Positions 1 through 64,000 of a stretch of DNA of 64,000 nt are shown here, piece by piece. Below the pieces are notes generated by a model, which searched no databases, was not told where the DNA came from, and saw only the letters and a program-made list of their open reading frames with translations. This stretch comes from an uncultured Chloroflexia bacterium (GTDB lineage: Bacteria > Chloroflexota > Chloroflexia > QHBQ01 > JADMIH01). Position 1 is the stretch's first letter; each line of letters starts with the position of its first letter. The stretch covers positions 32,001-96,000 of the forward strand of contig CAWCNY010000006.1 of NCBI GenBank assembly GCA_963797095.1, read 5' to 3'. A program made the translations under genes and the position numbers.

Positions 1-39
1 CAACCAGGAACCAGGAACCAGGAACCAGGAACCAGGAAC
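1..39. repeat. Heptamer tandem repeat (GGAACCA)n, STRR-like
   Basis: About five consecutive GGAACCA units at the window start. Confidence 0.85.
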
Positions 40-119
40 TTGGAACCTCCGACTACCGACTACCGTCCTCCGTCCACAGACCAATTCCCTTCCCCTATAC
101 AAACCCTTATAATGTCGGC

Positions 120-1919
120 ATGGGCCCGACTACTGCTGCTTCCCAACCTCGCGCCGCTGCCCCTAAGGACCGCCACCCCTTCCGCACCCTCCTCGGCATC
201 TATCTCAGGCCCCAGTGGCGCTCTGCCCTCATGCTCTGCATCCTCCTCTTCGGCGGCATAACCCTCCAACTGATCAATCCCCAGGTGCTCGGCACCTTCA
301 TCGACACCGCCACCGGCACAGGAGGCCCCGGCACCCTCGACCTCCTCATCCGTCTGGCCCTCCTCTACCTGGGCCTCGCCCTCGTCGGGCAGTTTGCCAC
401 CGTAGCCGAAACTTACGTCGCCCAGAACATCGGCCTCACCGCCACCAACAGCCTCCGCGACGACCTTCTCCTCCACACCCTTCGCCTCGACCCCGACTTC
501 CACAACTCGCGCACCCCCGGCGAAATGATCGAGCGCATCGACGGCGATGTCTCCCTCCTGGGCAACTTCTTTTCGCGCTTCGTGGTCAACCTCCTGGGCA
601 ACGGTATCCTCCTCATCGGAGTGCTCGTCCTCCTGCTGGCCATCGACTGGCGTGTGGGCCTCGCCGTCGGCATCTGTAGCCTCTCCGGCGTCTTCCTCAT
701 GAATTCGTTCCGAGCCTTCGCCGTGCCCCGCTTCAAAGACGCCCGGCAGGCCAGCGCCGACCTCTTCGGCTACCTCGAAGAGCGCCTCGCCGCCACCGAA
801 GACATCCGCTCCAGCGGCGCGATCCACCACGCCATGCGCGGCCTCCACCTGCGTAACCGTGTCCTCCTTGAAAAGCAGCGCCTTGCCGCCATGATCGGCA
901 GCGTCGCCTGGAACAGCGCCTTCGTCTTCCTCCTCTTCAGCCTCGCCGCCGCCCTCGGCATTGGCGGCTACCTCTTCATCCAGGGCCAGATCACCATCGG
1001 TACCCTCTATATCACCTTCAACTACACCTCCCTCCTCCGCAACCCTATGGAGCAGATCTCCCGCCAGATGCAAGACCTCCAGCAGGCCGCCGCCGGTATC
1101 TCCCGCATCTACGACCTTCTCAACACCCACAGCGTCCTCAAGGATGGCCCCGGCACCCCCATCCCCTCCGGCCCCCTCTCCCTCGACTTCGACCGCGTGG
1201 CCTTCGGCTACGAAAACAACGCCAACGACCTTGTCCTGCGCGATATCTCCTTCAATCTCCGCCCCGGCGAAGTGCTGGGCCTCCTCGGTCGCACGGGCAG
1301 CGGCAAAACCACCATCACCCGCCTCATTTTCCGCCTCTACGACCCCACGGCAGGCGCGATCAAGCTCGGCGGCGTCGACCTGCGCGATGCCCTCATCAAA
1401 GACCTGCGTCGCCACGTCGGTCTGGTCACCCAGGACATCCAGGTATTCCACGCCAGCGTGCGCGACAACCTCACCCTTTTCGACCGCTCCATCTCCGACC
1501 CCAAAGTAGAGCAGGTGCTTGCCGACCTCGGCCTCGACGAATGGCTCCGCACCCTCCCCTCCGGCCTCGATACGCGGCTTTCCCCCGGCACCTCCGGCCT
1601 CTCTGCGGGCGAGGCCCAGCTCCTCGCTTTCGCCCGCGTCTTCCTCCACGACCCCGGCCTCGTGATCCTCGATGAAGCCTCCTCCCGCCTCGACCCCGCT
1701 ACCGAGCAGCGCCTTGAGCAAGCCGTATCTCGCCTCCTCGAAGGCCGTACAGGCATAATCATCGCCCACCGCCTCGGCACAGTCCAGCGTGCCGACACCA
1801 TAATGGTCCTGGAAGATGGCCTTTGTCAGGAGTACGGCCCCCGCGCCGACCTCGAACGCGACCCCCAGTCCCGCTTCGCCCAGCTACTGAAAGCCGGCTT
1901 AGAAGAGATGCTGGTCTAG
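120..1919 (+). CDS. ABC exporter, fused permease/ATP-binding subunit (first half of a heterodimer)
   Basis: N-terminal TM helices; Walker A GRTGSGKT, signature LSAGEAQ, Walker B VILDEASSRLD, H-loop IAHRL. Confidence 0.93.
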   Translation: MGPTTAASQPRAAAPKDRHPFRTLLGIYLRPQWRSALMLCILLFGGITLQLINPQVLGTFIDTATGTGGPGTLDLLIRLALLYLGLALVGQFATVAETYVAQNIGLTATNSLRDDLLLHTLRLDPDFHNSRTPGEMIERIDGDVSLLGNFFSRFVVNLLGNGILLIGVLVLLLAIDWRVGLAVGICSLSGVFLMNSFRAFAVPRFKDARQASADLFGYLEERLAATEDIRSSGAIHHAMRGLHLRNRVLLEKQRLAAMIGSVAWNSAFVFLLFSLAAALGIGGYLFIQGQITIGTLYITFNYTSLLRNPMEQISRQMQDLQQAAAGISRIYDLLNTHSVLKDGPGTPIPSGPLSLDFDRVAFGYENNANDLVLRDISFNLRPGEVLGLLGRTGSGKTTITRLIFRLYDPTAGAIKLGGVDLRDALIKDLRRHVGLVTQDIQVFHASVRDNLTLFDRSISDPKVEQVLADLGLDEWLRTLPSGLDTRLSPGTSGLSAGEAQLLAFARVFLHDPGLVILDEASSRLDPATEQRLEQAVSRLLEGRTGIIIAHRLGTVQRADTIMVLEDGLCQEYGPRADLERDPQSRFAQLLKAGLEEMLV

Positions 1920-1934
1920 TAAACTACCCCATGC

Positions 1935-3068
1935 CTAAAGGCAGGGGCTTTGCCCTGGAACGTTTGTCTGGACTTCAAGAGGACTTGATTGCAGAGGTTC
2001 CGAGCGGTACGGCCAGCTTACATTGGCCCTGCAAGAAATAATCCTTGCAGCCGAAAGGTCGGCATTAGAAGCGTATCCGCAACCGACACAGAGGAAACGA
2101 GCTTGAGAAGGACGATTAGCTTTATCAATACAGCCGCAAGAAGGGCAAGTACGAGATGTGTTATGCGGATCGACCGCCACTACAACCGTACCGGCCAGGG
2201 CAGCCTTGTATTCGATAAAGCCTCTGAGCTGTTGGAAGGCCCAACTATGCAGAGTAGCACGCTGCCCGCGTCTAACAGTGACACGATCTCGGATACCGCC
2301 GAGTTCTTCGAGGGCGATACCCTGACCGAGTGCCTTCGCGGTCGCTACAATGCGTTTCGAGATTACATGGTTCGTGTGGCGGGCAAAGCGCGCTTCCTTC
2401 GCACGCCTCTTTCTGAGAAGCCGTTTGGCCGAGCGCGTGCCTTTGGATTGCAACTTTGCGCGGAGCCTTCTGTTCCTGTGACGGATGCTCTTGACGGTCG
2501 AACCGGAGTAGATGTTACCCGCGCTATCAACGGCGATGTTAACTACTTCCAGGTCAACCCCCAGGAAGCCCGAAGGCTCGCCTATGGGCGGTTCGGGGCA
2601 ATCGACTACGGTATTGAGGTAAAACTGACCGTCACGCAGGAGAAGGTCAGTCTCGCCCTGCTGAGACAAGAGCAGGCGACGAGCACGCTCATCCGCTTGG
2701 TACGAAAGGCGTATTCTACCGTCTACCGTATTCATAGTTACTTCCGAGTTTTCCTGATACCAGCGCAGAATACGGCTATCGTAAGCGATAGAGCCGTGTT
2801 TGCGGAACGCCCGCTTCACTCTCTTATCAAGTTTATAGGCATCCGCAACCTTAGCAATTACTCTGACAACAATCTGGGCAGAGAGGCCAAACTCATCCTT
2901 TATCCTGTAGTACAAAGCCTTGTGGATGGTGTACTGCCCGAAGGTGTGATTATGCCATGCCCACTCAGAAATATAGTTGGCCGCATCGTTAGCGCGTTCA
3001 AGCGTGCGGAGCAGGGCACGCGCCTGTTCCTCGGAGGGTTGGAGCTTGACAGTGACGGTCAACTTCAT
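1935..3068 (-). CDS. tnpB: RNA-guided endonuclease TnpB
   Basis: N-terminal MKLTVTVKLQPSEEQ; RuvC-I GVDL, RuvC-II IALEEL, HSWAF motif, Zn finger CPSCG..CVGCG, RuvC-III NADLSAARII. Confidence 0.93.
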   Translation of the reverse strand: MKLTVTVKLQPSEEQARALLRTLERANDAANYISEWAWHNHTFGQYTIHKALYYRIKDEFGLSAQIVVRVIAKVADAYKLDKRVKRAFRKHGSIAYDSRILRWYQENSEVTMNTVDGRIRLSYQADERARRLLLSQQGETDLLLRDGQFYLNTVVDCPEPPIGEPSGFLGVDLEVVNIAVDSAGNIYSGSTVKSIRHRNRRLRAKLQSKGTRSAKRLLRKRRAKEARFARHTNHVISKRIVATAKALGQGIALEELGGIRDRVTVRRGQRATLHSWAFQQLRGFIEYKAALAGTVVVAVDPHNTSRTCPSCGCIDKANRPSQARFLCVGCGYASNADLSAARIISCRANVSWPYRSEPLQSSPLEVQTNVPGQSPCL

Positions 3069-3069
3069 A

Positions 3070-3107
3070 ATTTCTATTATGTCATGTTATTTCTATTATG
3101 TCATGTT
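3070..3107. repeat. 19-bp tandem duplication just upstream of tnpB
   Basis: ATTTCTATTATGTCATGTT twice in tandem; each copy has a minus-strand CATAAT -10-like hexamer. Confidence 0.75.
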
Positions 3108-3189
3108 CTTCAAGACTTGACAAGAAAGGAGAAAGGGGCGTTTCCTCCCCATGTCTAAAGACAGGGGTCTCCACGCCTCTATTAGTTCG

Positions 3190-5037
3190 ATGAATCCCGC
3201 CTCCAAAATCCGAAATCCAAAATCCGAGATCCAAAATCGAAAGGGTTGGTGGTACATCTGGCGCTTGGCCCGCTTCCGCTTCCCCGTCTACCTCCTGAGC
3301 GGCCTGCTCGCCAGCACCATGTTCTACGTCTTCCCTTTGATCCCCGGCCTATTCGTGCGCCAGATATTCGACGCGCTCTCCAATGGCGCGCCCGCCTACG
3401 ATAGCCTCTGGACCTACGTAGCCCTGATCGCTGCCATAGGCCCGCTCCAGATGCTGTTCACCATCGTGGGCGTCGGTGCAGAGACCACCATGCAACTCAC
3501 AACGGCGGCCCTCCTGCGCCGCAACCTCTTCGAGCGTATCTTGCAACGCCCCGGTGCCAAAGCCCTCCCTTCCTCTCCCGGCGAAGCGATCAGCCGCTTC
3601 CGCAACGATGTCAACGAGATCTACGGCTTCCTCACCTGGACCCTCGACCCCCTGGGCCAGGCTCTCGTCATCATCCTGGCCCTTGTCGTCCTGATCAGCA
3701 TCGACCCAATAATTACGGTGGCCGTCTTCCTCCCTCTGGTCGTAGTGCTTGTGGTTGTGAACTCGGCTACCAAGCGCATCCAGAAGTACCGCAAAGCTAA
3801 CCAGGAGGCCATCGGCGAGGTCACAAGCCTCCTGGGCGAGATATATGGCTCCGTTCTAGCCGTCAAAGTGGCTGGTGCCGAGGAGAACGTAGCGGCGCAC
3901 TTCCGTGGCGTCAACGAGGCCCGCCGCAAAGCCGCCCTCAACGACGTGCTTCTGACCGAACTCCTTAGCTCCATCTCCTTCAACGTCGCCAACCTCGGCA
4001 CCGGCCTGATGCTCCTGGTCGCCGCGCAGGCCATCCAGGGCGGCAGCTTCACCGTTGGCGACTTCGCCCTCTTCGTCTCGTATCTCGGCTGGCTGACTGT
4101 CGTAATCAGCATGTTCGGCAACTACCTCACAAAGTTTCGGCAGGTTCAGATTTCCCTGCAACGCGCCATCGAGCTATTGCAGGGCGCTCCACCTGAGATG
4201 CTTGTCCGCTACAACCCCGTCTACCTGCGAGGCTCCATTCCCCAACCAACCCCCATCCCCAAAACCGAGGCCCACACCCTCAATCGCCTCGAAGCTATTG
4301 GCCTCACCTACCACTATCCCGGCTCCTCACGAGGCGTCGAAGGAGTCAGCTTCAGCATCGAGCGCGGCTCCTTCACCGTCATCACTGGCCGCATCGGCGC
4401 GGGTAAAACCACCCTGCTGCGCGTGCTCCTGGGCCTCCTGCCCCGCGAATCAGGCACTGTCCTCTGGAACGGCGAGGAGGTGGACGACCCCGCCACCTTC
4501 TTAGTCCCGCCCCGCTGTGCCTACACCCCCCAGACCCCCCGCCTTTTCAGCACGACCCTGCGCGAGAACATCCTCCTCGGCCAGCACGATAACGAGCCTT
4601 CCATCTCAGCCGCCCTCCATGCCGCCGTGCTGGAACGCGACATAGGCGAGCTTGACGAGGGCCTCGATACGATAGTAGGCCCGCGAGGCGTCAAGCTGTC
4701 CGGAGGCCAGATGCAGCGCACAGCCGCCGCCCGCATGTTCGTCCGCCAATCCGAGCTATTAGTAGTGGACGACCTCTCAAGCGCCCTAGACGTAGAGACC
4801 GAGGCCGCCCTCTGGGAGCGCCTCGCCCGTCAGCCCAACGTAACCACCCTCGCCGTCTCCAACCGCCGCCCCGCCCTGCGTCGCGCAGGCCGGATAATAG
4901 TCGTCAAGCACGGCCATGTAGAGGGCCGAGGCACCCTGACCGACCTCCTGGAAACCTGCGAAGAAATGCGCCACCTCTGGCACGGCGAGCTAACCCCCGA
5001 AACCATCCCGGAAGCCCAAGAAGAGAACCCAATGTAG
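3190..5037 (+). CDS. ABC exporter, fused permease/ATP-binding subunit (second half of the heterodimer)
   Basis: TM domain; Walker A GRIGAGKT, LSGGQMQR, degenerate Walker B VVDDLSSALD. Start set to ATG 3190 because 3151-3189 lies in the IS end. Confidence 0.9.
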   Translation: MNPASKIRNPKSEIQNRKGWWYIWRLARFRFPVYLLSGLLASTMFYVFPLIPGLFVRQIFDALSNGAPAYDSLWTYVALIAAIGPLQMLFTIVGVGAETTMQLTTAALLRRNLFERILQRPGAKALPSSPGEAISRFRNDVNEIYGFLTWTLDPLGQALVIILALVVLISIDPIITVAVFLPLVVVLVVVNSATKRIQKYRKANQEAIGEVTSLLGEIYGSVLAVKVAGAEENVAAHFRGVNEARRKAALNDVLLTELLSSISFNVANLGTGLMLLVAAQAIQGGSFTVGDFALFVSYLGWLTVVISMFGNYLTKFRQVQISLQRAIELLQGAPPEMLVRYNPVYLRGSIPQPTPIPKTEAHTLNRLEAIGLTYHYPGSSRGVEGVSFSIERGSFTVITGRIGAGKTTLLRVLLGLLPRESGTVLWNGEEVDDPATFLVPPRCAYTPQTPRLFSTTLRENILLGQHDNEPSISAALHAAVLERDIGELDEGLDTIVGPRGVKLSGGQMQRTAAARMFVRQSELLVVDDLSSALDVETEAALWERLARQPNVTTLAVSNRRPALRRAGRIIVVKHGHVEGRGTLTDLLETCEEMRHLWHGELTPETIPEAQEENPM

Positions 5038-5465
5038 AGGCACCCTTTATAGGCAATGTTGTCGCATAAACTCACGAACGTGGCCCAAGCGCAGGCATTG
5101 CTAACGGGTGCCCTGTTCGTACACCATCCCAACATAGTCCCGGAGGGACGGCAGAACATAGCCCAGGGCGTAAGCTCTGTGGATAATACGCCACCCAAAG
5201 CAAGTAGTCCTGAAGGAACGCAAGAGAGCAGCCCAGGGTTTACGCCCTGGGCTAAGCCCAAGATAATGCCCTAGCCCCGTAGGGGCGTTAGAACATTCAC
5301 TCCGGTCTTGTATATGATGTAATGACGCAACCCTCTTACGTCCCTTCGGGACTATGGCTTGGGTGGCATTCCATCGGGTACTTACAAGGGGTACATCTTA
5401 CTATTGGTATTTCTATGCTGGTATTTTCATGCGACAACATTGCCCACAAGGGGTGCCTCTACATT
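5031..5465. repeat. REPIN/MITE-like element with ~37-bp imperfect inverted ends and internal REP-like palindromes
   Basis: AATGTAGAGGCACCCTTTATAGGCAATGTTGTCGCAT at 5031 is mirrored at 5429-5465. Internal palindromes GTCCCGGAGGGAC, AGCCCAGGGTTTACGCCCTGGGCT, GCCCCGTAGGGGC, GTCCCTTCGGGAC. Confidence 0.75.
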
Positions 5466-5501
5466 ATTAATGCGGCTGCATCGAGGTATCCGAAGGAATC
5501 C

Positions 5502-5808
5502 CGCCTATGAACGTGATACGTGCAAGAATAGGACATAGAATGCGCTCGAAAATACCGGAACTGCGGGCAAGAAGGACCAAATTGGCTTCCATTGTGGGCC
5601 CAGTCGCCTTCAATTCCACCTCGCATGCCATCAAATCCGTTGATTTGCCAGAGGCAGTAGCCCAATTAGGGCCCGGCGAGAGCAGTAAGGCGTATTTGTC
5701 GGCTAAGCGGGGCGTGAAATGGGTAGCTTCTAACCTTCAAACACGGTTATGAGGGGTTATAATCCCCTCATCTATGTCCTATTCTTGCACGTATCACGTT
5801 CATAGGCG
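5502..5808. mobile_element. MITE-like element with perfect 38-bp terminal inverted repeats
   Basis: CGCCTATGAACGTGATACGTGCAAGAATAGGACATAGA (5502-5539) is the exact reverse complement of 5771-5808. No transposase inside and no clear TSD. Confidence 0.72.
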
Positions 5809-6054
5809 ATATAGACTTACCAGCTCAAATTCCTGGTGCCGCACTCAAGGGCTGCCACATCAAGAGCGTAGCAGGGGAAGAGTCACGCATGCGTCACAGA
5901 GTCTCCAAATAAAGTACTACCAGTACCTGGTCACAAGGACGCAGCTTTGCGGTATTGCCGACCTAAGGAACTCAGCTTACGGAAATGCATGAAGCAGACG
6001 TGGCGATAATCTGCGTGTGGTATCATTGCCCTGGGGTCGACTATACTGTGCCCT

Positions 6055-6603
6055 ATGGTGGGCAATCCTAGTGACGGGCGTTTCTGTTTCAAGTGTGGCG
6101 GACCCTTGGCCAGACGACAGCTAGAGGGCAAACTTCGGCTGTCCTGCCCTCAATGTGGCTGGATTCATTATGAGCAATTGAAGGTAGGAGTAGGAGCGAT
6201 CATTGAGGGGGACGGCCCAAGTCTACTGCTGATCCGGAGAACACATGAACCTTTTGCTCTGCACTGGAATCTACCTGCTGGGTATGTTGATGCCGACGAG
6301 AGTCCAGAGCAAGCGTTGGTCAGAGAGGTCCAAGAGGAGACCGGTTTACGTGTGGAGATTAATGGTCTCTACAATGTCTACTACTTCACCAATGACCCAC
6401 GCGGAAACGGCATTCTCATCGTTTACAAATGCGAAGTAATCGGTGGACAGTTGGGAGAAACAGAGGAGGCGAAGAACCCAACCTACTTCGTGGTTACCGA
6501 GATACCCGAAGCATTTGCAAGTGGTGGGCATGATCAAGCCATACGCGAGTGGCAAAATCAACAAGACCACGAAGCTTCGGCTTGTTCGCTTAACGTACAC
6601 TGA
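6055..6603 (+). CDS. NUDIX hydrolase with N-terminal zinc ribbon
   Basis: CFKCG..CPQCG zinc ribbon; Nudix box GYVDADESPEQALVREVQEETG. Confidence 0.9.
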   Translation: MVGNPSDGRFCFKCGGPLARRQLEGKLRLSCPQCGWIHYEQLKVGVGAIIEGDGPSLLLIRRTHEPFALHWNLPAGYVDADESPEQALVREVQEETGLRVEINGLYNVYYFTNDPRGNGILIVYKCEVIGGQLGETEEAKNPTYFVVTEIPEAFASGGHDQAIREWQNQQDHEASACSLNVH

Positions 6604-6623
6604 CAATCAGCGAAATGTGAATT

Positions 6624-7190
6624 TCAGCGACGGAAAACATCCTGATACACCTGCCAGCCGTCCGGACCAAGGCTATCGACGAGTCGGTAGTGCGTGCCAA
6701 CAAACTGGAAGAACCCATCCATCTCTGGCGGCAGACGATACAGCAGCGTCGGCTTCCATTGCCTGCGCGCGTTGACATCGATCGGCGGCGTGATCTTGTC
6801 GCTTGAGGACGCATCGATGATGAGAACGGGCGGATCAGCTTCAACCTCTCTCAAGAAATCGCTTATCATCGGGCTGCCGGTATATCCGTTTGTAAGCAGA
6901 GCGTACTGATATGCAAAACGAGACGTCGATCTCCCTTGAGCGGCGAAGTTCACGCCCGGCTCGGCGCCCCACATCAACACAGAGTCGGTCGACTTTGTAT
7001 GCGCCCACACATATTGGACTGCTTCAGCACGCGTTACTTCTGTTGTTGTGGGAGTACTGGTTCTTGTCAGCACCATGACCGAAGGGATTCCGATGATCAC
7101 GGGCAGAAAGGCACCGAGCACGAACACCCGTACCCCGGCGTTCCACTTCTCACCAGGTTTTGCACTCAGTCTGTTCCCGGCAAATAGCGC
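6624..7190 (-). pseudogene. C-terminal remnant of a membrane glycosyltransferase-associated protein
   Basis: One TM segment plus a 'SVLMWGAEPGVNFAAQGRSTSRFAY..PPVLIID..HYRLV' extracytoplasmic domain. The frame stays open upstream until a TGA inside the repeat at ~7195, with no convincing RBS. Confidence 0.5.
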
Positions 7191-7285
7191 TTGTCATCCT
7201 GAACGAAGTGAAGGATCTCGCTCCCCAAGATCACCTTCGCAAGCCCACCACGCCAGAGAGTGCCCACAACGAGCAAGATCCTCAA
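7190..7285 (+). repeat. REP-like ~95-bp module, copy 1
   Basis: TTGTCATCCTGAACGAAGTGAAGGATCTCGCTCCCCAAGATCAC...CAACGAGCAAGATCCTCA; a closely similar reverse-complement copy lies at 56038-56128. Confidence 0.8.
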
Positions 7286-7352
7286 ACTCACTCAACCAAC
7301 CCCAAAATCGCCCAAAAAACCACCCGCTTGGCCCTATCCAAATCCAAACAAA

Positions 7353-7740
7353 TGTGCTAAGTCCAATACAAGAAGTACTTTCACCCTCCCTGCCGCGCAA
7401 CATGGAGGACATAGAGACAAGACTGGTGTCCCTATGCAGCTTTGCGTTTAGCCTTTAGCACCTTACCAGAGGAACATACCAAAGAATGGTCAGCCAAAAG
7501 CCGGTGGCTCTCTCAACACCACCCCCGCTCCGGTCTCCCAACAGCGGACCCTAAGGGGACCAGCACGGAGCGGTAATCCAGTGTGCATTCGTGTCACACC
7601 CTCTATCGGCAAGAGGAACCCTGCGCCACACGAACCCAGTTGCGCCCACAGGGACACCATCCCATAAGCTAACCCATCATAAAAAGGAAAGGGTGCATGA
7701 GGACCCAACCAGACCCCATGCACCCCCTTCCCCATACCTA
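7353..7740 (+). ncRNA. Candidate large structured non-coding RNA / repeat element, copy A
   Basis: Block-by-block homology with the reverse complement of 58818-59087, 57745-57795 and 55915-55965; helices are preserved by compensatory and G-U changes (see findings). Confidence 0.55.
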
Positions 7741-7856
7741 AAACTTCAAACTCAAAACCTCTAAAAACCTTCGTGCCCTTCGTACTCCTTCGCCCCTTCG
7801 TGTACAAAATCCAAATACGCAGTAAGCAGTACGAAATATGCAGTAAGCACTATCCC

Positions 7857-9467
7857 CTACTCCTCCGCCTCCACTACCTCCCGAGGAAACCGCACCACCA
7901 CCACCGCCGCCACCGCCGCCATCACAAACATCCCGAAGAACACCCACCACAGGCTGTTAGCCAGCGCCCCTTGCAAAGCCGAGCGCGTAGCTGGCGCAAG
8001 CAATGTCCGCGTCGTCAAATCAAAGAGCGCGTTCACAGGCCCCAGCGTCGGGTCCGACCCCGCCTTCATCGCCTGCGCGGGCATATCACTGACCAGCGCC
8101 TTCATAGCGTCAGTCGCCAGTTGCGGCGCGAGAGTAGCCGTCAGCACCGCCCCCAGCGCCGCCGCAGCCGTCGCGTTTCCCATGTTGCGGAAGAACTGCA
8201 CCACCGCCGTCGAAATACCCCGCTCGGACCACGGCACCGAAGCCTGCACAGCGATGATCATCGTGGTCGTATTGAAGCCAAACCCAACCCCGCACACCAG
8301 GCTGGCCACCAGCACCACCACCGTCCTCAGAAGCCCATTGCCCGAAATACCAGGCGCTCCTACCGTCAGCAGCAACAAGCACCCCACAAGCAATATCGCC
8401 ATGCCTGATACCGCCACCGTCCTGTACCCGAATCGCTTGATCAACTTCCCGCTCTGCGAGCTAGCTGCGGGCCACCCGATAGACAGCGGCGCGACCAGCA
8501 GGCCCGCCTCGATAGGAGTTCCACCCCACGCTCCCTGCGCGATCAGCGGCACATACGACGCAAACCCGATTAGCACTCCGCCAGCCACCATACCCACGAT
8601 GCATGTCACCAGCAGTAGCGGCTTCGACAGCAGGCTCAGCGTCAGAATAGGCGATACTGCCCTCCTCTCAAACCACCCGAACACCACCAGCAACGCAATC
8701 GCTCCCGCCACAAGCAATATCACCTGTGTTGAAAGCCACCCATCGCGCCCACCTTCCTGCAATGCCACCAGCCCCAGCGCAACGCCCACCGTAAGCGTCA
8801 CCCCGCCCATGATATCCACCCGCCCGCGCGAGTGTATGTGCGGCTCGCGCAGATACAGGAAAAAGAGCAGCGACGACACGATGCCAACCGGTACATTGAT
8901 GAAGAACACCCACCGCCAATCGGCGAACTGCACCAGCGCCCCACCTATAAGCGGCCCAACCACGCTCGACACGCCCCACACCGCCCCGAACACACCCTGC
9001 ATACGGGCGCGCTCCTCAAGATCGAACATGTCGCCTATGATCGTCAGCGAGATCGGCAGCACCGCCCCCGCCCCTATTCCCTGTATCGCCCTGAACGCGA
9101 TCAGCGAGGGCATGTTCCAGGCAAGCCCGCACAGCGCCGATCCCAGTATGAAAAGTCCCGACCCCGCCATAAACACAGGCTTGCGCCCATACATGTCGGC
9201 CAGCTTGCCATACAAGGGCACAGTGGTGGTCGCCGTCAACAGATATGCCGACACCACCAGTGAGTACAATGGCAGCCCGCCCAGCACCCCCACTATAGTT
9301 GGCAGCGCCGTCGCCACCACCGTCCCGTCCAGCGCCGACAGCGCCGTAGCCAGTATCAGCGCCACGATGATCGCGGGCTTGTTCAGCGCCATCGTCCGCG
9401 ACGGCCCCGCAGACTTTGTAGCTGCCCCTATGCCCTCTAATTCCTCTTCAGCAATGCTCGTTTCCAT
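7857..9467 (-). CDS. MFS drug:H+ antiporter, DHA2 (EmrB/QacA-like, 14 TMS)
   Basis: LDGTVVATALPTI, GKLADMYGRK motif A, GPLIGG, WRWVFFINVPVG. Confidence 0.92.
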   Translation of the reverse strand: METSIAEEELEGIGAATKSAGPSRTMALNKPAIIVALILATALSALDGTVVATALPTIVGVLGGLPLYSLVVSAYLLTATTTVPLYGKLADMYGRKPVFMAGSGLFILGSALCGLAWNMPSLIAFRAIQGIGAGAVLPISLTIIGDMFDLEERARMQGVFGAVWGVSSVVGPLIGGALVQFADWRWVFFINVPVGIVSSLLFFLYLREPHIHSRGRVDIMGGVTLTVGVALGLVALQEGGRDGWLSTQVILLVAGAIALLVVFGWFERRAVSPILTLSLLSKPLLLVTCIVGMVAGGVLIGFASYVPLIAQGAWGGTPIEAGLLVAPLSIGWPAASSQSGKLIKRFGYRTVAVSGMAILLVGCLLLLTVGAPGISGNGLLRTVVVLVASLVCGVGFGFNTTTMIIAVQASVPWSERGISTAVVQFFRNMGNATAAAALGAVLTATLAPQLATDAMKALVSDMPAQAMKAGSDPTLGPVNALFDLTTRTLLAPATRSALQGALANSLWWVFFGMFVMAAVAAVVVVRFPREVVEAEE

Positions 9468-9561
9468 ATTGTCCCATTATCACAAATTATGCCTGTATGA
9501 AAAAGAGTATGGGCGGGTTCAAGACCCGCCCTCACCGCCTATTGACCTGTTTATCACTCGC

Positions 9562-10221
9562 TCACGCACCCGTCATCAACTGGCGCAATGGCTCTTCACT
9601 CTCCTTGCTCGCCAGCGCGATCACCTCGTCGTCCGGTTGCAGCACCGTATCACCCCTCGGCAAGATCAAGCTGCCGTCGCGCAACACCGCCGAGATAACC
9701 ACGTTGGAAGGGAAAGTCATTTCCGCAAGCGTCTTGCCCACCACGGGCGACTTGCTTTCCACCGTCGCCTCCACGATCGCCACCTGTGCGTGCTTCAAAG
9801 TCATCAGGTGCACCAATCCTCGGTCAGGTATCTCCTGCTCGATGATGCTCAATATCACGTTGGTAGACGACACCGTAACGTCAATTCCCAGCTTCTTGAA
9901 AATCTCCTCGTTCTTGGGGTTGTTCACGCGGGCGATAGTGCGCGGCACATTGAACAACCGCTTGGCCGTCTGGCATATCACCAGGTTATCTTCGTCATCG
10001 CCCGTTACCGCCACCACCACATCGGCGCGTGCCGTGCCTGCCGCTTCCAGTGTGCCAAGCTCCGCGCCATCCCCCTCCATCACCACCGACCCGAACCGCT
10101 CGGCATACACCATCACCTTCTTGGGGCTTTTCTCGATCAGAAGTATCTCATACCCTTCATTCACCAGCGTCTTGGCAAGGTAGTATCCGACCTTCCCCCC
10201 ACCAACCACTATTATGTACAT
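9562..10221 (-). CDS. trkA: TrkA-family K+ uptake regulatory subunit (RCK N + C)
   Basis: MYIIVVGGGKVG Rossmann motif, AVTGDDEDNL, ARVNNPKN, C-terminal TrkA-C (PVVGKTLAEM..PRGDTVL). Confidence 0.9.
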   Translation of the reverse strand: MYIIVVGGGKVGYYLAKTLVNEGYEILLIEKSPKKVMVYAERFGSVVMEGDGAELGTLEAAGTARADVVVAVTGDDEDNLVICQTAKRLFNVPRTIARVNNPKNEEIFKKLGIDVTVSSTNVILSIIEQEIPDRGLVHLMTLKHAQVAIVEATVESKSPVVGKTLAEMTFPSNVVISAVLRDGSLILPRGDTVLQPDDEVIALASKESEEPLRQLMTGA

Positions 10222-10279
10222 ACACTCTCCTTACTTACCGCTCCCCACTCCCCACTCGCCACTTGTCCCTCGCCACTTG

Positions 10280-10711
10280 TCACTCGCTACTCGCACTGAC
10301 CATCGGCTTAGCATGCTCCAATATTATATCGCGTGCTTTGGTCGATACAAGCGTTGTAGGGCACACCGTTTCAAGGCCCAATTCATGATAGAGCGTTTCG
10401 CGACCAGGGTCATAGATGCGGGCCAGCACGTTCGGCACGCCGAATATCTCCTTGGCGATCTGTCCAGCCATAATATTCGTATTGTCGAAGTTGGTCACAG
10501 CAGCGAATGCGTCAGATCCATCAATCCCAGCCGCCTTCAGCACGTCCGCATCAATTCCGGTGCCAAGTGTGGTTTGTCCCCTGAAGGTTTCAGGCAGCCT
10601 GTTCAATGCGTCGGGGTCCGAGTCGATAATACTGACCGAGTGGCCCTCGGCCTCCATCAACTGCGCCAGCCGCGCCCCTACGCGCCCGCAGCCAAGTATC
10701 ACAATTTTCAT
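10280..10711 (-). CDS. TrkA-N (RCK) domain protein
   Basis: MKIVILGCGRVG, AVTNFDNTNIM, ARIYDP. Confidence 0.88.
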   Translation of the reverse strand: MKIVILGCGRVGARLAQLMEAEGHSVSIIDSDPDALNRLPETFRGQTTLGTGIDADVLKAAGIDGSDAFAAVTNFDNTNIMAGQIAKEIFGVPNVLARIYDPGRETLYHELGLETVCPTTLVSTKARDIILEHAKPMVSASSE

Positions 10712-10835
10712 TTGGTTCTCCTACCAGAGCAGTCGACAGCCCAAATAACCGGCAACCGACTACCAACAACTAACAACCAGGAACCTGAAACTATCGTCCC
10801 TCGTCCTTCGTCTATCGTCCATTGTCAACCGGCAA

Positions 10836-11382
10836 CTAGCACTCAGGCATCGGCGCACGGCAGATGTACACCCTGCAAGGTGCATGCTTCATCACATAGG
10901 GGATTGTCTTGCCCAGGTCCAACTCGCCCAGCTTCTTCTGGTATGGGGTGGACATCACAATCAGCTCACTCGCGCTCTCTCGCGCCATATCCACTATGGC
11001 TGCGCCCGCGCTCCTGGCCTGCAAGATCGTGGGCATCCACTTCCAATCCCAACTCTTGGGCCACCTTCTCGGCGTGGTCCAGGGCCTGTTCGCCCTTCTC
11101 TACCTGGTCAGGGAGGTCGGCATCAAGGGGCAGCGAGTGCGGCACTTGCACCACATACACCACGTCCACGGCCACGTGCCGTCCCTTGCCTTTTTTGCCC
11201 AGCGCGTACGTATACGCCAGCCTCATCGCCTCGTCGTCGATGTCGGCTCCCTTGACCGTTACCATTATTCGTTTGGGCTTGTTGTCTCTCTCCCTTTCTT
11301 TATCGTCTCCGTTGCCGTTATGACGGTCACGGTTAAATATGCTAGCCAATGTTTTACTCTTTCCTTCTCTTTCCTTGCTCAT
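10836..11382 (-). pseudogene. Universal stress protein, frameshifted near 11030
   Basis: N-terminal 'RIMVTVKGADIDDEAMRLA..VVYVVQVP' in one frame and C-terminal 'ILQARSAGAAIVD..LGKTIPYVMKHAPCRV' in another; may be an assembly indel. Confidence 0.8.
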
Positions 11383-12374
11383 CGACGTGTGTGGCCTTCC
11401 ACTCACCACACACACGTCTTAACTTATCTACAAGAATATACGTATAAAGGTTGCTTCTATCAACTCAGCCCCACGCGCGCCGTGCCCGCAATCCCACCCT
11501 TGTGGGCGGCGCAAGCCGTGCCGAAGTATAAACCTCAGGCTCGGTATGGCTCTTTCTATCGTCTGATCCGAGATTGCGACTTGTGGGCGGGTTGGAAGTG
11601 CCGAATGCTGCCCTCGATAAGTACCGGGGTACTGCCTCTCGCCGGGAGATGGTTAAGCACTGCTCGCGTCTCCCTGCCGGGAGTTTGTAGCATAAACTTG
11701 CCTGTTGGGAACAGCCATCCCCTTCCGGCGGATTTGTATCAAAGCTCATATTCAGGGGGCGAACAGCCTCTAGTTGGCCCGCAATCGATGCTATCCGGTC
11801 AGGATCAGCCCATCTTGCTTGCCGGACCTCGCCCCGTCGTCCGGCCTTCGGTCACGCCCGGTCTTGCCCTGAGCGTGCCACTCCTACCCTTCTACTTATC
11901 CTTATCCTTCCAGTTCTGCGTCATATCGCAAGTACTAATTATATCACATTTGCGCTCGAAATGCATGCTTTTGAACCAACAAAAACCAGCAAATCGTGCG
12001 CGAATCAAACTGGGCCCCCACGTAAGGGCGCTCAGTATCAATGCCCCTGCGGCCTGTACGTTTTCTACCTTATCGCCGGTGTTGCCTTTTGATTGGGTAG
12101 TGCTGCGTCGGCATTAACATCATGCACCAGAACTCCGAAATACTCAATAGTCCTATTGTCCTGCTATCACCCGATTTGCCCTATGATTTCTCTCCTATCA
12201 CATTTGAAGTTCCGAATAGTATTATCGATTGCACTCAAATACTCCTGGCGGTTTGTAGTTGGTTGGTGTTACTTGCCCACATTTTTACATCCTATATACC
12301 GGCTTATACTGACTTTGTCACATTCACATGCTAGTATTGATAATGGCAGATTCTATCCATGCAGGAGCAATGAG

Positions 12375-14363
12375 ATGAAGAAGACGAAAATACCACGGAA
12401 TCTTGCGCCAATCCTTCTGGCTCTCTTACTCTGGCTATTCTCGGCTCCATCATACAACGGGGTCACGCATGCAGTTTATGCCAACCAGCCGCAGAGCCTA
12501 TACTTCCCCGAAACAAGCCACTATATCGCTGGTAAGTTCCTCGCCTACTGGCAAACCGATGGCGGCCTCATGCGCTTCGGCTACCCGATCTCCACGGAGT
12601 TCCAGGAGCAGAATGCCATTGATGGACACATCTATACTGTCCAATACTTCGAGCGCGCCGAATTGGAATTGCACACTGAGAAGCAGTCACCCTACGATGT
12701 ATTGCCATCGCTGTTGGGCACATTCCAGTACGAGGAAAGATTTCCCAATGGTGCGCCAAATCAAATCCCCAATATCGGCGCGGATTCTGTGCTCTTCCCA
12801 GAGAGCGGCAAGCACCTTGGAGGTATGTTTCTCGCCTGCTGGCGGAGTGGGGGTGGCTTACCCGCCTATGGATACCCCATCTCTGATGAATTCGCGGATG
12901 CTTATTCGTCAGGGGGCAAGACCTACACAGTCCAATACTTCGAGCGCGCTGTACTCGAGTTGCATCCCGAAAACATCGGCACGCCCTACGAAGTGCTGTT
13001 AGGCCAACTAGGCAACTCTCGCTACCGGGCGATGTATATCCTAAAGGCGCCACCGGATATTGCCGTGCCTGTGCCGCCCACTATGTCGTCCCAAGCCGTC
13101 GCTTACCTGCGTGATGCGCTGGACTATATACAGTACAACTCAATCCTACGAGACAAGATGGATTGGGTTTCACTACGCAACTTAGCCCTGAATGTGGCTC
13201 GCAATGCTCAAACTACTTCAGACACCTATCCTGCCATCGATTCCGTGTTGGCCAGTTTGCACGACGCCCATTGTGTTCTCATTCGACCAGGAGAACTACC
13301 TACCGCTGAGCCTGCATCAAAGAGGGTCGGCATCATGGTGTGGTATCAGGATCGCATCGTAACCCGCGTAGAAGCCGGTAGCCTGGGCGAGCGTGCAGGT
13401 GTGCGTGTGGGCGATGTAGTAGCAGAGATCAACGGGTCTGCCGTTGAAGGGATAAGTGCTTCCGAGTTTTTCGCGCAGTTGTATGGCGGCTCGTATGTCG
13501 AACTGACATTGGCGCGTGCCCAGGAGGGCGATCTCAAGATCAGCATCGCTCATGAATACGTTTATGAATGGTCCATACCAAGCGGGCGCAGACTGGAAGG
13601 TGATATCGGCTATATCTCTGTGCCGTCGACAAGTCCATTTGAGGCTTATGATCCAGATGGCTATACCAATTTTGGCAGTGTTGGGCAGCAGATCATCAGA
13701 GATATCGACACTGCAAACCCTAACCCCATCCGTGGCTGGATTGTCGACCTGCAATTGGATGGAGGGGGCAGCATTTCTCAGATGGTGCTGGCAGCAGGTC
13801 CCATTCTTGGCGATGCCTATCTCGGCGGATACGTTGATAACGAAGGGCATATCACTGGATGGGTGCTTCGTAACGGTCGATACTACTGGGTAAAAGATAA
13901 CGCTGAAGAGCAATTGATAACCTGGATAGACAACCCATATACGTTGCAACGGCCCCTGCCACCCGTTGCCGTACTAACAAGCCGATTTACCGCGAGTGCA
14001 GGCGAAGCTACTTTGATCTCATTCCGAGGTCGTGCTTATGTTCGTACCTTTGGGCAACTCACCTATGGCGTGCCCAATGCTCCTGACGTAAAGGTTATGA
14101 GTGACGAGGCAATGATCAAACTGACCGTGGCAGTCGAAATGGATCGGACGGGGCATCTTTACGGCTACAACGAGAAGATACGTCCTGATCAGTTCGTGTC
14201 CCCCAATTATGATTACAGAGTGCTTGGTTCCGATGATGACCCGGCCGTAAAGTCGGCTGTTGATTGGCTGCACGGCCAGTTAGATGAGCCTCAAGCACGG
14301 AACAATAGCATTTCGACACAGTACGAGTATGTTCCTCTAATGAAGTTGGAGTATGTTCGTTGA
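12375..14363 (+). CDS. Secreted S41-family (tail-specific) peptidase with PDZ domain and two N-terminal FPE(T/S) surface repeats
   Basis: Signal peptide; two 'YFPET..GYPIS..YTVQYFERA.LELH' repeats; PDZ (AGVRVGDVVAEING); S41 motifs WIVDL..GGG, TASAGE, TFGQLTYG. RBS AGGAG before ATG 12375. Confidence 0.85.
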   Translation: MKKTKIPRNLAPILLALLLWLFSAPSYNGVTHAVYANQPQSLYFPETSHYIAGKFLAYWQTDGGLMRFGYPISTEFQEQNAIDGHIYTVQYFERAELELHTEKQSPYDVLPSLLGTFQYEERFPNGAPNQIPNIGADSVLFPESGKHLGGMFLACWRSGGGLPAYGYPISDEFADAYSSGGKTYTVQYFERAVLELHPENIGTPYEVLLGQLGNSRYRAMYILKAPPDIAVPVPPTMSSQAVAYLRDALDYIQYNSILRDKMDWVSLRNLALNVARNAQTTSDTYPAIDSVLASLHDAHCVLIRPGELPTAEPASKRVGIMVWYQDRIVTRVEAGSLGERAGVRVGDVVAEINGSAVEGISASEFFAQLYGGSYVELTLARAQEGDLKISIAHEYVYEWSIPSGRRLEGDIGYISVPSTSPFEAYDPDGYTNFGSVGQQIIRDIDTANPNPIRGWIVDLQLDGGGSISQMVLAAGPILGDAYLGGYVDNEGHITGWVLRNGRYYWVKDNAEEQLITWIDNPYTLQRPLPPVAVLTSRFTASAGEATLISFRGRAYVRTFGQLTYGVPNAPDVKVMSDEAMIKLTVAVEMDRTGHLYGYNEKIRPDQFVSPNYDYRVLGSDDDPAVKSAVDWLHGQLDEPQARNNSISTQYEYVPLMKLEYVR

Positions 14364-14398
14364 TCTACCTGATTCGAGTCAACAGTGAGGTACCGCCT

Positions 14399-14668
14399 AT
14401 GAACGCTGAACTGAAAGATATCGCTTCTTGTCTCTTCCTGGCGGCCATATTCATAATACTGGCCCTCCTCTATGGGTGGTTCGCTTCCGCTGGCCCCAGC
14501 TACGCAATGCGAAGGCTGATGCAGCAGTGGCCGGGACGCAATCCCCGCACAGATCCCAAGAGCGATGACTATCTGCATAGCCTCGTCGAAAAAGGGGTAA
14601 AGCAAAGCAAGAACGTCGGTGAAGATTGGGAGAAACTAGAGGGACCCGATAAAGATGCTCCCTCCTGA
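14399..14668 (+). CDS. Small hypothetical membrane protein
   Basis: GAGG RBS before ATG; one N-terminal hydrophobic helix. Confidence 0.5.
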   Translation: MNAELKDIASCLFLAAIFIILALLYGWFASAGPSYAMRRLMQQWPGRNPRTDPKSDDYLHSLVEKGVKQSKNVGEDWEKLEGPDKDAPS

Positions 14669-14742
14669 CCCCAATCGTCTCTCCATCTCTTGCTATCGGA
14701 CCTCTAAGAGGTTACAATTAACTGTAATCTACCTAGAGGAAA

Positions 14743-17646
14743 ATGATGCCCCGCAAGAAAGAAACTAAGAAGAGCGAACTGGAAGAGATAGTAAGCCATT
14801 CTACAAGCGGCAACGGTTTCGATGCCGAAGGGATGCTCGATGCCATAGAATCGGGCGATTTTGATGAGCCTATCATCGAAATAGATATAGTCCAAGCCCA
14901 GGAAGGGTCCGCCTCTCCCGAAATCGGTGAGCCTATCACCGCCGAGCCTGATGAAAAACCTGCTCGCCGCCGTCGCACAGGAGGCCGCAAACGCCCCATA
15001 AATGACAACAGCGTGCGTTTGCCGCTTCTCCCTCTGCGCGACATGGTGATTTTCCCACACATGGTCACGTCGCTATTTGTGGGGCGAGAAAGATCGCTTA
15101 AAGCTATCGAAGCAGCCATGACGGGCGAGCGTGCTCTGGTTGCTGTTGCCCAGCACAACCCAGAAGACGAAGAGGTTGGGCCGGAAGACCTCTACGATAT
15201 GGGCGTGGAGATAGTGGTTGGCCGCTCCCTCAAGATGCCCGATGGTACCGTCTCCCTGCTGGTACAGGGCCAGCGCCGCGTGCGCATCCTTCGCTATGTG
15301 CGCAACGAACCATTCGCGGTTGTCGAAGGCGAAACTATCGAAGACTCGCTCGATAAGACGGCGGCCACCGAAGCCCTTATGCGTGCTGTGCTCGCCCTCT
15401 TCGAGAAGATCGTCAAGTTCTCGCCCAACCTCTCCGAAGAGTCCTTTGTTGCCGCTATGAACGTGGATGAGCCTGGTTGGTTGGCCGATCTGATCGCCTC
15501 CACGGTCGAGCTAAACCACGAGAGCCGCCAGCAAATCCTCCAAAGCGTTGACCCCGTAGAGCGCCTACAGACCCTCAGCCTCATGCTCGCAAAAGAGCTT
15601 GACGTGCTCGATCTCAAGAACCAGATACAGGACCGCGTTCAGAGTGAGGTGGACAAAAGCCAGCGCGAGTTCTATCTGCGCGAGCAAATGAAGGCTATTG
15701 CCCAGGAGCTACAGGACTACGACCCGGCCACCCGTGAGGCCAACGACCTGCGCACCAGGATTGAAACCGCCGGTATGCCCGAAGAGGTTCAGAAGAAAGC
15801 CCTCGATGAACTGGAGCGCCTCCAGGCTATGCCCATGGGCATGCCCGAAGTGGGGGTTATCCGCACCTACCTTGATTGGCTGATCACCCTACCCTGGCAC
15901 ATTGAGACCCGCGATCATCTTGACATAAAAATGGCAGGGCAAGTGCTCGATGCCAACCACTACGGGCTTGGCAAAGTCAAGGAGCGCATATTGGAGTATA
16001 TGGCCGTGCGCAAGTTGGCCGAGGGGAAGATGCGCTCTCCGATCCTCTGCTTCGTTGGCCCTCCCGGCGTGGGTAAGACCTCGCTTGGACGCTCGATTGC
16101 CACTGCGCTTGGGCGCAAGTTTGTACGCGTGTCGCTGGGCGGTATCCACGACGAGGCTGAGATCAGGGGTCACCGCCGCACGTATATCGGCGCGTTGCCA
16201 GGCCGGATCATCCAGACTATGAAGACCGCCGGGACCATAAATCCGGTCTTCATGATGGACGAGATCGATAAAGTGGGAGCCGACTTTCGGGGTGATCCCT
16301 CGGCGGCTCTCCTCGAAGTGCTCGACCCCGAGCAGAACAATGCCTTCTCCGACCACTACCTTGATGTGCCTTACAACCTGTCGAAGGTCTTGTTCATCAT
16401 GACCGCCAATATCCTCGACCCGATCCCGCCGGCCCTTCTAGACCGTATGGAGGTGATAGAGCTTCCCGGCTATATTGAAGACGAGAAGTATCACATCGCC
16501 AAGCAATTCCTGGTGCCCCGCCAGATCGAAGAGCACGGCCTCACTCCTGCTCACATCAAGTTCTCAGATGGGGCGATCCGTCGCCTCATCCGCGAGTACA
16601 CTCGCGAAGCAGGCGTACGCAACCTGGAGCGAGAGATCGGCACCATCTGCCGTAAGGTCGCCAAGCAAGTGGCTGAGAATATGCCCCCCGAACCTATGGA
16701 CAGCGATCAAGCAAACGGTATGATATCGCCTTTCCCTGGCTCCGGACTCGCGGCTATTCCTTCACAAATTCATGACCCCACCTCCCAGGAATTGAACACT
16801 GAGCCGCTCGATGCAAGTGCCCTGGAAACTGAGGTTTCCGGCGTATCGTCGGATATGGCTCCGACCCCTCTTCCTGTCGAAGATGGCGGCGCTAGCAAGC
16901 AGCGTCGCATACGAGCGCGCGTGATCCACGACACCGACATCGAAGCCTACCTCGGCGCACCTCGCTTCGACTACGGATTGGCCGAGGAGAAGGATGAGGT
17001 AGGTGTAGCAACAGGAGTCTCATGGACTCCCGTTGGCGGTGACACCATCAGCATAGAAGTTAGCCTGATGGAGGGCAAGGGCGGTCTACTTCTGACAGGA
17101 CAGCTGGGAGAAGTTATGAAAGAGTTGGCTCAGGCCGCCCTCAGCTATGCGCGCTCTCGCGCCCGCCAACTTGGTATCGACCCTGCCCGCTTCGAGAGGA
17201 CAGACATCCACGTACATGTACCCGCCGGTGCGATCCCTAAGGATGGCCCTTCGGCAGGTGTTACCATGGCTACAGCCCTGGTGTCGGCTCTAACCGGCAG
17301 GGAAGTACGCCGTGACGTAGCGATGACCGGCGAGATCACCCTGCGCGGCAAAGTTCTCCCTATCGGCGGCCTCAAAGAGAAAGTGCTGGCGGCCCACCGT
17401 GCGGGTATTGCCACCTTCGTTCTCCCACGCAAGAACGAGAAGGACCTGGATGAGATACCGGGCAAGGTGCGTCGCGGCCTTCAAATGATACCTGTTGATG
17501 AGCTTGACGCCGTACTGGCGATAGCCCTCCGGCCGGCCCCCGGCCAATCGGATGTCAAGCAAGAGTCGCCCGTCAAGCCGCCACTCCCTGTCAAGGCGCG
17601 CACCCAGCGTCGTGGCGAAATGCCGGGCACGGTACGCGCAACCTGA
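14743..17646 (+). CDS. lon: ATP-dependent Lon protease
   Basis: [14 protein letters not shown]-domain, Walker [27 protein letters not shown] (catalytic Ser), GGLKEK (catalytic Lys). Confidence 0.97.
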
Positions 17647-17662
17647 TACGTGATGTCCTAAC

Positions 17663-17699
17663 AGAAAGAAGGACGCTTCTTGTGAGCGTCCTTCTTTCT
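17663..17699. terminator. Bidirectional intrinsic terminator
   Basis: 15-bp perfect stem AGAAAGAAGGACGCT / AGCGTCCTTCTTTCT between convergent genes. Confidence 0.8.
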
Positions 17700-17772
17700 A
17701 TTGCGGCTATTGCATTGTCGGAGAGGTAGGCGTTTTTGTCACGCCTTCCCTACAAGTGGCTGTGACAAGCCA

Positions 17773-20100
17773 TTAGCGTGTAGGTGCACACGAAGAGAAG
17801 AAGGAGTTACTTACTATTTTGCTTGTCTGACCTCGTGTGACTGTACCTGATGGGCGGAAGTAGGGGCGGTTTAGAGGTGCGACACAAGGCTCGCCTGGGC
17901 CTCCGCAAACGTAGCCTCCGATAATGCTCCGACCGGCAAGACGCTCGGTGTAATCATAGAAGGTTGAGCCAGGCGGAACGTCCTGGAATGTTTGTCCGCT
18001 CACAGGATCGGTGAAGCCTGCAGCAATTGAAACGATTTTGGTGAGTTGTCCTCGCGTAGCCTGGCCGTTAGAGCGGAAGTAGGGGCGATTGTCGGGGCCG
18101 ATACATGGCTCGCCTGGGCCTCCGCACGGGTAACCCAACATCACATTGTGAGACACCAGTCTGCCGATGAACTCGTAGAATGTCGAGCCCGGGACCACAT
18201 CCTCAAAGGTCTGGGCGAGAACCGGTTCCGTGAAGCCCGCAGAGTTGGACACTATCTTGGCAATTTGGCCCCTGGTGACGGTGGCCTGTGGGCGGAAGTA
18301 GGGGTCGCTGTTACCATTGCAAGGCTCGCCATCTCCACCGCATGGGTAGCCGTTGATTATGCCCTCGCATGCCAGGCAGCGCGCGTACGGATAGAACGTG
18401 TTGTCGGGTGCGACGTCGGCGAATTGGATAGCGCAGGACGTGGGAGTCGCAGTATCTGTTGAGCTGGGAAGCGACGTATCTGTTGGTATTGGTGATGGCA
18501 CGTTCGTATCGGTGGCTATGGGGGTTACGGAAAGCCCTGGGGTTTGCGTCGGCGGAGTGGTAGGTGTGTCTATTGGTGTGCTTGTACGAGTGGAAGTGTT
18601 GGCGGGAGCATTGGTAGGTGTGTTCGTTGGCGTGCGCGTAGCCGTGCTGGTACGAGTAGCCGTGCCGGTGCGGGTAGCTGTATCGGAAGGTGGTACGGGG
18701 GTCGCAGTAGGACCGCCAGGCGTTTGGGTGGGTGCAGTAGTGGCTGTATTGACAGGAGTGTCCGTGGTAGTAGGGCTGTCGGTTGGAACGTTAGTGTGAG
18801 TGGCAGTTGCGATAGTTGTTGGTGTGTTAGTATCTGTGGCAATTGGGCTGCCTGTTGGTACGCCAGTGTGAGTAGCAGTAGCGGTCGATGTGCGTGTGCG
18901 GGTGGACGTGGGGGTTCTGGTGCGGGTGGCAGTGGGAGGCAGCGCAGTTGGTGTGCGCGTTGCGCTGGGCGTCGCGGTAGGCGGTGTGCCCGTGGGAGTG
19001 TTGGTTGGTGTGCCACTATTGAAATTTGTAGCTTCGGCTAAGATCCTATTCTTGACCGATACTCCATAAGGGTCGCTTGGTACGAAGTTGGTTCTTGGTC
19101 CAGTTAGCAAGCATGGACACCCCTCACTGTCGAAAATCCAGGCAGTCCAACTTATATGACGTGTTCCATTGTTCATCAGCGTCATGAGTTTGTCGGTATC
19201 TTCCTGATCCATCTGGCCGCCTGTGCCAAACTCGGTTACTAATACCGGATAGCCGGCATCGGCAACGGGCAAGAAATAATCCCAATCGTTTGTGGTGTAG
19301 TAATGGTCATATGGGTGTGAAGAGTAGACAACATTTTCCCCTCCATCTGCTTGAATTGGATCAAGATAACCTACCCCGTACTCATCTACAACAACAGGAC
19401 TTATATCCCGTCCATAGCCGTCGCCTGATGCTAAGATAAGGTGTTTATTGGGAGATGGATTGTCTACTGCACGCATTGCAAGAATCATACGGTCGTAGGA
19501 AGGACGAAGGGTATTCCATGTCACGTGGTAATATTGGCCGTTCCAATTATCGCTATGGGGCTCTGCCTGAAGCATGAACATGACGTTTGATTTGTCTCTA
19601 TACCGCTGTACCAGATCTACCAAAGCTTGCTGCGCATTTGGATCCACATCCGGGTTAGGTGGCTGGTCTCCATTTATAGTCGGGTAGTAATAGCAGAATA
19701 TGATATACATTCCGTTCTGCTCGGCAAGTTGCTGGTACTCGTCGAGCACTCCAAGATAAGTAGCATCACCCGCAACTACTGGAGCCGAGGCAAAGCCATG
19801 AGTTATGAGGTTCGCATGCCAGGTGGAAGCAAGTTCGGGCATAGCTAATCTCTCATAGCTCATATCTGGATATACCCATTCATTTCGTAGTACATTTACG
19901 CCTCTTAGCTCTACTCGCTCATTGTTGTCAACACGTACTATCTGGCCGTTCATTGTTTTGAGCCAGGGTAAGTTAGTTGTCGTAGGTACATTAGAGCTAA
20001 TTTGCAGTGCAGGTCTGGCGAGACCTTGTAGGGGGGTTGCGGCGACAACGAGAATGGAAATAGCAGCCAGGGCTGCAAGAGTGCGTATGATCCTATTCAT
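17773..20100 (-). CDS. Secreted GH5-like glycoside hydrolase with Thr/Pro linker and C-terminal SLH-like repeats
   Basis: Signal peptide; 'VELRGVN', acid/base 'QAEPH', 'VYSSHPY', nucleophile 'VLVTEFG', 'SWTAW'; long TPT linker; three 'F.DV.P..TFY..GY.CGG.GEPC..PYFRP..TRGQ..KIV' repeats. Confidence 0.85.
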   Translation of the reverse strand: MNRIIRTLAALAAISILVVAATPLQGLARPALQISSNVPTTTNLPWLKTMNGQIVRVDNNERVELRGVNVLRNEWVYPDMSYERLAMPELASTWHANLITHGFASAPVVAGDATYLGVLDEYQQLAEQNGMYIIFCYYYPTINGDQPPNPDVDPNAQQALVDLVQRYRDKSNVMFMLQAEPHSDNWNGQYYHVTWNTLRPSYDRMILAMRAVDNPSPNKHLILASGDGYGRDISPVVVDEYGVGYLDPIQADGGENVVYSSHPYDHYYTTNDWDYFLPVADAGYPVLVTEFGTGGQMDQEDTDKLMTLMNNGTRHISWTAWIFDSEGCPCLLTGPRTNFVPSDPYGVSVKNRILAEATNFNSGTPTNTPTGTPPTATPSATRTPTALPPTATRTRTPTSTRTRTSTATATHTGVPTGSPIATDTNTPTTIATATHTNVPTDSPTTTDTPVNTATTAPTQTPGGPTATPVPPSDTATRTGTATRTSTATRTPTNTPTNAPANTSTRTSTPIDTPTTPPTQTPGLSVTPIATDTNVPSPIPTDTSLPSSTDTATPTSCAIQFADVAPDNTFYPYARCLACEGIINGYPCGGDGEPCNGNSDPYFRPQATVTRGQIAKIVSNSAGFTEPVLAQTFEDVVPGSTFYEFIGRLVSHNVMLGYPCGGPGEPCIGPDNRPYFRSNGQATRGQLTKIVSIAAGFTDPVSGQTFQDVPPGSTFYDYTERLAGRSIIGGYVCGGPGEPCVAPLNRPYFRPSGTVTRGQTSKIVSNSFFSSCAPTR

Positions 20101-21197
20101 ATTTCTTTCCTTTTGCAAGGGCGACTTGCTGGTATCATGCTCTCCTGGGAAACCGCATCACAAAATGCAAAATACACGTCGCTCCTGGTAACTCACCTTA
20201 CGCAGCCAGGCGAACAGGTTGAAGTTGGCGGAAGGTATCAAAGGCAACCTGCATGGCACGCAAGTAGATAGTGCTCTTTAGAGCAAAGTGGTTGAGATGA
20301 TTGGACAGCTTCAACAATTCGAGCTTGACGTACCCACACAAAGAGGCAAACAAATGGTTGGTCTGGGTGCACACTGTGTGAGTTGGCGAGCGTTCCAAAG
20401 AAGCATTCTGCTTCAGCGACTTGTGATACTCTTCCACGTTCCACCGTCTCTGGTAGATTGTGGTGATTTGGTCGAAGGTGCATGTCACATCCGAGCACAC
20501 CAGATACTGGGTGATTTGACCACCATCTTCGTTTGCGAAGAGTTGCTTGACCAATATCAAGGGGAAGTCTATCCCTTCAAGATAGACCGTCCGCACCTCA
20601 CCCGTCTCCAGCGGCACACTGTCCACACGCATGTACCGACCCTGTCGTTTGTCTCCCTCGGTAAAGGCCACCTTGCGGTTGGTCTTGAGAGGCATGATGA
20701 AATCCCCCTCCAATTCGACTTTGACGAAGCGCATATTGTCCGCCGAGGCATACCACACGTCATTGAGCACGAAGTTGAGTACGAAGCGGAACAACACTTG
20801 GTTGTGCTTGGCTTGCCGCAACAACGCCTGATAGTGCTCGTTCTTACTGACCGGATCACGCCGCTTGGTTTTGCCGTCTTTAGGGTCCACATACTGCTCG
20901 GTCTTTCTTACCAACCGAAAACCCACGGGCAGCGACACCTCCAACTCAGGCACATGGTACAAGGCCGAGAGGAAGTTTATCCCCTTGACCGTTGTGCCTT
21001 TGGAGTGGTCATAGTGCCAGGCGATGATGTCGTTCTCATCTGTGTACGGCTTCTCCGAGATGGAGTCGTCCACGATGATGCACCCATCTTCTTGCTCAAC
21101 GGCTCGCACGGGTGCGCGCCATCTTTTAGGAAGGAAAGAAAAATGATACCCTCTAGGTGAAGACATCCCGGCTAAGGCCGAAATCCTGGAGGGTATC

Positions 21198-22709
21198 ATG
21201 CAGAGTAGCGAGTTTCAGGCCGTTTGCGACCTGTCACCTGCCCTCACTAGTATTGTGAAGGAATTTGAGGGGCTCGTCAAACAACTTTGGATATATGCTC
21301 AACGCAACCCGGATGCTACTTTGAGCAGTCTCGAAGAAAGAGCACGTCAACTGCGCTCGGACTGTTTCGCCTCAGCCTTAGAAGCCGCAGCCCAACTGCA
21401 TCGTGCCATGATAGAGGAAGAATGGCTGCTTGGGCACAAGCAGTGTGACTGCGGGCAGACACCCCAGTACAAGGGTAAGCAGCGGCGCACTGTGCAAACA
21501 TGGGTAGGCACGGTCACATTGGAGAGAGGTTACTTCTACTGTAAAGGGTGTGGCACCGGACGCTACCCGCTGGATGAGGCTCTAGGCATACCCGCACGGG
21601 AACACTTCTCGGACGGAGTGCAACAAGGAGTGTGCCTGCTGGGTGTGCAGATGCCTTTCGAGCAGGCTGCACATGCAGTGGAGGTACTCACTGGCATGTC
21701 GGTCTCTCCAAGAGAAGCCGAGCGCATGACTGAACAGAGGGGGCTTACATTAGAGGGGAGCTTGCAAGAGGAGAGGAGAGCTTGCAAGAGGAGAGGAGAG
21801 CTTGCAAGAGGAGAGGAGAGCTTGCAAGAGGAGAGGAGAGCTTGCAAGAGGAGAGGAGAGCTTGCAAGAGGAGAGGAGAGCTTGCAAGCAGAAGATCAAA
21901 CGCTAGGGGCAAGTCCCACCTCTCAGAAAGGTTCAAAGGTTGCAGATGGAGCATTGGGCTTGGGCACATGGGCGGCGACGCTGGACGCTGGCAAGGTGCG
22001 CTACGAAGATGGGTGGCATGACGCTAAAGCGGGAGTGGTGTTTTGGGCCGAGCCTGCATACAACGAAGCAGGAGAGATAGAGGGGGCAAGAGCCACCCAT
22101 CAGAGCTATGTGGCGGAGGTCGGCTCGATGGAGCGGGCAGGAAAGCGGTTGAGTGCTGAAGCATGGAGGAGAGGGATAGGCCCTGAGGAGCAGGTTGTAT
22201 GTCTGGGAGATGGGGCACCCACCAACTGGATACAGTTCGATGAGCACTTTGCCAACAGGGTAGAGGTACTCGACTGGTATCACGCCATGGAGCACCTGTG
22301 GCAAGCAGGTAATGGTATCTTCGGGCAGGGCACACCAGACGCCGCAAGATGGGTGAAGCGTTGGGAGAAGGAATTATGGGAGGGAAGGGTAGAAGCAGTC
22401 ATTGTGGCTCTACACAGAGAGAGCAAACGTGAAGGGGAGGCGGGAGAAGCGGCACGAGAGCAGATTCATTACTTTGAGACGAACAAAGAGAGGATGCGCT
22501 ACTCCGAGTACCGGGCATTGGGCTTCCCAGTTGGTTCAGGCACGGTGGAGAGTGCATGCAAGCGGCTGATTGGTGCCCGTCTCAAGGGAGCAGGCATGTG
22601 TTGGAGCAAACCAGGAGCACAAGGGGTGCTGACACTGAGAGCCGAACTGCTCAGTGAGAGGTGGGAGCAATGCTGGCCCAAAACTCGCCCTCTCAGAAAA
22701 GTCGCCTAA
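21198..22709 (+). CDS. ISKra4-family transposase
   Basis: CDCG..CKGC zinc motif, LDAG, GDGA, LDWYHAMEHL, GSGTVESACK. Confidence 0.9.
   Translation: MQSSEFQAVCDLSPALTSIVKEFEGLVKQLWIYAQRNPDATLSSLEERARQLRSDCFASALEAAAQLHRAMIEEEWLLGHKQCDCGQTPQYKGKQRRTVQTWVGTVTLERGYFYCKGCGTGRYPLDEALGIPAREHFSDGVQQGVCLLGVQMPFEQAAHAVEVLTGMSVSPREAERMTEQRGLTLEGSLQEERRACKRRGELARGEESLQEERRACKRRGELARGEESLQAEDQTLGASPTSQKGSKVADGALGLGTWAATLDAGKVRYEDGWHDAKAGVVFWAEPAYNEAGEIEGARATHQSYVAEVGSMERAGKRLSAEAWRRGIGPEEQVVCLGDGAPTNWIQFDEHFANRVEVLDWYHAMEHLWQAGNGIFGQGTPDAARWVKRWEKELWEGRVEAVIVALHRESKREGEAGEAAREQIHYFETNKERMRYSEYRALGFPVGSGTVESACKRLIGARLKGAGMCWSKPGAQGVLTLRAELLSERWEQCWPKTRPLRKVA
21761..21888. repeat. 20-bp VNTR (CTTGCAAGAGGAGAGGAGAG)x6 plus partial, inside the transposase
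   Basis: Six perfect units at 21761-21880 followed by CTTGCAAG. Confidence 0.95.
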
Positions 22710-23129
22710 ACGATGGCGCGCACCCGGCTCGCACATGAGGCTTGACAAAATGCCACAGGTCAGCAGAGGTGAACTCTCCCTTGGAGAGGAAGCGTTGAAT
22801 GGGGTCATGGCTCACGCTTCCACTCAGCAATGCGCTCAAGCCCGTGCCGGTGGTCAGACCGAAAGAGCTTATCAGGTAGTCAGTGTACAGATCAAGCAGT
22901 TCTTTGTTCGTCATCCCTTTAGTCTACCATTCAACACTTCGGCTGCGTAAGGTGAGCTGGTAAATAATGGTTTCTAGAGGGGCGTGGTAATATGGACACT
23001 CTCCTAATTATGTTCCTACATCTTGGAAATCTGAATGGGAACTCTGTACCGGTAGCGCTGTGTGGATGGTCCCGGCGGGACATAGGCCAAATGGGTGATG
23101 TGGTGGGTTGGGGTGAGGCGGGTTTGCTC

Positions 23130-23185
23130 TCTCAGCGAATTCTCAGCGTTTTCTAAACTTTCTCTTAAGTCCGGGTGCTATACTG
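23130..23185 (+). promoter_or_regulatory. OmpR/MprA-type direct-repeat boxes plus extended -10
   Basis: TCTCAG-N5-TCTCAG-N5-TCTAAA-N5-TCTTAA (11-bp period), then TGC-TATACT at 23177-23185. Confidence 0.65.
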
Positions 23186-23252
23186 CACAATAGCTGTTTC
23201 TCTACCTTGTTTTCTCTACCCTGTGGCGAGGCTTTATTGTGGAGGCTTTATT

Positions 23253-23996
23253 GTGAGCGACACATTATCCTCTATAGATGAAAAGGATGCAAAGCGTTCG
23301 CCGAACCCCGCGACGCGCGTGCTTGTCATAGACGACGAGCCGGGCATACTCGATTTTCTCTCGTTGGGCTTGGGCTACGAGGGTTTCGAGGTGCGGCGCG
23401 CCGGGGATGGAGTAACCGGACTGCAAATGGCCCTGAGCGAAAGGCCAAACATCATTGTGTTGGATCTGATGCTGCCCGGCCTCGATGGTTTCGAGCTTTG
23501 TAAGCGGCTGCGGCAGGTGTCGAGCGTACCCATAATAATGCTGACCGCTCGCGATGAGGTGGACGATCGCATACGTGGGCTGGACCTGGGAGCAGACGAC
23601 TACCTGACCAAGCCGTTCCAATTCAAAGAGTTAGCAGCGCGGATGCGGGCCATACTGAGGCGGCAATCCAATAGCAGGGATACCAACCGGCATATCACTC
23701 ACGGCGAGCCGTTGCAGGTGGGCGATATCACTCTCAATCCCGCCTCGCGCGAGGTACACAGAGGGGACAGGTTGGTGCCTCTCACCGTGCGCGAATATGA
23801 TTTGCTGGAAATGCTGATGGAGCACCCTAACCAGGTGCTCACACGCGAGGCGATCCTGGGCAGAGTATGGGGCTACGACTTCGCAGGTGACGACAACATC
23901 ATCGAGGTGTATGTTCGCTATTTGCGGAACAAGCTTGGCGACCCGAACCCCATCAGCACTGTACGTGGCGTGGGCTATGTTATGAAGCAGCGATAG
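23253..23996 (+). CDS. OmpR/PhoB-family response regulator (MprA-like)
   Basis: REC domain VLVIDDE..VLDLMLP..GADDYLTKPF; wHTH 'VYVRYLRNKL..ISTVRGVGY'; GGAGG before GTG 23253. Confidence 0.93.
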   Translation: MSDTLSSIDEKDAKRSPNPATRVLVIDDEPGILDFLSLGLGYEGFEVRRAGDGVTGLQMALSERPNIIVLDLMLPGLDGFELCKRLRQVSSVPIIMLTARDEVDDRIRGLDLGADDYLTKPFQFKELAARMRAILRRQSNSRDTNRHITHGEPLQVGDITLNPASREVHRGDRLVPLTVREYDLLEMLMEHPNQVLTREAILGRVWGYDFAGDDNIIEVYVRYLRNKLGDPNPISTVRGVGYVMKQR

Positions 23997-24005
23997 GAGA
24001 TTGAT

Positions 24006-25682
24006 GTGATACGACGTTGGCTTGCCAGGTTCTCCACTCTTCGCTGGCGCTTGACCCTCTTCTACTGCGGCTTGTTGGCCCTGTTGCTGGCTGCCGTCGG
24101 TATCTCCGTGTATGTGCGATTCGGAGATGCCCTCAAAAGCAACGTCAGCAGTCGCCTGCACGACCTGGCGATGGTGCTGACTCCCCCTCTGAACATAACC
24201 TCCAAACTGCAAGGGTCCAATCTATTAGACATCGCCAAAGCCAACTCCGCCTTGCTTGAGTACATCCAGGGCCAGCTAGTGCAAACTGAGTCGTCTGCAG
24301 CAGTGTACATAGGTGTTATGGATAGCAGCGGCAACCTGCTGCTCGATAATCAGCCGTTGAAGGACCCTTCCGGCATAATAACCATGAACCCACAGTTTCA
24401 ACCGCTGCTCGATCTGAACTCGGCCAAGGCAGGAACTGTACAAGAATACGAGACCACACTCGACGAGACTATAGACGATAGGTTGGGCGTGCAAAAGGTA
24501 GCAAGCCAGGTGCATGGCATTGCCTATGTGATCCCCCTGCTGCCGGTCTCGTCCGACGATTTGAGTCTTGCGCGCTCGGCGGACAAAGACGTTACGCCGA
24601 GTATGTATCTCGCGCTGGCCGCGCCCCTGGATGGCGTGGATGGTGCTCTGCAACAGATCGCCTTCATACTGGCTACGGGTCTGCTGGCTGCCCTGGCGCT
24701 GGCGTTGCTGCTGGGTTTGCCTATCGCACGGCTTGGCCTCAGACCGCTGCGCCGCATGGCCTCTACCGCCACTCAGATTGGTGCGGGCGACCTGAGCAGG
24801 CGGGTTGGCATCCCATCTCGAAGCGTTGCGAGCGTGGAAGCGGGTGACGAGGTGCAGCAACTGGGGCAGGCGTTCAATGCCATGCTTGACCGCATAGAGG
24901 CTTCCTTCCAGGCGCAGAAGAGTAGCGAAGCACGCACGCGGCAGTTTGCCGCTGACGCCTCACATGAGATGCGCTCGCCTCTGACTGTGCTTGGCGGCTA
25001 TATTGACGTGCTTTTGATGGGGGCCAAAGACGACCCGGCCCAGGCCGAACGCATACTCGGAGCGATGCAGCGCGAGAACGACAGGCTCGGCAGGCTGGTG
25101 GCTGACCTGCTCTTGCTCACGCGCATGGATGCTAACGGCACCGCCCGCCACATGATGGACCCTTTACCTCTGAAAGACCTGGTGATGCGCGCCGTGGACA
25201 ATATGCGCATGGTGGCCGGGTCTCGCATGGTGCAAGCCGCCATCGCTGAGGATGTAGAGGATGCCGTGGTTCTCGGCGATGGCGACCGACTCTACAGGAT
25301 GCTGACCAATCTACTGGACAATGCGATCCGATATACCGAACCTCAGGGCCATATCGTTGTCAGCCTTCGCCACTCGGACCGCGGAGATGGCTGGGTGAGT
25401 CTGCGCGTAGCCGACGATGGTTGCGGGATCGAGGCAGACAAGCTACCTCGTATATTCGACCGCTTCTATCGCGCCGATAAATCGCGTGCCCGCCAAACCG
25501 GCAACTCAGGCCTTGGCCTCTCTATCTGCAAGAGCATAGTAAATTCTCATAGCGGGTCCATTTGTGTAGAAAGCGACCGAGGTTGTGGCACTGTCTTTAC
25601 GGTGGATCTGCCTCTATTGAACGATTCTCAGCGAACTCTCAGCACAGTCTCAGGCGATTCCAAATCTGTGTTGCTACACTGA
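24006..25682 (+). CDS. Sensor histidine kinase (TM-HAMP-HisKA-HATPase)
   Basis: Two TM helices, HAMP, H-box ADASHEMRSPL, N-box NLLDNA, G1 DDGCG, G2 GLGLSI. Confidence 0.93.
   Translation: MIRRWLARFSTLRWRLTLFYCGLLALLLAAVGISVYVRFGDALKSNVSSRLHDLAMVLTPPLNITSKLQGSNLLDIAKANSALLEYIQGQLVQTESSAAVYIGVMDSSGNLLLDNQPLKDPSGIITMNPQFQPLLDLNSAKAGTVQEYETTLDETIDDRLGVQKVASQVHGIAYVIPLLPVSSDDLSLARSADKDVTPSMYLALAAPLDGVDGALQQIAFILATGLLAALALALLLGLPIARLGLRPLRRMASTATQIGAGDLSRRVGIPSRSVASVEAGDEVQQLGQAFNAMLDRIEASFQAQKSSEARTRQFAADASHEMRSPLTVLGGYIDVLLMGAKDDPAQAERILGAMQRENDRLGRLVADLLLLTRMDANGTARHMMDPLPLKDLVMRAVDNMRMVAGSRMVQAAIAEDVEDAVVLGDGDRLYRMLTNLLDNAIRYTEPQGHIVVSLRHSDRGDGWVSLRVADDGCGIEADKLPRIFDRFYRADKSRARQTGNSGLGLSICKSIVNSHSGSICVESDRGCGTVFTVDLPLLNDSQRTLSTVSGDSKSVLLH
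25626..25680 (+). promoter_or_regulatory. Second TCTCAG box array plus -10, within the 3' end of the kinase gene
   Basis: TCTCAG at 25626, 25637 and 25648, TCCAAA at 25659, then TGC-TACACT at 25672-25680. Confidence 0.65.
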
Positions 25683-25770
25683 TCTCAACGACGCTGCGAG
25701 CCAGCAAGCTATCGGGCCGCGAACAGAGAACTTGCCGGAAGGCAAGAATAAGGAAAGTGAGGTCAGAAAT

Positions 25771-26574
25771 ATGGATATTGCACGCATGAAAGTTGTTGGG
25801 GCGGTTTTGGGAATGATGGCATTTGGTGGGGTGCTTGGCGCGCTCTTCACCGGGTATGGGGGTTTCGCCAATGCCTCAATTTCGGGTTACGCGAACACTC
25901 AGGCCGCCGTTACAATGGGATCGGGTTCAGATGATGGCGCCACACAAGCAAACTCAAATAAAAGCAACAGTGACAGTGACAGTGACACCTCGCTCCCTTC
26001 CAAAGAGGATATACGGCACTACGCGGAATTGTTTGCTCAGAACTTCGCATCGCAATTGGGAGTTGACAGCGACACGCTGAATAACGCGCTTCGGGGCGCG
26101 TTTCAGGCCACGATCGACCAGGCCGTAGCGGATGGCAAACTGGATGCCGATGGTGCGAACGCTGTTAAGTCCAAAGTGGGGAGCACGACCTTCAGCGACC
26201 TGGTCTCGATTCCCCTTGGGATGGCGGGGGCGGGCGAGGTGGACATGAGCGAAGCATTGGGCAATAGCCAGGCGTTCATCGATGCCACCGGCACGGCTTT
26301 CGATGCGGGCGGACAATTGCTGGGGATAACCGGGCACGAGTTTGAACAGGACCTTCAGAACGGTACCCTCCTATCTGCCGCGCAGTCGCACAATGTCACC
26401 GTGGAAACATTGAAGAACACTGTTGTGAGCACGCTACGGACGGAACTGGACAAGGCCGTGGCATCCGGGCAACTGACTCAGGACCAGGCCGACCTGGCGT
26501 ACAATGCCTTCAGCGGTAAATTCGAGATGGCCCTGACTGGTGTCCTACCCACCAATAGACCTGCTGACAAGTAA
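25771..26574 (+). CDS. Secreted/membrane-anchored hypothetical protein with repeated 'AVA.G.L....A' helical motifs
   Basis: N-terminal hydrophobic segment; 'IDQAVADGKLDADGA' and 'LDKAVASGQLTQDQAD'; GAGG RBS. Confidence 0.8.
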   Translation: MDIARMKVVGAVLGMMAFGGVLGALFTGYGGFANASISGYANTQAAVTMGSGSDDGATQANSNKSNSDSDSDTSLPSKEDIRHYAELFAQNFASQLGVDSDTLNNALRGAFQATIDQAVADGKLDADGANAVKSKVGSTTFSDLVSIPLGMAGAGEVDMSEALGNSQAFIDATGTAFDAGGQLLGITGHEFEQDLQNGTLLSAAQSHNVTVETLKNTVVSTLRTELDKAVASGQLTQDQADLAYNAFSGKFEMALTGVLPTNRPADK

Positions 26575-26611
26575 TTTACCTTCAATGTGGACATCTTGGC
26601 AGGCTTTAGAG

Positions 26612-26652
26612 CAAAGAGAATGGGCAGCGAAACCGCCCATTCTCTTTGTTTT
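26612..26652. terminator. Intrinsic terminator
   Basis: CAAAGAGAATGGGC / GCCCATTCTCTTTG stem followed by a T-run. Confidence 0.8.
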
Positions 26653-26683
26653 GAAAACTCTATATGCCTCTACTCCAGTTAAG

Positions 26684-28409
26684 TTAAAATTCATGTGATG
26701 CAAGAGGTAGTTTCGGTTCTGCCTTATACAGATACTCCTGCATCACTTGCAGGAAGCGCTTGATATCGAGCGGTTTGGTGAGATAATCCTGCGCCCCGGC
26801 GGCCAACAGCCGTTTAATCTGCACAGCCGTTGCATCCGCGCTGATCACCAGCACCGGTACCAGGCAAGTATGCCGGTTCTTCCTTAGCTGTGCCAGCACA
26901 TCTTCTCCGCTCATATCAGGCAAGTTCAAATCGAGCAGGATCAGGTCGGGGTGGTGCTCACAAGCCAGGTCCAATCCCAACCTTCCTTGCATAGCCGCAA
27001 GCAGCTTCACATCAGGCTGGTGTCGCAACACACCCTCAACCAGCTTGAAATTGGATATATTGTCCTCTATATAGAGCACTGTACGCGTTCTGCCGGGCGA
27101 TATATCTTCTTGCGCCACCTGAAGGTCTGGTTGCATAGAATTCGATCACTTTCGGATTCTCCGCTTCGTTTGCAACAACAGGCAAATCCACCCAGAACCT
27201 GCTTCCCACCCCCACTGTGCTGTTTACACCTATTGTGCCGTTCATAGCCTCGATCAATCTCCTGGACAGAGCAAGCCCCAACCCCGTTCCCTCAACCCCG
27301 GTCTGCTCAGCCCCAAGCCTCTCGAATGGTGTGAATAGCTTCCCCAGATTCTCACTGGCGATCCCCGGACCCGTATCGCTGACTATCATACGCAATCGCC
27401 CTTGCCCAGGCATTAAACATGTGAGCGATACGCAGCCACCACTGCGGTTGTACTTGATCGCATTTGCCAGCAGGTTCAACATTACCTGCTTCAAGCGCTG
27501 GCGATCAGCCACTATATAGATATCCCGGTCCCATGATTTATCGATTGCCATCTCGATATTTCGCTGCTTTGCCATGGGCTGTACCAGGTCAAGACATTCC
27601 ATTACCGCATCTCTGGACGACATTGGCTCCGGCGAGAGCGCAAACCTGCCTGTTTCGATACGGCTGATGTCCAGTATCTCGTTGATCAGGTCGAGTAGAT
27701 GGCGCCCTCCACGGATTATGTGTCCCAGGCTCTCGCCGTCTGCCGGGCTTGGGTCGCTCATCTCAAGGAGCTGTGCGAAACCCAGGATAGCGTTCAGGGG
27801 CGTGCGCAACTCGTGGCTCATTCGAGATAGGAATATGTTCTTGGCCCTGCTCGCCTTCTCTGCGCCCGCTTTGGCCGTTCGCAACGCTTCCTCGACCTTC
27901 TTGCTCTCGGTAATGTCATACCCGATCGAGATCAGATCCTCATTAGGCAGCGCGAAATTTGCCCACATCTGATACCTGTCGGTGCCATCTTTGGCCCTGG
28001 CGCGAAACTCCCTGAACTTCCCGTCTCTCGAAGCTATCGCCTGCCGGACCTGGCTCCGTATCTCATCATCCGGATATACCAATAACAGCGGATCGCTATT
28101 TTTGAGCACTTCGTCTTTTGTGTAACCCAACTGCTTCTCGCATTCGGTGTTCCAGAGAACACACAGCCCATTTCTGTCAAAAGAAGCGATCATCACAGGA
28201 GCATACTCAAATATAGCTCGGAACTTCTCCTCGCTCTGTGTCAAGGCCTCGTCGATTCGCTTATATTCCGCCAGCTTCTGCTGCAACCGCTCGTTGAGGT
28301 TGTTTAGCTCGATGGTTCGCTCCGCCACGCGCTGTTCCAGCACCTCATAGGCCGCTTCGCGTTTGGCTTTATTACGCTTGCTCTGAGCTTGTTCCATTGT
28401 ATCTCTCAC
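26684..28409 (-). pseudogene. Hybrid PAS-histidine kinase/receiver, frameshifted near 27140-27160
   Basis: PAS, H-box SRMSHELRTPL and HATPase in one frame; REC domain 'VLYIEDN..ILLDLNLP..DYLTKPLD' in another. Confidence 0.8.
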
Positions 28410-28625
28410 CAGGCCGGGTACCTCCTGGGCATAGCGATGCCTTCCTGTGCTAGCAGATCGCTATAATTTTACCAGCGATGGCTCGGCACTTTCAATAGGA
28501 TTTTGGTCCCGTCCAGGTGCCGCAAGTAGCAGTACTTATGATCGCCCGTAATATGTTATCTTATCTGTCGATAAAGTACATCGGGTACTGGAGCGATCTT
28601 GGATACCTGTATGAAGGAGAATAGC

Positions 28626-29627
28626 ATGCTTCGTAAACTGGCGACTTATGGCTTTGTGATCCTCGTTACCCTGGTTTTCGCCGAGATATTTCATCCGCTC
28701 GCCACCATCCAGTCGCTGGCGCAAGGTGACTGCCGCACCTTCCAGGAGACCGGCAAAACCGTCTGTGGCAAGTTTCTCACCTACTGGGATACGCACGGCG
28801 GCCTCGCCCAACAGGGCTATCCCATCTCCAATCCGTTTCAGGAGAAGTCCGACCTGGATGGTAGGACCTACACGGTCCAGTACTTTGAGCGAGCCGTCTT
28901 TGAAGACCACCCGGAGAACTCCGCCCCCTATGATGTACTTCTCTCTCAACTAGGTACATTCCAATTCCAGCGCAAATACCCTGAAGGCGACCCGTCGCCC
29001 CCAATCTCAACTGCCCAATATGATATTCCCGCTCCAGCAGTCTATATCAAAGGCGCTTATGTGATTGTGCTGGGTGCAGTTCGCTACAACGGCAGTGTGC
29101 CGTTGATCAATCCCGAAATCGATGTGACTATTGTGGACAAAGCGGGCAACGATATCGATACAGTGCCATGTTGCGCTCGCATAACCCTTGTGCCGCCCGG
29201 CTCTCTGATCCCCTATCGTCATGAGCTTAGCGATCCCGATGGCCTCATAGACCATGTGCGCGTGGAGGTAAAATCGGGGGCCGAGCAGGCAACCCAGGCC
29301 GATATAGATTTCTACACCTCAGACTGGACGGTGAGCGAGTCGCATCTTGTTCTCCCAGCCGATGACCAGGACTTCCCCATGTTGGTTGGAACCCTCACAC
29401 ACAATGGGACAAAGCAAACGGAGAGCGTAAATGTAGCCGCCCTCCTCTACGACGGGTCGGGCAACATTCTTGATGTCTCAAATCAGGTCTACACCCCTCA
29501 GAACCGCGCCGAGGGTGCTACCTACCCTTTCCAACTCGACTTCGAGTTCTCAGCCTTCGCCTCCATAGGCGTCAAGCCCGATCACTACGACCTGATCATC
29601 CAGAACGACGTCACTCCGAGCGAATAA
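28626..29627 (+). CDS. Secreted protein with one FQET-type surface repeat and FxLYD-like domains
   Basis: Signal peptide; 'FQETGKTVCGKFLTYWDTHGGLAQQGYPIS..YTVQYFERA'; 'LVGTLTHNG..ALLYDGSGNIL'. Confidence 0.78.
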   Translation: MLRKLATYGFVILVTLVFAEIFHPLATIQSLAQGDCRTFQETGKTVCGKFLTYWDTHGGLAQQGYPISNPFQEKSDLDGRTYTVQYFERAVFEDHPENSAPYDVLLSQLGTFQFQRKYPEGDPSPPISTAQYDIPAPAVYIKGAYVIVLGAVRYNGSVPLINPEIDVTIVDKAGNDIDTVPCCARITLVPPGSLIPYRHELSDPDGLIDHVRVEVKSGAEQATQADIDFYTSDWTVSESHLVLPADDQDFPMLVGTLTHNGTKQTESVNVAALLYDGSGNILDVSNQVYTPQNRAEGATYPFQLDFEFSAFASIGVKPDHYDLIIQNDVTPSE

Positions 29628-29645
29628 TGACCCGGGCTCTATGCA

Positions 29646-31313
29646 TCAATGCTTGAAATGACGCTTGCGTGTAAATACCATCGCCAGCCCGGCCGTGTCT
29701 GCTGCCTCGATGACGGCGTCGTCGTTGACCGACCCCCCCGGCTGGATCACAGCGGTGACGCCCGCTTCGGCTGCCTCCTCGATCCCATCGGGGAAGGGGA
29801 AGAAAGCGTCCGATGCCATTACAGCCCCCGCAGCACGCCTGCTTGCCTTGATTGCCGCGATCTTCACGGAGTTTACGCGGCTGGTTTGTCCGCCCCCTAT
29901 CCCTACGGTCGTCAAATCCTTCGCGAACACGATAGCGTTGGAACGCACATGCGTTACCGCTCTCCACGCGAACACCATATCTGCGATCTCGTCCAGCGTA
30001 GGGTGGCGCAACGTCACAGGCTCCATGTGCAATTCATCGTCGATTGCATCCCTGGTCTGTACAAGGAACCCGCCGCTGATCTGCCTGAATGTTAGCCTGC
30101 TGCTGAAATCGTCGTCCCGCCTGCGCACGTTCGAGTCGGGCACCGCCAGTAGCCGCAGATTGCGCTTGCGCGCCAGTAAATCCACCGCTTCCTCTGAGAA
30201 AGAGGGTGCGATTAGCACATCGAACCTTGTTTTCGCGATGACCTCGGCCACGGCCCCATCTACCGGCCTGTTGATCCCCACGATTCCCCCAAACGCCGAT
30301 ACCGGATCTGCGGCTAACGCCCGGCTGAATATATCTCCCAGATCGCTCCCTTCGGCTCCAGCAGCGATCCCGCATGGCCCTGCGTGCTTGATGATAGCGA
30401 CTGCGGGCGTGGTATAGTCGCGCACGATGGCAAGCGCCGCATCTGCGTCCATCAGGTTGTTGTACGAAAGCTCCGGCCCGTGTAGCTGCTTCAACGACCC
30501 CACGAGTGTGGCTCCTTTAACCTGCAAATTATCTCTGTACAACGCCCCAACCTGGTGCGGGTTCTCGCCGTATCTGAGTGCTTGCGCCTTCTCTAATTGC
30601 AATGCTATTCTCTCCGGCAGCGCCCCGCCCACCGGGCTGTTCTCGCCTGCTCCGTTCTTCCGTTCAGCCACCGCCCATTGCCCGCCATTCGCTGTGTCTG
30701 CTTCGCCCTTCGACTTTCTCCCTTCCTCCAGGTACCCAGCGATCAGATCGTCGTACTCAGAAACATGCCGGAACGCCTTTGCCGCCAGTCTTTTGCGAGT
30801 CTCCTCGCTCACCCCTCCCTTATCTCTCCACTCTTGCATTACCGGCTCATAATCTGCCGGGTCTGACAGCACGACCACCCCCGCGAAATTTTTGGCGGCG
30901 GCTCGTAGCATCGTTGGCCCGCCTACATCGATCTGCTCGACCGCCTCCTCCAGTGTCACCCCCTCGCGCTCGATAGTGCGGGCGAATGGGTAAAGATTGC
31001 CTACCACTATGTCTATAGTCTTCAGCCCATGCTCGCGCAATTGCGCCTGGTGCTCCTCAAGATCGCGCCGGGCCAGTATCCCCGAATGCACCCCAGGGTG
31101 CAGAGTTTTGACCCTTCCGCCCAGTATCTCAGGGAATCCCGTCAGGTCGCTCACCGAGTGTGCCTTAATCCCTGCGGCTTCCAGCTTGGCCTTGGTCCCG
31201 CCCGTGGCATAAATATGCACGCCCAACCCGTCGAGAGCTTTTCCTAGCTCCTCAAGATTGGCTGCGTCCGACACACTGATGATCGCGTTAATTGGCTCTT
31301 TTTCTTCCGGCAT
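29646..31313 (-). CDS. purH: Bifunctional AICAR transformylase/IMP cyclohydrolase
   Basis: GGRVKTLHP, IDVGGPTMLRAAAKN, LRYGENPHQ, SYNNLMD, ASDAFFPF, RHFKH. Confidence 0.97.
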   Translation of the reverse strand: MPEEKEPINAIISVSDAANLEELGKALDGLGVHIYATGGTKAKLEAAGIKAHSVSDLTGFPEILGGRVKTLHPGVHSGILARRDLEEHQAQLREHGLKTIDIVVGNLYPFARTIEREGVTLEEAVEQIDVGGPTMLRAAAKNFAGVVVLSDPADYEPVMQEWRDKGGVSEETRKRLAAKAFRHVSEYDDLIAGYLEEGRKSKGEADTANGGQWAVAERKNGAGENSPVGGALPERIALQLEKAQALRYGENPHQVGALYRDNLQVKGATLVGSLKQLHGPELSYNNLMDADAALAIVRDYTTPAVAIIKHAGPCGIAAGAEGSDLGDIFSRALAADPVSAFGGIVGINRPVDGAVAEVIAKTRFDVLIAPSFSEEAVDLLARKRNLRLLAVPDSNVRRRDDDFSSRLTFRQISGGFLVQTRDAIDDELHMEPVTLRHPTLDEIADMVFAWRAVTHVRSNAIVFAKDLTTVGIGGGQTSRVNSVKIAAIKASRRAAGAVMASDAFFPFPDGIEEAAEAGVTAVIQPGGSVNDDAVIEAADTAGLAMVFTRKRHFKH

Positions 31314-31821
31314 TCCCTATCCTCCATTTAGAAAATTGCGCCCGCCATGACAGCAGCCCAGCTTGGCCTCCGACACACTTTTGCATTGCATTTTACCCCA
31401 CCCAGCCCCACATTGCGACCCCACGAGAAGCAACTGCCCCATCAACGTTTAGGGGTGAGGTATGCCTCGTCCACTCATTCATTCGTTCCGGCACTCTTGT
31501 GCCCACCCTCTTTCCAAAGCCTGAATTTTCTAGACTTAAGTCTACCCCAAACGTGTCTCATTTTGTCTCACCATTGTCATTTAGAATACAAAGGGAAATC
31601 CAACCCGATCAACAAGCAATAATGAATGTTTTGCAAACCACTACCCATTATGGTACGTTTATTCTGTGCAAGCAGTACGACCGGTATATTGCGGTAGCAC
31701 CCACACTATGCTATGCTCTTAAGTGATCGCGCCCATAAAAATCGAAACTGATAAGAACATCAACGGGCCTCCGCGCTCTCTGCACTATTCCCATAATCTA
31801 AACACATCAAAGTAAAGTACA

Positions 31822-33249
31822 ATGTCCACGGTCACCACAGACGAAATTGCCACATTGGCAGAGCCTGATAACACGGAAGCTCTGGAAGGTGTCAAGCCTG
31901 AGCGCATGTCCACCCCCATGAAGGTGGTGATCGCTTCCAGCTTTGTGCTCCGTTTTGCGGGAGCGATGACCTCCATCCTCCTATCGTCCCTTCTCAGGCA
32001 AGACCTTAACGCGGGTACCGGCCTGATCGGCATCCTCTACGCTCTCTTCTATGTGACCGAGTTGACCATGTCGCCCGTGTTTGGCGCGTTAAGCGACCTG
32101 CGTGGCAGACGTGCGATCCTGGTACTCGGTCCCTTGGTAGGGGCGCTTGCCGCACCCATCTACCCGATCAGCGCAGTAGCCGGTGTTTCCATCCTGGGCG
32201 TTGGTATTCTGGCGCTCGCCCGGCTCATAGAAGGCTTTTCTACCGCTGCCAAAGTCCCAAGCGCCCTCGGCTACCTGGCCGATACCACTTCGGGTGAAGG
32301 CAAGCGCCGTGCCGCCCTTCGGGGCCGAGTGATGGGCTTCTACGAGGTCACTTTCCTCGTTGGCCTCGTCTTTGGCCAGATAATCGGCGGCAGACTGTGG
32401 GACCACGTGCATGTCTGGGGCTTCTTCCTGGTTTCTATAATCTATCTGATCGCTGTGGCGATGCTCTACTTCTTCGTCCCTGAAACCCTCCCCGCCGAGA
32501 CCCGTGCCCACAATATCGAAAGTCGTATGGCCGCCGACGAAAAGGTCCACCCGGTGCGGGCCCTTCTCTCCAGCCGGCTTCGCGCTTATGGGCAACTGCT
32601 AAAAGAGCCTGCGTTGCGTAGCTTCGTACCTGCCTGGCTCGCGGTCAACGCTGTGGTCGGCCTATTTGGGAACCTTGCCCAACCGCTCATGATCGAAGCC
32701 AGAGATGGTCATGGCAATGGGATACACCACTTCCCCAATCAGATGCTAGACGGCAAGATGACCGCTTCCGAGGCAGGGATGATATTCGGCATATTCGGTT
32801 CCGTCTTTATGGTGGGGATCTTCATCTGGAGCCTGCTGTACGCTCGCGTCCGCAAGTCTACGGTCATGCTCATTGGTTCCAGCGGACTCTTCGTAACCTG
32901 CCTGGCCCTCTGGGGTATCAATGATCAATTGCTGCCTCTTGCCCACCCCTGGAATGTCTGGTTCTGGATACCACTCCTGGTGATCGGACTCTTTATGGTG
33001 AGCGGATTTACGCCCGTCGCACTGGCCTACCTTGCAGAAATATCGGGCACGCGCGTCGAACACCGAGGCGCTGTAATGGGCCTCTACTCTGTGTTCCTGG
33101 GACTGGGCCAACTGATAGGCAGCGGTGGCGGAGGCTGGTTCGTCGAAGCCCTCCACCAGGGCTTCAACGGCTTGATCCTCGGCACCTTCCTGCTGGCATT
33201 AATTGCATTCGTAACGGTCGCCTGGCTCCGCCGAACCCAGAAGATCTAG
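31822..33249 (+). CDS. MFS transporter
   Basis: About 12 TM helices; motif A GALSDLRGRR. Confidence 0.88.
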   Translation: MSTVTTDEIATLAEPDNTEALEGVKPERMSTPMKVVIASSFVLRFAGAMTSILLSSLLRQDLNAGTGLIGILYALFYVTELTMSPVFGALSDLRGRRAILVLGPLVGALAAPIYPISAVAGVSILGVGILALARLIEGFSTAAKVPSALGYLADTTSGEGKRRAALRGRVMGFYEVTFLVGLVFGQIIGGRLWDHVHVWGFFLVSIIYLIAVAMLYFFVPETLPAETRAHNIESRMAADEKVHPVRALLSSRLRAYGQLLKEPALRSFVPAWLAVNAVVGLFGNLAQPLMIEARDGHGNGIHHFPNQMLDGKMTASEAGMIFGIFGSVFMVGIFIWSLLYARVRKSTVMLIGSSGLFVTCLALWGINDQLLPLAHPWNVWFWIPLLVIGLFMVSGFTPVALAYLAEISGTRVEHRGAVMGLYSVFLGLGQLIGSGGGGWFVEALHQGFNGLILGTFLLALIAFVTVAWLRRTQKI

Positions 33250-33272
33250 GGAATGGACGAAAGACGAAAGTT

Positions 33273-33821
33273 CTACCTTCGCGCAATATCGAACCCCACC
33301 CCCGAAGCGTGTTCCTCATAGCGGGCGAGTACGAATAGTAGGGACGACAATCTGTTCAGGTAGCGCAGGACGTTGCCTGGGGGCATCTGCTTTTTGTGGA
33401 CGAGTTCTACCGCATGTCGTTCGGCTCGCCTGACGATGGTGCGGGCCAGGTCAATCGCCGCCGAGGCCGCGCTTGTGCCTGGCAGCACAAATGCCTTGGG
33501 CATCTCGACTAGCCCCTCAAGTTCCCTGATCACGACATCAAGCTTATTGGCTTGCTCCGCCGTAATGCGGTAGGGTATCTTCTCTAGCTGGGGCAGAGGG
33601 GTGGCTACTTCGGCCATCATGAGGTAGAGGTCGTGCTGTACCTCCCGCAAAATTTCTTTGGTCTTATCCAGACCCGACAGGGCACGCGCCAGCCCCAGCG
33701 CGCTTGATGCCTCATCGAGGGTTCCATAAGTCTCCGGTCTGAGGTCGTACTTGGGCACGCGCTCCGGCCCCATAAGGTCGGTGTAGCCTTCGTCTCCTGT
33801 GCCTAGCCTGTCTGCGAACAT
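33273..33821 (-). CDS. PduO-type cob(I)alamin adenosyltransferase
   Basis: GTGDEGYTDL, YGTLDE, ARTIVRRAER, YLNRLSSLLFVLAR. Confidence 0.88.
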   Translation of the reverse strand: MFADRLGTGDEGYTDLMGPERVPKYDLRPETYGTLDEASSALGLARALSGLDKTKEILREVQHDLYLMMAEVATPLPQLEKIPYRITAEQANKLDVVIRELEGLVEMPKAFVLPGTSAASAAIDLARTIVRRAERHAVELVHKKQMPPGNVLRYLNRLSSLLFVLARYEEHASGVGFDIARR

Positions 33822-33833
33822 TGCTCTTGCTCC

Positions 33834-35453
33834 CTAAGCTACCCAGTACCAGTTTACGAACCGGATCGTATACAACGCCAGTAGCAAGAGGCTCGCCCAG
33901 GTGATGATCTGGTTGGCATACCGGTTGCGCCCGGTCAAGGCCAGCACTATAAACGCGGGAAAGAGCACGGCCAGGAAGCGGGGGTAGGACAACAGGGGAT
34001 TGTGCGGCGTTGCCGAGAAGAGTGGGAATATGATGCCCGCCCACAAATAGATGCTGTAGCTTGGTCGCAGCCAGCGCACCGCCAGCGCGCCCAACACAAT
34101 CGCCAGCAACAGCGCCCCCAGGTAGGTCCAACTCTGGTCCTCGGGCTGGAATGTAAGCCCTGCCTGCGTAGCGGTGGTCCACGCCTCTGCCAACGTCTGC
34201 CACGGCCACGAGAAATGCCTGTTCCAATCTGCCTGCGCGCTCAGCGGCGCTAGCGGATCGTGAAACACTATCCAGGACCAGATCATAAAGAGCACGAGCG
34301 ACCCCAGGGGTAGTACCAACGAGGCAAGCGCCAGGGGAGAGGGCCTGCGCGGCGGCATCACATTAGGAGAAGTGGGTGGGGGCGGGGTCGGATTGTAGGC
34401 TCGCCAAAGCTCCCATGCCAGGGGGAGAAGGAGGAGCAGACCGGTCGTGCGCGTCCAGACGGCCAGCGCTATGCAGGCCCCTGCCCACCACCACCGTTGT
34501 GACCTCATTGCAAGCAGCGCACCCACAGATAAGAGCAGGAAGAGCGACTCGCTGTAAACGGCCCAGAAGAAGAAGGCCATCGGGAAGGCAGCCAGATAGA
34601 ATACGGTGCGACCGGCGTCCTCGCCATGAAAGTCGAAGCGGACCAACCGGTGTAGCAGCACCAGCGCCCCCAGGAAGAAAGCTGAAGATAGGAGTATTCC
34701 CGCCCAGATGAACCGTTCGCCCGCCAGCCACCCAAAGATGGTAATCGTCCAGGGGTAAAGGGGGAAGAACGCTGAAGAGCCATCGTCCATCCGGTAGCCT
34801 TCGGTGGCTATCTTGAGATACCACTGCCCATCCCAGCGCGTCCACACGCCTGCTACACTATCGACCAGGGGGTTGAGTTGAGGCCCTCCCGGCGTGCCAT
34901 ACCAATTAGCGGTTCCATGAGGGGCGATTGCCGGGATCATCATCGTCGCCAGCAACGCCAGCAGGATCATCCCGGCACGGGCGGCGATCCAGACGCTGAT
35001 GGGTTGGGATGTAAGGAGAGGCAAGGCCCATGCAGGCAGCGCCCGCCTCAGCTCCTGGGTAAATACGCCGGGGCGCACGTGGGGCGCGGTGCCTTGAGCG
35101 GACTGTACGCCTTCTTCTTTGCGGCGCAGGGATGGCGGTCTTGTGGGGGCCTCATGCACATGGGGCGCGGGCGGAGGCCAAGCCACGGCGGGCATTGGCT
35201 TGGTTTCCTGGTGGCCGACGTTTCCCTCACCCTCAGGGCGCACCAGCTCCATCTCCTGAGTATCAGGCTCTGTTTCTTTAGCCTTCTCAGTGTCGGTGGG
35301 CTTATCTATAAGGGGTATTTGCTGTGTGTTACCATCTGCTGCTTCCACACCCGATGGAGCAAATGGCACATGCTCTTTGGCACCTTCTACAGGTGTAAGT
35401 TTGCCTTCATTTTCCGCGCCGCCGGTGCCGACGCCTGTCGTCCTAGTAGCCAT
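33834..35453 (-). CDS. GT-C mannosyltransferase family protein (PIG-V/Mannosyl_trans2-like)
   Basis: 'RWDGQWYLKIATEGY', 'AFFPLYP', 'YSESLFLLL'; multiple TMs after a disordered N-terminus. Confidence 0.85.
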   Translation of the reverse strand: MATRTTGVGTGGAENEGKLTPVEGAKEHVPFAPSGVEAADGNTQQIPLIDKPTDTEKAKETEPDTQEMELVRPEGEGNVGHQETKPMPAVAWPPPAPHVHEAPTRPPSLRRKEEGVQSAQGTAPHVRPGVFTQELRRALPAWALPLLTSQPISVWIAARAGMILLALLATMMIPAIAPHGTANWYGTPGGPQLNPLVDSVAGVWTRWDGQWYLKIATEGYRMDDGSSAFFPLYPWTITIFGWLAGERFIWAGILLSSAFFLGALVLLHRLVRFDFHGEDAGRTVFYLAAFPMAFFFWAVYSESLFLLLSVGALLAMRSQRWWWAGACIALAVWTRTTGLLLLLPLAWELWRAYNPTPPPPTSPNVMPPRRPSPLALASLVLPLGSLVLFMIWSWIVFHDPLAPLSAQADWNRHFSWPWQTLAEAWTTATQAGLTFQPEDQSWTYLGALLLAIVLGALAVRWLRPSYSIYLWAGIIFPLFSATPHNPLLSYPRFLAVLFPAFIVLALTGRNRYANQIITWASLLLLALYTIRFVNWYWVA

Positions 35454-35495
35454 CGCGCCACAAGTATACCACAAGGCCCTACGTAATACGACGTA

Positions 35496-38400
35496 TCAGG
35501 GCTGCACCAGGGCCGCCCCGAGGCCGGGTGCGCTCGGCATTTCGTTGGCTGCCCAGGCTCCATTGGGGGGTGGCACGAGGGCCGATGGGGGGATCAGTTC
35601 CATCTCTCCGCCGGGAGGCTGCCACTGTAATTGCAGGGTTGCGTTGTCCCTGCTTGCCTGGAACCTAAGCTCGATCGCGTGCTGCCCTGCTTCCAGGTGT
35701 ACGGTCACTGGCGATTGTGGTGCGGTGCCACCGGTGCCCTCTCCTGCGATTTGGGTGCCATCCAGCCAGAGTGAGATATTGCCGTCACCTGTGGGGCTGA
35801 AGATGTAGTCTCCAGGGGTGGCGATACCAAGGGTGCCTTGCCAGCGGCCAAACGCAAAGGTCCCACTGTGAAGGGCTCTGTTCACGACGTTGAAGGAGAT
35901 GAAAAGATCGCGCCGGATGTTGCTCGGTGGGATGTTCGCCGTGTTTATCTGAGGTTGTGTCAGCCAACCCTCTCCCGCTGTGTTGTAGGCCATTCCTAAG
36001 AGGCAGCCGAGGTCGCCGTTCCACAAGAACCGCTGACCAATAGGCCACATTTGGCCTGATGTCCCCGATGTGCCCCACCTGACGATTATCGGACTTGCAG
36101 CGTTTTGCAGAGTGCCAGACAGGCCCACCGCGTGCGTGCCCCTTGCAAGCACTACCTCCACGCTTGTGGCAGGCCCATTGGCTTGCGTTGCGAGCAGCAC
36201 CTTGCCATCTATCTCAAGCGATGCGCCACCGGGTGCGTCAATTGTGAAGGCATATCTGCCGTACTCAGGTGCGATGATCCCCCCCGACCACTGTACAGGC
36301 GCGGGGTAATTCAACCAGGGAGGAGGCGCGAAGGTCTTATCTACGGCTGAGTCTGCGCTGAGGGTGCCAAGTCTCGGCTCCGCTCGCTCGACCAACTGGT
36401 CGCCCTCTCCATAGTGGGCTATGCTGTGCTGCCTCTCAGCGCGCAGGTCGCCGTCAACCACGTAAGCCGAGATGAATGGCGCTCCATCCTCGCCCGGGAG
36501 CGTCTTGAGCGTACCTCCAGGGTAGAGCCTTTGGAGCATCGAAAGCATCGGCCCGTAGGCGGGATAGGTAAGGAAATGAACGGTCTGATTCAGTGCCACT
36601 TCTACAGGTAGATCTTCGCTAGGGTCGTAATCCTTGTGCTGCACATCCTTCGCAAGAAAGGTGAGTGGGCTTGGGTCGCCCAACCAAGTCGGCAGGTTGT
36701 AGCCATAAGCTACGTTTTGTTGAGGGTCCATGTTTTCGAGGTAACGGCCCGCCAGCGTCAGGTTCATCCATGTGTTGCGGGGCGCGTATTCCAGGAAGTA
36801 GAACGAGGTGGCCTGCCACGCCAGCACTAGCACAAGTGCAATGGCAACCGCGTTCCGGAGCAATCGCGCCCTGCCGGGATTATTCAGAGGCGTGTATCGG
36901 ATGCCGCTTATCCATCGTCCAGCAAGCATCCTATCCGCGAAAACGGCGGGTAGTATCCCCAGCAATGGAACCATGCCTGCCACTCGCTGAAGGGTGGGCG
37001 TGTCGTTGGTGAGCGCCGCACCGGCCAGCCCGGCCAGCAGCCACACAGCCAGACCCGCGTACCGTATGTCGCCCGCGCGAAACAGTATGTAGGCTGTGCC
37101 GAGCACCCATAGGGCCGCCCACGGCACGGGCAATACGGGATTGTCTGTGCGATAGAACGGTCCTCGCTCTTGCCCAATGTCAAAGGCGCTCCAGGTGACC
37201 GCGTATTGCCGCGCTACTATTATGCCCAGGTTATCGGTGGCATATTGCGCCTGGATGCCGGGCAGGTTGCGATCTACCCAGATCGCAACACCGTTGGAAC
37301 GTGCGGTGAGGGCATCCTGCTTTACATTGAGCAGAAATATGCCATGGGGGAGGAATGTGAGACCCGCTGCCAGGCCCATCAGCGCCAGCAGCGGCACAAA
37401 GCGCCATGCACCCTTCAGGCCCCAGCGCACTATCAGGAAGAGGGCGAGCAATATCAGGAACAGCGGCAGGAGCTTGCCCGATGCGTAGCTGTAGAGGCAT
37501 AATCCGCCCGCAATACCGCTCCACACGAAATCGATAGGGAGCTGCCTTTTGATCCCTTTGTAGAGGTAGTAGAAGCAGACTGTCCAGGTGAAGATCAGGA
37601 TGGTGCTTTCGCCCGCCGTGCGGCTGAATTGGATCGCGAAGTCGGAGGCGGCCACGAGTGCGCCCGCGATGAGTCCGACACGCGGAGACCAGGCGAATCT
37701 CCCTAACCTGTAGGTGAACCACACCGTGCCGACTCCAGCCAGCGCATGTATCACCCTCGCCCCAAGGAGGGTGTCACCGAAAAGCTTGAGCGATTGAGCC
37801 TCGGCCCAGAAGTAGAGGTTGGGCACGCCCCACCAGGCCGTCCCGAAGAGCGAAAAGGGAAGGTTTTCGATGGGTTGTCCTACGTTGATGGCTCTTGCCA
37901 CCAGCGCCCTGCCCAACTCGTCGATGTAAGGCCCCGCCGGGACGCTTGCAAGGTCGACGAAGCGCACGAGGACCGCGGCCAACATTATCGCACCCACCAG
38001 CACCCATTCAACGCGAGTTACCGGAGGCTCGGTGGTGGGTTCGTGGGGATCGCTTGGCATCGCCTGTATAGTTTGCCTGGGAGGTACTCCCGCGAAGGTA
38101 AGGGCAAGCAGGCCGAGCATCGCAAGCCAGATGTAGGGAGCGAACGGGTTGGTGAAATCGCCCCGCACCACAAGAGCGAGGGTGGCCCCCAGCGCTATCA
38201 CGATAGCCAGCCCGCCGACTGTGCCCAACCTGCCCAGCCAGTGGCGCAGACTCTGCAATTGCTTTACAAGCGAATTGGGACGTTGTGTCGAGACCACCGG
38301 GGCGGACGGTTTGCCGGCCGCGCGCCGTGTTGGCACTCCTATATAGCCGGACTCAGGGGCAATCGCCGCGTCGGGTGACGGTTGCGCTACTGCCTTTCGT

Positions 38401-38735
38401 CTGCCCCACCTGAGTCGGGGAAATGCGTCGTTTACCCAGGCCACGGGGAGTACGCACACGACCGCCAGCCAGGTGAGGACGGTGCCTGCCTGACCCCACG
38501 CGCCAGGTTCCGGCGAGTTGCGCTCGATCCGCTGGAACCATTCTCCAGCGAGGGCGAGCGCGAAGGCCGCGACACCGAAGATGAGCGCGCGGTTGCGCCG
38601 GATATATGCCAACAGCGCCTTGCTGCGCCTGGCCGTACGCGGTTTTGTACCGACTATGGGCATGTCTACCCCGGCAGCAGTATATGACGTGGGGCCGGTT
38701 GGCGGCGTGGATGTAGCTTCTTCTTGCTGGTACAT
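35496..38735 (-). CDS. ArnT/GT39-like membrane glycosyltransferase with two C-terminal PA14-like domains
   Basis: 'LVRFVDL..P.GPYIDE' GT-C loop, many TMs; two 'W.G.(I/L)..P..G.Y.F....L.(I/L)DG..G.HA(V/I).L' PA14-like domains. Confidence 0.82.
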   Translation of the reverse strand: MYQQEEATSTPPTGPTSYTAAGVDMPIVGTKPRTARRSKALLAYIRRNRALIFGVAAFALALAGEWFQRIERNSPEPGAWGQAGTVLTWLAVVCVLPVAWVNDAFPRLRWGRRKAVAQPSPDAAIAPESGYIGVPTRRAAGKPSAPVVSTQRPNSLVKQLQSLRHWLGRLGTVGGLAIVIALGATLALVVRGDFTNPFAPYIWLAMLGLLALTFAGVPPRQTIQAMPSDPHEPTTEPPVTRVEWVLVGAIMLAAVLVRFVDLASVPAGPYIDELGRALVARAINVGQPIENLPFSLFGTAWWGVPNLYFWAEAQSLKLFGDTLLGARVIHALAGVGTVWFTYRLGRFAWSPRVGLIAGALVAASDFAIQFSRTAGESTILIFTWTVCFYYLYKGIKRQLPIDFVWSGIAGGLCLYSYASGKLLPLFLILLALFLIVRWGLKGAWRFVPLLALMGLAAGLTFLPHGIFLLNVKQDALTARSNGVAIWVDRNLPGIQAQYATDNLGIIVARQYAVTWSAFDIGQERGPFYRTDNPVLPVPWAALWVLGTAYILFRAGDIRYAGLAVWLLAGLAGAALTNDTPTLQRVAGMVPLLGILPAVFADRMLAGRWISGIRYTPLNNPGRARLLRNAVAIALVLVLAWQATSFYFLEYAPRNTWMNLTLAGRYLENMDPQQNVAYGYNLPTWLGDPSPLTFLAKDVQHKDYDPSEDLPVEVALNQTVHFLTYPAYGPMLSMLQRLYPGGTLKTLPGEDGAPFISAYVVDGDLRAERQHSIAHYGEGDQLVERAEPRLGTLSADSAVDKTFAPPPWLNYPAPVQWSGGIIAPEYGRYAFTIDAPGGASLEIDGKVLLATQANGPATSVEVVLARGTHAVGLSGTLQNAASPIIVRWGTSGTSGQMWPIGQRFLWNGDLGCLLGMAYNTAGEGWLTQPQINTANIPPSNIRRDLFISFNVVNRALHSGTFAFGRWQGTLGIATPGDYIFSPTGDGNISLWLDGTQIAGEGTGGTAPQSPVTVHLEAGQHAIELRFQASRDNATLQLQWQPPGGEMELIPPSALVPPPNGAWAANEMPSAPGLGAALVQP

Positions 38736-38898
38736 TGCGGCTCTTTTTGATGGCAAGAATGTTTGATTCTACCACAACTAGACATCGCCCGGCCTCCATG
38801 GTAATATGATATTACGACGAAAGCTGAAGGATGAAAGACGAACTAAGTCGATCCTGGCTGCTTTCGTCTTTCATCCTTCGTCTATGGGAGCACAAGCA

Positions 38899-39684
38899 AT
38901 GGAGCTTGAGGGCAAAGTAGCTCTGGTAACGGGGGCCGGGCGCGGCCTGGGGAGGGCCACCGCCCTGGCACTGGCAGAGCAAGGCGCGAAGGTGGCGGTG
39001 TTGGCGCGCTCATTGCATGAGGTTGAAGATGCGGCGATCCAGATGCGCAGGCAGTATGGCGTAGGATGCTCAATGGCGATTCGCGGAGATGTTTCTCGCG
39101 AGCAGGACGTTATACTGGCCTTTCAGACTGTGCGCAAACGCTGGGGCGGGGTCGATATATTGGTGAACAACGCGGGGGGTATGGGGGCGACTCGTCCCAT
39201 CGTGATCCTCTCATTTCAAGAGTGGCAGCGTACGCTCGACGTGAACCTTAATGGCACATTTCTCTGCACACGGGAGGCCCTAAAGGATATGGTGCCTCAC
39301 CGCTGGGGGCGGATCGTGAACATTTCGTCTGCGGCGGGGGCTATCGCGGTGCCTGGCATGTCGCCCTATGCAGTCGCCAAGGCAGCGGTCGAGCACTTTA
39401 CCAAGCAGGTGGCCGCCGAGGCAGGGCAGTATGGTGTGCTATCTGTTTGCCTGCGCCCAGGGGTGGTTGATACCCGCATGCAGGAAGAGATGCGCAACCG
39501 ACCACCCGATGCAATCCCGCCTGAATTGCGCGCGGCCTTCAACGCCTATAAAGAACGCGGTATGCTGGTGCCCCCGGAGCGCCCGGCGCGAATGGTCGCT
39601 TATCTTTGCAGCGACCGTCTTGATCCGTTTATCAACGGGCGTGCCCTGGATATGGAAGAAGTAGAGGGGATACTGGCGCGCTAG
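38899..39684 (+). CDS. SDR-family oxidoreductase
   Basis: TGAGRGLG, NNAG, YAVAK catalytic motif, PGVVDT. Confidence 0.92.
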   Translation: MELEGKVALVTGAGRGLGRATALALAEQGAKVAVLARSLHEVEDAAIQMRRQYGVGCSMAIRGDVSREQDVILAFQTVRKRWGGVDILVNNAGGMGATRPIVILSFQEWQRTLDVNLNGTFLCTREALKDMVPHRWGRIVNISSAAGAIAVPGMSPYAVAKAAVEHFTKQVAAEAGQYGVLSVCLRPGVVDTRMQEEMRNRPPDAIPPELRAAFNAYKERGMLVPPERPARMVAYLCSDRLDPFINGRALDMEEVEGILAR

Positions 39685-40442
39685 AGAGCGGCACCGGCGC
39701 TTCGCACAAAGTGTGCTGACCTTAGCTCACGCTCCAGAATATAGGTGATGTAGCTTTGCATCACGCCCGCAAGCTCGTTGCTGAGGTCGGGGTCAACACG
39801 TACCCGGCTCACGGCGCTGTAGGGGTTGCGCTGCATCAATCGCATCACCTTGAGCGCATTGACCGATAGATCGCGCCCCGTGCCTACGCGCCTGCACGAT
39901 GCACAGATTACCCCACCCTGCGAGGGACTCCAGCCATTTGTGACGGCCTGTAGTTCGCTGGCGCATTGGACGCACTGCCCCAACTCAGGCGCATAGCCGA
40001 GGTAGCCGAGTAGTTGTAGCTCAAACCAGCGCAACACGCGGTCGGGGTGGGAGTCCTCTGAAATAAGGGCAAACGCTCCCACGGCCAGCTTGTATAAGGG
40101 GTAGTTCTCAAGAGAGTCGGGCGTCATCGCATCGAGTAGCTCGGACGCATAGGATGCATGAGCGATCCGTGATAGATCCTCGTGCAGCGGCCTGTATGCG
40201 TCGACGGTTTCGCTCTGTGTGATGATATCGAGGTTGCGCGCCTTCGCCAGCAGCATAGTGTTGCGGGTGAACAACTCAACGTGCCCGGCCAACCTGCTGG
40301 TTACTTTGCGCACGCCCTTGGCGACCACGCGCAATTTGCCGAAGTTCGGCGTGATGATGGTCAGTATTTTGTCGGCTTCGCCAAGGTCGATCCGCTTGAT
40401 AACGAGAGCCTCAGACTTGTACAAATGTTCGCGTGCGCTCAT
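39681..40442 (-). CDS. recO: DNA repair protein RecO
   Basis: 'DLGEADKILT..GKLRVVAKGVRK' OB fold; CVQC..CASC zinc finger. Confidence 0.95.
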   Translation of the reverse strand: MSAREHLYKSEALVIKRIDLGEADKILTIITPNFGKLRVVAKGVRKVTSRLAGHVELFTRNTMLLAKARNLDIITQSETVDAYRPLHEDLSRIAHASYASELLDAMTPDSLENYPLYKLAVGAFALISEDSHPDRVLRWFELQLLGYLGYAPELGQCVQCASELQAVTNGWSPSQGGVICASCRRVGTGRDLSVNALKVMRLMQRNPYSAVSRVRVDPDLSNELAGVMQSYITYILERELRSAHFVRSAGAAL

Positions 40443-40535
40443 AGCTAATTATACCAGGATGGCGATGGTGGTCGGTGGTCAGAACCAAGGATCAAGGGCC
40501 AAAAACTACCGACTACTGACTACCGACCACCCTCC

Positions 40536-40925
40536 TTATTGTTCGGTATTGTCGTGTACGCCGTTGGTGCTAGGCTCCGATCTTTCGGCTGTGGGGCGTA
40601 CATACGTTTGGGCGCGCTCTGCTCCCTGCTCTACCATCTCGCGGGCTTTGTCGAGGCCCTGCACCACTGCCTTGCGGCTCCTATCGAGCGCATCTTCGAT
40701 CTCTGGCCTGCGCTCGTCGAGGGCACGCGCTGCCTGCGCAGAAAGCTCGTCCACGCGCTTGCCGAGGTCATCCAACCTACTTTGCACTTCCTCACGCATC
40801 TGGCGAGTCCTCTCGGTGTTCAAGGCGGCGGCTGCGATGCCCACCGCCAGCGCCCCAAGCGCCATGGCGACGCCGAATCCTTTGCTGAACAAATCTTCGA
40901 ATGATGTTTTCCTGTCTTCTGCCAT
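40536..40925 (-). CDS. Hypothetical protein with N-terminal TM and coiled coil (YtxH-like)
   Basis: AGGAG RBS; hydrophobic N-terminus followed by amphipathic helices. Confidence 0.7.
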   Translation of the reverse strand: MAEDRKTSFEDLFSKGFGVAMALGALAVGIAAAALNTERTRQMREEVQSRLDDLGKRVDELSAQAARALDERRPEIEDALDRSRKAVVQGLDKAREMVEQGAERAQTYVRPTAERSEPSTNGVHDNTEQ

Positions 40926-40993
40926 TTTGGGTCTCCTGTCTTTTGACGAGTGAAACGTGATACGTGATACGCAATCTGGTGCGTATTGCCTAT

Positions 40994-41052
40994 TTACTCG
41001 TTACTCGTTACTCGTTACTCGTCACTCGTCACTCGTCACTCGTCACTCGTTA
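40994..41052. repeat. Heptamer tandem repeat ((T/C)ACTCGT)n overlapping the PNP stop codon
   Basis: About eight consecutive units. Confidence 0.85.
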
Positions 41053-41884
41053 TCCTCTGAACAATCTCTTTTATCAGTTGCACAAACCTGGGCCTTGATT
41101 CTTCTGCTACTACCAGCACTTCTTCGTGGTTTACGGGTTCATTGCTGTCGGCCAGGGCCATATTGGTGATGTTTGAGATGCCCAGCACTTTCATGCCACC
41201 GTGCCGTGCCACAAGCACTTCCGGCACCGTGGACATCCCCACCGCATCGCCCCCTAACATCCTTAGAGCACGCAACTCGGCGCGCGTTTCATAGTTGGGG
41301 CCGGCCAGCACTATGTATACGCCCTTTTGCACCGGAATGTTACAGGCATCCGCTGCCTCCTGGGCCAGCTTGAGCAGGACCGGATCGTACGCCGGATTCA
41401 TGGCGGGGAAGCGCGGCCCGAACTCCTCGTCGTTGGGGCCGATCAGCGGGTTCTGGCCTCCCCAGCCAAGCATGTTGATGTGGTCCTCGATCAGCATGAA
41501 GTCGCCTGCCTTGAAAGCCGGATTAAGCCCGCCCGCTGCATTGGTCACGATGAGCGTCTCTACGCCCAGCGCTTTCATCACCCTTACGGGGAAGGTGGCC
41601 GTTTGCAGGGTGTGGCCCTCATAGTAGTGCAGCCTGCCTTGCATTACAAGCACTCGCGTGCCGGCCAGGGTGCCAAGCACCATCCTGCCCGCGTGTCCGA
41701 TCACCGTTGAGGCGGCAAACCCAGGTATCTCGCTGTAGGGTATTGTGGCGACCGCCTCAATCTCGTCGGCCAGTGCGCCCAAACCTGAACCGAGGATTAT
41801 CCCCACCAGGGAGGTCCACCCTTCGGGGAGCCGCTCCCGGATCGTCTTTTTCGCAAGCCCGATCTTGTCGCCCAACTTACTCAT
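41036..41884 (-). CDS. punA: Purine nucleoside phosphorylase (trimeric PunA/XapA type)
   Basis: IILGSGLG, GRLHYYEG, TNAAGGLN, GPNYETRAE, VGMSTVPE. Confidence 0.92.
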   Translation of the reverse strand: MSKLGDKIGLAKKTIRERLPEGWTSLVGIILGSGLGALADEIEAVATIPYSEIPGFAASTVIGHAGRMVLGTLAGTRVLVMQGRLHYYEGHTLQTATFPVRVMKALGVETLIVTNAAGGLNPAFKAGDFMLIEDHINMLGWGGQNPLIGPNDEEFGPRFPAMNPAYDPVLLKLAQEAADACNIPVQKGVYIVLAGPNYETRAELRALRMLGGDAVGMSTVPEVLVARHGGMKVLGISNITNMALADSNEPVNHEEVLVVAEESRPRFVQLIKEIVQRITSDE

Positions 41885-42725
41885 CGTCGTCATCCTCCTC
41901 CTCGTCATCCTCCTCCTCGTCATCCTCTCCAAGCCATTCCTGCTCGTCTTCCACAGGGTTTGGCAAGTGTCCTTCCAGTATCTTTGCAATCTCGCCTGCG
42001 TCTACGTCAGGTGCTTTGGCCTCTACCACCCAGCTAAGGTACTCGTCGGGGCCGCCGTTCAAGTAGGGTGGGGGCGATACGGGCATGAATATCGTGGCAA
42101 GCCGCTCGTCCAGCGAGATATAGTTCAGCACGTGCCCTAGCTCCTGCACCACGTGCCAGGCAACCGGCAACTCAATGTCTATGCTGAACTTGGCCCACCA
42201 CTCTTGCTCGTCTTCCTTGCTTGTTTCGACGCCGCTGATGGCGGGTATTCTTTCAAGGAACGACTTTAGCTTCTGTAACCCTCCGTGTGCCCTGTTGGCG
42301 GCGATGCGCGTGCCACCCGGCGGTGGGCTTGCCTGCTTGTCTTCCAAGCCCAGGAAGCTTTCAAACGAGATAGGCCCGCGCTGCTGGTATTCTCGCCAGG
42401 ATGCTATCAGCCCGTCGCGTAGCTCTATCACGGCGACCCCGTGGTTGGCGTAGTCGGATCCGCCCAGGCTGAAAGAGTACTCGCCTACGCCCTTTTGTGT
42501 GGCTTCGTCGAACCAGAGGTTGTGCCATACCATAGTTGTGCCGGGCGTGAGGTCAGCGAAGAACAGGCGTAATTGATTGTGTCCCCGGTAAAGCTGGATG
42601 CCGGGCGGCTCGATGTAGACAGCGTCCTCGGTGAAGTAGGCCAATGCCATGGGCGTGTCGTTGTCGATCCAGACGCGGGCCACCTTCTCCATCAGCCTTA
42701 CGAACTGCTCTTTAGTGAGGCCCAT
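41877..42725 (-). CDS. NTF2/SnoaL-like domain fused to an uncharacterised domain with acidic tail
   Basis: 'FTEDAVYIEPP..GHNQLR.FF..IELRDGLIASWREY' SnoaL-like; second domain 'WHVVQELGHVLNY..FMPVSPPPYLNGGP'. Confidence 0.7.
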   Translation of the reverse strand: MGLTKEQFVRLMEKVARVWIDNDTPMALAYFTEDAVYIEPPGIQLYRGHNQLRLFFADLTPGTTMVWHNLWFDEATQKGVGEYSFSLGGSDYANHGVAVIELRDGLIASWREYQQRGPISFESFLGLEDKQASPPPGGTRIAANRAHGGLQKLKSFLERIPAISGVETSKEDEQEWWAKFSIDIELPVAWHVVQELGHVLNYISLDERLATIFMPVSPPPYLNGGPDEYLSWVVEAKAPDVDAGEIAKILEGHLPNPVEDEQEWLGEDDEEEDDEEEDDDDE

Positions 42726-42774
42726 ATTGTCTCCAACCAAAGTGTGCTAAGTAGAGGCCGAGGCGCACAACTGA

Positions 42775-43173
42775 TCAGCGGTTCGGGCGTTTGTCCTCGA
42801 CGTGTATCACGTTCAACTCGGCGGCGTCCTGGTCTCGCCAACCTCTCCCCGTAAGCCCGATCAGCACTTCGGACAGTTCGGGCGGTTCGGGCGTGCCGAA
42901 TTCGTCGGGAGGTACATACGTCAGAATATCGGAGTGATGGCAGGTGACCACCCAGCCAAGATCGTCCTCCAATTCTATGATGTTGAAGTCAGCCGAAGGT
43001 GTGGCTACCTGCACAGGCCCCCACTCGGCCAGCAGTGCCTTTGCCTGCTCGGCGAGGTCGCCCTCAGGCTGCATGAGGATCACGCAAGTGCCGTGCTCGA
43101 ACAGCACCCACGACTTGGTGTCTCCACGGATGATGCGCCGCCAGATATCTATCGCTTCGTGATCTGCCTCCAT
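42775..43173 (-). CDS. Hypothetical protein
   Basis: ORF coupled to the upstream stop, in operon context; 'WVLFEHGTCVIL' motif. Confidence 0.7.
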   Translation of the reverse strand: MEADHEAIDIWRRIIRGDTKSWVLFEHGTCVILMQPEGDLAEQAKALLAEWGPVQVATPSADFNIIELEDDLGWVVTCHHSDILTYVPPDEFGTPEPPELSEVLIGLTGRGWRDQDAAELNVIHVEDKRPNR

Positions 43174-45501
43174 CAAGATACCGTGCTTGGTGGCTCCTCC
43201 TTGTCGGGGTCGCCTACGCCTCCGCCCGTTGCAAGAGGGTCGGTGTTGGTTGTAAGGCCGTGGTCAGGCATGGTATCGCCCAATCGTGCGCCCACCGCCT
43301 GCCCATCCCTCCGCATCGAGATCGAGACAAGCTCCGAAATGTCCATTAGCCTGATCTGGTCGCCCGCGTCCTTGCCTTTGATGCCGTCCTCGAACATGGA
43401 TGTGCAGAATGGGCAGGCAGCGGCCAGCGTTGGCGCGCCTGTATCAAGGGCGTCCTGCATGCGGTTCTGGTTCATGCGCTTCCCGGTGTGCTCCTCGATC
43501 CACATGCGCCCGCCACCTGCCCCGCAACATAGAGCGTTGTTGCGTGTACGTCGCATCTCCTTCAACTCTACTCCCGGTATGGCTTCCAGCACCGCCCTAG
43601 GCGCGTCGTACACATCGTTGTAGCGGCCCAGGTAGCAGGGATCGTGGTAGGTGATCGCCTGCTCCACTTTGTTCGCAAGCTGTAGTCTGCCCGATTTGAT
43701 CAGGTAGTCGAGGAACTCGCTGTGGTGTACCACGTCGTAGTTGCCGCCGAACTGTGGGTACTCGTTCTTGATCGTGTTGAAGCAGTGGGGGCACTGGGTG
43801 ACGATCTTGCGCACGCCGTACGTATTCAGCACCTCGATGTTTGCCTGTGCCATTATCTGGAAGAGGTATTCATTACCTGGCCTGCGGGCGGGGTCGCCGC
43901 AGCACGATTCCTCTTTGCCCAATATGGCGAAGCGCACCCCCGCCTCCTTGAATATCCCGGCCAGCGCCTGCGCGATCCTCTGGTTGCGGGCATCGAACGA
44001 CCCCAGGCAGCCGACCCAGTAGAGCACCTCCAGCAACGGAGCATCCGACTTTGGATTGCGGATTGCGGATTGCGGATTGTTTGCTTCTGCTGCTTTCGGT
44101 GATTCTGTATGGAAGAGTGGTTTGCCCTCTTGCTCGGCCTGGGCGTACATGTCGGACAGTGTAGGCACTTCCAGGCCCTCGGCCCAGTCGGCCCTCTGGT
44201 TGGGCGAGAACTCCCACGGGTTGCCCTTTTGCTCCAGGTTGCGGAACAGCCTGTTTAGCTCATTGGGGAAGCGGCTCTCCTGCATCACAAGATAGCGCCT
44301 CATGTCGGTGATCTTCGGCACGTGCTCTATGAAGACCGGGCACGCCTCCATGCAGGCCCGGCAAGTGGTGCAGGACCAGAGCGTTTCCTCCATGACCCAG
44401 CCGCCCACCAATGGTATCTCCTCATGCCCATCTTCGGCAACGGCTATAGCGGTGGCGGCTCCATCTTTTGCTCCAAAGGGTAATTGACCAGCCGCCAGCA
44501 TCTGAAGCGGCCCCATTCCTCCCTGCTTCTTCATCTCACGTGTGGCGCTCTCTAGAAAGTATTCCTGGATGTCGAGCACCAGCTTCTTGGGCGATAGGGG
44601 CTTGTCGGTCTGCCAGGCTGGGCAGGCGTCCTGGCATCTGCCGCACTCGGTACAGGTGTAGGTGTCCATTAGATCCTTCCACCCGAAGTCGGTGAGCGAT
44701 GCCGCCCCCAGTGTCTGCTCGTTCTCGATACGTTCCTCGATATCGGTGATCGGCTCCATCGCGCCTTTTGGCGTCAGGTCGTAGAAGAAGACGTTGAGCG
44801 GTGCGGTGAATATATGCAGGTGCTTCGAGTAGACCACGTACACCAGGAACCAGAGCACGATCCCCAGGTGGATGAAGTAGGCTACCCCTTGAATGACCAT
44901 CTGCGTGTCGAGGGAAAGGCCAGCAAATATCTTGCCCACCAGTATGGAGAAGGGCCGCCACTCGGCAGGCTCGTTGCCCACATTGATCCTTATGCCTTGA
45001 AGCACCCACGCCGATAGCATCAGCACTGTGATGCCGCCCAGGATCAGGTAGGCCGCCGACAGAATCGGTAAATCGCTCAGGCTTGGTGACCAGCCTGCGC
45101 CAGAAGAAGCTTGCCATGGCCACCAGCACTAACGCCTGAATCACGTCTACAAAGAGGAACCAGCCGGGGTTGTCGTTGAAGAAAGGCACCTCCAGGCCGG
45201 GAAATAGCCCTTGCGCGAACAGCACAAGGGTGGTGATCTGGATCACGAGGAAGCCGTAGAAGGTGAAGAAGTGCGCCAGACCCGATAGCGTGTAAGCCCT
45301 GCGGCTGTACATCCTGAACTGACCGATCACGAAGGTCAGGAAGAGCCTGATGCGCTGCCCCCACTGGCCGAATCGTTTGCTGTCGGTGCCCAGGCGCGTC
45401 CATTGCACAAGCTGGTTTATGCGGTAAAGGAACCAGCCGACGGACACGACCATCATCAAGATAAGGAGAACACGCCAGTACCACTCCGTTGTAGGGACCA
45501 T
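43173..45501 (-). pseudogene. Membrane-bound Fe-S oxidoreductase (EtfD/FadF, HdrD-like), frameshifted near 45060
   Basis: N-terminal TM domain with His residues; CTECGRCQDACP and CTTCRACMEACP; two CCG domains (ESCCGDP, CPHC, HDPCYLGR, CCGAGG, CPFC). Split over two frames, possibly an assembly indel. Confidence 0.85.
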
Positions 45502-45631
45502 GATTCTCGCTCCTATGGACGAAAGATGAAGGACAAATAGGGGTGTTTCAGTTGGCTTGATCTTATAACATAGATCGGTAAAGCACAAGCAGTAGGGTAG
45601 CTATAGAGAGGGCGCTCAATTCGTGGGGCTT

Positions 45632-46000
45632 TCACCGCACCGGTGGTTTCGGCAGTTCCGCGTATTGGGCTGTGAGATGAACCGCTGCTGCGTTGAGCAC
45701 CGATACAACGGCGAAGGCGATGGCGATTACAGGTTGGCCCGCAGCCACCAGCGCCACCGTTGCAAGCCCGAAGATGATCGTTTCGAGCACAATGTAAGCA
45801 GCCCCCGATGTGCGTCTAGCCGAGCTTGGTGCCATAAAGATGCCCCAGAAGACCCCCGCCAGTAAGGGCGCACCAAGTCCCAGGATTACATTCAGCCATG
45901 TGCTATTGGTTGCCTGGAAGCCCCAGAAACCAAGCGCCACCAGCACCGCTACCTCCAGCAGGAACCGCAACGCCAGGTTTGCCAGGGCGAACACTTTCAT
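45632..46000 (-). CDS. YrdB/DUF2568-family membrane protein
   Basis: 'NLALRFLLE..GFWGF..WGIFMAP' signature. Confidence 0.8.
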   Translation of the reverse strand: MKVFALANLALRFLLEVAVLVALGFWGFQATNSTWLNVILGLGAPLLAGVFWGIFMAPSSARRTSGAAYIVLETIIFGLATVALVAAGQPVIAIAFAVVSVLNAAAVHLTAQYAELPKPPVR

Positions 46001-46083
46001 ATGACCCTCCCGCTAAAAGCAAAGGCCCGCCGGGTTGGCAGGCTCTTTGCACCGGACTTCTTGGACTGAGAACATCGTCTACC

Positions 46084-46632
46084 CTAGAGCACCGTAATCT
46101 CGGCATCCTCGTCGATATCCGCACCCATCGGCACGTCGAGAAAGGCGCGCACGCGCCACTCATGCTTGGCGTCGGTGCCCTCATAGGTAGGCTGCACGGT
46201 GGCCGGGATCGGGATCGATGCGTTGTACTGCTTGCTCTCCCCCTGCTGCATGTTCACGGGCGATGCATCCACCACCACCGCGTTGTGGTACGTCTGGTTG
46301 GTCTTGGTACGGTCTTCCATTGTGGTTGTAACAGTTGGCGCTGGAGCGGGTGTTGTGCTGGTTGGGGTCGTGGTCGTGGTTGAAGTGGTAGTGCCGGCGG
46401 GCGTAGGTGCGGGGGTGCTGTTTTGCACGGGCACCTGATACTTGATCGTTTCCAACCCGGCCACTTCCAGGTTGATGCTTTTGCCGCTCAACTGGCTTGT
46501 GCAATTGAGCGTGATCTGCACGTTCAGGTTCTCACCGCGCTTTGCCTGCGGGTTTTGCACCTGCAACTGAATATTGCCGCCGCCGCCGGTCAATTGCGTG
46601 AAACCCTGCTTAATTTTGTTCCAAAAGCCCAT
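46084..46632 (-). CDS. Hypothetical Spo0M/arrestin-like beta protein
   Basis: 'MGFWNKIK..GGGG', 'IPATVQPTY..WRVRAFLDVPMGAD'; Thr-rich insert. Confidence 0.65.
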   Translation of the reverse strand: MGFWNKIKQGFTQLTGGGGNIQLQVQNPQAKRGENLNVQITLNCTSQLSGKSINLEVAGLETIKYQVPVQNSTPAPTPAGTTTSTTTTTPTSTTPAPAPTVTTTMEDRTKTNQTYHNAVVVDASPVNMQQGESKQYNASIPIPATVQPTYEGTDAKHEWRVRAFLDVPMGADIDEDAEITVL

Positions 46633-46656
46633 TACAAGAGATCCTTTCTATTATGG

Positions 46657-47646
46657 CTACATGCCTTTGCGCTTCTTTAATTCTTCGATAAGGGGAGGCA
46701 CGACCTGGTGCAAATCCCCTACGACGCCGAAGTCGCAGAACTGGAATATGGGAGCATTCGGGTCCTTATTGATCGCGATCACGGTGCCCGAAGTCTGCAT
46801 ACCTACTTTGTGCTGTATCTCGCCTGAGATACCGACCGCGATGTAGAGCTTGGGGCGCACGGTCTTGCCCGTCTGGCCGATCTGGTATGCATACGGGATC
46901 CAGCCCATATCCACCACTGCACGCGTCGCGCCTACCGCGCCGCCGAGCACCTCGGCTAGCTCGTTTACCAGGCTGAACTTCTCGGCGCTGCCGAGACCGC
47001 GCCCACCCGACACGATCACCTGCGCGCCCGCGAGGTCGGGCATGCCGCCCTTCTCGGCCACGCTCTCAACTACGGTTTGGCCGGGTGTCGCAGCGGCGGG
47101 CACATTCACCTGCTGCACATTGGCCGAGCCTTCTCCGTGCTGCGCCGTGCCCGCGCCCGGCCTCACCAGCAGCAAACCTGTCTGCTCGCCCTCGCGCGTG
47201 AAGGTGCTCATCACCCTGAGAGCGCCATTGAACGCCGGGTTCACAGCCACAGCTTTGCCCTGGTCTACGCTCAACTCGATCACATCGGCCAACACGCCCA
47301 GCCCCAGCTTCCCGCAAATTCGCCCCGCCCAGTCCTTGCCGAGTGGTGTGGACGGCACTAGCACTAATCGCGGATTGTGCTGCTCGATAAGTGAGGAGAT
47401 CACAGCCGAAGCCGGACCTACGATGTCCTGCTTACAAGCAGGGTCGTCGCAATAGAACACGTTGGCAAGGCTATACTGGCCTATTGTGTCAGCGGCCTCG
47501 CGGGGACCGATAACGATAGCCCCACCCTGCCCTGCATATTGTCCTGCAATCTGAGCAGCCAGTCCGGCTAACTCAAGCCCTAGTTTCTTAGGTTTCCCGC
47601 TGTCATCCGTCTCAACAACAGTCCAAACGTCATTGTTTGTTGTCAT
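46657..47646 (-). CDS. etfA: Electron transfer flavoprotein alpha subunit
   Basis: [48 protein letters not shown]. Confidence 0.95.
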
Positions 47647-47725
47647 AGTAACCTCCGGTTGTTAGTCGTCGGTCGCCAGTTGTCAGAACGTCTATCACCA
47701 ACAACTGATAACTAACAACTGACAA

Positions 47726-48514
47726 CTAAATCAGCTTCTTACTCTCAAGGAAATCGGCAACTGCCGCCGCCGCCGCCGCCGGGTCATCGGCCTTGATGAT
47801 CTGGCGGGCACGCGCCGATTGAGGACGCTCCGAACCTACCACTGCCGTGCCTGCACCGCCCAAGCCTACCTCGCCTGACGCGACACCCAGGTCGCCCAGG
47901 CCTATCGTTGCGATTTCTTTCTTCTTGGCTTTCATTATCCCAGGTAGCGACGGGTAGCGCGGTTCGTGCGCTGTCTGCGTCACCGAGGCGATTGCGGGCA
48001 GCGATGCTTCAACCCAATCGTATCCCATGTCGCTCCCGCGCTTGCCCCGCACCTTACCCCCGCTAACTTCGATCTCGTTGATCCAGGTCACAGCGGGTAA
48101 GGCAAGTAGTTCGGCCACGATGTTGTATATCACTCCGCCGCCTGCGTCAGTGCTCTGCGAGCCGAACATGATCAAGTCGAACGGTATCTTCCTCAGTGTT
48201 TCGGCCAGCACCCTTGCGGTTGCGAAATAGTCTGATCCATGCAACGCCGGGTCCGTAACCAACACTGCTCGGTCGGCTCCCATCGCCAACCCTTTTCTGA
48301 TCGTCTCGGTGCTGGATTCCGGCCCCATGCATAATAGCACGATTTCGCCTGATGCCGCTCCGTTCTCACGCAGACGTAGCGCCTCCTCAATAGCATATTC
48401 GTCCCAGGGGTTGATCACCGCAGGCACCGCTGAACGGTCGAGCGTTCCGTCGGGCAAAAGCCGCTTGTCGGCGGTAGTGTCCGGCACCGATTTCATGCAA
48501 ACTACAATGTTCAT
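47726..48514 (-). CDS. etfB: Electron transfer flavoprotein beta subunit
   Basis: MNIVVCMKSVPD, NPWDEYAIEEA, AMGAD, EPRYPSLPGIMKAKKK. Confidence 0.95.
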   Translation of the reverse strand: MNIVVCMKSVPDTTADKRLLPDGTLDRSAVPAVINPWDEYAIEEALRLRENGAASGEIVLLCMGPESSTETIRKGLAMGADRAVLVTDPALHGSDYFATARVLAETLRKIPFDLIMFGSQSTDAGGGVIYNIVAELLALPAVTWINEIEVSGGKVRGKRGSDMGYDWVEASLPAIASVTQTAHEPRYPSLPGIMKAKKKEIATIGLGDLGVASGEVGLGGAGTAVVGSERPQSARARQIIKADDPAAAAAAVADFLESKKLI

Positions 48515-48720
48515 AAACGGACATCTCCTAGCGGGCAAATTATGCCCAATTGTATCCTGGCATATCCGGTGAATGTTATCACAAAATGACCTTGCCCTTC
48601 AACCTTCCAACAGTCCACGTGTAGGTGCTTCATTGCCGAGATATTGAGGTCCGGTACTTCGACGGAGAGGTAACGCACACCTCAATACTCCGAATAAACG
48701 CTGCGCGCTCCACAAGAGCC

Positions 48721-48748
48721 TTGACACTGTTATCAGTCGGTATATAAT
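48721..48748 (+). promoter_or_regulatory. Consensus sigma70-type promoter for the sugar ABC operon
   Basis: TTGACA-N16-TATAAT. Confidence 0.75.
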
Positions 48749-49025
48749 GAATTGGCCGCCAAGGCAGTTGGCCTATTTTCTACTAGCCAGTCTCATTTCT
48801 GCGGTTGTCTGGTGCGCGTAGATCGGTATTCGTGGTCTGTATACGCATCTGAACTTAAGCGGCTTGGTCCCCAAGGAGGTGGTCAATCAACAAGTACCTT
48901 CATATTTCACGAAGTGCATTCGCCTACCTATGCCCTGGCACAGATCCGAATAGATAGCGGTGCAGTGAACACATTTTGTGCCGTGACACAACAACCAGAG
49001 GGCTGACAATCAAAGGAGGAAAACC

Positions 49026-50417
49026 ATGTTTAGAATGAAATCGCGCATGACCTGGCTTGCCGGATTAGTGCTTGTAATAGTGCCTCTGCTGTCGGCGTGC
49101 GGCGAGGAAGCTACGCCTACCGCTGCTCCGGCTGCTACAGCTACCGCAGGCACGGGCAGCACAGGCGTTAGCCAGGCTGCTCTCGATTCTCTTGCTGCTG
49201 AAGGGATCAAGCCAGATCCAAGTGCCTCCGGCAACTTCGAGTTCTTTAGCTGGTGGACCGCGGGCGGCGAGGCCGAAGGCAAGAACGATCTGCTCAATCT
49301 CTACAAGGCGCTCTATCCCAATGTAAACGTGATCGATGCCGCTGTAGCAGGCGGTGGTGGTGATGTAGCTAAGGGCGTGCTCAAGAACAGGATGCAAGGC
49401 AACGATCCACCGGATGCCTTCCAGGTACACGGCGGCCCTGAGCTTATTGATGGCTACGTCAAGGCGGGCCAGATGGACCCCATCACCAGCCTCTACACCG
49501 ATATGAACATCAAGAGCTCATTCCCACAGCAATTGCTCGATATGGTCAGCTCAGGCGGCGAGATCTATTCCGTGCCATCGAACGTGCACCGTGGCAACGT
49601 CCTGTTCTACAACAAGAAGGTCTTCTCTGATAACGGTCTGACGGCCCCCACTACATGGGATGAGTTCTGGACCGTCGCTGATGCCCTCAAGGCCAAGGGT
49701 GTAGCACCCCTGGCAGTTGGCGGCAAGGATACCTGGTCTGTCACCATGGTCTTTGAGGACATTCTGCTGGCTACCGGTGGCGCCGATAAGTTCAACTCGC
49801 TCATGGCCGGTAACACCGATTGGACCGACGCCAGCGTTGTCAGTTCTCTCGATGCTCTTGGGAAGATCTGGACCAGCGGCTACGTCAATACCGACTTCTC
49901 TGCTCGCACCTGGGACGAGGCGGCCGGTGAAGTGCTCAAGGGTGATGCCGCCATGACCATCATGGGTGACTGGGCCAAGGGCTACTTCCAGGCCAACGAC
50001 CCCAACTGGGCCGACAACTTTGGCTGGGAGCCTTCTCCTGGCACAACCGGTATATTCAAGGTCATCACCGACACCTTCGGCATGCCCAAAGGTGCCAAGG
50101 ACCCCGACAACACCAAGCGCTTCCTTGATCTGCTTGCTTCCAAGACAGGCCAGGTCACATTCAACTTGCGCAAGGGATCCATCCCTGCTCGCACCGATGT
50201 GGACACCAGCCAGTTCGACGTTTATATGAAGGACGCCAACAAGGACTTCTCAGAAGCCAAGTCTCTAGTAGGCAGTGCACCCCATGGGTCTGCTACTTCG
50301 GATGCTTTTGCTAGTGCTTTGACTACAGCCATCAATACCTTTATCGCGGATCCGAAGGACTCTGCGGGCACAGCCCAGGCGATCCAGACGCAGGCCGCGG
50401 ACCTGATAACCAAGTAG
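49026..50417 (+). CDS. Sugar ABC transporter substrate-binding lipoprotein (glucose/mannose type)
   Basis: Lipobox LSAC; 'WWTAGGE', 'PSNVHRGN', 'IMGDWAKG', 'KGSIPARTD'; AGGAGG RBS. Confidence 0.9.
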   Translation: MFRMKSRMTWLAGLVLVIVPLLSACGEEATPTAAPAATATAGTGSTGVSQAALDSLAAEGIKPDPSASGNFEFFSWWTAGGEAEGKNDLLNLYKALYPNVNVIDAAVAGGGGDVAKGVLKNRMQGNDPPDAFQVHGGPELIDGYVKAGQMDPITSLYTDMNIKSSFPQQLLDMVSSGGEIYSVPSNVHRGNVLFYNKKVFSDNGLTAPTTWDEFWTVADALKAKGVAPLAVGGKDTWSVTMVFEDILLATGGADKFNSLMAGNTDWTDASVVSSLDALGKIWTSGYVNTDFSARTWDEAAGEVLKGDAAMTIMGDWAKGYFQANDPNWADNFGWEPSPGTTGIFKVITDTFGMPKGAKDPDNTKRFLDLLASKTGQVTFNLRKGSIPARTDVDTSQFDVYMKDANKDFSEAKSLVGSAPHGSATSDAFASALTTAINTFIADPKDSAGTAQAIQTQAADLITK

Positions 50418-50557
50418 CATAATGCCGTAACGCCCACGCGGGCATTTCGGTCACCAGGGAGGGCGCTGCTCGGCATGAGTCCGGCCAGCGCCCTTCTTCC
50501 CACCGCTTATCACCGTCATCGTTATTTTGTCTAGTGCACCGACCTTCGGAGGCGCGC

Positions 50558-51496
50558 ATGGTAACACCCCAAACCCCAGCGACCGCTGTAGGCACATCCC
50601 CTCCTGTCTCGGTAGCAGTTCCTGCCGGTCGCAAAAAACTCAGCCGCGACCGCCTGACTGCCATCCTTATGCTGCTCCCGTCAATCCTGGCGATTGCCCT
50701 CTTCGTCTATGGCTTCATCGCGTGGAATGTGTGGGCGTCCCTTACCGATTGGCGAAGCCTGGGGCAGCTAACGTCGATAGGCCCGCTTCGCTTTACTACT
50801 GCCGACTTTATCGGCGTCGAAAACTATCAGCGACTTTTCGAAACTCCCCGCTTCATTACAGACATTCGTAATAACGCCATCTTTACGGTTGCATTCCTGG
50901 CGGCCTGCGTTATTCTCGGCATCGCTCTGGCGATCCTCATTGATCAGCACATCAAAGCCGAGGGGTTTTTCCGTAACGTCTTCCTCTATCCGATGGCTCT
51001 CTCCTTCGTGGTTACAGGCACGATCTGGCGGTGGATCTTTCTCCAGCTCGGCTGGGTTACCAACAAGGAGCTTGCCCTGCCTGCTCTCATCATCGCGGCC
51101 ACCTGGCAGATGTCGGGCTTCACTATGGCTATGTTCCTGGCCGCCATACGCGGCATCCCCGACGACCTACGCGAAGCTGCTCGCGTAGATGGCGCGTCCG
51201 AAGTTGGTGTCTATCGCTATGTGATCCTCCCCCTGATCAATCCGATCATTCTCTCGGCCCTTATCATTGTTGGGCACATATCTCTCAAGATTTTCGACCT
51301 GGTGTTTGTTATGACGGGCGGCAGTCCTACTCTGGGCTATGCCACCGACATGCCTTCTGTTTACCTATTCCAGCTTGGGTTCAACGATAACCTGTTTGGC
51401 AGGGCGGCTGCTATTGCTGTGATCATGCTTCTGTTCGTGGCTATAGTGATCGTCCCCTACCTGTGGACGAACCTGAGATCGGAGGCCGAAACATGA
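50558..51496 (+). CDS. Sugar ABC transporter permease
   Basis: EAA motif 'LREAARVDGAS'; 'YPMALSFVVTG'. Confidence 0.92.
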   Translation: MVTPQTPATAVGTSPPVSVAVPAGRKKLSRDRLTAILMLLPSILAIALFVYGFIAWNVWASLTDWRSLGQLTSIGPLRFTTADFIGVENYQRLFETPRFITDIRNNAIFTVAFLAACVILGIALAILIDQHIKAEGFFRNVFLYPMALSFVVTGTIWRWIFLQLGWVTNKELALPALIIAATWQMSGFTMAMFLAAIRGIPDDLREAARVDGASEVGVYRYVILPLINPIILSALIIVGHISLKIFDLVFVMTGGSPTLGYATDMPSVYLFQLGFNDNLFGRAAAIAVIMLLFVAIVIVPYLWTNLRSEAET

Positions 51497-52362
51497 CCGC
51501 TCCCGCTGTCTCCCTCCCAGAACAAGCTGTCCCTGCGCGCAAAGGCTCAAGCTACAGGTGGATCATTTATGCGATCCTGGCTGTGTTCGCCCTTTTCTAC
51601 CTGATTCCTATCTATGTAGCGATCACTACCTCGCTTAAATCTATGGGCGAAGTCTCCCGCACCGATTTCTGGGCTCCCCCTACAGCACCTACAGGGGAAA
51701 ACTTCGGCCTTGCTTTTGATAAGATACGTACGGGTCTACTCAATAGCATCTACCTGACGGTCCCTGGTGTGATAATTTCCTGCGTGCTTGGCAGCATGAA
51801 CGGCTACGTTCTCTCCAAGTGGAAATTCCGAGGCTCGAGTATTCTGTTCACAGTGATTCTCTTCGGGATGTTCATCCCCTACCAGAGCGTCCTTCTGCCT
51901 CTTGAACTTTTCCTCCAGGGTGTCGGCCTTTACGGCAAGATTCCGGGTCTGATACTCACTCACGTCATCTATGGTATTCCAATCACAACGCTCATCTTCA
52001 GAAACTACTACGCAGGTGTGCCTAAAGAGCTGATCGAATCGGGTACTATAGACGGTGCGGGCTTCTTTGGCATTTACAGGAATATAGTCTTGCCTCTCAG
52101 TGTGCCTGCTTTCGTAGTGGTTCTGATATGGCAGTTTACGGCCATCTGGAACGAGTTTCTATTCGCCGTGTCTCTGAATAGCGACCCGCGTTCGCAACCG
52201 ATAACGGTGGCGCTGGCGGGGCTTGGCGCGAGCACCGCGGGTACGAACTACGCTATGCAAATGGCAGGCGCGCTGATCACCGCCCTGCCTACCCTTCTCG
52301 TCTACATCTTCCTAAGCCGCTACTTTATAAGGGGTTTGCTGGCAGGTTCGGTAAAAGGCTAG
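51493..52362 (+). CDS. Sugar ABC transporter permease (MalG type)
   Basis: 'ELIESGTIDGAG', 'WNEFLF', C-terminal 'GLLAGSVKG'. Confidence 0.92.
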   Translation: MTAPAVSLPEQAVPARKGSSYRWIIYAILAVFALFYLIPIYVAITTSLKSMGEVSRTDFWAPPTAPTGENFGLAFDKIRTGLLNSIYLTVPGVIISCVLGSMNGYVLSKWKFRGSSILFTVILFGMFIPYQSVLLPLELFLQGVGLYGKIPGLILTHVIYGIPITTLIFRNYYAGVPKELIESGTIDGAGFFGIYRNIVLPLSVPAFVVVLIWQFTAIWNEFLFAVSLNSDPRSQPITVALAGLGASTAGTNYAMQMAGALITALPTLLVYIFLSRYFIRGLLAGSVKG

Positions 52363-52478
52363 ACAACCGACAACTACTCCTCGTACTAATACCCATCGGT
52401 ACCAAAGTACGACTGTGTAATCTATACATAACTATTTCTGCTCCTGTATAATAAGCGCGAGGCCAGGAGAGGAGACCT

Positions 52479-53537
52479 ATGACAGCCACAAGGGAGGATA
52501 GCGCCTACCGGCAGGCAGGGGTTGACATAGACGCGGGCACTCGTGCCGTGGACATGATGAAAGAAGCAGTACGCTCGACCTTCGGGCCGAATGTACTCGC
52601 CGACATCGGTCTCTTCGGTGGCCTTTATGCTCTCGATGAGCGGCCTGATGGACAGGTGCTCGTTTCGAGCGCGGACAGCGTGGGGACCAAGCTTAAGCTG
52701 GCCTCTATACTGGGCAGCCACAGGCTTCTGGGCCACGACATAGTCAACCACTGCACCAACGATATCCTCGCTTGCGGTGCGCGACCAATCTTCTTCCTGG
52801 ATTACTTTGCTGCCGGGAAGATCGTACCTGAACAAGTTGCAGACGTTGTAACAGGCATGGCCGAGGCCTGCCGCTCGTCGGGTTGCGCCCTTATAGGGGG
52901 AGAAACCGCCGAACTGCCAGGCATCTACGCCAACAGCGAGTTCGACGTGGTGGGCTTCATCGTGGGCACGGTAGCCCGCGACCGCCTCGTGCTCGGTGAC
53001 CGCATAGTGCCCGGCGATGTGGCACTGGCCCTCCCTTCGAGAGGCCTCCACACCAACGGTTACTCGCTAGCTCGCAAGGTGTTCGGATTGGATACCGATC
53101 CGGATACCGCATATGAGCGCCTCAGTCAGTACGTGCCCAGCCTGGGTTGCACCCTGGGCGAAGCACTCACCAAGCCTCATCGCTCTTACTTGCCGGAGAT
53201 CGGCCCACTACTTGACCTGCCTGAGCGTCCAATAAAGGGCATGGCCCACATCACAGGGGGCGGCCTCATCGACAACATCCCTCGCGTCCTTCCAGCAGGC
53301 TGCGCCATCGAACTGCACACGACCTCCTGGGAAGTCCCTCCGCTCTTCAAGCTGATCCAATCAGAAGGCGGCATCCCGGACACTGAAATGCGCCGAGTAT
53401 TCAACATGGGTCTAGGCATAGTCATGATTGCCGGTCCCGACCAGGTTTCGTCGTTGATAGACAACACTCCTGATCTGATGCATGTAGGCAGCGTACGTGA
53501 GCAGCGCGGAGACGACCGCGTACTATTCAGAGATTGA
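52479..53537 (+). CDS. purM: Phosphoribosylformylglycinamidine cyclo-ligase (AIR synthetase)
   Basis: YRQAGVDIDAG, DSVGTK, GGETAELPG, GLHTNGYSL, AHITGGG, FNMGLG. Confidence 0.96.
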   Translation: MTATREDSAYRQAGVDIDAGTRAVDMMKEAVRSTFGPNVLADIGLFGGLYALDERPDGQVLVSSADSVGTKLKLASILGSHRLLGHDIVNHCTNDILACGARPIFFLDYFAAGKIVPEQVADVVTGMAEACRSSGCALIGGETAELPGIYANSEFDVVGFIVGTVARDRLVLGDRIVPGDVALALPSRGLHTNGYSLARKVFGLDTDPDTAYERLSQYVPSLGCTLGEALTKPHRSYLPEIGPLLDLPERPIKGMAHITGGGLIDNIPRVLPAGCAIELHTTSWEVPPLFKLIQSEGGIPDTEMRRVFNMGLGIVMIAGPDQVSSLIDNTPDLMHVGSVREQRGDDRVLFRD

Positions 53538-54226
53538 CCACTTTGCCAGTACCATCATCAATCGTCCATCGTCCATCGCCGCCCAAGACGGCAACCTTAC
53601 GGCTGGGTGTGCTGGCTTCGGGAAGGGGCACCAACCTGCAAGCTATTCTCGATGCCATCGAGCAGGGCAACTTAGATGCAAAGGTCGTTTTCGTGGTTTG
53701 CAATCACAAGGAAGCGCAGGTCATCGAAAGGGCAGAGCGGGCCGGGATACGGTTCGGTCTTTACACGCAAAAGGCGTATGCGACGCGTGATCTGCATCAA
53801 ATGGCTATCGCTGAGAGGCTATCGGAGGAGAATATAGACCTGGTGGTTTGCGCGGGCTGGGATCGGGTGTTCGCGCCTCAGTTCGTAGCCGCGTTCAGAG
53901 GCAAGATTATCAACATCCATCCATCCCTCCTACCGGCATTCGGAGGGGGCCTCCATGCCATCAAGGAGGCATTGGAGTACGGAGTAAAAGTGACGGGCTG
54001 CACGGTCCATTTCGTCACGGACGACCTGGACGCAGGACCAATAATCTCGCAGGTTGCCGTGCCGGTCCTTCCGGACGACGACGAAGCATCGCTGGCGAAT
54101 AGAATACACGCGGAGGAACACCGGCTCCTGGTCGAGGCCATCAAGCTCTACAGCCAGGGCAGATTGAAGATAGAGGGAAGAACGGTAAGGGTCATCGAGG
54201 ACGAAGAAGAACGTAGCACGATATGA
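53534..54226 (+). CDS. purN: Phosphoribosylglycinamide formyltransferase
   Basis: ASGRGTNLQA, NIHPSLLPAF, GCTVHFV..LDAGPII. Confidence 0.95.
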   Translation: MTTLPVPSSIVHRPSPPKTATLRLGVLASGRGTNLQAILDAIEQGNLDAKVVFVVCNHKEAQVIERAERAGIRFGLYTQKAYATRDLHQMAIAERLSEENIDLVVCAGWDRVFAPQFVAAFRGKIINIHPSLLPAFGGGLHAIKEALEYGVKVTGCTVHFVTDDLDAGPIISQVAVPVLPDDDEASLANRIHAEEHRLLVEAIKLYSQGRLKIEGRTVRVIEDEEERSTI

Positions 54227-54741
54227 ACAGCGAGTCGACCGAAAAAGTAGAGCCGCGCCCCAACGGCAGCCTTATCGTCAGCGAGGACGATGGGCGGCGC
54301 ATCAGGAAACAGCTTGATCGCATCGTGATGGAAGCCGGAGCGAACACTACCATCCTGCTCGATAGGAGCGGGGAGGTAATCTCGGCGCGCGGTGAACAGC
54401 TTCCGCACGATCTCGATGTGATGGGTGCCTTGCTGGCAGGCACCTTTGCCACCTCACGTGAGATCGCCCGTATGCGCGAAGACGAGAATTTCCAGACCCT
54501 CTACCAGCAAGGCTCCTCGGAAAACACCCTTACCGAGTTGATCGGTGAGACCTGGCTGATAGCTGTTATCTTCGGCAAGAGCACCCATGTTGGCCTGGTG
54601 CGTGACCTGACGCGCCAGATCACCCCTGAGTTGGAAGCGGTCCTGTTGCAGGCGCAGCGTCGCAGCCGCAACATAGCTGGGCTCAACCCATCCTTCCGGA
54701 CGTCAGTGGAGGATACGATAGACTTGTTGTTCAAGGACTGA
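54223..54741 (+). CDS. mglB: Roadblock/LC7 protein MglB
   Basis: 'ILLDRSGEVI..ALLAGTFATSREIAR..F.TLYQQG..VIFGKSTHVGLVR'; directly upstream of mglA. Confidence 0.85.
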   Translation: MNSESTEKVEPRPNGSLIVSEDDGRRIRKQLDRIVMEAGANTTILLDRSGEVISARGEQLPHDLDVMGALLAGTFATSREIARMREDENFQTLYQQGSSENTLTELIGETWLIAVIFGKSTHVGLVRDLTRQITPELEAVLLQAQRRSRNIAGLNPSFRTSVEDTIDLLFKD

Positions 54742-54837
54742 TCCGATTGCGGATTTCAGATTGCGGATTTCGGATTTCCAATTGGACCGGCAGTTTCGAA
54801 ATTCATGGCCTGACATCTAAGATCAAAAGAGGAAATT

Positions 54838-55413
54838 ATGGCACTGATAAATGTCGCAACCAGAGAGATACATTGCAAGCTCGTTTACTACGGGCCGGGT
54901 CTCTCTGGCAAAACAACCAACTTGAAATACATCTATTCGACCGTGCCCGGCCAGGCTCGCGGCGACCTCCTTTCTATTGATACGGAGACGGAGAGGACGC
55001 TCTTTTTCGACTTCCTGCCGCTTGATTTGGGCAAAGTGCACGGCTACCAGGTGCGTTTCCACCTATACACTGTGCCGGGCCAGGTGCTTTACGAGCGAAC
55101 CCGCGTGGCGGTGCTCAACGGGGCCGACGGGGTGGTATTTACGGCAAATTCGCAGCGGTCGAAGCTGGGCGAGAATGTTCGCTCACTTCAGGAGCTTGCC
55201 CGCAACCTGACGCAGCAGGGCAAGAAGTTCCTTGAGTTCCCGATGGTGATGCAGTACAACAAGCGCGATATGCCTGATGCCTTGCCCCTGCCTGTGCTGG
55301 AAAAGTACTTGAACCCGATGCATGTGGCCGCCTACGAGGCTATCGCGCCTAAGGGCGTAGGAGTGTTCGATACGCTCAGGACGATCAGTAAGCTGATTGT
55401 CAGCAAGCTATAA
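54838..55413 (+). CDS. mglA: Small GTPase MglA
   Basis: KLVYYGPGLSGKTTNL, RTLFFDFLP, LYTVPGQV, YNKRD. Confidence 0.93.
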   Translation: MALINVATREIHCKLVYYGPGLSGKTTNLKYIYSTVPGQARGDLLSIDTETERTLFFDFLPLDLGKVHGYQVRFHLYTVPGQVLYERTRVAVLNGADGVVFTANSQRSKLGENVRSLQELARNLTQQGKKFLEFPMVMQYNKRDMPDALPLPVLEKYLNPMHVAAYEAIAPKGVGVFDTLRTISKLIVSKL

Positions 55414-55436
55414 GGTCGCTTCAATCCAATAAGCAA

Positions 55437-55769
55437 ATGGTGGATCTGGTAAAGCATTCAAACCATAGTTCAGTTTGGGTACGAGTACTGCTTATTATTG
55501 ATGTTTTGGCCTTTGCCTTATCTACATGTTTGATGTTCTACCCAGTGGTATTTGACACCAACTCTGCTTTGGACAACAAACCAATTGGTCGGTTACCGCC
55601 ATTGTTCTGGCTTCTGTATGCGGTGACAAACGTAGCTTCAGGCTTGGTAGTAGCATATAACATGCGGCATGAAATAGCTATTGTCATAACTGATGGCAGC
55701 CTGGCGTTGGTATTCACTGCGATAATGTTACTGCTTGTGCTGACTGTTGTGTTCTCCGGTTCACATTAG
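55437..55769 (+). CDS. Hypothetical membrane protein (about 3 TMs)
   Basis: Hydrophobic ORF with lower GC than its neighbours. Confidence 0.5.
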   Translation: MVDLVKHSNHSSVWVRVLLIIDVLAFALSTCLMFYPVVFDTNSALDNKPIGRLPPLFWLLYAVTNVASGLVVAYNMRHEIAIVITDGSLALVFTAIMLLLVLTVVFSGSH

Positions 55770-56037
55770 GTTAGAGGATGGAGGAGATCTAATATCTCTG
55801 TCGGAAGATTGGCTGCTTTTCTTATTCGGTGCACGCATTTTAGCCCTACCTTATCTCAAGCTTTTCCTCAGGAAAAGGCAGAAGTAACACACGTGGTGGT
55901 TTAGGTATTAGGTATAGGAAAGAGGGCACATGAGGGATTTGGGTCCTTATGCACCCTTTTCCTTTTGTTTGGGCTTTGCTAACGATGGTCTTTGCGGGAA
56001 TTCGATCCTGATCGCTTTCTCATCTTGTTGGGAGTTG

Positions 56038-56128
56038 TGAGGATCTTGCTCGTTGGTGGCACTTTTTGGCGTGGTTTGTAAGCGCGGAGTGATCTTGGGG
56101 AGCGAGATCCTTCGCTCAGGATGACAAA
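56038..56128 (-). repeat. REP-like ~90-bp module, copy 2
   Basis: Reverse complement closely matches 7190-7285. Confidence 0.8.
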
Positions 56129-56172
56129 GGCCTATGGGAAGGCTTCTTTCATATATTTACGCATCTACTTAG

Positions 56173-57648
56173 CTCGACTTTGTACATTACCAACTCAATA
56201 GCAAACCGCGTAGGCCAGTCTCTCCACGTGTGAGCGTGGGACTAAACAGACATCAGGGTCTGTGGGGGCTGTCTGAAAAGTGAAGTTGCCCCACAAGTGC
56301 CGTCTGACTTGTGCCAGCACGTCCGAGAAGGTAGCCTCCCTCTTTTGGTACCAGGCAGTGCGCTGCACAGGCACTTTTCCGTCTGGGTGTAGAGCCTTTC
56401 CAAACAGAGCCACCAGGCTGAACATGCCAAGCAAGCAGGGTGTGCTACGCTCAATCGCCAGGTCTGACCATTGTCGCTGGGTTTCCACTCCCAGGTGTGC
56501 TCGGCTCTCCTCAAACGTCACCTCGATAGTCCACCGCTTGATGAACCGGCTCACCACCTCCACTGCCTGCAAGCTCTGGTCAGTGCACAAGTAGGCTCGC
56601 GGTTCTCTGTTGCCTTGAGGGTCACGGGTGAGCACCCACCTGATTGGCAACACCGCAGAGCCAATCCGATACCATACGCACGTGCCGCTTGCCACTTCAA
56701 GTTCTTGCTCCGATCCGTCATACCACCTTACCTTTATCTTCACCCACTCCGTGTTGGGGTCTGAGAGTACCTGGCTCAGTTTGGGCAAGGCTGCTCCTTT
56801 CACTCTCGGCCTGTCCATTGTGCCCGGTTTGCGAGGTGGCGCAGGTTCATACAAGGCGCATTCCCAACGCATTGGCGCTACAAGCGTGATCTGGTGCTTG
56901 ACACAGCACAACCCCAATTCCAAGATCGAATAGGCAGTGTCGCCAACCAACGAAACAGATATGTCTGGTAGCCAGCGCCTTACCATCATCACCATCTGCT
57001 GGGCTATCTCTCCTACCGTCTTGTGCGCCTTACCCAATTGCTCACTTACTTTAGGTGTGGTGGCCAGCACTGAGAAGAAAGGAAGCGCCCATGCCCTGCT
57101 TGACCAGGGTACTTGCACTACCAGCATCATTACCACCCAACGCAACCCACTTGTACTGACCGACTGCTCTTTGCTCGATTGCACCGAGTCTCGGTAATGG
57201 CCGCGCTTGGAGATTTTGCGGCCCCATCTTCTTTCCAGCGTCTCGTCAATAGCAATCTCGACGGTTGCACCTGCCGCAACAAACGTATTGACCAGCAATT
57301 GGAGAAGGAGCCGGCTCAACATTAGGCAAGACCAGCTTGCACGGTTGAGCACCTGATGAAACAGGGTAAAGTCCTCACCATGTTGCAAGCCCATCTGCTT
57401 GAGGGCTGCCGTCACGGTCCGACGGCCTCTTGCCAGGATTGTGCCAACCACCAGCACGAGCGCTTTGTCCCAGGTTGGACGGGTGAAAGCTGGCCTGAAA
57501 TGGAGCAGCACCTGTATAATCGGGTTGGGTAGGGACATCGCTTCTCTCCTTGTCGCAGATGGTGTTGTGGTAGACTTCCATCTTACAACAAAGGGTCTGC
57601 GGGTCCCTTTACCCGTTTTCACCTCCTTTCATTTTGTACAAAGTCGAG
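56173..57648 (-). mobile_element. IS701-like insertion sequence
   Basis: 14-bp TIR CTCGACTTTGTACA; 5-bp TSD CTTAG (56168-56172, 57649-57653). Confidence 0.88.
56195..57538 (-). CDS. IS701-like DDE transposase
   Basis: 'IAIDETLERRWG', 'VGDTAYS', 'RWTIEVTFEE'; AGGAG RBS before ATG 57538. Confidence 0.88.
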   Translation of the reverse strand: MSLPNPIIQVLLHFRPAFTRPTWDKALVLVVGTILARGRRTVTAALKQMGLQHGEDFTLFHQVLNRASWSCLMLSRLLLQLLVNTFVAAGATVEIAIDETLERRWGRKISKRGHYRDSVQSSKEQSVSTSGLRWVVMMLVVQVPWSSRAWALPFFSVLATTPKVSEQLGKAHKTVGEIAQQMVMMVRRWLPDISVSLVGDTAYSILELGLCCVKHQITLVAPMRWECALYEPAPPRKPGTMDRPRVKGAALPKLSQVLSDPNTEWVKIKVRWYDGSEQELEVASGTCVWYRIGSAVLPIRWVLTRDPQGNREPRAYLCTDQSLQAVEVVSRFIKRWTIEVTFEESRAHLGVETQRQWSDLAIERSTPCLLGMFSLVALFGKALHPDGKVPVQRTAWYQKREATFSDVLAQVRRHLWGNFTFQTAPTDPDVCLVPRSHVERLAYAVCY

Positions 57649-57795
57649 CTTAGCCTATGCATTCCCCCAAATTGATATGTGCCTTTGCTGGTCTGATTCC
57701 TTTCAGGTTATCGTTAGTTGGGCATGGTTGGGTTGCTGATAGGTTGATGTCCCTATGGCGCAACTGGTTGGTGTGGCGCAGTAAGCACAATACTG

Positions 57796-58812
57796 ACGAT
57801 TGATGCAGAACCCTGCAAAAGAGGTATTGAAAAGGTATCGAAGTGAATGATACAACGGAAGCTAACATAAACCCCTTTGCAAGGAGGCTTCCGATGAACA
57901 TGGACTTCGATACCTTCCTGGTAGGATTATACCTGATGGTCGACCAGTGGCTGCAAAACGATGGTGCTCGTTACATACGCCCACAGGGTGGTACTCCACC
58001 ACGCCTGACTGACGGCGAGATGCTGACCCTCCTTTTGGCTCACCAGCTTGCCCAAGCCAAGTGGCCTGAGCGCAGATGGCTGCGCTTTGTGTGGCACAAC
58101 TATCAGGAGTGGTTTCCAGCGCTGACCACACAGAGTGCCTACAACCGTCGGGCTCGCAACCTTTGGGGAGTGCTGAATGCAATGCGTATACAGTTGGTGC
58201 GAGAGGTGTCAGCACACCTTGCTCCCGAAGGAGTGACCGATGGCACTCCAATCCATGTGAGGCATTGGCGCAGATACGGCCCTCACCACCTGGCCTTGCC
58301 TGAGGCTGAGTTGGGCTACTGTGCTGCCAGGCGAGAATACTACTACGGGTACAAGTTGGTGGCCCTCGTCACGCCCAATGGGATTATCATCGAGTGGGTG
58401 CTGATGCCGGCTAGTGGTGATGAGCGAGATGGATTGGAAGCGATGATGGCAGATGATGAGGGGTGGCTCATCTGGGCTGACAAAGGACTGCTTGATGAGA
58501 GAAGGCAAAGGAGGTTGGAGGAGGAGCAGAGCATAGTGCTGATTACTCCCACCCGCAGCAACCAGCGAGTGCAGTTGCACCCGGCAGTGCAAGAGAGGCT
58601 GAGTGCCGTCCGACCCATCGTGGAGACGACCTTTGCCCAAGCCAAGGAGTACATAGACTTGGAGCACCCGCATGCCTACGCATGGAGTGGGTTGGCGCTG
58701 CGTATCATAGCCAAGTTGACCGCTATGGCTGTAGTAGCTTGGGCCAACCTGCGTCACGGCTTGTCTCCCTTATCCTTCGTCAACTTTGCTTGGTAGGTTT
58801 TGCATCAATCGT
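57796..58812 (+). mobile_element. IS982-family insertion sequence
   Basis: TIR ACGATTGATGCA(G/A)AACC at both ends; 5-bp TSD TACTG (57791-57795, 58813-58817). Confidence 0.88.
57894..58796 (+). CDS. IS982-family transposase
   Basis: 'LTDGEMLT', 'QSAYNRR', 'DGTPI', 'GYCAARREYYYGYKL', 'ADKG', 'RPIVETTF'; AGGAGG RBS. Confidence 0.88.
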   Translation: MNMDFDTFLVGLYLMVDQWLQNDGARYIRPQGGTPPRLTDGEMLTLLLAHQLAQAKWPERRWLRFVWHNYQEWFPALTTQSAYNRRARNLWGVLNAMRIQLVREVSAHLAPEGVTDGTPIHVRHWRRYGPHHLALPEAELGYCAARREYYYGYKLVALVTPNGIIIEWVLMPASGDERDGLEAMMADDEGWLIWADKGLLDERRQRRLEEEQSIVLITPTRSNQRVQLHPAVQERLSAVRPIVETTFAQAKEYIDLEHPHAYAWSGLALRIIAKLTAMAVVAWANLRHGLSPLSFVNFAW

Positions 58813-59192
58813 TACTGGTATTGCCTTGAGAGGGTGTGGCACGAATGCACACTGCTTTACTGCTCCGTGCTTTGTCCCCGAAGGGTCCGGTGTTGGGAGA
58901 CCGGAGCGCTTTTTGAGATTGTGTTTTGGTGCAGCCGCGACTTTGGCTGCTCTCTTCTTTTTGTTTGTTCCTTTGGTAAGGTGCTAAAGGTAAACGCAAA
59001 GATACACAGGGACACCAGCCTTGTCCTCGTGTCCTCCATGCTGCGCGGCAGGGAGGTTGAAACTGTTTCACTCTTGATCTTAGCACAGGCGTTCTGCTTA
59101 TGCAAGTACCCATTGGTATAGTTTTTATGGTTGTCCGTTGCCGGTTGTCGGTTTTCGGTTGGTAGTTGATGGATGATGGGTGATGGCTCTTA

Positions 59193-59277
59193 CGCCCCTC
59201 CGGGGCTAAGGCGGCTGAGGTGGATGGGGAACCCCACGCTTACGCATGGGGCTACTTTCTTTCGCCACTCCGTGGCT
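59193..59277. repeat. REP-like palindrome cluster (similar style to the interior of 5031-5465)
   Basis: GCCCCTCCGGGGC, CCCCACGCTTACGCATGGGG, GCCACTCCGTGGC. Confidence 0.65.
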
Positions 59278-59488
59278 GGTTTAGTTGGTGGGTAGGGCTC
59301 TTTGGTGGGTAGGGGGTTTGGTGGTGGGGCTTTTCCTGGGTTTTTGCTGATTATGTATCAGTGTTGGACGTTGGTGATGGTTTGTCTTGCCGCACCGGGC
59401 TGCATGCTATACAATGGGATTGATACCTTGATTTCGGGGTAGTGGATTTTGAACAGACTTGTGAGGTAGATCTTATCTGTTAGCAACA

Positions 59489-60889
59489 TTGGACATCGGC
59501 GATAGTAAGCGGCCCGCCCTGCTTGGGGCTCTGTTTCAGGGGAGCGAGCAGTCGGGTGGGCTATTTGGACTTGATTTTCCGCCGGGTATCGGCCTGGTGG
59601 CCGTACTTCTGCTTGTACTTCTCAACGGGTTCTTTGTGGCGACCGAGTTCGCGCTGGTGGCTGTGCGCCGCAGCCGCATCGAGCAACTGGTGGCTGAGGG
59701 GAGCCGCCCGGCGCGTACTGTGCGGGGCGCGCTTGACCACCTGGACATGTATATCGCCGCCACCCAGCTAGGGATCACTATGGCCTCGCTGGCTCTTGGG
59801 TGGATAGGGGAGCCCGCGCTGGCGCACCTGATCGACCCAGTGTTGACCGCCATACTGCCGCCCGCGTGGGTGCTGGCAGGATCGCACGCAATCGCGGTGG
59901 CGGTGTCGTTCGCTTTTATTACGGCTTTGCATATCGTGCTGGGTGAGCTTGCGCCGAAGGGGGTGGCGCTCCAACGCCCGGAGGCTACTTCGCTTATTGT
60001 CGTGGTGCCGATGGCGATCTTTATGCGGGTGTTTCGCCCGTTTGTGATGGCGCTGAACGGGGTCGGGAACCTTATACTTCGGATGTTCGGTTTTCGCCCC
60101 GCGAGCGGTGAGGAGCAGGTGCATACGGTAGAGGAGTTGCGCTACCTGGTGCGTACGTCACGCGAGGCGGGTTTGCTGGAAAGCGCCGAGGAGGAGATCG
60201 TGGGCAGGGCGCTTGGGCTGGGCGATATTACAACCCACAGCGTGATGGTGCCGCGCAACGAAATGGCCTCGGTGCCGGTTGGTATATCGCGGGAGGGCTT
60301 GCTTGAGCTGGTAGGCGTGAAGCGGCACGTGCGCTTTCCTGTTTATGAGGCGGACCAGGACCATATCGTGGGCGTGATCTTCCTGACGGATGTGCACGCC
60401 TGGGAGCGTACGCACCCGGGACTGCCGTTTAGCGTGCGTGAAGCTATGCGGCTACCGTTGTTTGTGCCCGAGTTGAGCAAGGGCGACGACCTGTTGGCCC
60501 AGATGCGGGCGGCGCGCACCCACACCGCTATTGTGATAGACGAGTATGGAGGGGTGGCGGGGTTGGTCACGTTGCAGGATATCCTGGAGCGGATCATCGG
60601 GCAGATGCCCGAGATCGACGAGGAGGAGAGGTCTGAGATCGAAGCGCTGACCGATGGGTCGGCACGTATTGATGGCCTTACTTCGCTCCGGGATATGGAG
60701 GAGCGCTTCGGCCTCTCGCTGGAAGATGTGGATGCGGATACCGTCGGCGGCTACGTGCTGGAAACGCTTGGCCGCATACCGACCGCCGGAGATGAGGTTG
60801 TGATCGGCACATACACGTTGCGGGTCATTGCGATGGATGAATTGCGGGTGGCCGAGGTGCTCTTGATGCCGCAAGATGTGGACGCTTAA
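59489..60889 (+). CDS. Hemolysin-family CNNM/CorC protein (DUF21-CBS-CBS-CorC_HlyC)
   Basis: 'LNGFFVATEFALV', 'QLGITMASLALGWIGEP', 'GELAPK', 'DEYGGVAGLVTLQDILE', 'DTVGGYV'. Confidence 0.93.
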   Translation: MDIGDSKRPALLGALFQGSEQSGGLFGLDFPPGIGLVAVLLLVLLNGFFVATEFALVAVRRSRIEQLVAEGSRPARTVRGALDHLDMYIAATQLGITMASLALGWIGEPALAHLIDPVLTAILPPAWVLAGSHAIAVAVSFAFITALHIVLGELAPKGVALQRPEATSLIVVVPMAIFMRVFRPFVMALNGVGNLILRMFGFRPASGEEQVHTVEELRYLVRTSREAGLLESAEEEIVGRALGLGDITTHSVMVPRNEMASVPVGISREGLLELVGVKRHVRFPVYEADQDHIVGVIFLTDVHAWERTHPGLPFSVREAMRLPLFVPELSKGDDLLAQMRAARTHTAIVIDEYGGVAGLVTLQDILERIIGQMPEIDEEERSEIEALTDGSARIDGLTSLRDMEERFGLSLEDVDADTVGGYVLETLGRIPTAGDEVVIGTYTLRVIAMDELRVAEVLLMPQDVDA

Positions 60890-60940
60890 GATTGTGAATC
60901 TTTGCTGACGAAGAAGGTTGCTATGCAGGCGTATATGGCC

Positions 60941-61032
60941 TTGCAGGGGCGGGGTGTGTCTCGCACGTGTCGGGGAGGTGAACCCATGGTGTATACCACC
61001 TTGCAGAGGGCGAGGCATGCCTCGCTCCTACA
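60941..61032. repeat. Degenerate REP pair
   Basis: TTGCAGGGGCGGGGTGTGTCTCGC ... GGCGAGGCATGCCTCGCTCCTACA. Confidence 0.5.
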
Positions 61033-61210
61033 GGTGGTTGCTTTGTTGATTCAGGGTAATACGCGCTTTGGTGGGGCTGTTTCTTGCGCAAAAGGACGAT
61101 GAGATGGGGCATTGGGTTTTCCTTGCTTCAATGGCGGCATTACCTGACCGCTAATGGAGAAGGTTATGCCAAACGTTGTCTCTGCCGGGCTGTAAAATCC
61201 TCGGGTATTT

Positions 61211-61239
61211 GTGCTATACTGTAGATACAATGTATATAC
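61211..61239 (+). promoter_or_regulatory. mazEF promoter -10 and palindromic operator
   Basis: TGC-TATACT followed by near-palindrome GTAGATACA-A-TGTATATAC. Confidence 0.65.
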
Positions 61240-61256
61240 GCGATGGAGATGATAAT

Positions 61257-61493
61257 ATGAGCTGCGTTCAGAAATGGGGCAACAGCCTGGCGATCCGCAT
61301 ACCTAAAGAATATGCTGACAAACTGCATTGGGACCAAAACACCAGTGTCATGCTCTCGGTTGTGGATGGCAAGCTTGTTACGGAGGCAGTTACTGAGCCT
61401 GTGTATGACCTGGGAATGTTACTTGCCGAGGTCACATCCGATAATTTGCGCTCCGAAATCAGCACGGGCCGCTTTGTTGGCAATGAAGCGTGA
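61257..61493 (+). CDS. mazE: AbrB/MazE-family antitoxin
   Basis: 'VQKWGNSLAIRIP'; overlaps the toxin start (GTGA). Confidence 0.9.
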   Translation: MSCVQKWGNSLAIRIPKEYADKLHWDQNTSVMLSVVDGKLVTEAVTEPVYDLGMLLAEVTSDNLRSEISTGRFVGNEA

Positions 61494-61831
61494 TAGGGCA
61501 ATCCTGCATTCCACAACGCGGTGATGTAGTTTGGCTTGATTTCGATCCACAGGCGGGTCATAAGCAGGCGGGGCGACGGCCTGCTCTTGTGCTCTCGCCT
61601 TATGCTTATAACGGTAGGGTCGGTCTTGCAATTCTTTGCCCTATTACGAGCCAGGTCAAGGGCTACCCATTTGAAGTTGTGATCCCCGATGACCTCCCGG
61701 TGACGGGAGTAATACTGGCTGATCAGGCGAAGAGCCTTGATTGGCGCGTGCGGCGTGCTGCCTTTGCGTGCACGCTCCCACAAGCCGCGCTAAATGAGGC
61801 GCTTGCCAAACTCACGCTCCTGCTTCGCTGA
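61490..61831 (+). CDS. mazF: MazF/PemK endoribonuclease toxin
   Basis: 'PQRGDVVWLDFDPQAGH.QAGRRPALVLS..CPITSQVKGYPFEV..DQAKSLDW'. Confidence 0.92.
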   Translation: MIGQSCIPQRGDVVWLDFDPQAGHKQAGRRPALVLSPYAYNGRVGLAILCPITSQVKGYPFEVVIPDDLPVTGVILADQAKSLDWRVRRAAFACTLPQAALNEALAKLTLLLR

Positions 61832-61842
61832 TGGTTCCCCCG

Positions 61843-62959
61843 CTAGTTGTAGGCGATGCGTGGGTCTGCGACCGCGTAGAGCACATCGGCCAGGATGTTC
61901 GATGCGATGATGAGGGTTGTTACTATGAGGAGGAAGCCCATGATGAGGGGGAGGTCGAGGACGAAGATGGCAGGTATGAAGAGGCGCCCATGCCGGGGTA
62001 GGAGAAGACCTGTTCGGTGGCGACCGCGCCGGAGAAGAGGAAGAGGAGGGGGAGGCTCAGGGAGACGATTGTGATGGTGGGGATGAGGGCGTTTCTGAGG
62101 GCGTGGCGCAAGATGATGGAGCGCTGGCCGAGGCCCTTGGCCCAGGCGGTGCGCACGTAGTCCTGGCGCATTACTTCGAGCATGGAGGCCCTGATGAAGC
62201 GCGAGAATTGCGCTACGCTCACAAAGGAGAGGACGGTTACGGGCAGGATCAGGTGGTAGATGCGGTTGATGATGTAGTTTTCCTGGTCGGTGTCGTAGGC
62301 GTAGCCGGTGGGGAGATAGGGGAGCCAGGTCCAGCCGCTATCATTGAGTTGTTTGGCGAGCACGCCGAGGAAGATGGTTAGCATCAGGCCGAGCCAGAAG
62401 GTGGGCATCGAGAGGCCGACGAACGAGAAGCCTGTTACGGTGTAATCGAGGAGCGAGTATTGCCTGATGGCCGAGATGATTCCTATGGGGAAGGCTATAA
62501 GGAGCGATAGAAGGAGTGACGTGACGGTGAGGGCCAGGGTGTTCCCCAACCTGTCGCCCATCAGGCCGATGACAGGACGGCCTTTTGCCAGCAGCGCGGA
62601 GCGTCCGAAATCGCCTGTGAGCGCGCCCGATCCCTTTATGTGGAAGTCGCCGATGGCGATGTCTATACCTTTCCGGATATTATGGGTGTTGTCGTTGGGT
62701 TCAGGTGCTGGGTGTCTGATGGGTCGAAGAGCCAGCGCAGGTAGCTGAGGGGGTAGGGTGAGTCGAGCTTGTATTGCTTCATAACCTCTACCAGTGCCGC
62801 TATATTCGGGTGATGCTCGCTGCCGCCCGTTGCCATTGCCTCCCAATACTGGTCTACAGGACCGCCTGGGGTGATGAAAAGAACGGTGTAGATCAGGCAG
62901 GTAGAAAATAGCAGGACCACCAAGCCCTGCACGAACCGCCGGATAATGTAAGTAGACAT
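61843..62959 (-). pseudogene. Peptide ABC transporter permease (OppB/DppB) with at least two frameshifts
   Basis: 'MSTYIIRRFVQG', 'GDFGRS', 'DYVRTAWAKGL..HALRNALIP' and 'YAVADPRIAYN' fall in different frames. Confidence 0.82.
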
Positions 62960-63059
62960 CCCACTGATCTCCTTGTGAAATAGTCGCTCAGTGGATGCTT
63001 CCGAACGCTTCAGATGTATACACAGTCTGCGGCGGTTGGCGGTTCAGGTCGCCTGTTGG

Positions 63060-64000
63060 TTACAGGCCGAGGCGCTCGAGTATCCTCGTGATCAGCCAGA
63101 GCACGGTTGGTAGCAGAAGGGCGGTCAGCACGGCTCGTACCGCTTCGGGGTCCCAGGGCCATGTGGAAGATTTCGCAACCACGTCCTGTTCCTTTATTAG
63201 ACCGTCAATTGCATTGTTTATGTTGCCTATGTCGGCGCTGTAATCGCCCGCATCGGTGCGGCGGTGTAATTCGTTTGATACGTCCTCGAAACGTCGCGAA
63301 ATTTCGCTCTTGCGTCGGTCCTTCTCCTGTTGCAGTAATTTGTGCGCGCCGAATAGGGGCCATACAAAAGTTGCAAGCGCGATAAGCACGAAAGCGGCAA
63401 CAAGGATACCGTTGGTAGGAGAGTATATCTGCCAATTGCCATAGATGGAGAGGTAGGCGTATGTTAATGCGAGCAGTGCGACAGTGGTCATCGCGCCGAC
63501 CCTGGAAAGGGCGTAAAGGGGGCCCATATCGAAAATGCTGACGTTCGTATGATGGGTACAGATGCGTGCTACCGTTCGAAGTTGATGAATCGTATGGTAC
63601 GCGAAGACGATCATCGCAAGTCCGGAAAGCCCTGAGAGGCAGAGATCGACTGTAGTTGCAAGCGGTGATGTAAGGTATTTTGACCTCTCAATGTCAGCGC
63701 CGGTCAAGAAGAAGGGTATATAAGCAAGCCCAATGGCGGCCCCGACAAGGCTCAACAGCAACACGGGGCGCGACGGCATAGTTGCGATCCGGTAGCGCAG
63801 ACTTTCATAATCCTCATCGGGTACGGTCAGCACGGGGCGAAAATCGGCTAAAGCCCTGCGTGCCATATTGTCCAGGTAGTGCAGCACGAATAGCAGATAG
63901 ATGGGATCGAGACCGTCGAAGATATGGATGGGGAAGAAGGTGCCTACCGGATAGCTGTTGTCGCTCCATGCGGCGATTGTCCTCGTGAGGCTCAGGGCCA
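63060..64000 (-). CDS. Hypothetical integral membrane protein (5' end beyond the window)
   Basis: Multi-TM ORF with 'STWPWD' near the C-terminus; the frame appears to continue upstream of the called start. Confidence 0.7.
   Translation of the reverse strand, partial: ALSLTRTIAAWSDNSYPVGTFFPIHIFDGLDPIYLLFVLHYLDNMARRALADFRPVLTVPDEDYESLRYRIATMPSRPVLLLSLVGAAIGLAYIPFFLTGADIERSKYLTSPLATTVDLCLSGLSGLAMIVFAYHTIHQLRTVARICTHHTNVSIFDMGPLYALSRVGAMTTVALLALTYAYLSIYGNWQIYSPTNGILVAAFVLIALATFVWPLFGAHKLLQQEKDRRKSEISRRFEDVSNELHRRTDAGDYSADIGNINNAIDGLIKEQDVVAKSSTWPWDPEAVRAVLTALLLPTVLWLITRILERLGL

What the first reader, a model, noticed from the sequence alone, without database searches (positions are those of the whole stretch)
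7353..7740. Duplicated ~350-390 nt non-coding element with covarying helices and a predicted pseudoknot: candidate undescribed large structured RNA
Seen: this intergenic block recurs 50 kb away on the minus strand (58818-59087, 57745-57795, 55915-55965). Linkers diverge between copies but pairing is kept (A vs B): (1) CTCC..GGAG stem in both; (2) GGACAT/GTGTCC vs GGACAC/GTGTCC; (3) AGCCA/TGGCT vs GCAGCC/GGCTGC; (4) GCTCCG/CGGAGC enclosing CCC-TAAG-GGG vs CCC-TTCG-GGG; (5) GTGTGCA-TTCG-TG(T/C)CACAC; (6) terminal GGGTGCATG/CATGCACCC vs AGGGTGCAT/ATGTGCCCT. Two long-range pairings are also kept: TGGTGTCCCT (7424-7433) with AGGGACACCA (7650-7659), 13 bp with two G-U in copy B; and GCGCAAC (7395-7401) with GTTGCGC (7639-7645), one G-U in B. 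These interleave (X<Y<X'<Y'), which is a pseudoknot, and Y competes with local hairpin (2). Most wobbles are G-U on the A+/B- strand. Inference: a transcribed, multi-copy, possibly switchable or catalytic RNA, or the RNA of a non-autonomous mobile element. I could not see hallmark motifs of RNase P, tmRNA, group I/II introns, HEARO or common riboswitches.
Basis: partly seen in the sequence, partly recalled or inferred. Interest (0 to 1): 0.85.

Follow-up and report, generated by a model that had tools for sequence, protein, structure and literature searches.

The report
Multi-copy promoter-bearing structured RNA-like element
This intergenic block is one copy of a many-copy, clade-restricted element that looks like a self-contained gene for a large folded non-coding RNA of unknown function, matching no described RNA family.

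Summary
The repeat is real, but it is a family, not a duplication. I found 15-16 loci in the 6.0-Mb genome, and 26-29 in one sister species. No copy was accepted in the other 149 Chloroflexia genomes sampled, a 185,579-species pattern scan, plasmids, phages or viral contigs. One short metagenome contig also carries it.

Copy B is split by two DDE-transposase insertion sequences. Rfam gives no hit.

Each unit reads as promoter-like sequence (TTGnAn, 17 nt, TGnTAnnnT), a 5' hairpin, two conserved hairpins, a variable multi-helix middle, an A-rich linker and a strong terminal hairpin.

Structure is supported best in the sister-type copies: 97.4% of cells paired, and 12 of 98 pairs carry compensatory changes, above both the shuffled and the slid controls.

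The 7-bp helix is not kept in the sister type. The 13-bp long-range helix is kept, but it competes with local hairpins, one of which covaries.

No protein is linked, neighbouring genes are diverse, and no TIR/TSD signature appears. Copies seem to be spread and homogenised by recombination.

The strand is not settled and expression could not be tested.

Best reading (0.45): a new, lineage-specific family of stand-alone structured ncRNA genes. Main rival: a DNA-level mosaic repeat.

The parts
7335..7363 (+). Promoter-like region of copy A: -35-like TATCCA (7335-7340), a 17-nt spacer holding TG (7355-7356), and -10-like TAAGTC (7358-7363). This copy has lost the last T of the -10.
   Evidence: My own alignment of 30 copies: T1 and A2 in 30 of 30, T6 in 27 of 30, TG in 29 of 30, and TTG at a 17-nt spacing in 20 of 30. 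The promoter scan did not call it in any of 3 copies scanned, because it scores 8 of 12 and the scan needs 9.
7372..7382 (+). 5'-terminal hairpin P0 (GAAG-UAC-UUUC), lying at the predicted transcript start.
   Evidence: A hairpin is kept with different sequences across copies: GAAAC/GTTTC, GAAAG/CTTTC, and a longer GTGAAAT...AATTCAC form. This is my reading of the alignments.
7385..7408 (+). Hairpin P1, CCTCC (7385-7389) with GGAGG (7404-7408).
   Evidence: 5 pairs, one with a C-G to U-A double change. The sister type has CCCTCY/RGAGGG.
7409..7436 (+). P2 region. ACATAG...CTATG plus GAC/GTC form a local hairpin. The strand TGGTGTCCCTATG (7424-7436) is also the 5' arm of long-range helix Y.
   Evidence: helix 2: 9 pairs, one-sided changes only. 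(13-nt inverted repeat). (Y closes the multi-branch domain in the plus-strand MFE).
7437..7646 (+). Variable middle domain. It includes GCTCCG (7527-7532) with CGGAGC (7566-7571), the hairpin 7581-7599, and a local GCGCCAC/GTTGCGC stem ending at 7645.
   Evidence: helices at columns 242-247/329-334, 344-362 and 386-417. The linkers differ by indels and low-complexity runs. Most sister-type copies have a different middle.
7647..7676 (+). 3' core: CACAGGGACACCA (7647-7659, the 3' arm of Y) and the following GCTAAC.
   Evidence: The 22-nt motif used for the collection scans lies here. In the sister type, Y/R at this site covaries with a local downstream partner (UA 6, CG 5).
7677..7731 (+). A-rich linker and terminal hairpin T, with stem arms at 7691-7702 and 7714-7725.
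   Evidence: and (helix 15, 99.2% paired). T is called terminator-like on the MINUS strand in 2 of 3 copies scanned, and not in copy A.
7190..7290 (+). Module M1, a separate hairpin-forming dispersed repeat. It lies upstream of copy A, but between the body and T in most other copies.
   Evidence: 25 genomic hits, about half of them away from the element. Module order is shown. Its first ~35 nt recur across the genus.
7743..7850 (+). Module D, a separate heptamer-rich dispersed repeat that follows T.
   Evidence: 26 genomic hits, most of them away from the element.
55915..59087 (-). Copy B. The element pieces lie at 59087-58818, 57795-57745 and 55965-55915, with M1 at about 56130-56038. It is interrupted by two insertion sequences.
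   Evidence: DDE_Tnp_1 E 5e-10 to 5e-14; DDE_5 E 3e-23.

Best explanation
Copy A is one member, probably with a weakened promoter, of a lineage-specific family of stand-alone genes for a large (about 360-600 nt) structured non-coding RNA, read on the plus strand of copy A.

Each unit carries its own A/T-rich tract and a sigma-70-type extended -10 promoter. A hairpin sits at the very 5' end. Two conserved hairpins follow. A variable multi-helix domain can be closed by a 10-13-bp long-range helix. An A-rich linker leads to a strong terminal hairpin. I infer that this hairpin protects the 3' end and blocks incoming antisense transcription.

No dedicated protein appears to move the copies. They sit in repeat-rich intergenic DNA, and ectopic recombination or gene conversion spreads and homogenises them.

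Shown: copy number, narrow distribution, helix covariation, the pattern of promoter-motif conservation, absence of a linked protein, and chimeric or identical copies.

Inferred: transcription, strand, RNA ends, and a trans-acting role such as a protein-binding or scaffold RNA.
For: Copy number. There are 15-16 loci in G000. G017 has 29 matches to the 5' domain. One Chloroflexia MAG has 26 loci with the 3' motif.

Structure. In 12 sister-type copies, 97.4% of cells pair and 12 of 98 pairs have double changes. The covariation score is 0.134 against 0.086 in shuffles (0 of 500 reach it). Slid controls give 0-4 such pairs.

Promoter. In 30 copies, T1 and A2 of the -10 are invariant, T6 holds in 27, TG in 29, and TTG sits at exactly 17 nt in 20, while the non-critical -10 positions vary. 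The same TGCTATACT type of motif precedes a real gene in both species.

Composition. Unpaired columns are 35% A, 34% C, 15% G and 16% T on the plus strand.

Selection or homogenisation. The 5' and 3' blocks are about 79-95% identical between the two species, while an orthologous coding gene is 77% identical.

Recombination. The C3 copy is 98.8% identical to copy A over 643 nt but shares its left flank with the C4 copy. Copies at shared sites carry their own genome's type.

No linked protein. No Rfam family.
Against: No expression data exist. The strand is not settled. The minus strand folds lower, and wobble counts in shared helices do not discriminate.

The 13-bp helix has an A-C mismatch on plus, which would be G-U on minus. 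By my count this affects 12 copies.

The promoter scan did not call the promoter. The terminal hairpin has its T-run on the minus strand and no U-tract on plus.

Copy A itself has lost the -10 T. Copy B is tolerated as a wreck.

The family is found in only two species, which is typical of selfish repeats.

Much of the covariation separates two subfamilies, so the independent events are few. The structure was also derived from the same sequences.
Confidence: 0.45

Rival explanations
1. The element is a DNA-level mosaic intergenic repeat, a non-autonomous mobile or recombination-spread element. Its inverted repeats would act in DNA or single-stranded DNA, or simply persist. The promoter-like motif would be incidental or would only affect neighbouring genes.
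For: It has a high copy number in only two species. Positions are mostly not shared: of 25 sister-genome loci, 2 are syntenic with G000 copies and 1 is near-syntenic. The element is absent at 4 of 5 orthologous sites tested.

It always sits among other dispersed modules (M1, D) and heptamer microsatellites. One filled site is about 960 nt of repeats against a 4-nt empty site, bounded by inverted D-like segments.

Helices shared by both strands are almost purely Watson-Crick: 682 WC, 6 GU and 10 AC cells. Copies are tolerated when broken.
Against: The 13-nt inverted repeat is internal, not terminal. No target-site duplication appears at the one clean filled/empty pair.

No autonomous relative or linked transposase was found. 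Compensatory changes keep many internal helices that a MITE would not need.

The -10 varies only at its non-critical positions. Unpaired regions have a strong strand-specific A+C bias.
Confidence: 0.27
2. The element is a portable cis-acting cassette. It would supply a promoter and a long leader to the gene downstream, and its terminal hairpin would insulate the region by terminating convergent (minus-strand) transcription.
For: By my ORF calls, the downstream gene is co-oriented in 11 of 16 G000 loci. The terminal hairpin is terminator-like on the minus strand in 2 of 3 copies scanned.

In copy A it lies about 120 nt past the stop of the convergent MFS gene. The copy upstream of glnA is kept in both species.
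Against: 11 of 16 is not far from chance. The downstream genes have no common theme: DeoC aldolase, phosphonate-binding protein, sigma-70, GlnA, MutS-like protein, haem peroxidase.

Distances to the next gene are about 180-900 nt and are filled with other repeats. Some copies face convergent genes (MFS, GGDEF, MobA-like). A leader does not need conserved multi-helix architecture.
Confidence: 0.13
3. The functional strand is the minus strand of copy A. The unit would then be a terminator followed by a structured G/U-rich RNA or 3'-UTR element.
For: Minus-strand folding energy is lower and has the better z-score, -3.65 against -2.79. The hairpin plus T-run lies on minus. The commonest mismatch in the 13-bp helix is G-U on minus.
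Against: On minus, the terminator would sit at the 5' end of the unit, and I saw no conserved promoter after it. This is my reading.

G/U-rich strands fold low by composition alone. Several covarying or conserved helices carry G-U on plus; by my count, G-U outnumbers A-C 30 to 14 cells in the helices with double changes. That count is biased, because the structure was predicted on plus.
Confidence: 0.08

Closest known systems
HEARO RNA (IsrB/IscB omega RNA; recalled from the literature, and in Rfam)
   Same: Both are large structured RNAs present in many dispersed copies per genome, in intergenic DNA, and behave like mobile elements.
   Different: No Rfam HEARO hit was found at gathering or permissive thresholds. 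No IsrB, IscB or TnpB-like ORF, nor any other shared ORF, lies next to any of 16 copies. The unit carries its own promoter.
Mosaic intergenic repeats such as BOX, ERIC/IRU, BIME and Correia elements (recalled)
   Same: Both are modular, dispersed and intergenic, combine with other repeat modules in variable order, form stable hairpins, and some (Correia) carry promoters.
   Different: Those are about 35-200 bp with simple hairpins or terminal inverted repeats. This unit is 360-600 nt, with more than 10 helices supported by compensatory changes and no terminal inverted repeats.
Multi-copy bacterial sRNA families with their own promoters, such as cyanobacterial NsiR1 and Yfr2-type families (recalled)
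   Same: Both have several to a dozen paralogous copies, each with promoter-like sequence and a terminal hairpin.
   Different: Those are about 60-100 nt, often tandem, with canonical terminators. This one is 4-8 times larger, dispersed, lacks a U-tract on its presumed strand, and has no known regulon or target.
Orphan large ncRNAs (OLE, GOLLD, ROOL, raiA; recalled, and in Rfam)
   Same: Both are large, multi-helix, and have no known function at discovery.
   Different: Those occur in one or a few copies per genome and across many lineages. This one has 15-29 copies in two species only and matches none of them.

Membership tests
Any Rfam 15 family (including HEARO, GOLLD, ROOL, OLE, raiA, group I/II introns, RNase P, tmRNA, 6S and riboswitches) | A covariance-model match at the family's gathering score | tested here: not met
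   The whole window at gathering gave only 3 Acido-Lenti-1 hits elsewhere. Permissive scans of copy A, one sister-type copy and one type-2 copy gave only sub-threshold miRNA-hairpin matches.
OMEGA/HEARO-type guide RNA of a transposon nuclease | At least some copies adjacent to an IscB, IsrB or TnpB gene | tested here: not met
   An all-against-all comparison of ORFs within 4-5 kb of 16 copies found no shared neighbour. Pfam on 18 flanking ORFs showed 11 unrelated housekeeping or DUF families, 2 DDE transposases (the insertions in copy B) and 5 with no family. The first 705-aa ORF is probably spurious.
MITE / non-autonomous IS | Terminal inverted repeats at the ends of the unit | tested here: not met
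   In 3 copies the longest inverted repeat (13 nt) is internal. It lies about 55-75 nt inside the conserved 5' end and more than 70 nt before the 3' end.
MITE / non-autonomous IS | A target-site duplication at filled versus empty sites | tested here: inconclusive
   One clean pair (filled L110 against empty G000 C5:111292) shows no duplication longer than 1-2 nt, and the insert is a 960-nt mosaic rather than the unit alone. Three other pairs have unrelated intergenic content.
CsrB/RsmZ-type protein sponge | A CsrA/RsmA protein encoded in the genome | tested here: not met
   PF02599 was not found in G000, which is 93% complete. The controls hit in 3 reference genomes.
Riboswitch or cis-regulatory leader | A conserved class of downstream, co-oriented gene | tested here: not met
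   The downstream genes are diverse and some are convergent.
Type I toxin-antitoxin or small-protein gene | A conserved short ORF with its frame kept | tested here: not met
   Indels of 1-2 nt are scattered through the conserved blocks. The candidate ATG in P1 is AAG in many copies.
Sigma-70 extended -10 promoter | TGnTAnnnT with a -35 TTG at 17 nt, conserved in register | tested here: inconclusive
   The motif is conserved in 27-30 of 30 copies at the key positions. It falls below the scan tool's threshold, and no transcription start data exist.

The most novel reading that the evidence does not exclude
This is a new class of large structured RNA that propagates as a promoter-carrying RNA gene through a genome with no linked protein. 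It might be a self-spreading RNA gene, or the RNA partner of a still unrecognised trans-encoded system. The mutually exclusive long-range helix and local hairpins would act as a conformational switch, and microsatellite-filled loops would vary from copy to copy.
Probability: 0.2. Interest if true: 0.8.

Novelty: new variant of a known kind. Interest (0 to 1): 0.52.

Why it matters
Large, multi-helix bacterial RNAs are rare, and most have turned out to be ribozymes, ribonucleoprotein scaffolds or guides of mobile elements.

Here a 360-600-nt element with covarying helices and its own promoter-like sequence has reached 15-29 copies per genome with no associated protein. That makes it either an unusual way for an RNA gene to multiply or an unusually elaborate selfish repeat.

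It is also a compact case of concerted evolution of non-coding paralogues.

Its reach is limited. It was found in two uncultured Chloroflexia species and one metagenome contig, and nothing is known about its expression.

Tried and rejected
Expression. No RNA holder was listed. Only 3 soil DNA runs with small word shares appeared, and read laying was not used.

CsrA-sponge idea. I raised it because of the many GGA motifs and dropped it because CsrA is absent.

Conserved protein neighbour. None was found.

Coding. Rejected because the indels break every frame.

Wider homologues. BLAST found the element in 1 of 60 relatives. The 22-nt motif scan of genome contigs returned 39 loci; 26 came from one Chloroflexia MAG, and the 13 from other taxa lacked the element by nhmmer. 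In metagenome contigs 1 of 18 loci was real, and viral contigs gave 0. BLAST against plasmids and phages gave nothing.

5' domain model. Over 150 further class genomes (151 searched including G000), model R1 hit G017 and, weakly (27-34 bits), 3 of 4 genomes of another genus. I inspected 5 of these 8 weak matches. They are unrelated GC-rich hairpin repeats, and I rejected them by eye. True G000 copies also score only 28-42 bits, so R1 discriminates poorly.

glnA leader idea. The element lies upstream of glnA in G000 and G017, but not in the 17 other genus genomes examined.

Empty sites. They gave no clean boundaries.

Strand. Tests by energy and by wobble were undecided.

Literature. Two full-text searches returned nothing relevant. 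I saw the listings and abstract starts only, and read no paper.

Slips. One search had a bad reference and was redone. One search used a faulty regular expression and was redone.

Full report
THE OBSERVATION

The block at 7353-7740 does recur on the minus strand near 59 kb. The repeat finder reports arms of 84, 51, 35 and 32 nt at 82-91% complementarity between 7372-7612 and 58821-59069.

They are one copy ('B') that two insertion sequences have split. The ORF at 57843-58796 (+) hits DDE_Tnp_1 and DDE_Tnp_1_3. The ORF at 56195-57622 (-) hits DDE_5.

A FAMILY, NOT A DUPLICATION

A BLAST search of the window's own genome (G000; 6.02 Mb, 8 contigs, 93% complete) gave 30 matches that fall into 15-16 loci at 67-100% identity. 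nhmmer gave 18 body hits.

One locus, on contig C3, is 98.8% identical to copy A over exactly 643 nt, which is window 7191-7832. Its flanks are unrelated.

The neighbourhood is modular:
- The 'body' (7347-7676) and the terminal hairpin T (7677-7742) go together.
- M1 (7190-7290, 25 hits) and D (7743-7850, 26 hits) are independent dispersed repeats.
- M1 lies upstream of the body in copies A, C3 and C4_525.
- In most other copies M1 lies between the body and T.

DISTRIBUTION

BLAST of the element against 60 relatives hit only one genome of the same genus, G017. That is 1 of 25 genus genomes, a count that includes the unpublished genomes G016, G021 and G022, all negative.

A 22-nt motif from the 3' core was scanned against three collections:
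- One genome per 185,579 species: 39 loci. Of these, 26 come from a single record titled as a Chloroflexia MAG. The other 13, from unrelated taxa, lack the element by nhmmer.
- Metagenome contigs: 18 loci, of which one (L129) is real.
- Viral contigs: none.

BLAST against plasmids and phages found nothing.

I built a covariance model of the 5' domain (R1) and ran it over 151 class genomes, G000 included. It found 14 matches in G000 and 29 in G017. It also gave 8 weak matches (27-34 bits) in 3 of 4 genomes of another genus. The 5 I inspected are unrelated GC-rich hairpin repeats. R1 separates true G000 copies (28-42 bits) from these poorly, so this negative is soft.

KNOWN FAMILIES

Rfam 15 at gathering thresholds found only three Acido-Lenti-1 hits elsewhere in the window. 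Permissive scans of copy A, a sister-type copy and a type-2 copy gave only sub-threshold miRNA-hairpin matches.

ANATOMY

Upstream of every copy lies a conserved segment. I aligned 30 distinct copies: 15 from G000, and 15 from the sister genome and L129. These were the survivors of 35 regular-expression hits, after I removed by eye 5 that carry no element.
- The -10-like hexamer keeps T1 and A2 in 30 of 30 copies and T6 in 27 of 30. Positions 3-5 vary (TAAGAT, TATGAT, TATACT, TATAAT and others).
- TG precedes the hexamer in 29 of 30.
- A TTG-led hexamer lies exactly 17 nt upstream in 20 of 30.
- An A/T-rich tract precedes that hexamer.

The consensus scan did not call this promoter in any of 3 copies, because it scores 8 of 12 and the tool needs 9. 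The promoter is therefore my reading, not a tool call.

Copy A, with C3 and C4_525, has TAAGTC, so it has lost the key T.

A hairpin (P0) sits right at the predicted start and is kept with different sequences. Then come P1 (CCTCC/GGAGG) and the P2 region.

The middle differs between the G000 type and most sister-type copies. One sister copy (L093, also fetched as L044) has the G000-type middle.

The 3' core (CCAGTTGCGCC-AYAGGGACACC) follows. The sister type then has an extra hairpin. After that come an A-rich linker and hairpin T.

Loops and flanks are full of heptamer microsatellites.

IS THE STRUCTURE REAL?

I aligned 12 of the 14 full-length sister-type copies. I left out L093, which has a different middle, and L085, which is cut by its contig end.

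RNAalifold predicted 99 pairs, 12 of them with compensatory double changes. I counted the 98 pairs that remained after dropping one isolated long-range pair.

| Measure | Observed | Control |
|---|---|---|
| Cells forming a standard pair | 97.4% | 94.6% in shuffles (0 of 500 reach it) |
| Cells with double changes | 45 | 19.2 in shuffles (0 of 500) |
| Covariation score | 0.134 | 0.086 in shuffles (0 of 500) |
| Pairs with double changes | 12 | 0-4 when partners are slid 1-3 columns |

Helix 6 alone has 5 of 8 pairs changed on both sides.

Three caveats apply. The structure was derived from these same sequences. Most double changes separate two subfamilies, so independent events are few. The shuffle control ignores relatedness.

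For the G000 type I used 12 of the 16 loci plus L093. I left out the C3 duplicate, split copy B, the 3'-truncated C3_351 and the rearranged C2_564. Here only 4 of 47 predicted pairs show double changes.

Helix Y (13 bp) is the longest inverted repeat in each of 3 copies examined. It closes the multi-branch domain in the plus-strand MFE of copy A.

Its covariation is weak in the G000-type alignment. Two of 13 pairs have double changes, and 18-63 of 500 shuffles reach the observed values.

In the sister type, the variable T/C in its 3' arm covaries with a local downstream partner (U-A in 6, C-G in 5), while the 5' arm never changes. At that position a local hairpin is better supported than Y.

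The 5' arm of Y can also pair locally, in the P2 extension.

Helix X (7 bp) has no double change. Its 5' strand is replaced in the sister type by loops that keep at most about 4 complementary bases, by my reading. Its 3' strand has local alternatives.

The interleaved pseudoknot is therefore not supported. What remains is a set of mutually exclusive pairings.

WHICH STRAND?

The strand is undecided by computation.
- The minus strand folds lower. The consensus energies are -129.7 against -106.5 kcal/mol, and the z-scores for copy A are -3.65 against -2.79. A G/U-rich strand is expected to behave this way.
- In the 59 pairs predicted on both strands there are 682 Watson-Crick cells, 6 G-U on plus and 10 G-U on minus.
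- Hairpin T has its T-run on the minus strand. The scan calls it terminator-like there in 2 of 3 copies.

Three things favour plus:
- The promoter motif.
- The composition of unpaired columns: A 35%, C 34%, G 15%, T 16%.
- G-U on plus in several supported helices. By my count this is 30 cells against 14 A-C cells, a count biased towards the strand that was folded.

CONTEXT AND MOBILITY

No ORF is shared among the neighbourhoods of the 16 copies.

The flanking genes are diverse: MFS transporter, GGDEF, DeoC aldolase, MobA-like, phosphonate-binding protein, sigma-70, glutamine synthetase, MutS-like, haem peroxidase, DUF4491 and DUF309.

By my ORF calls, the downstream gene is co-oriented in 11 of 16 loci.

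I tested five orthologous sites in G017. The element is present only upstream of glnA, where the contig begins inside the element. It is absent at the MFS, sigma-70, MutS-like and peroxidase sites.

It is also not upstream of glnA in the 17 other genus genomes I examined, having left out the unpublished ones.

I then ran the comparison the other way. Of 25 sister-genome loci compared with G000:
- Two are syntenic with a G000 copy. One is glnA. The other is the C2_343 site, where the element is in the opposite orientation.
- One is near-syntenic, at C3_351.
- The rest map to G000 regions without the element.

One clean pair shows about 960 nt of repeat mosaic, including the unit, in the sister genome. 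G000 has 4 nt between a stop codon and the next gene's TTGACA-17-TATAAA promoter. There is no evident target duplication. Other pairs simply have unrelated intergenic filler.

The C3 copy has the body of copy A but the left flank of C4. Copies at shared sites carry their own genome's type. Both facts point to gene conversion and concerted evolution.

WHAT IT MOST LIKELY IS

My best reading (0.45) is a lineage-specific family of stand-alone genes for a large structured ncRNA, transcribed on the plus strand of copy A. Recombination among repeat-rich intergenic regions would multiply and homogenise them.

The main rival (0.27) is a DNA-level mosaic repeat whose promoter-likeness is incidental. 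Lesser rivals are a portable promoter and insulator cassette (0.13) and a minus-strand RNA (0.08).

I raised a CsrA-sponge idea and dropped it, because CsrA was not found.

Expression could not be tested. Two literature searches returned nothing relevant; I saw the listings only.

NOVELTY AND SCORE

The element matches no described RNA family and fails the defining tests for MITEs, omega RNAs, riboswitches and type I toxin systems.

It resembles HEARO at its discovery in being large, structured and many-copy, but it has a promoter and no ORF. It also resembles mosaic repeats such as BOX and BIME, but it is far larger and more structured.

It is confined to two uncultured species and has no expression data, so I score interest at about 0.5.

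Noticed in passing
window 5136-5181 (-), 5206-5251 (-), 59232-59277 (+): There are three Rfam Acido-Lenti-1 RNA hits (40-42 bits, gathering score 37) in a Chloroflexia genome. One lies about 150 nt upstream of copy B on the opposite strand. A similar fragment lies upstream of copy C4_686. It looks like another dispersed repeat.
   Followed up: no
window 55915-59087: Two different DDE-transposase insertion sequences (DDE_Tnp_1 type and DDE_5 type) have landed inside one copy of the element, about 1 kb apart.
   Followed up: partly
window 7190-7290 and 56038-56130; 25 sites in G000: Module M1 is a hairpin-forming repeat of about 95 nt. Its first ~35 nt occur many times, often as close inverted pairs, in most genomes of the genus. 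It looks like a small MITE-like or REP-like repeat, independent of the element.
   Followed up: partly
flanks and loops of the element in G000 and in loci L079-L117: Heptamer microsatellites are abundant in intergenic DNA and inside the element's loops. Units such as CAGTAAG, GGTACTC, CACTCGT, CTCTGCG and CCGACAA vary in number between copies. They recall the short tandem repeats of filamentous cyanobacteria (recalled).
   Followed up: no
window 21732-21911: There is a tandem array of about 7-9 copies of a 20-nt unit (family D1).
   Followed up: no
window 5502-5539 / 5771-5808 and 5031-5070 / 5426-5465: There is a perfect 38-nt inverted repeat 231 nt apart, and a 40-nt inverted repeat (90%) 355 nt apart (I3 and I4). 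They may be small non-autonomous elements.
   Followed up: no
G000 C2:342030-343002 versus locus L081:1942-2447: The same intergenic site holds the element in opposite orientations in the two species, while both flanks stay collinear.
   Followed up: no
loci L172-L174, L177, L178 (another Chloroflexia genus): GC-rich hairpin repeats of the type GGGGCGTGGGGAAACCTGGTTTCCCCACGCCCC, often next to a GGAGGG...CCCTCC palindrome, occur in several copies per genome.
   Followed up: no
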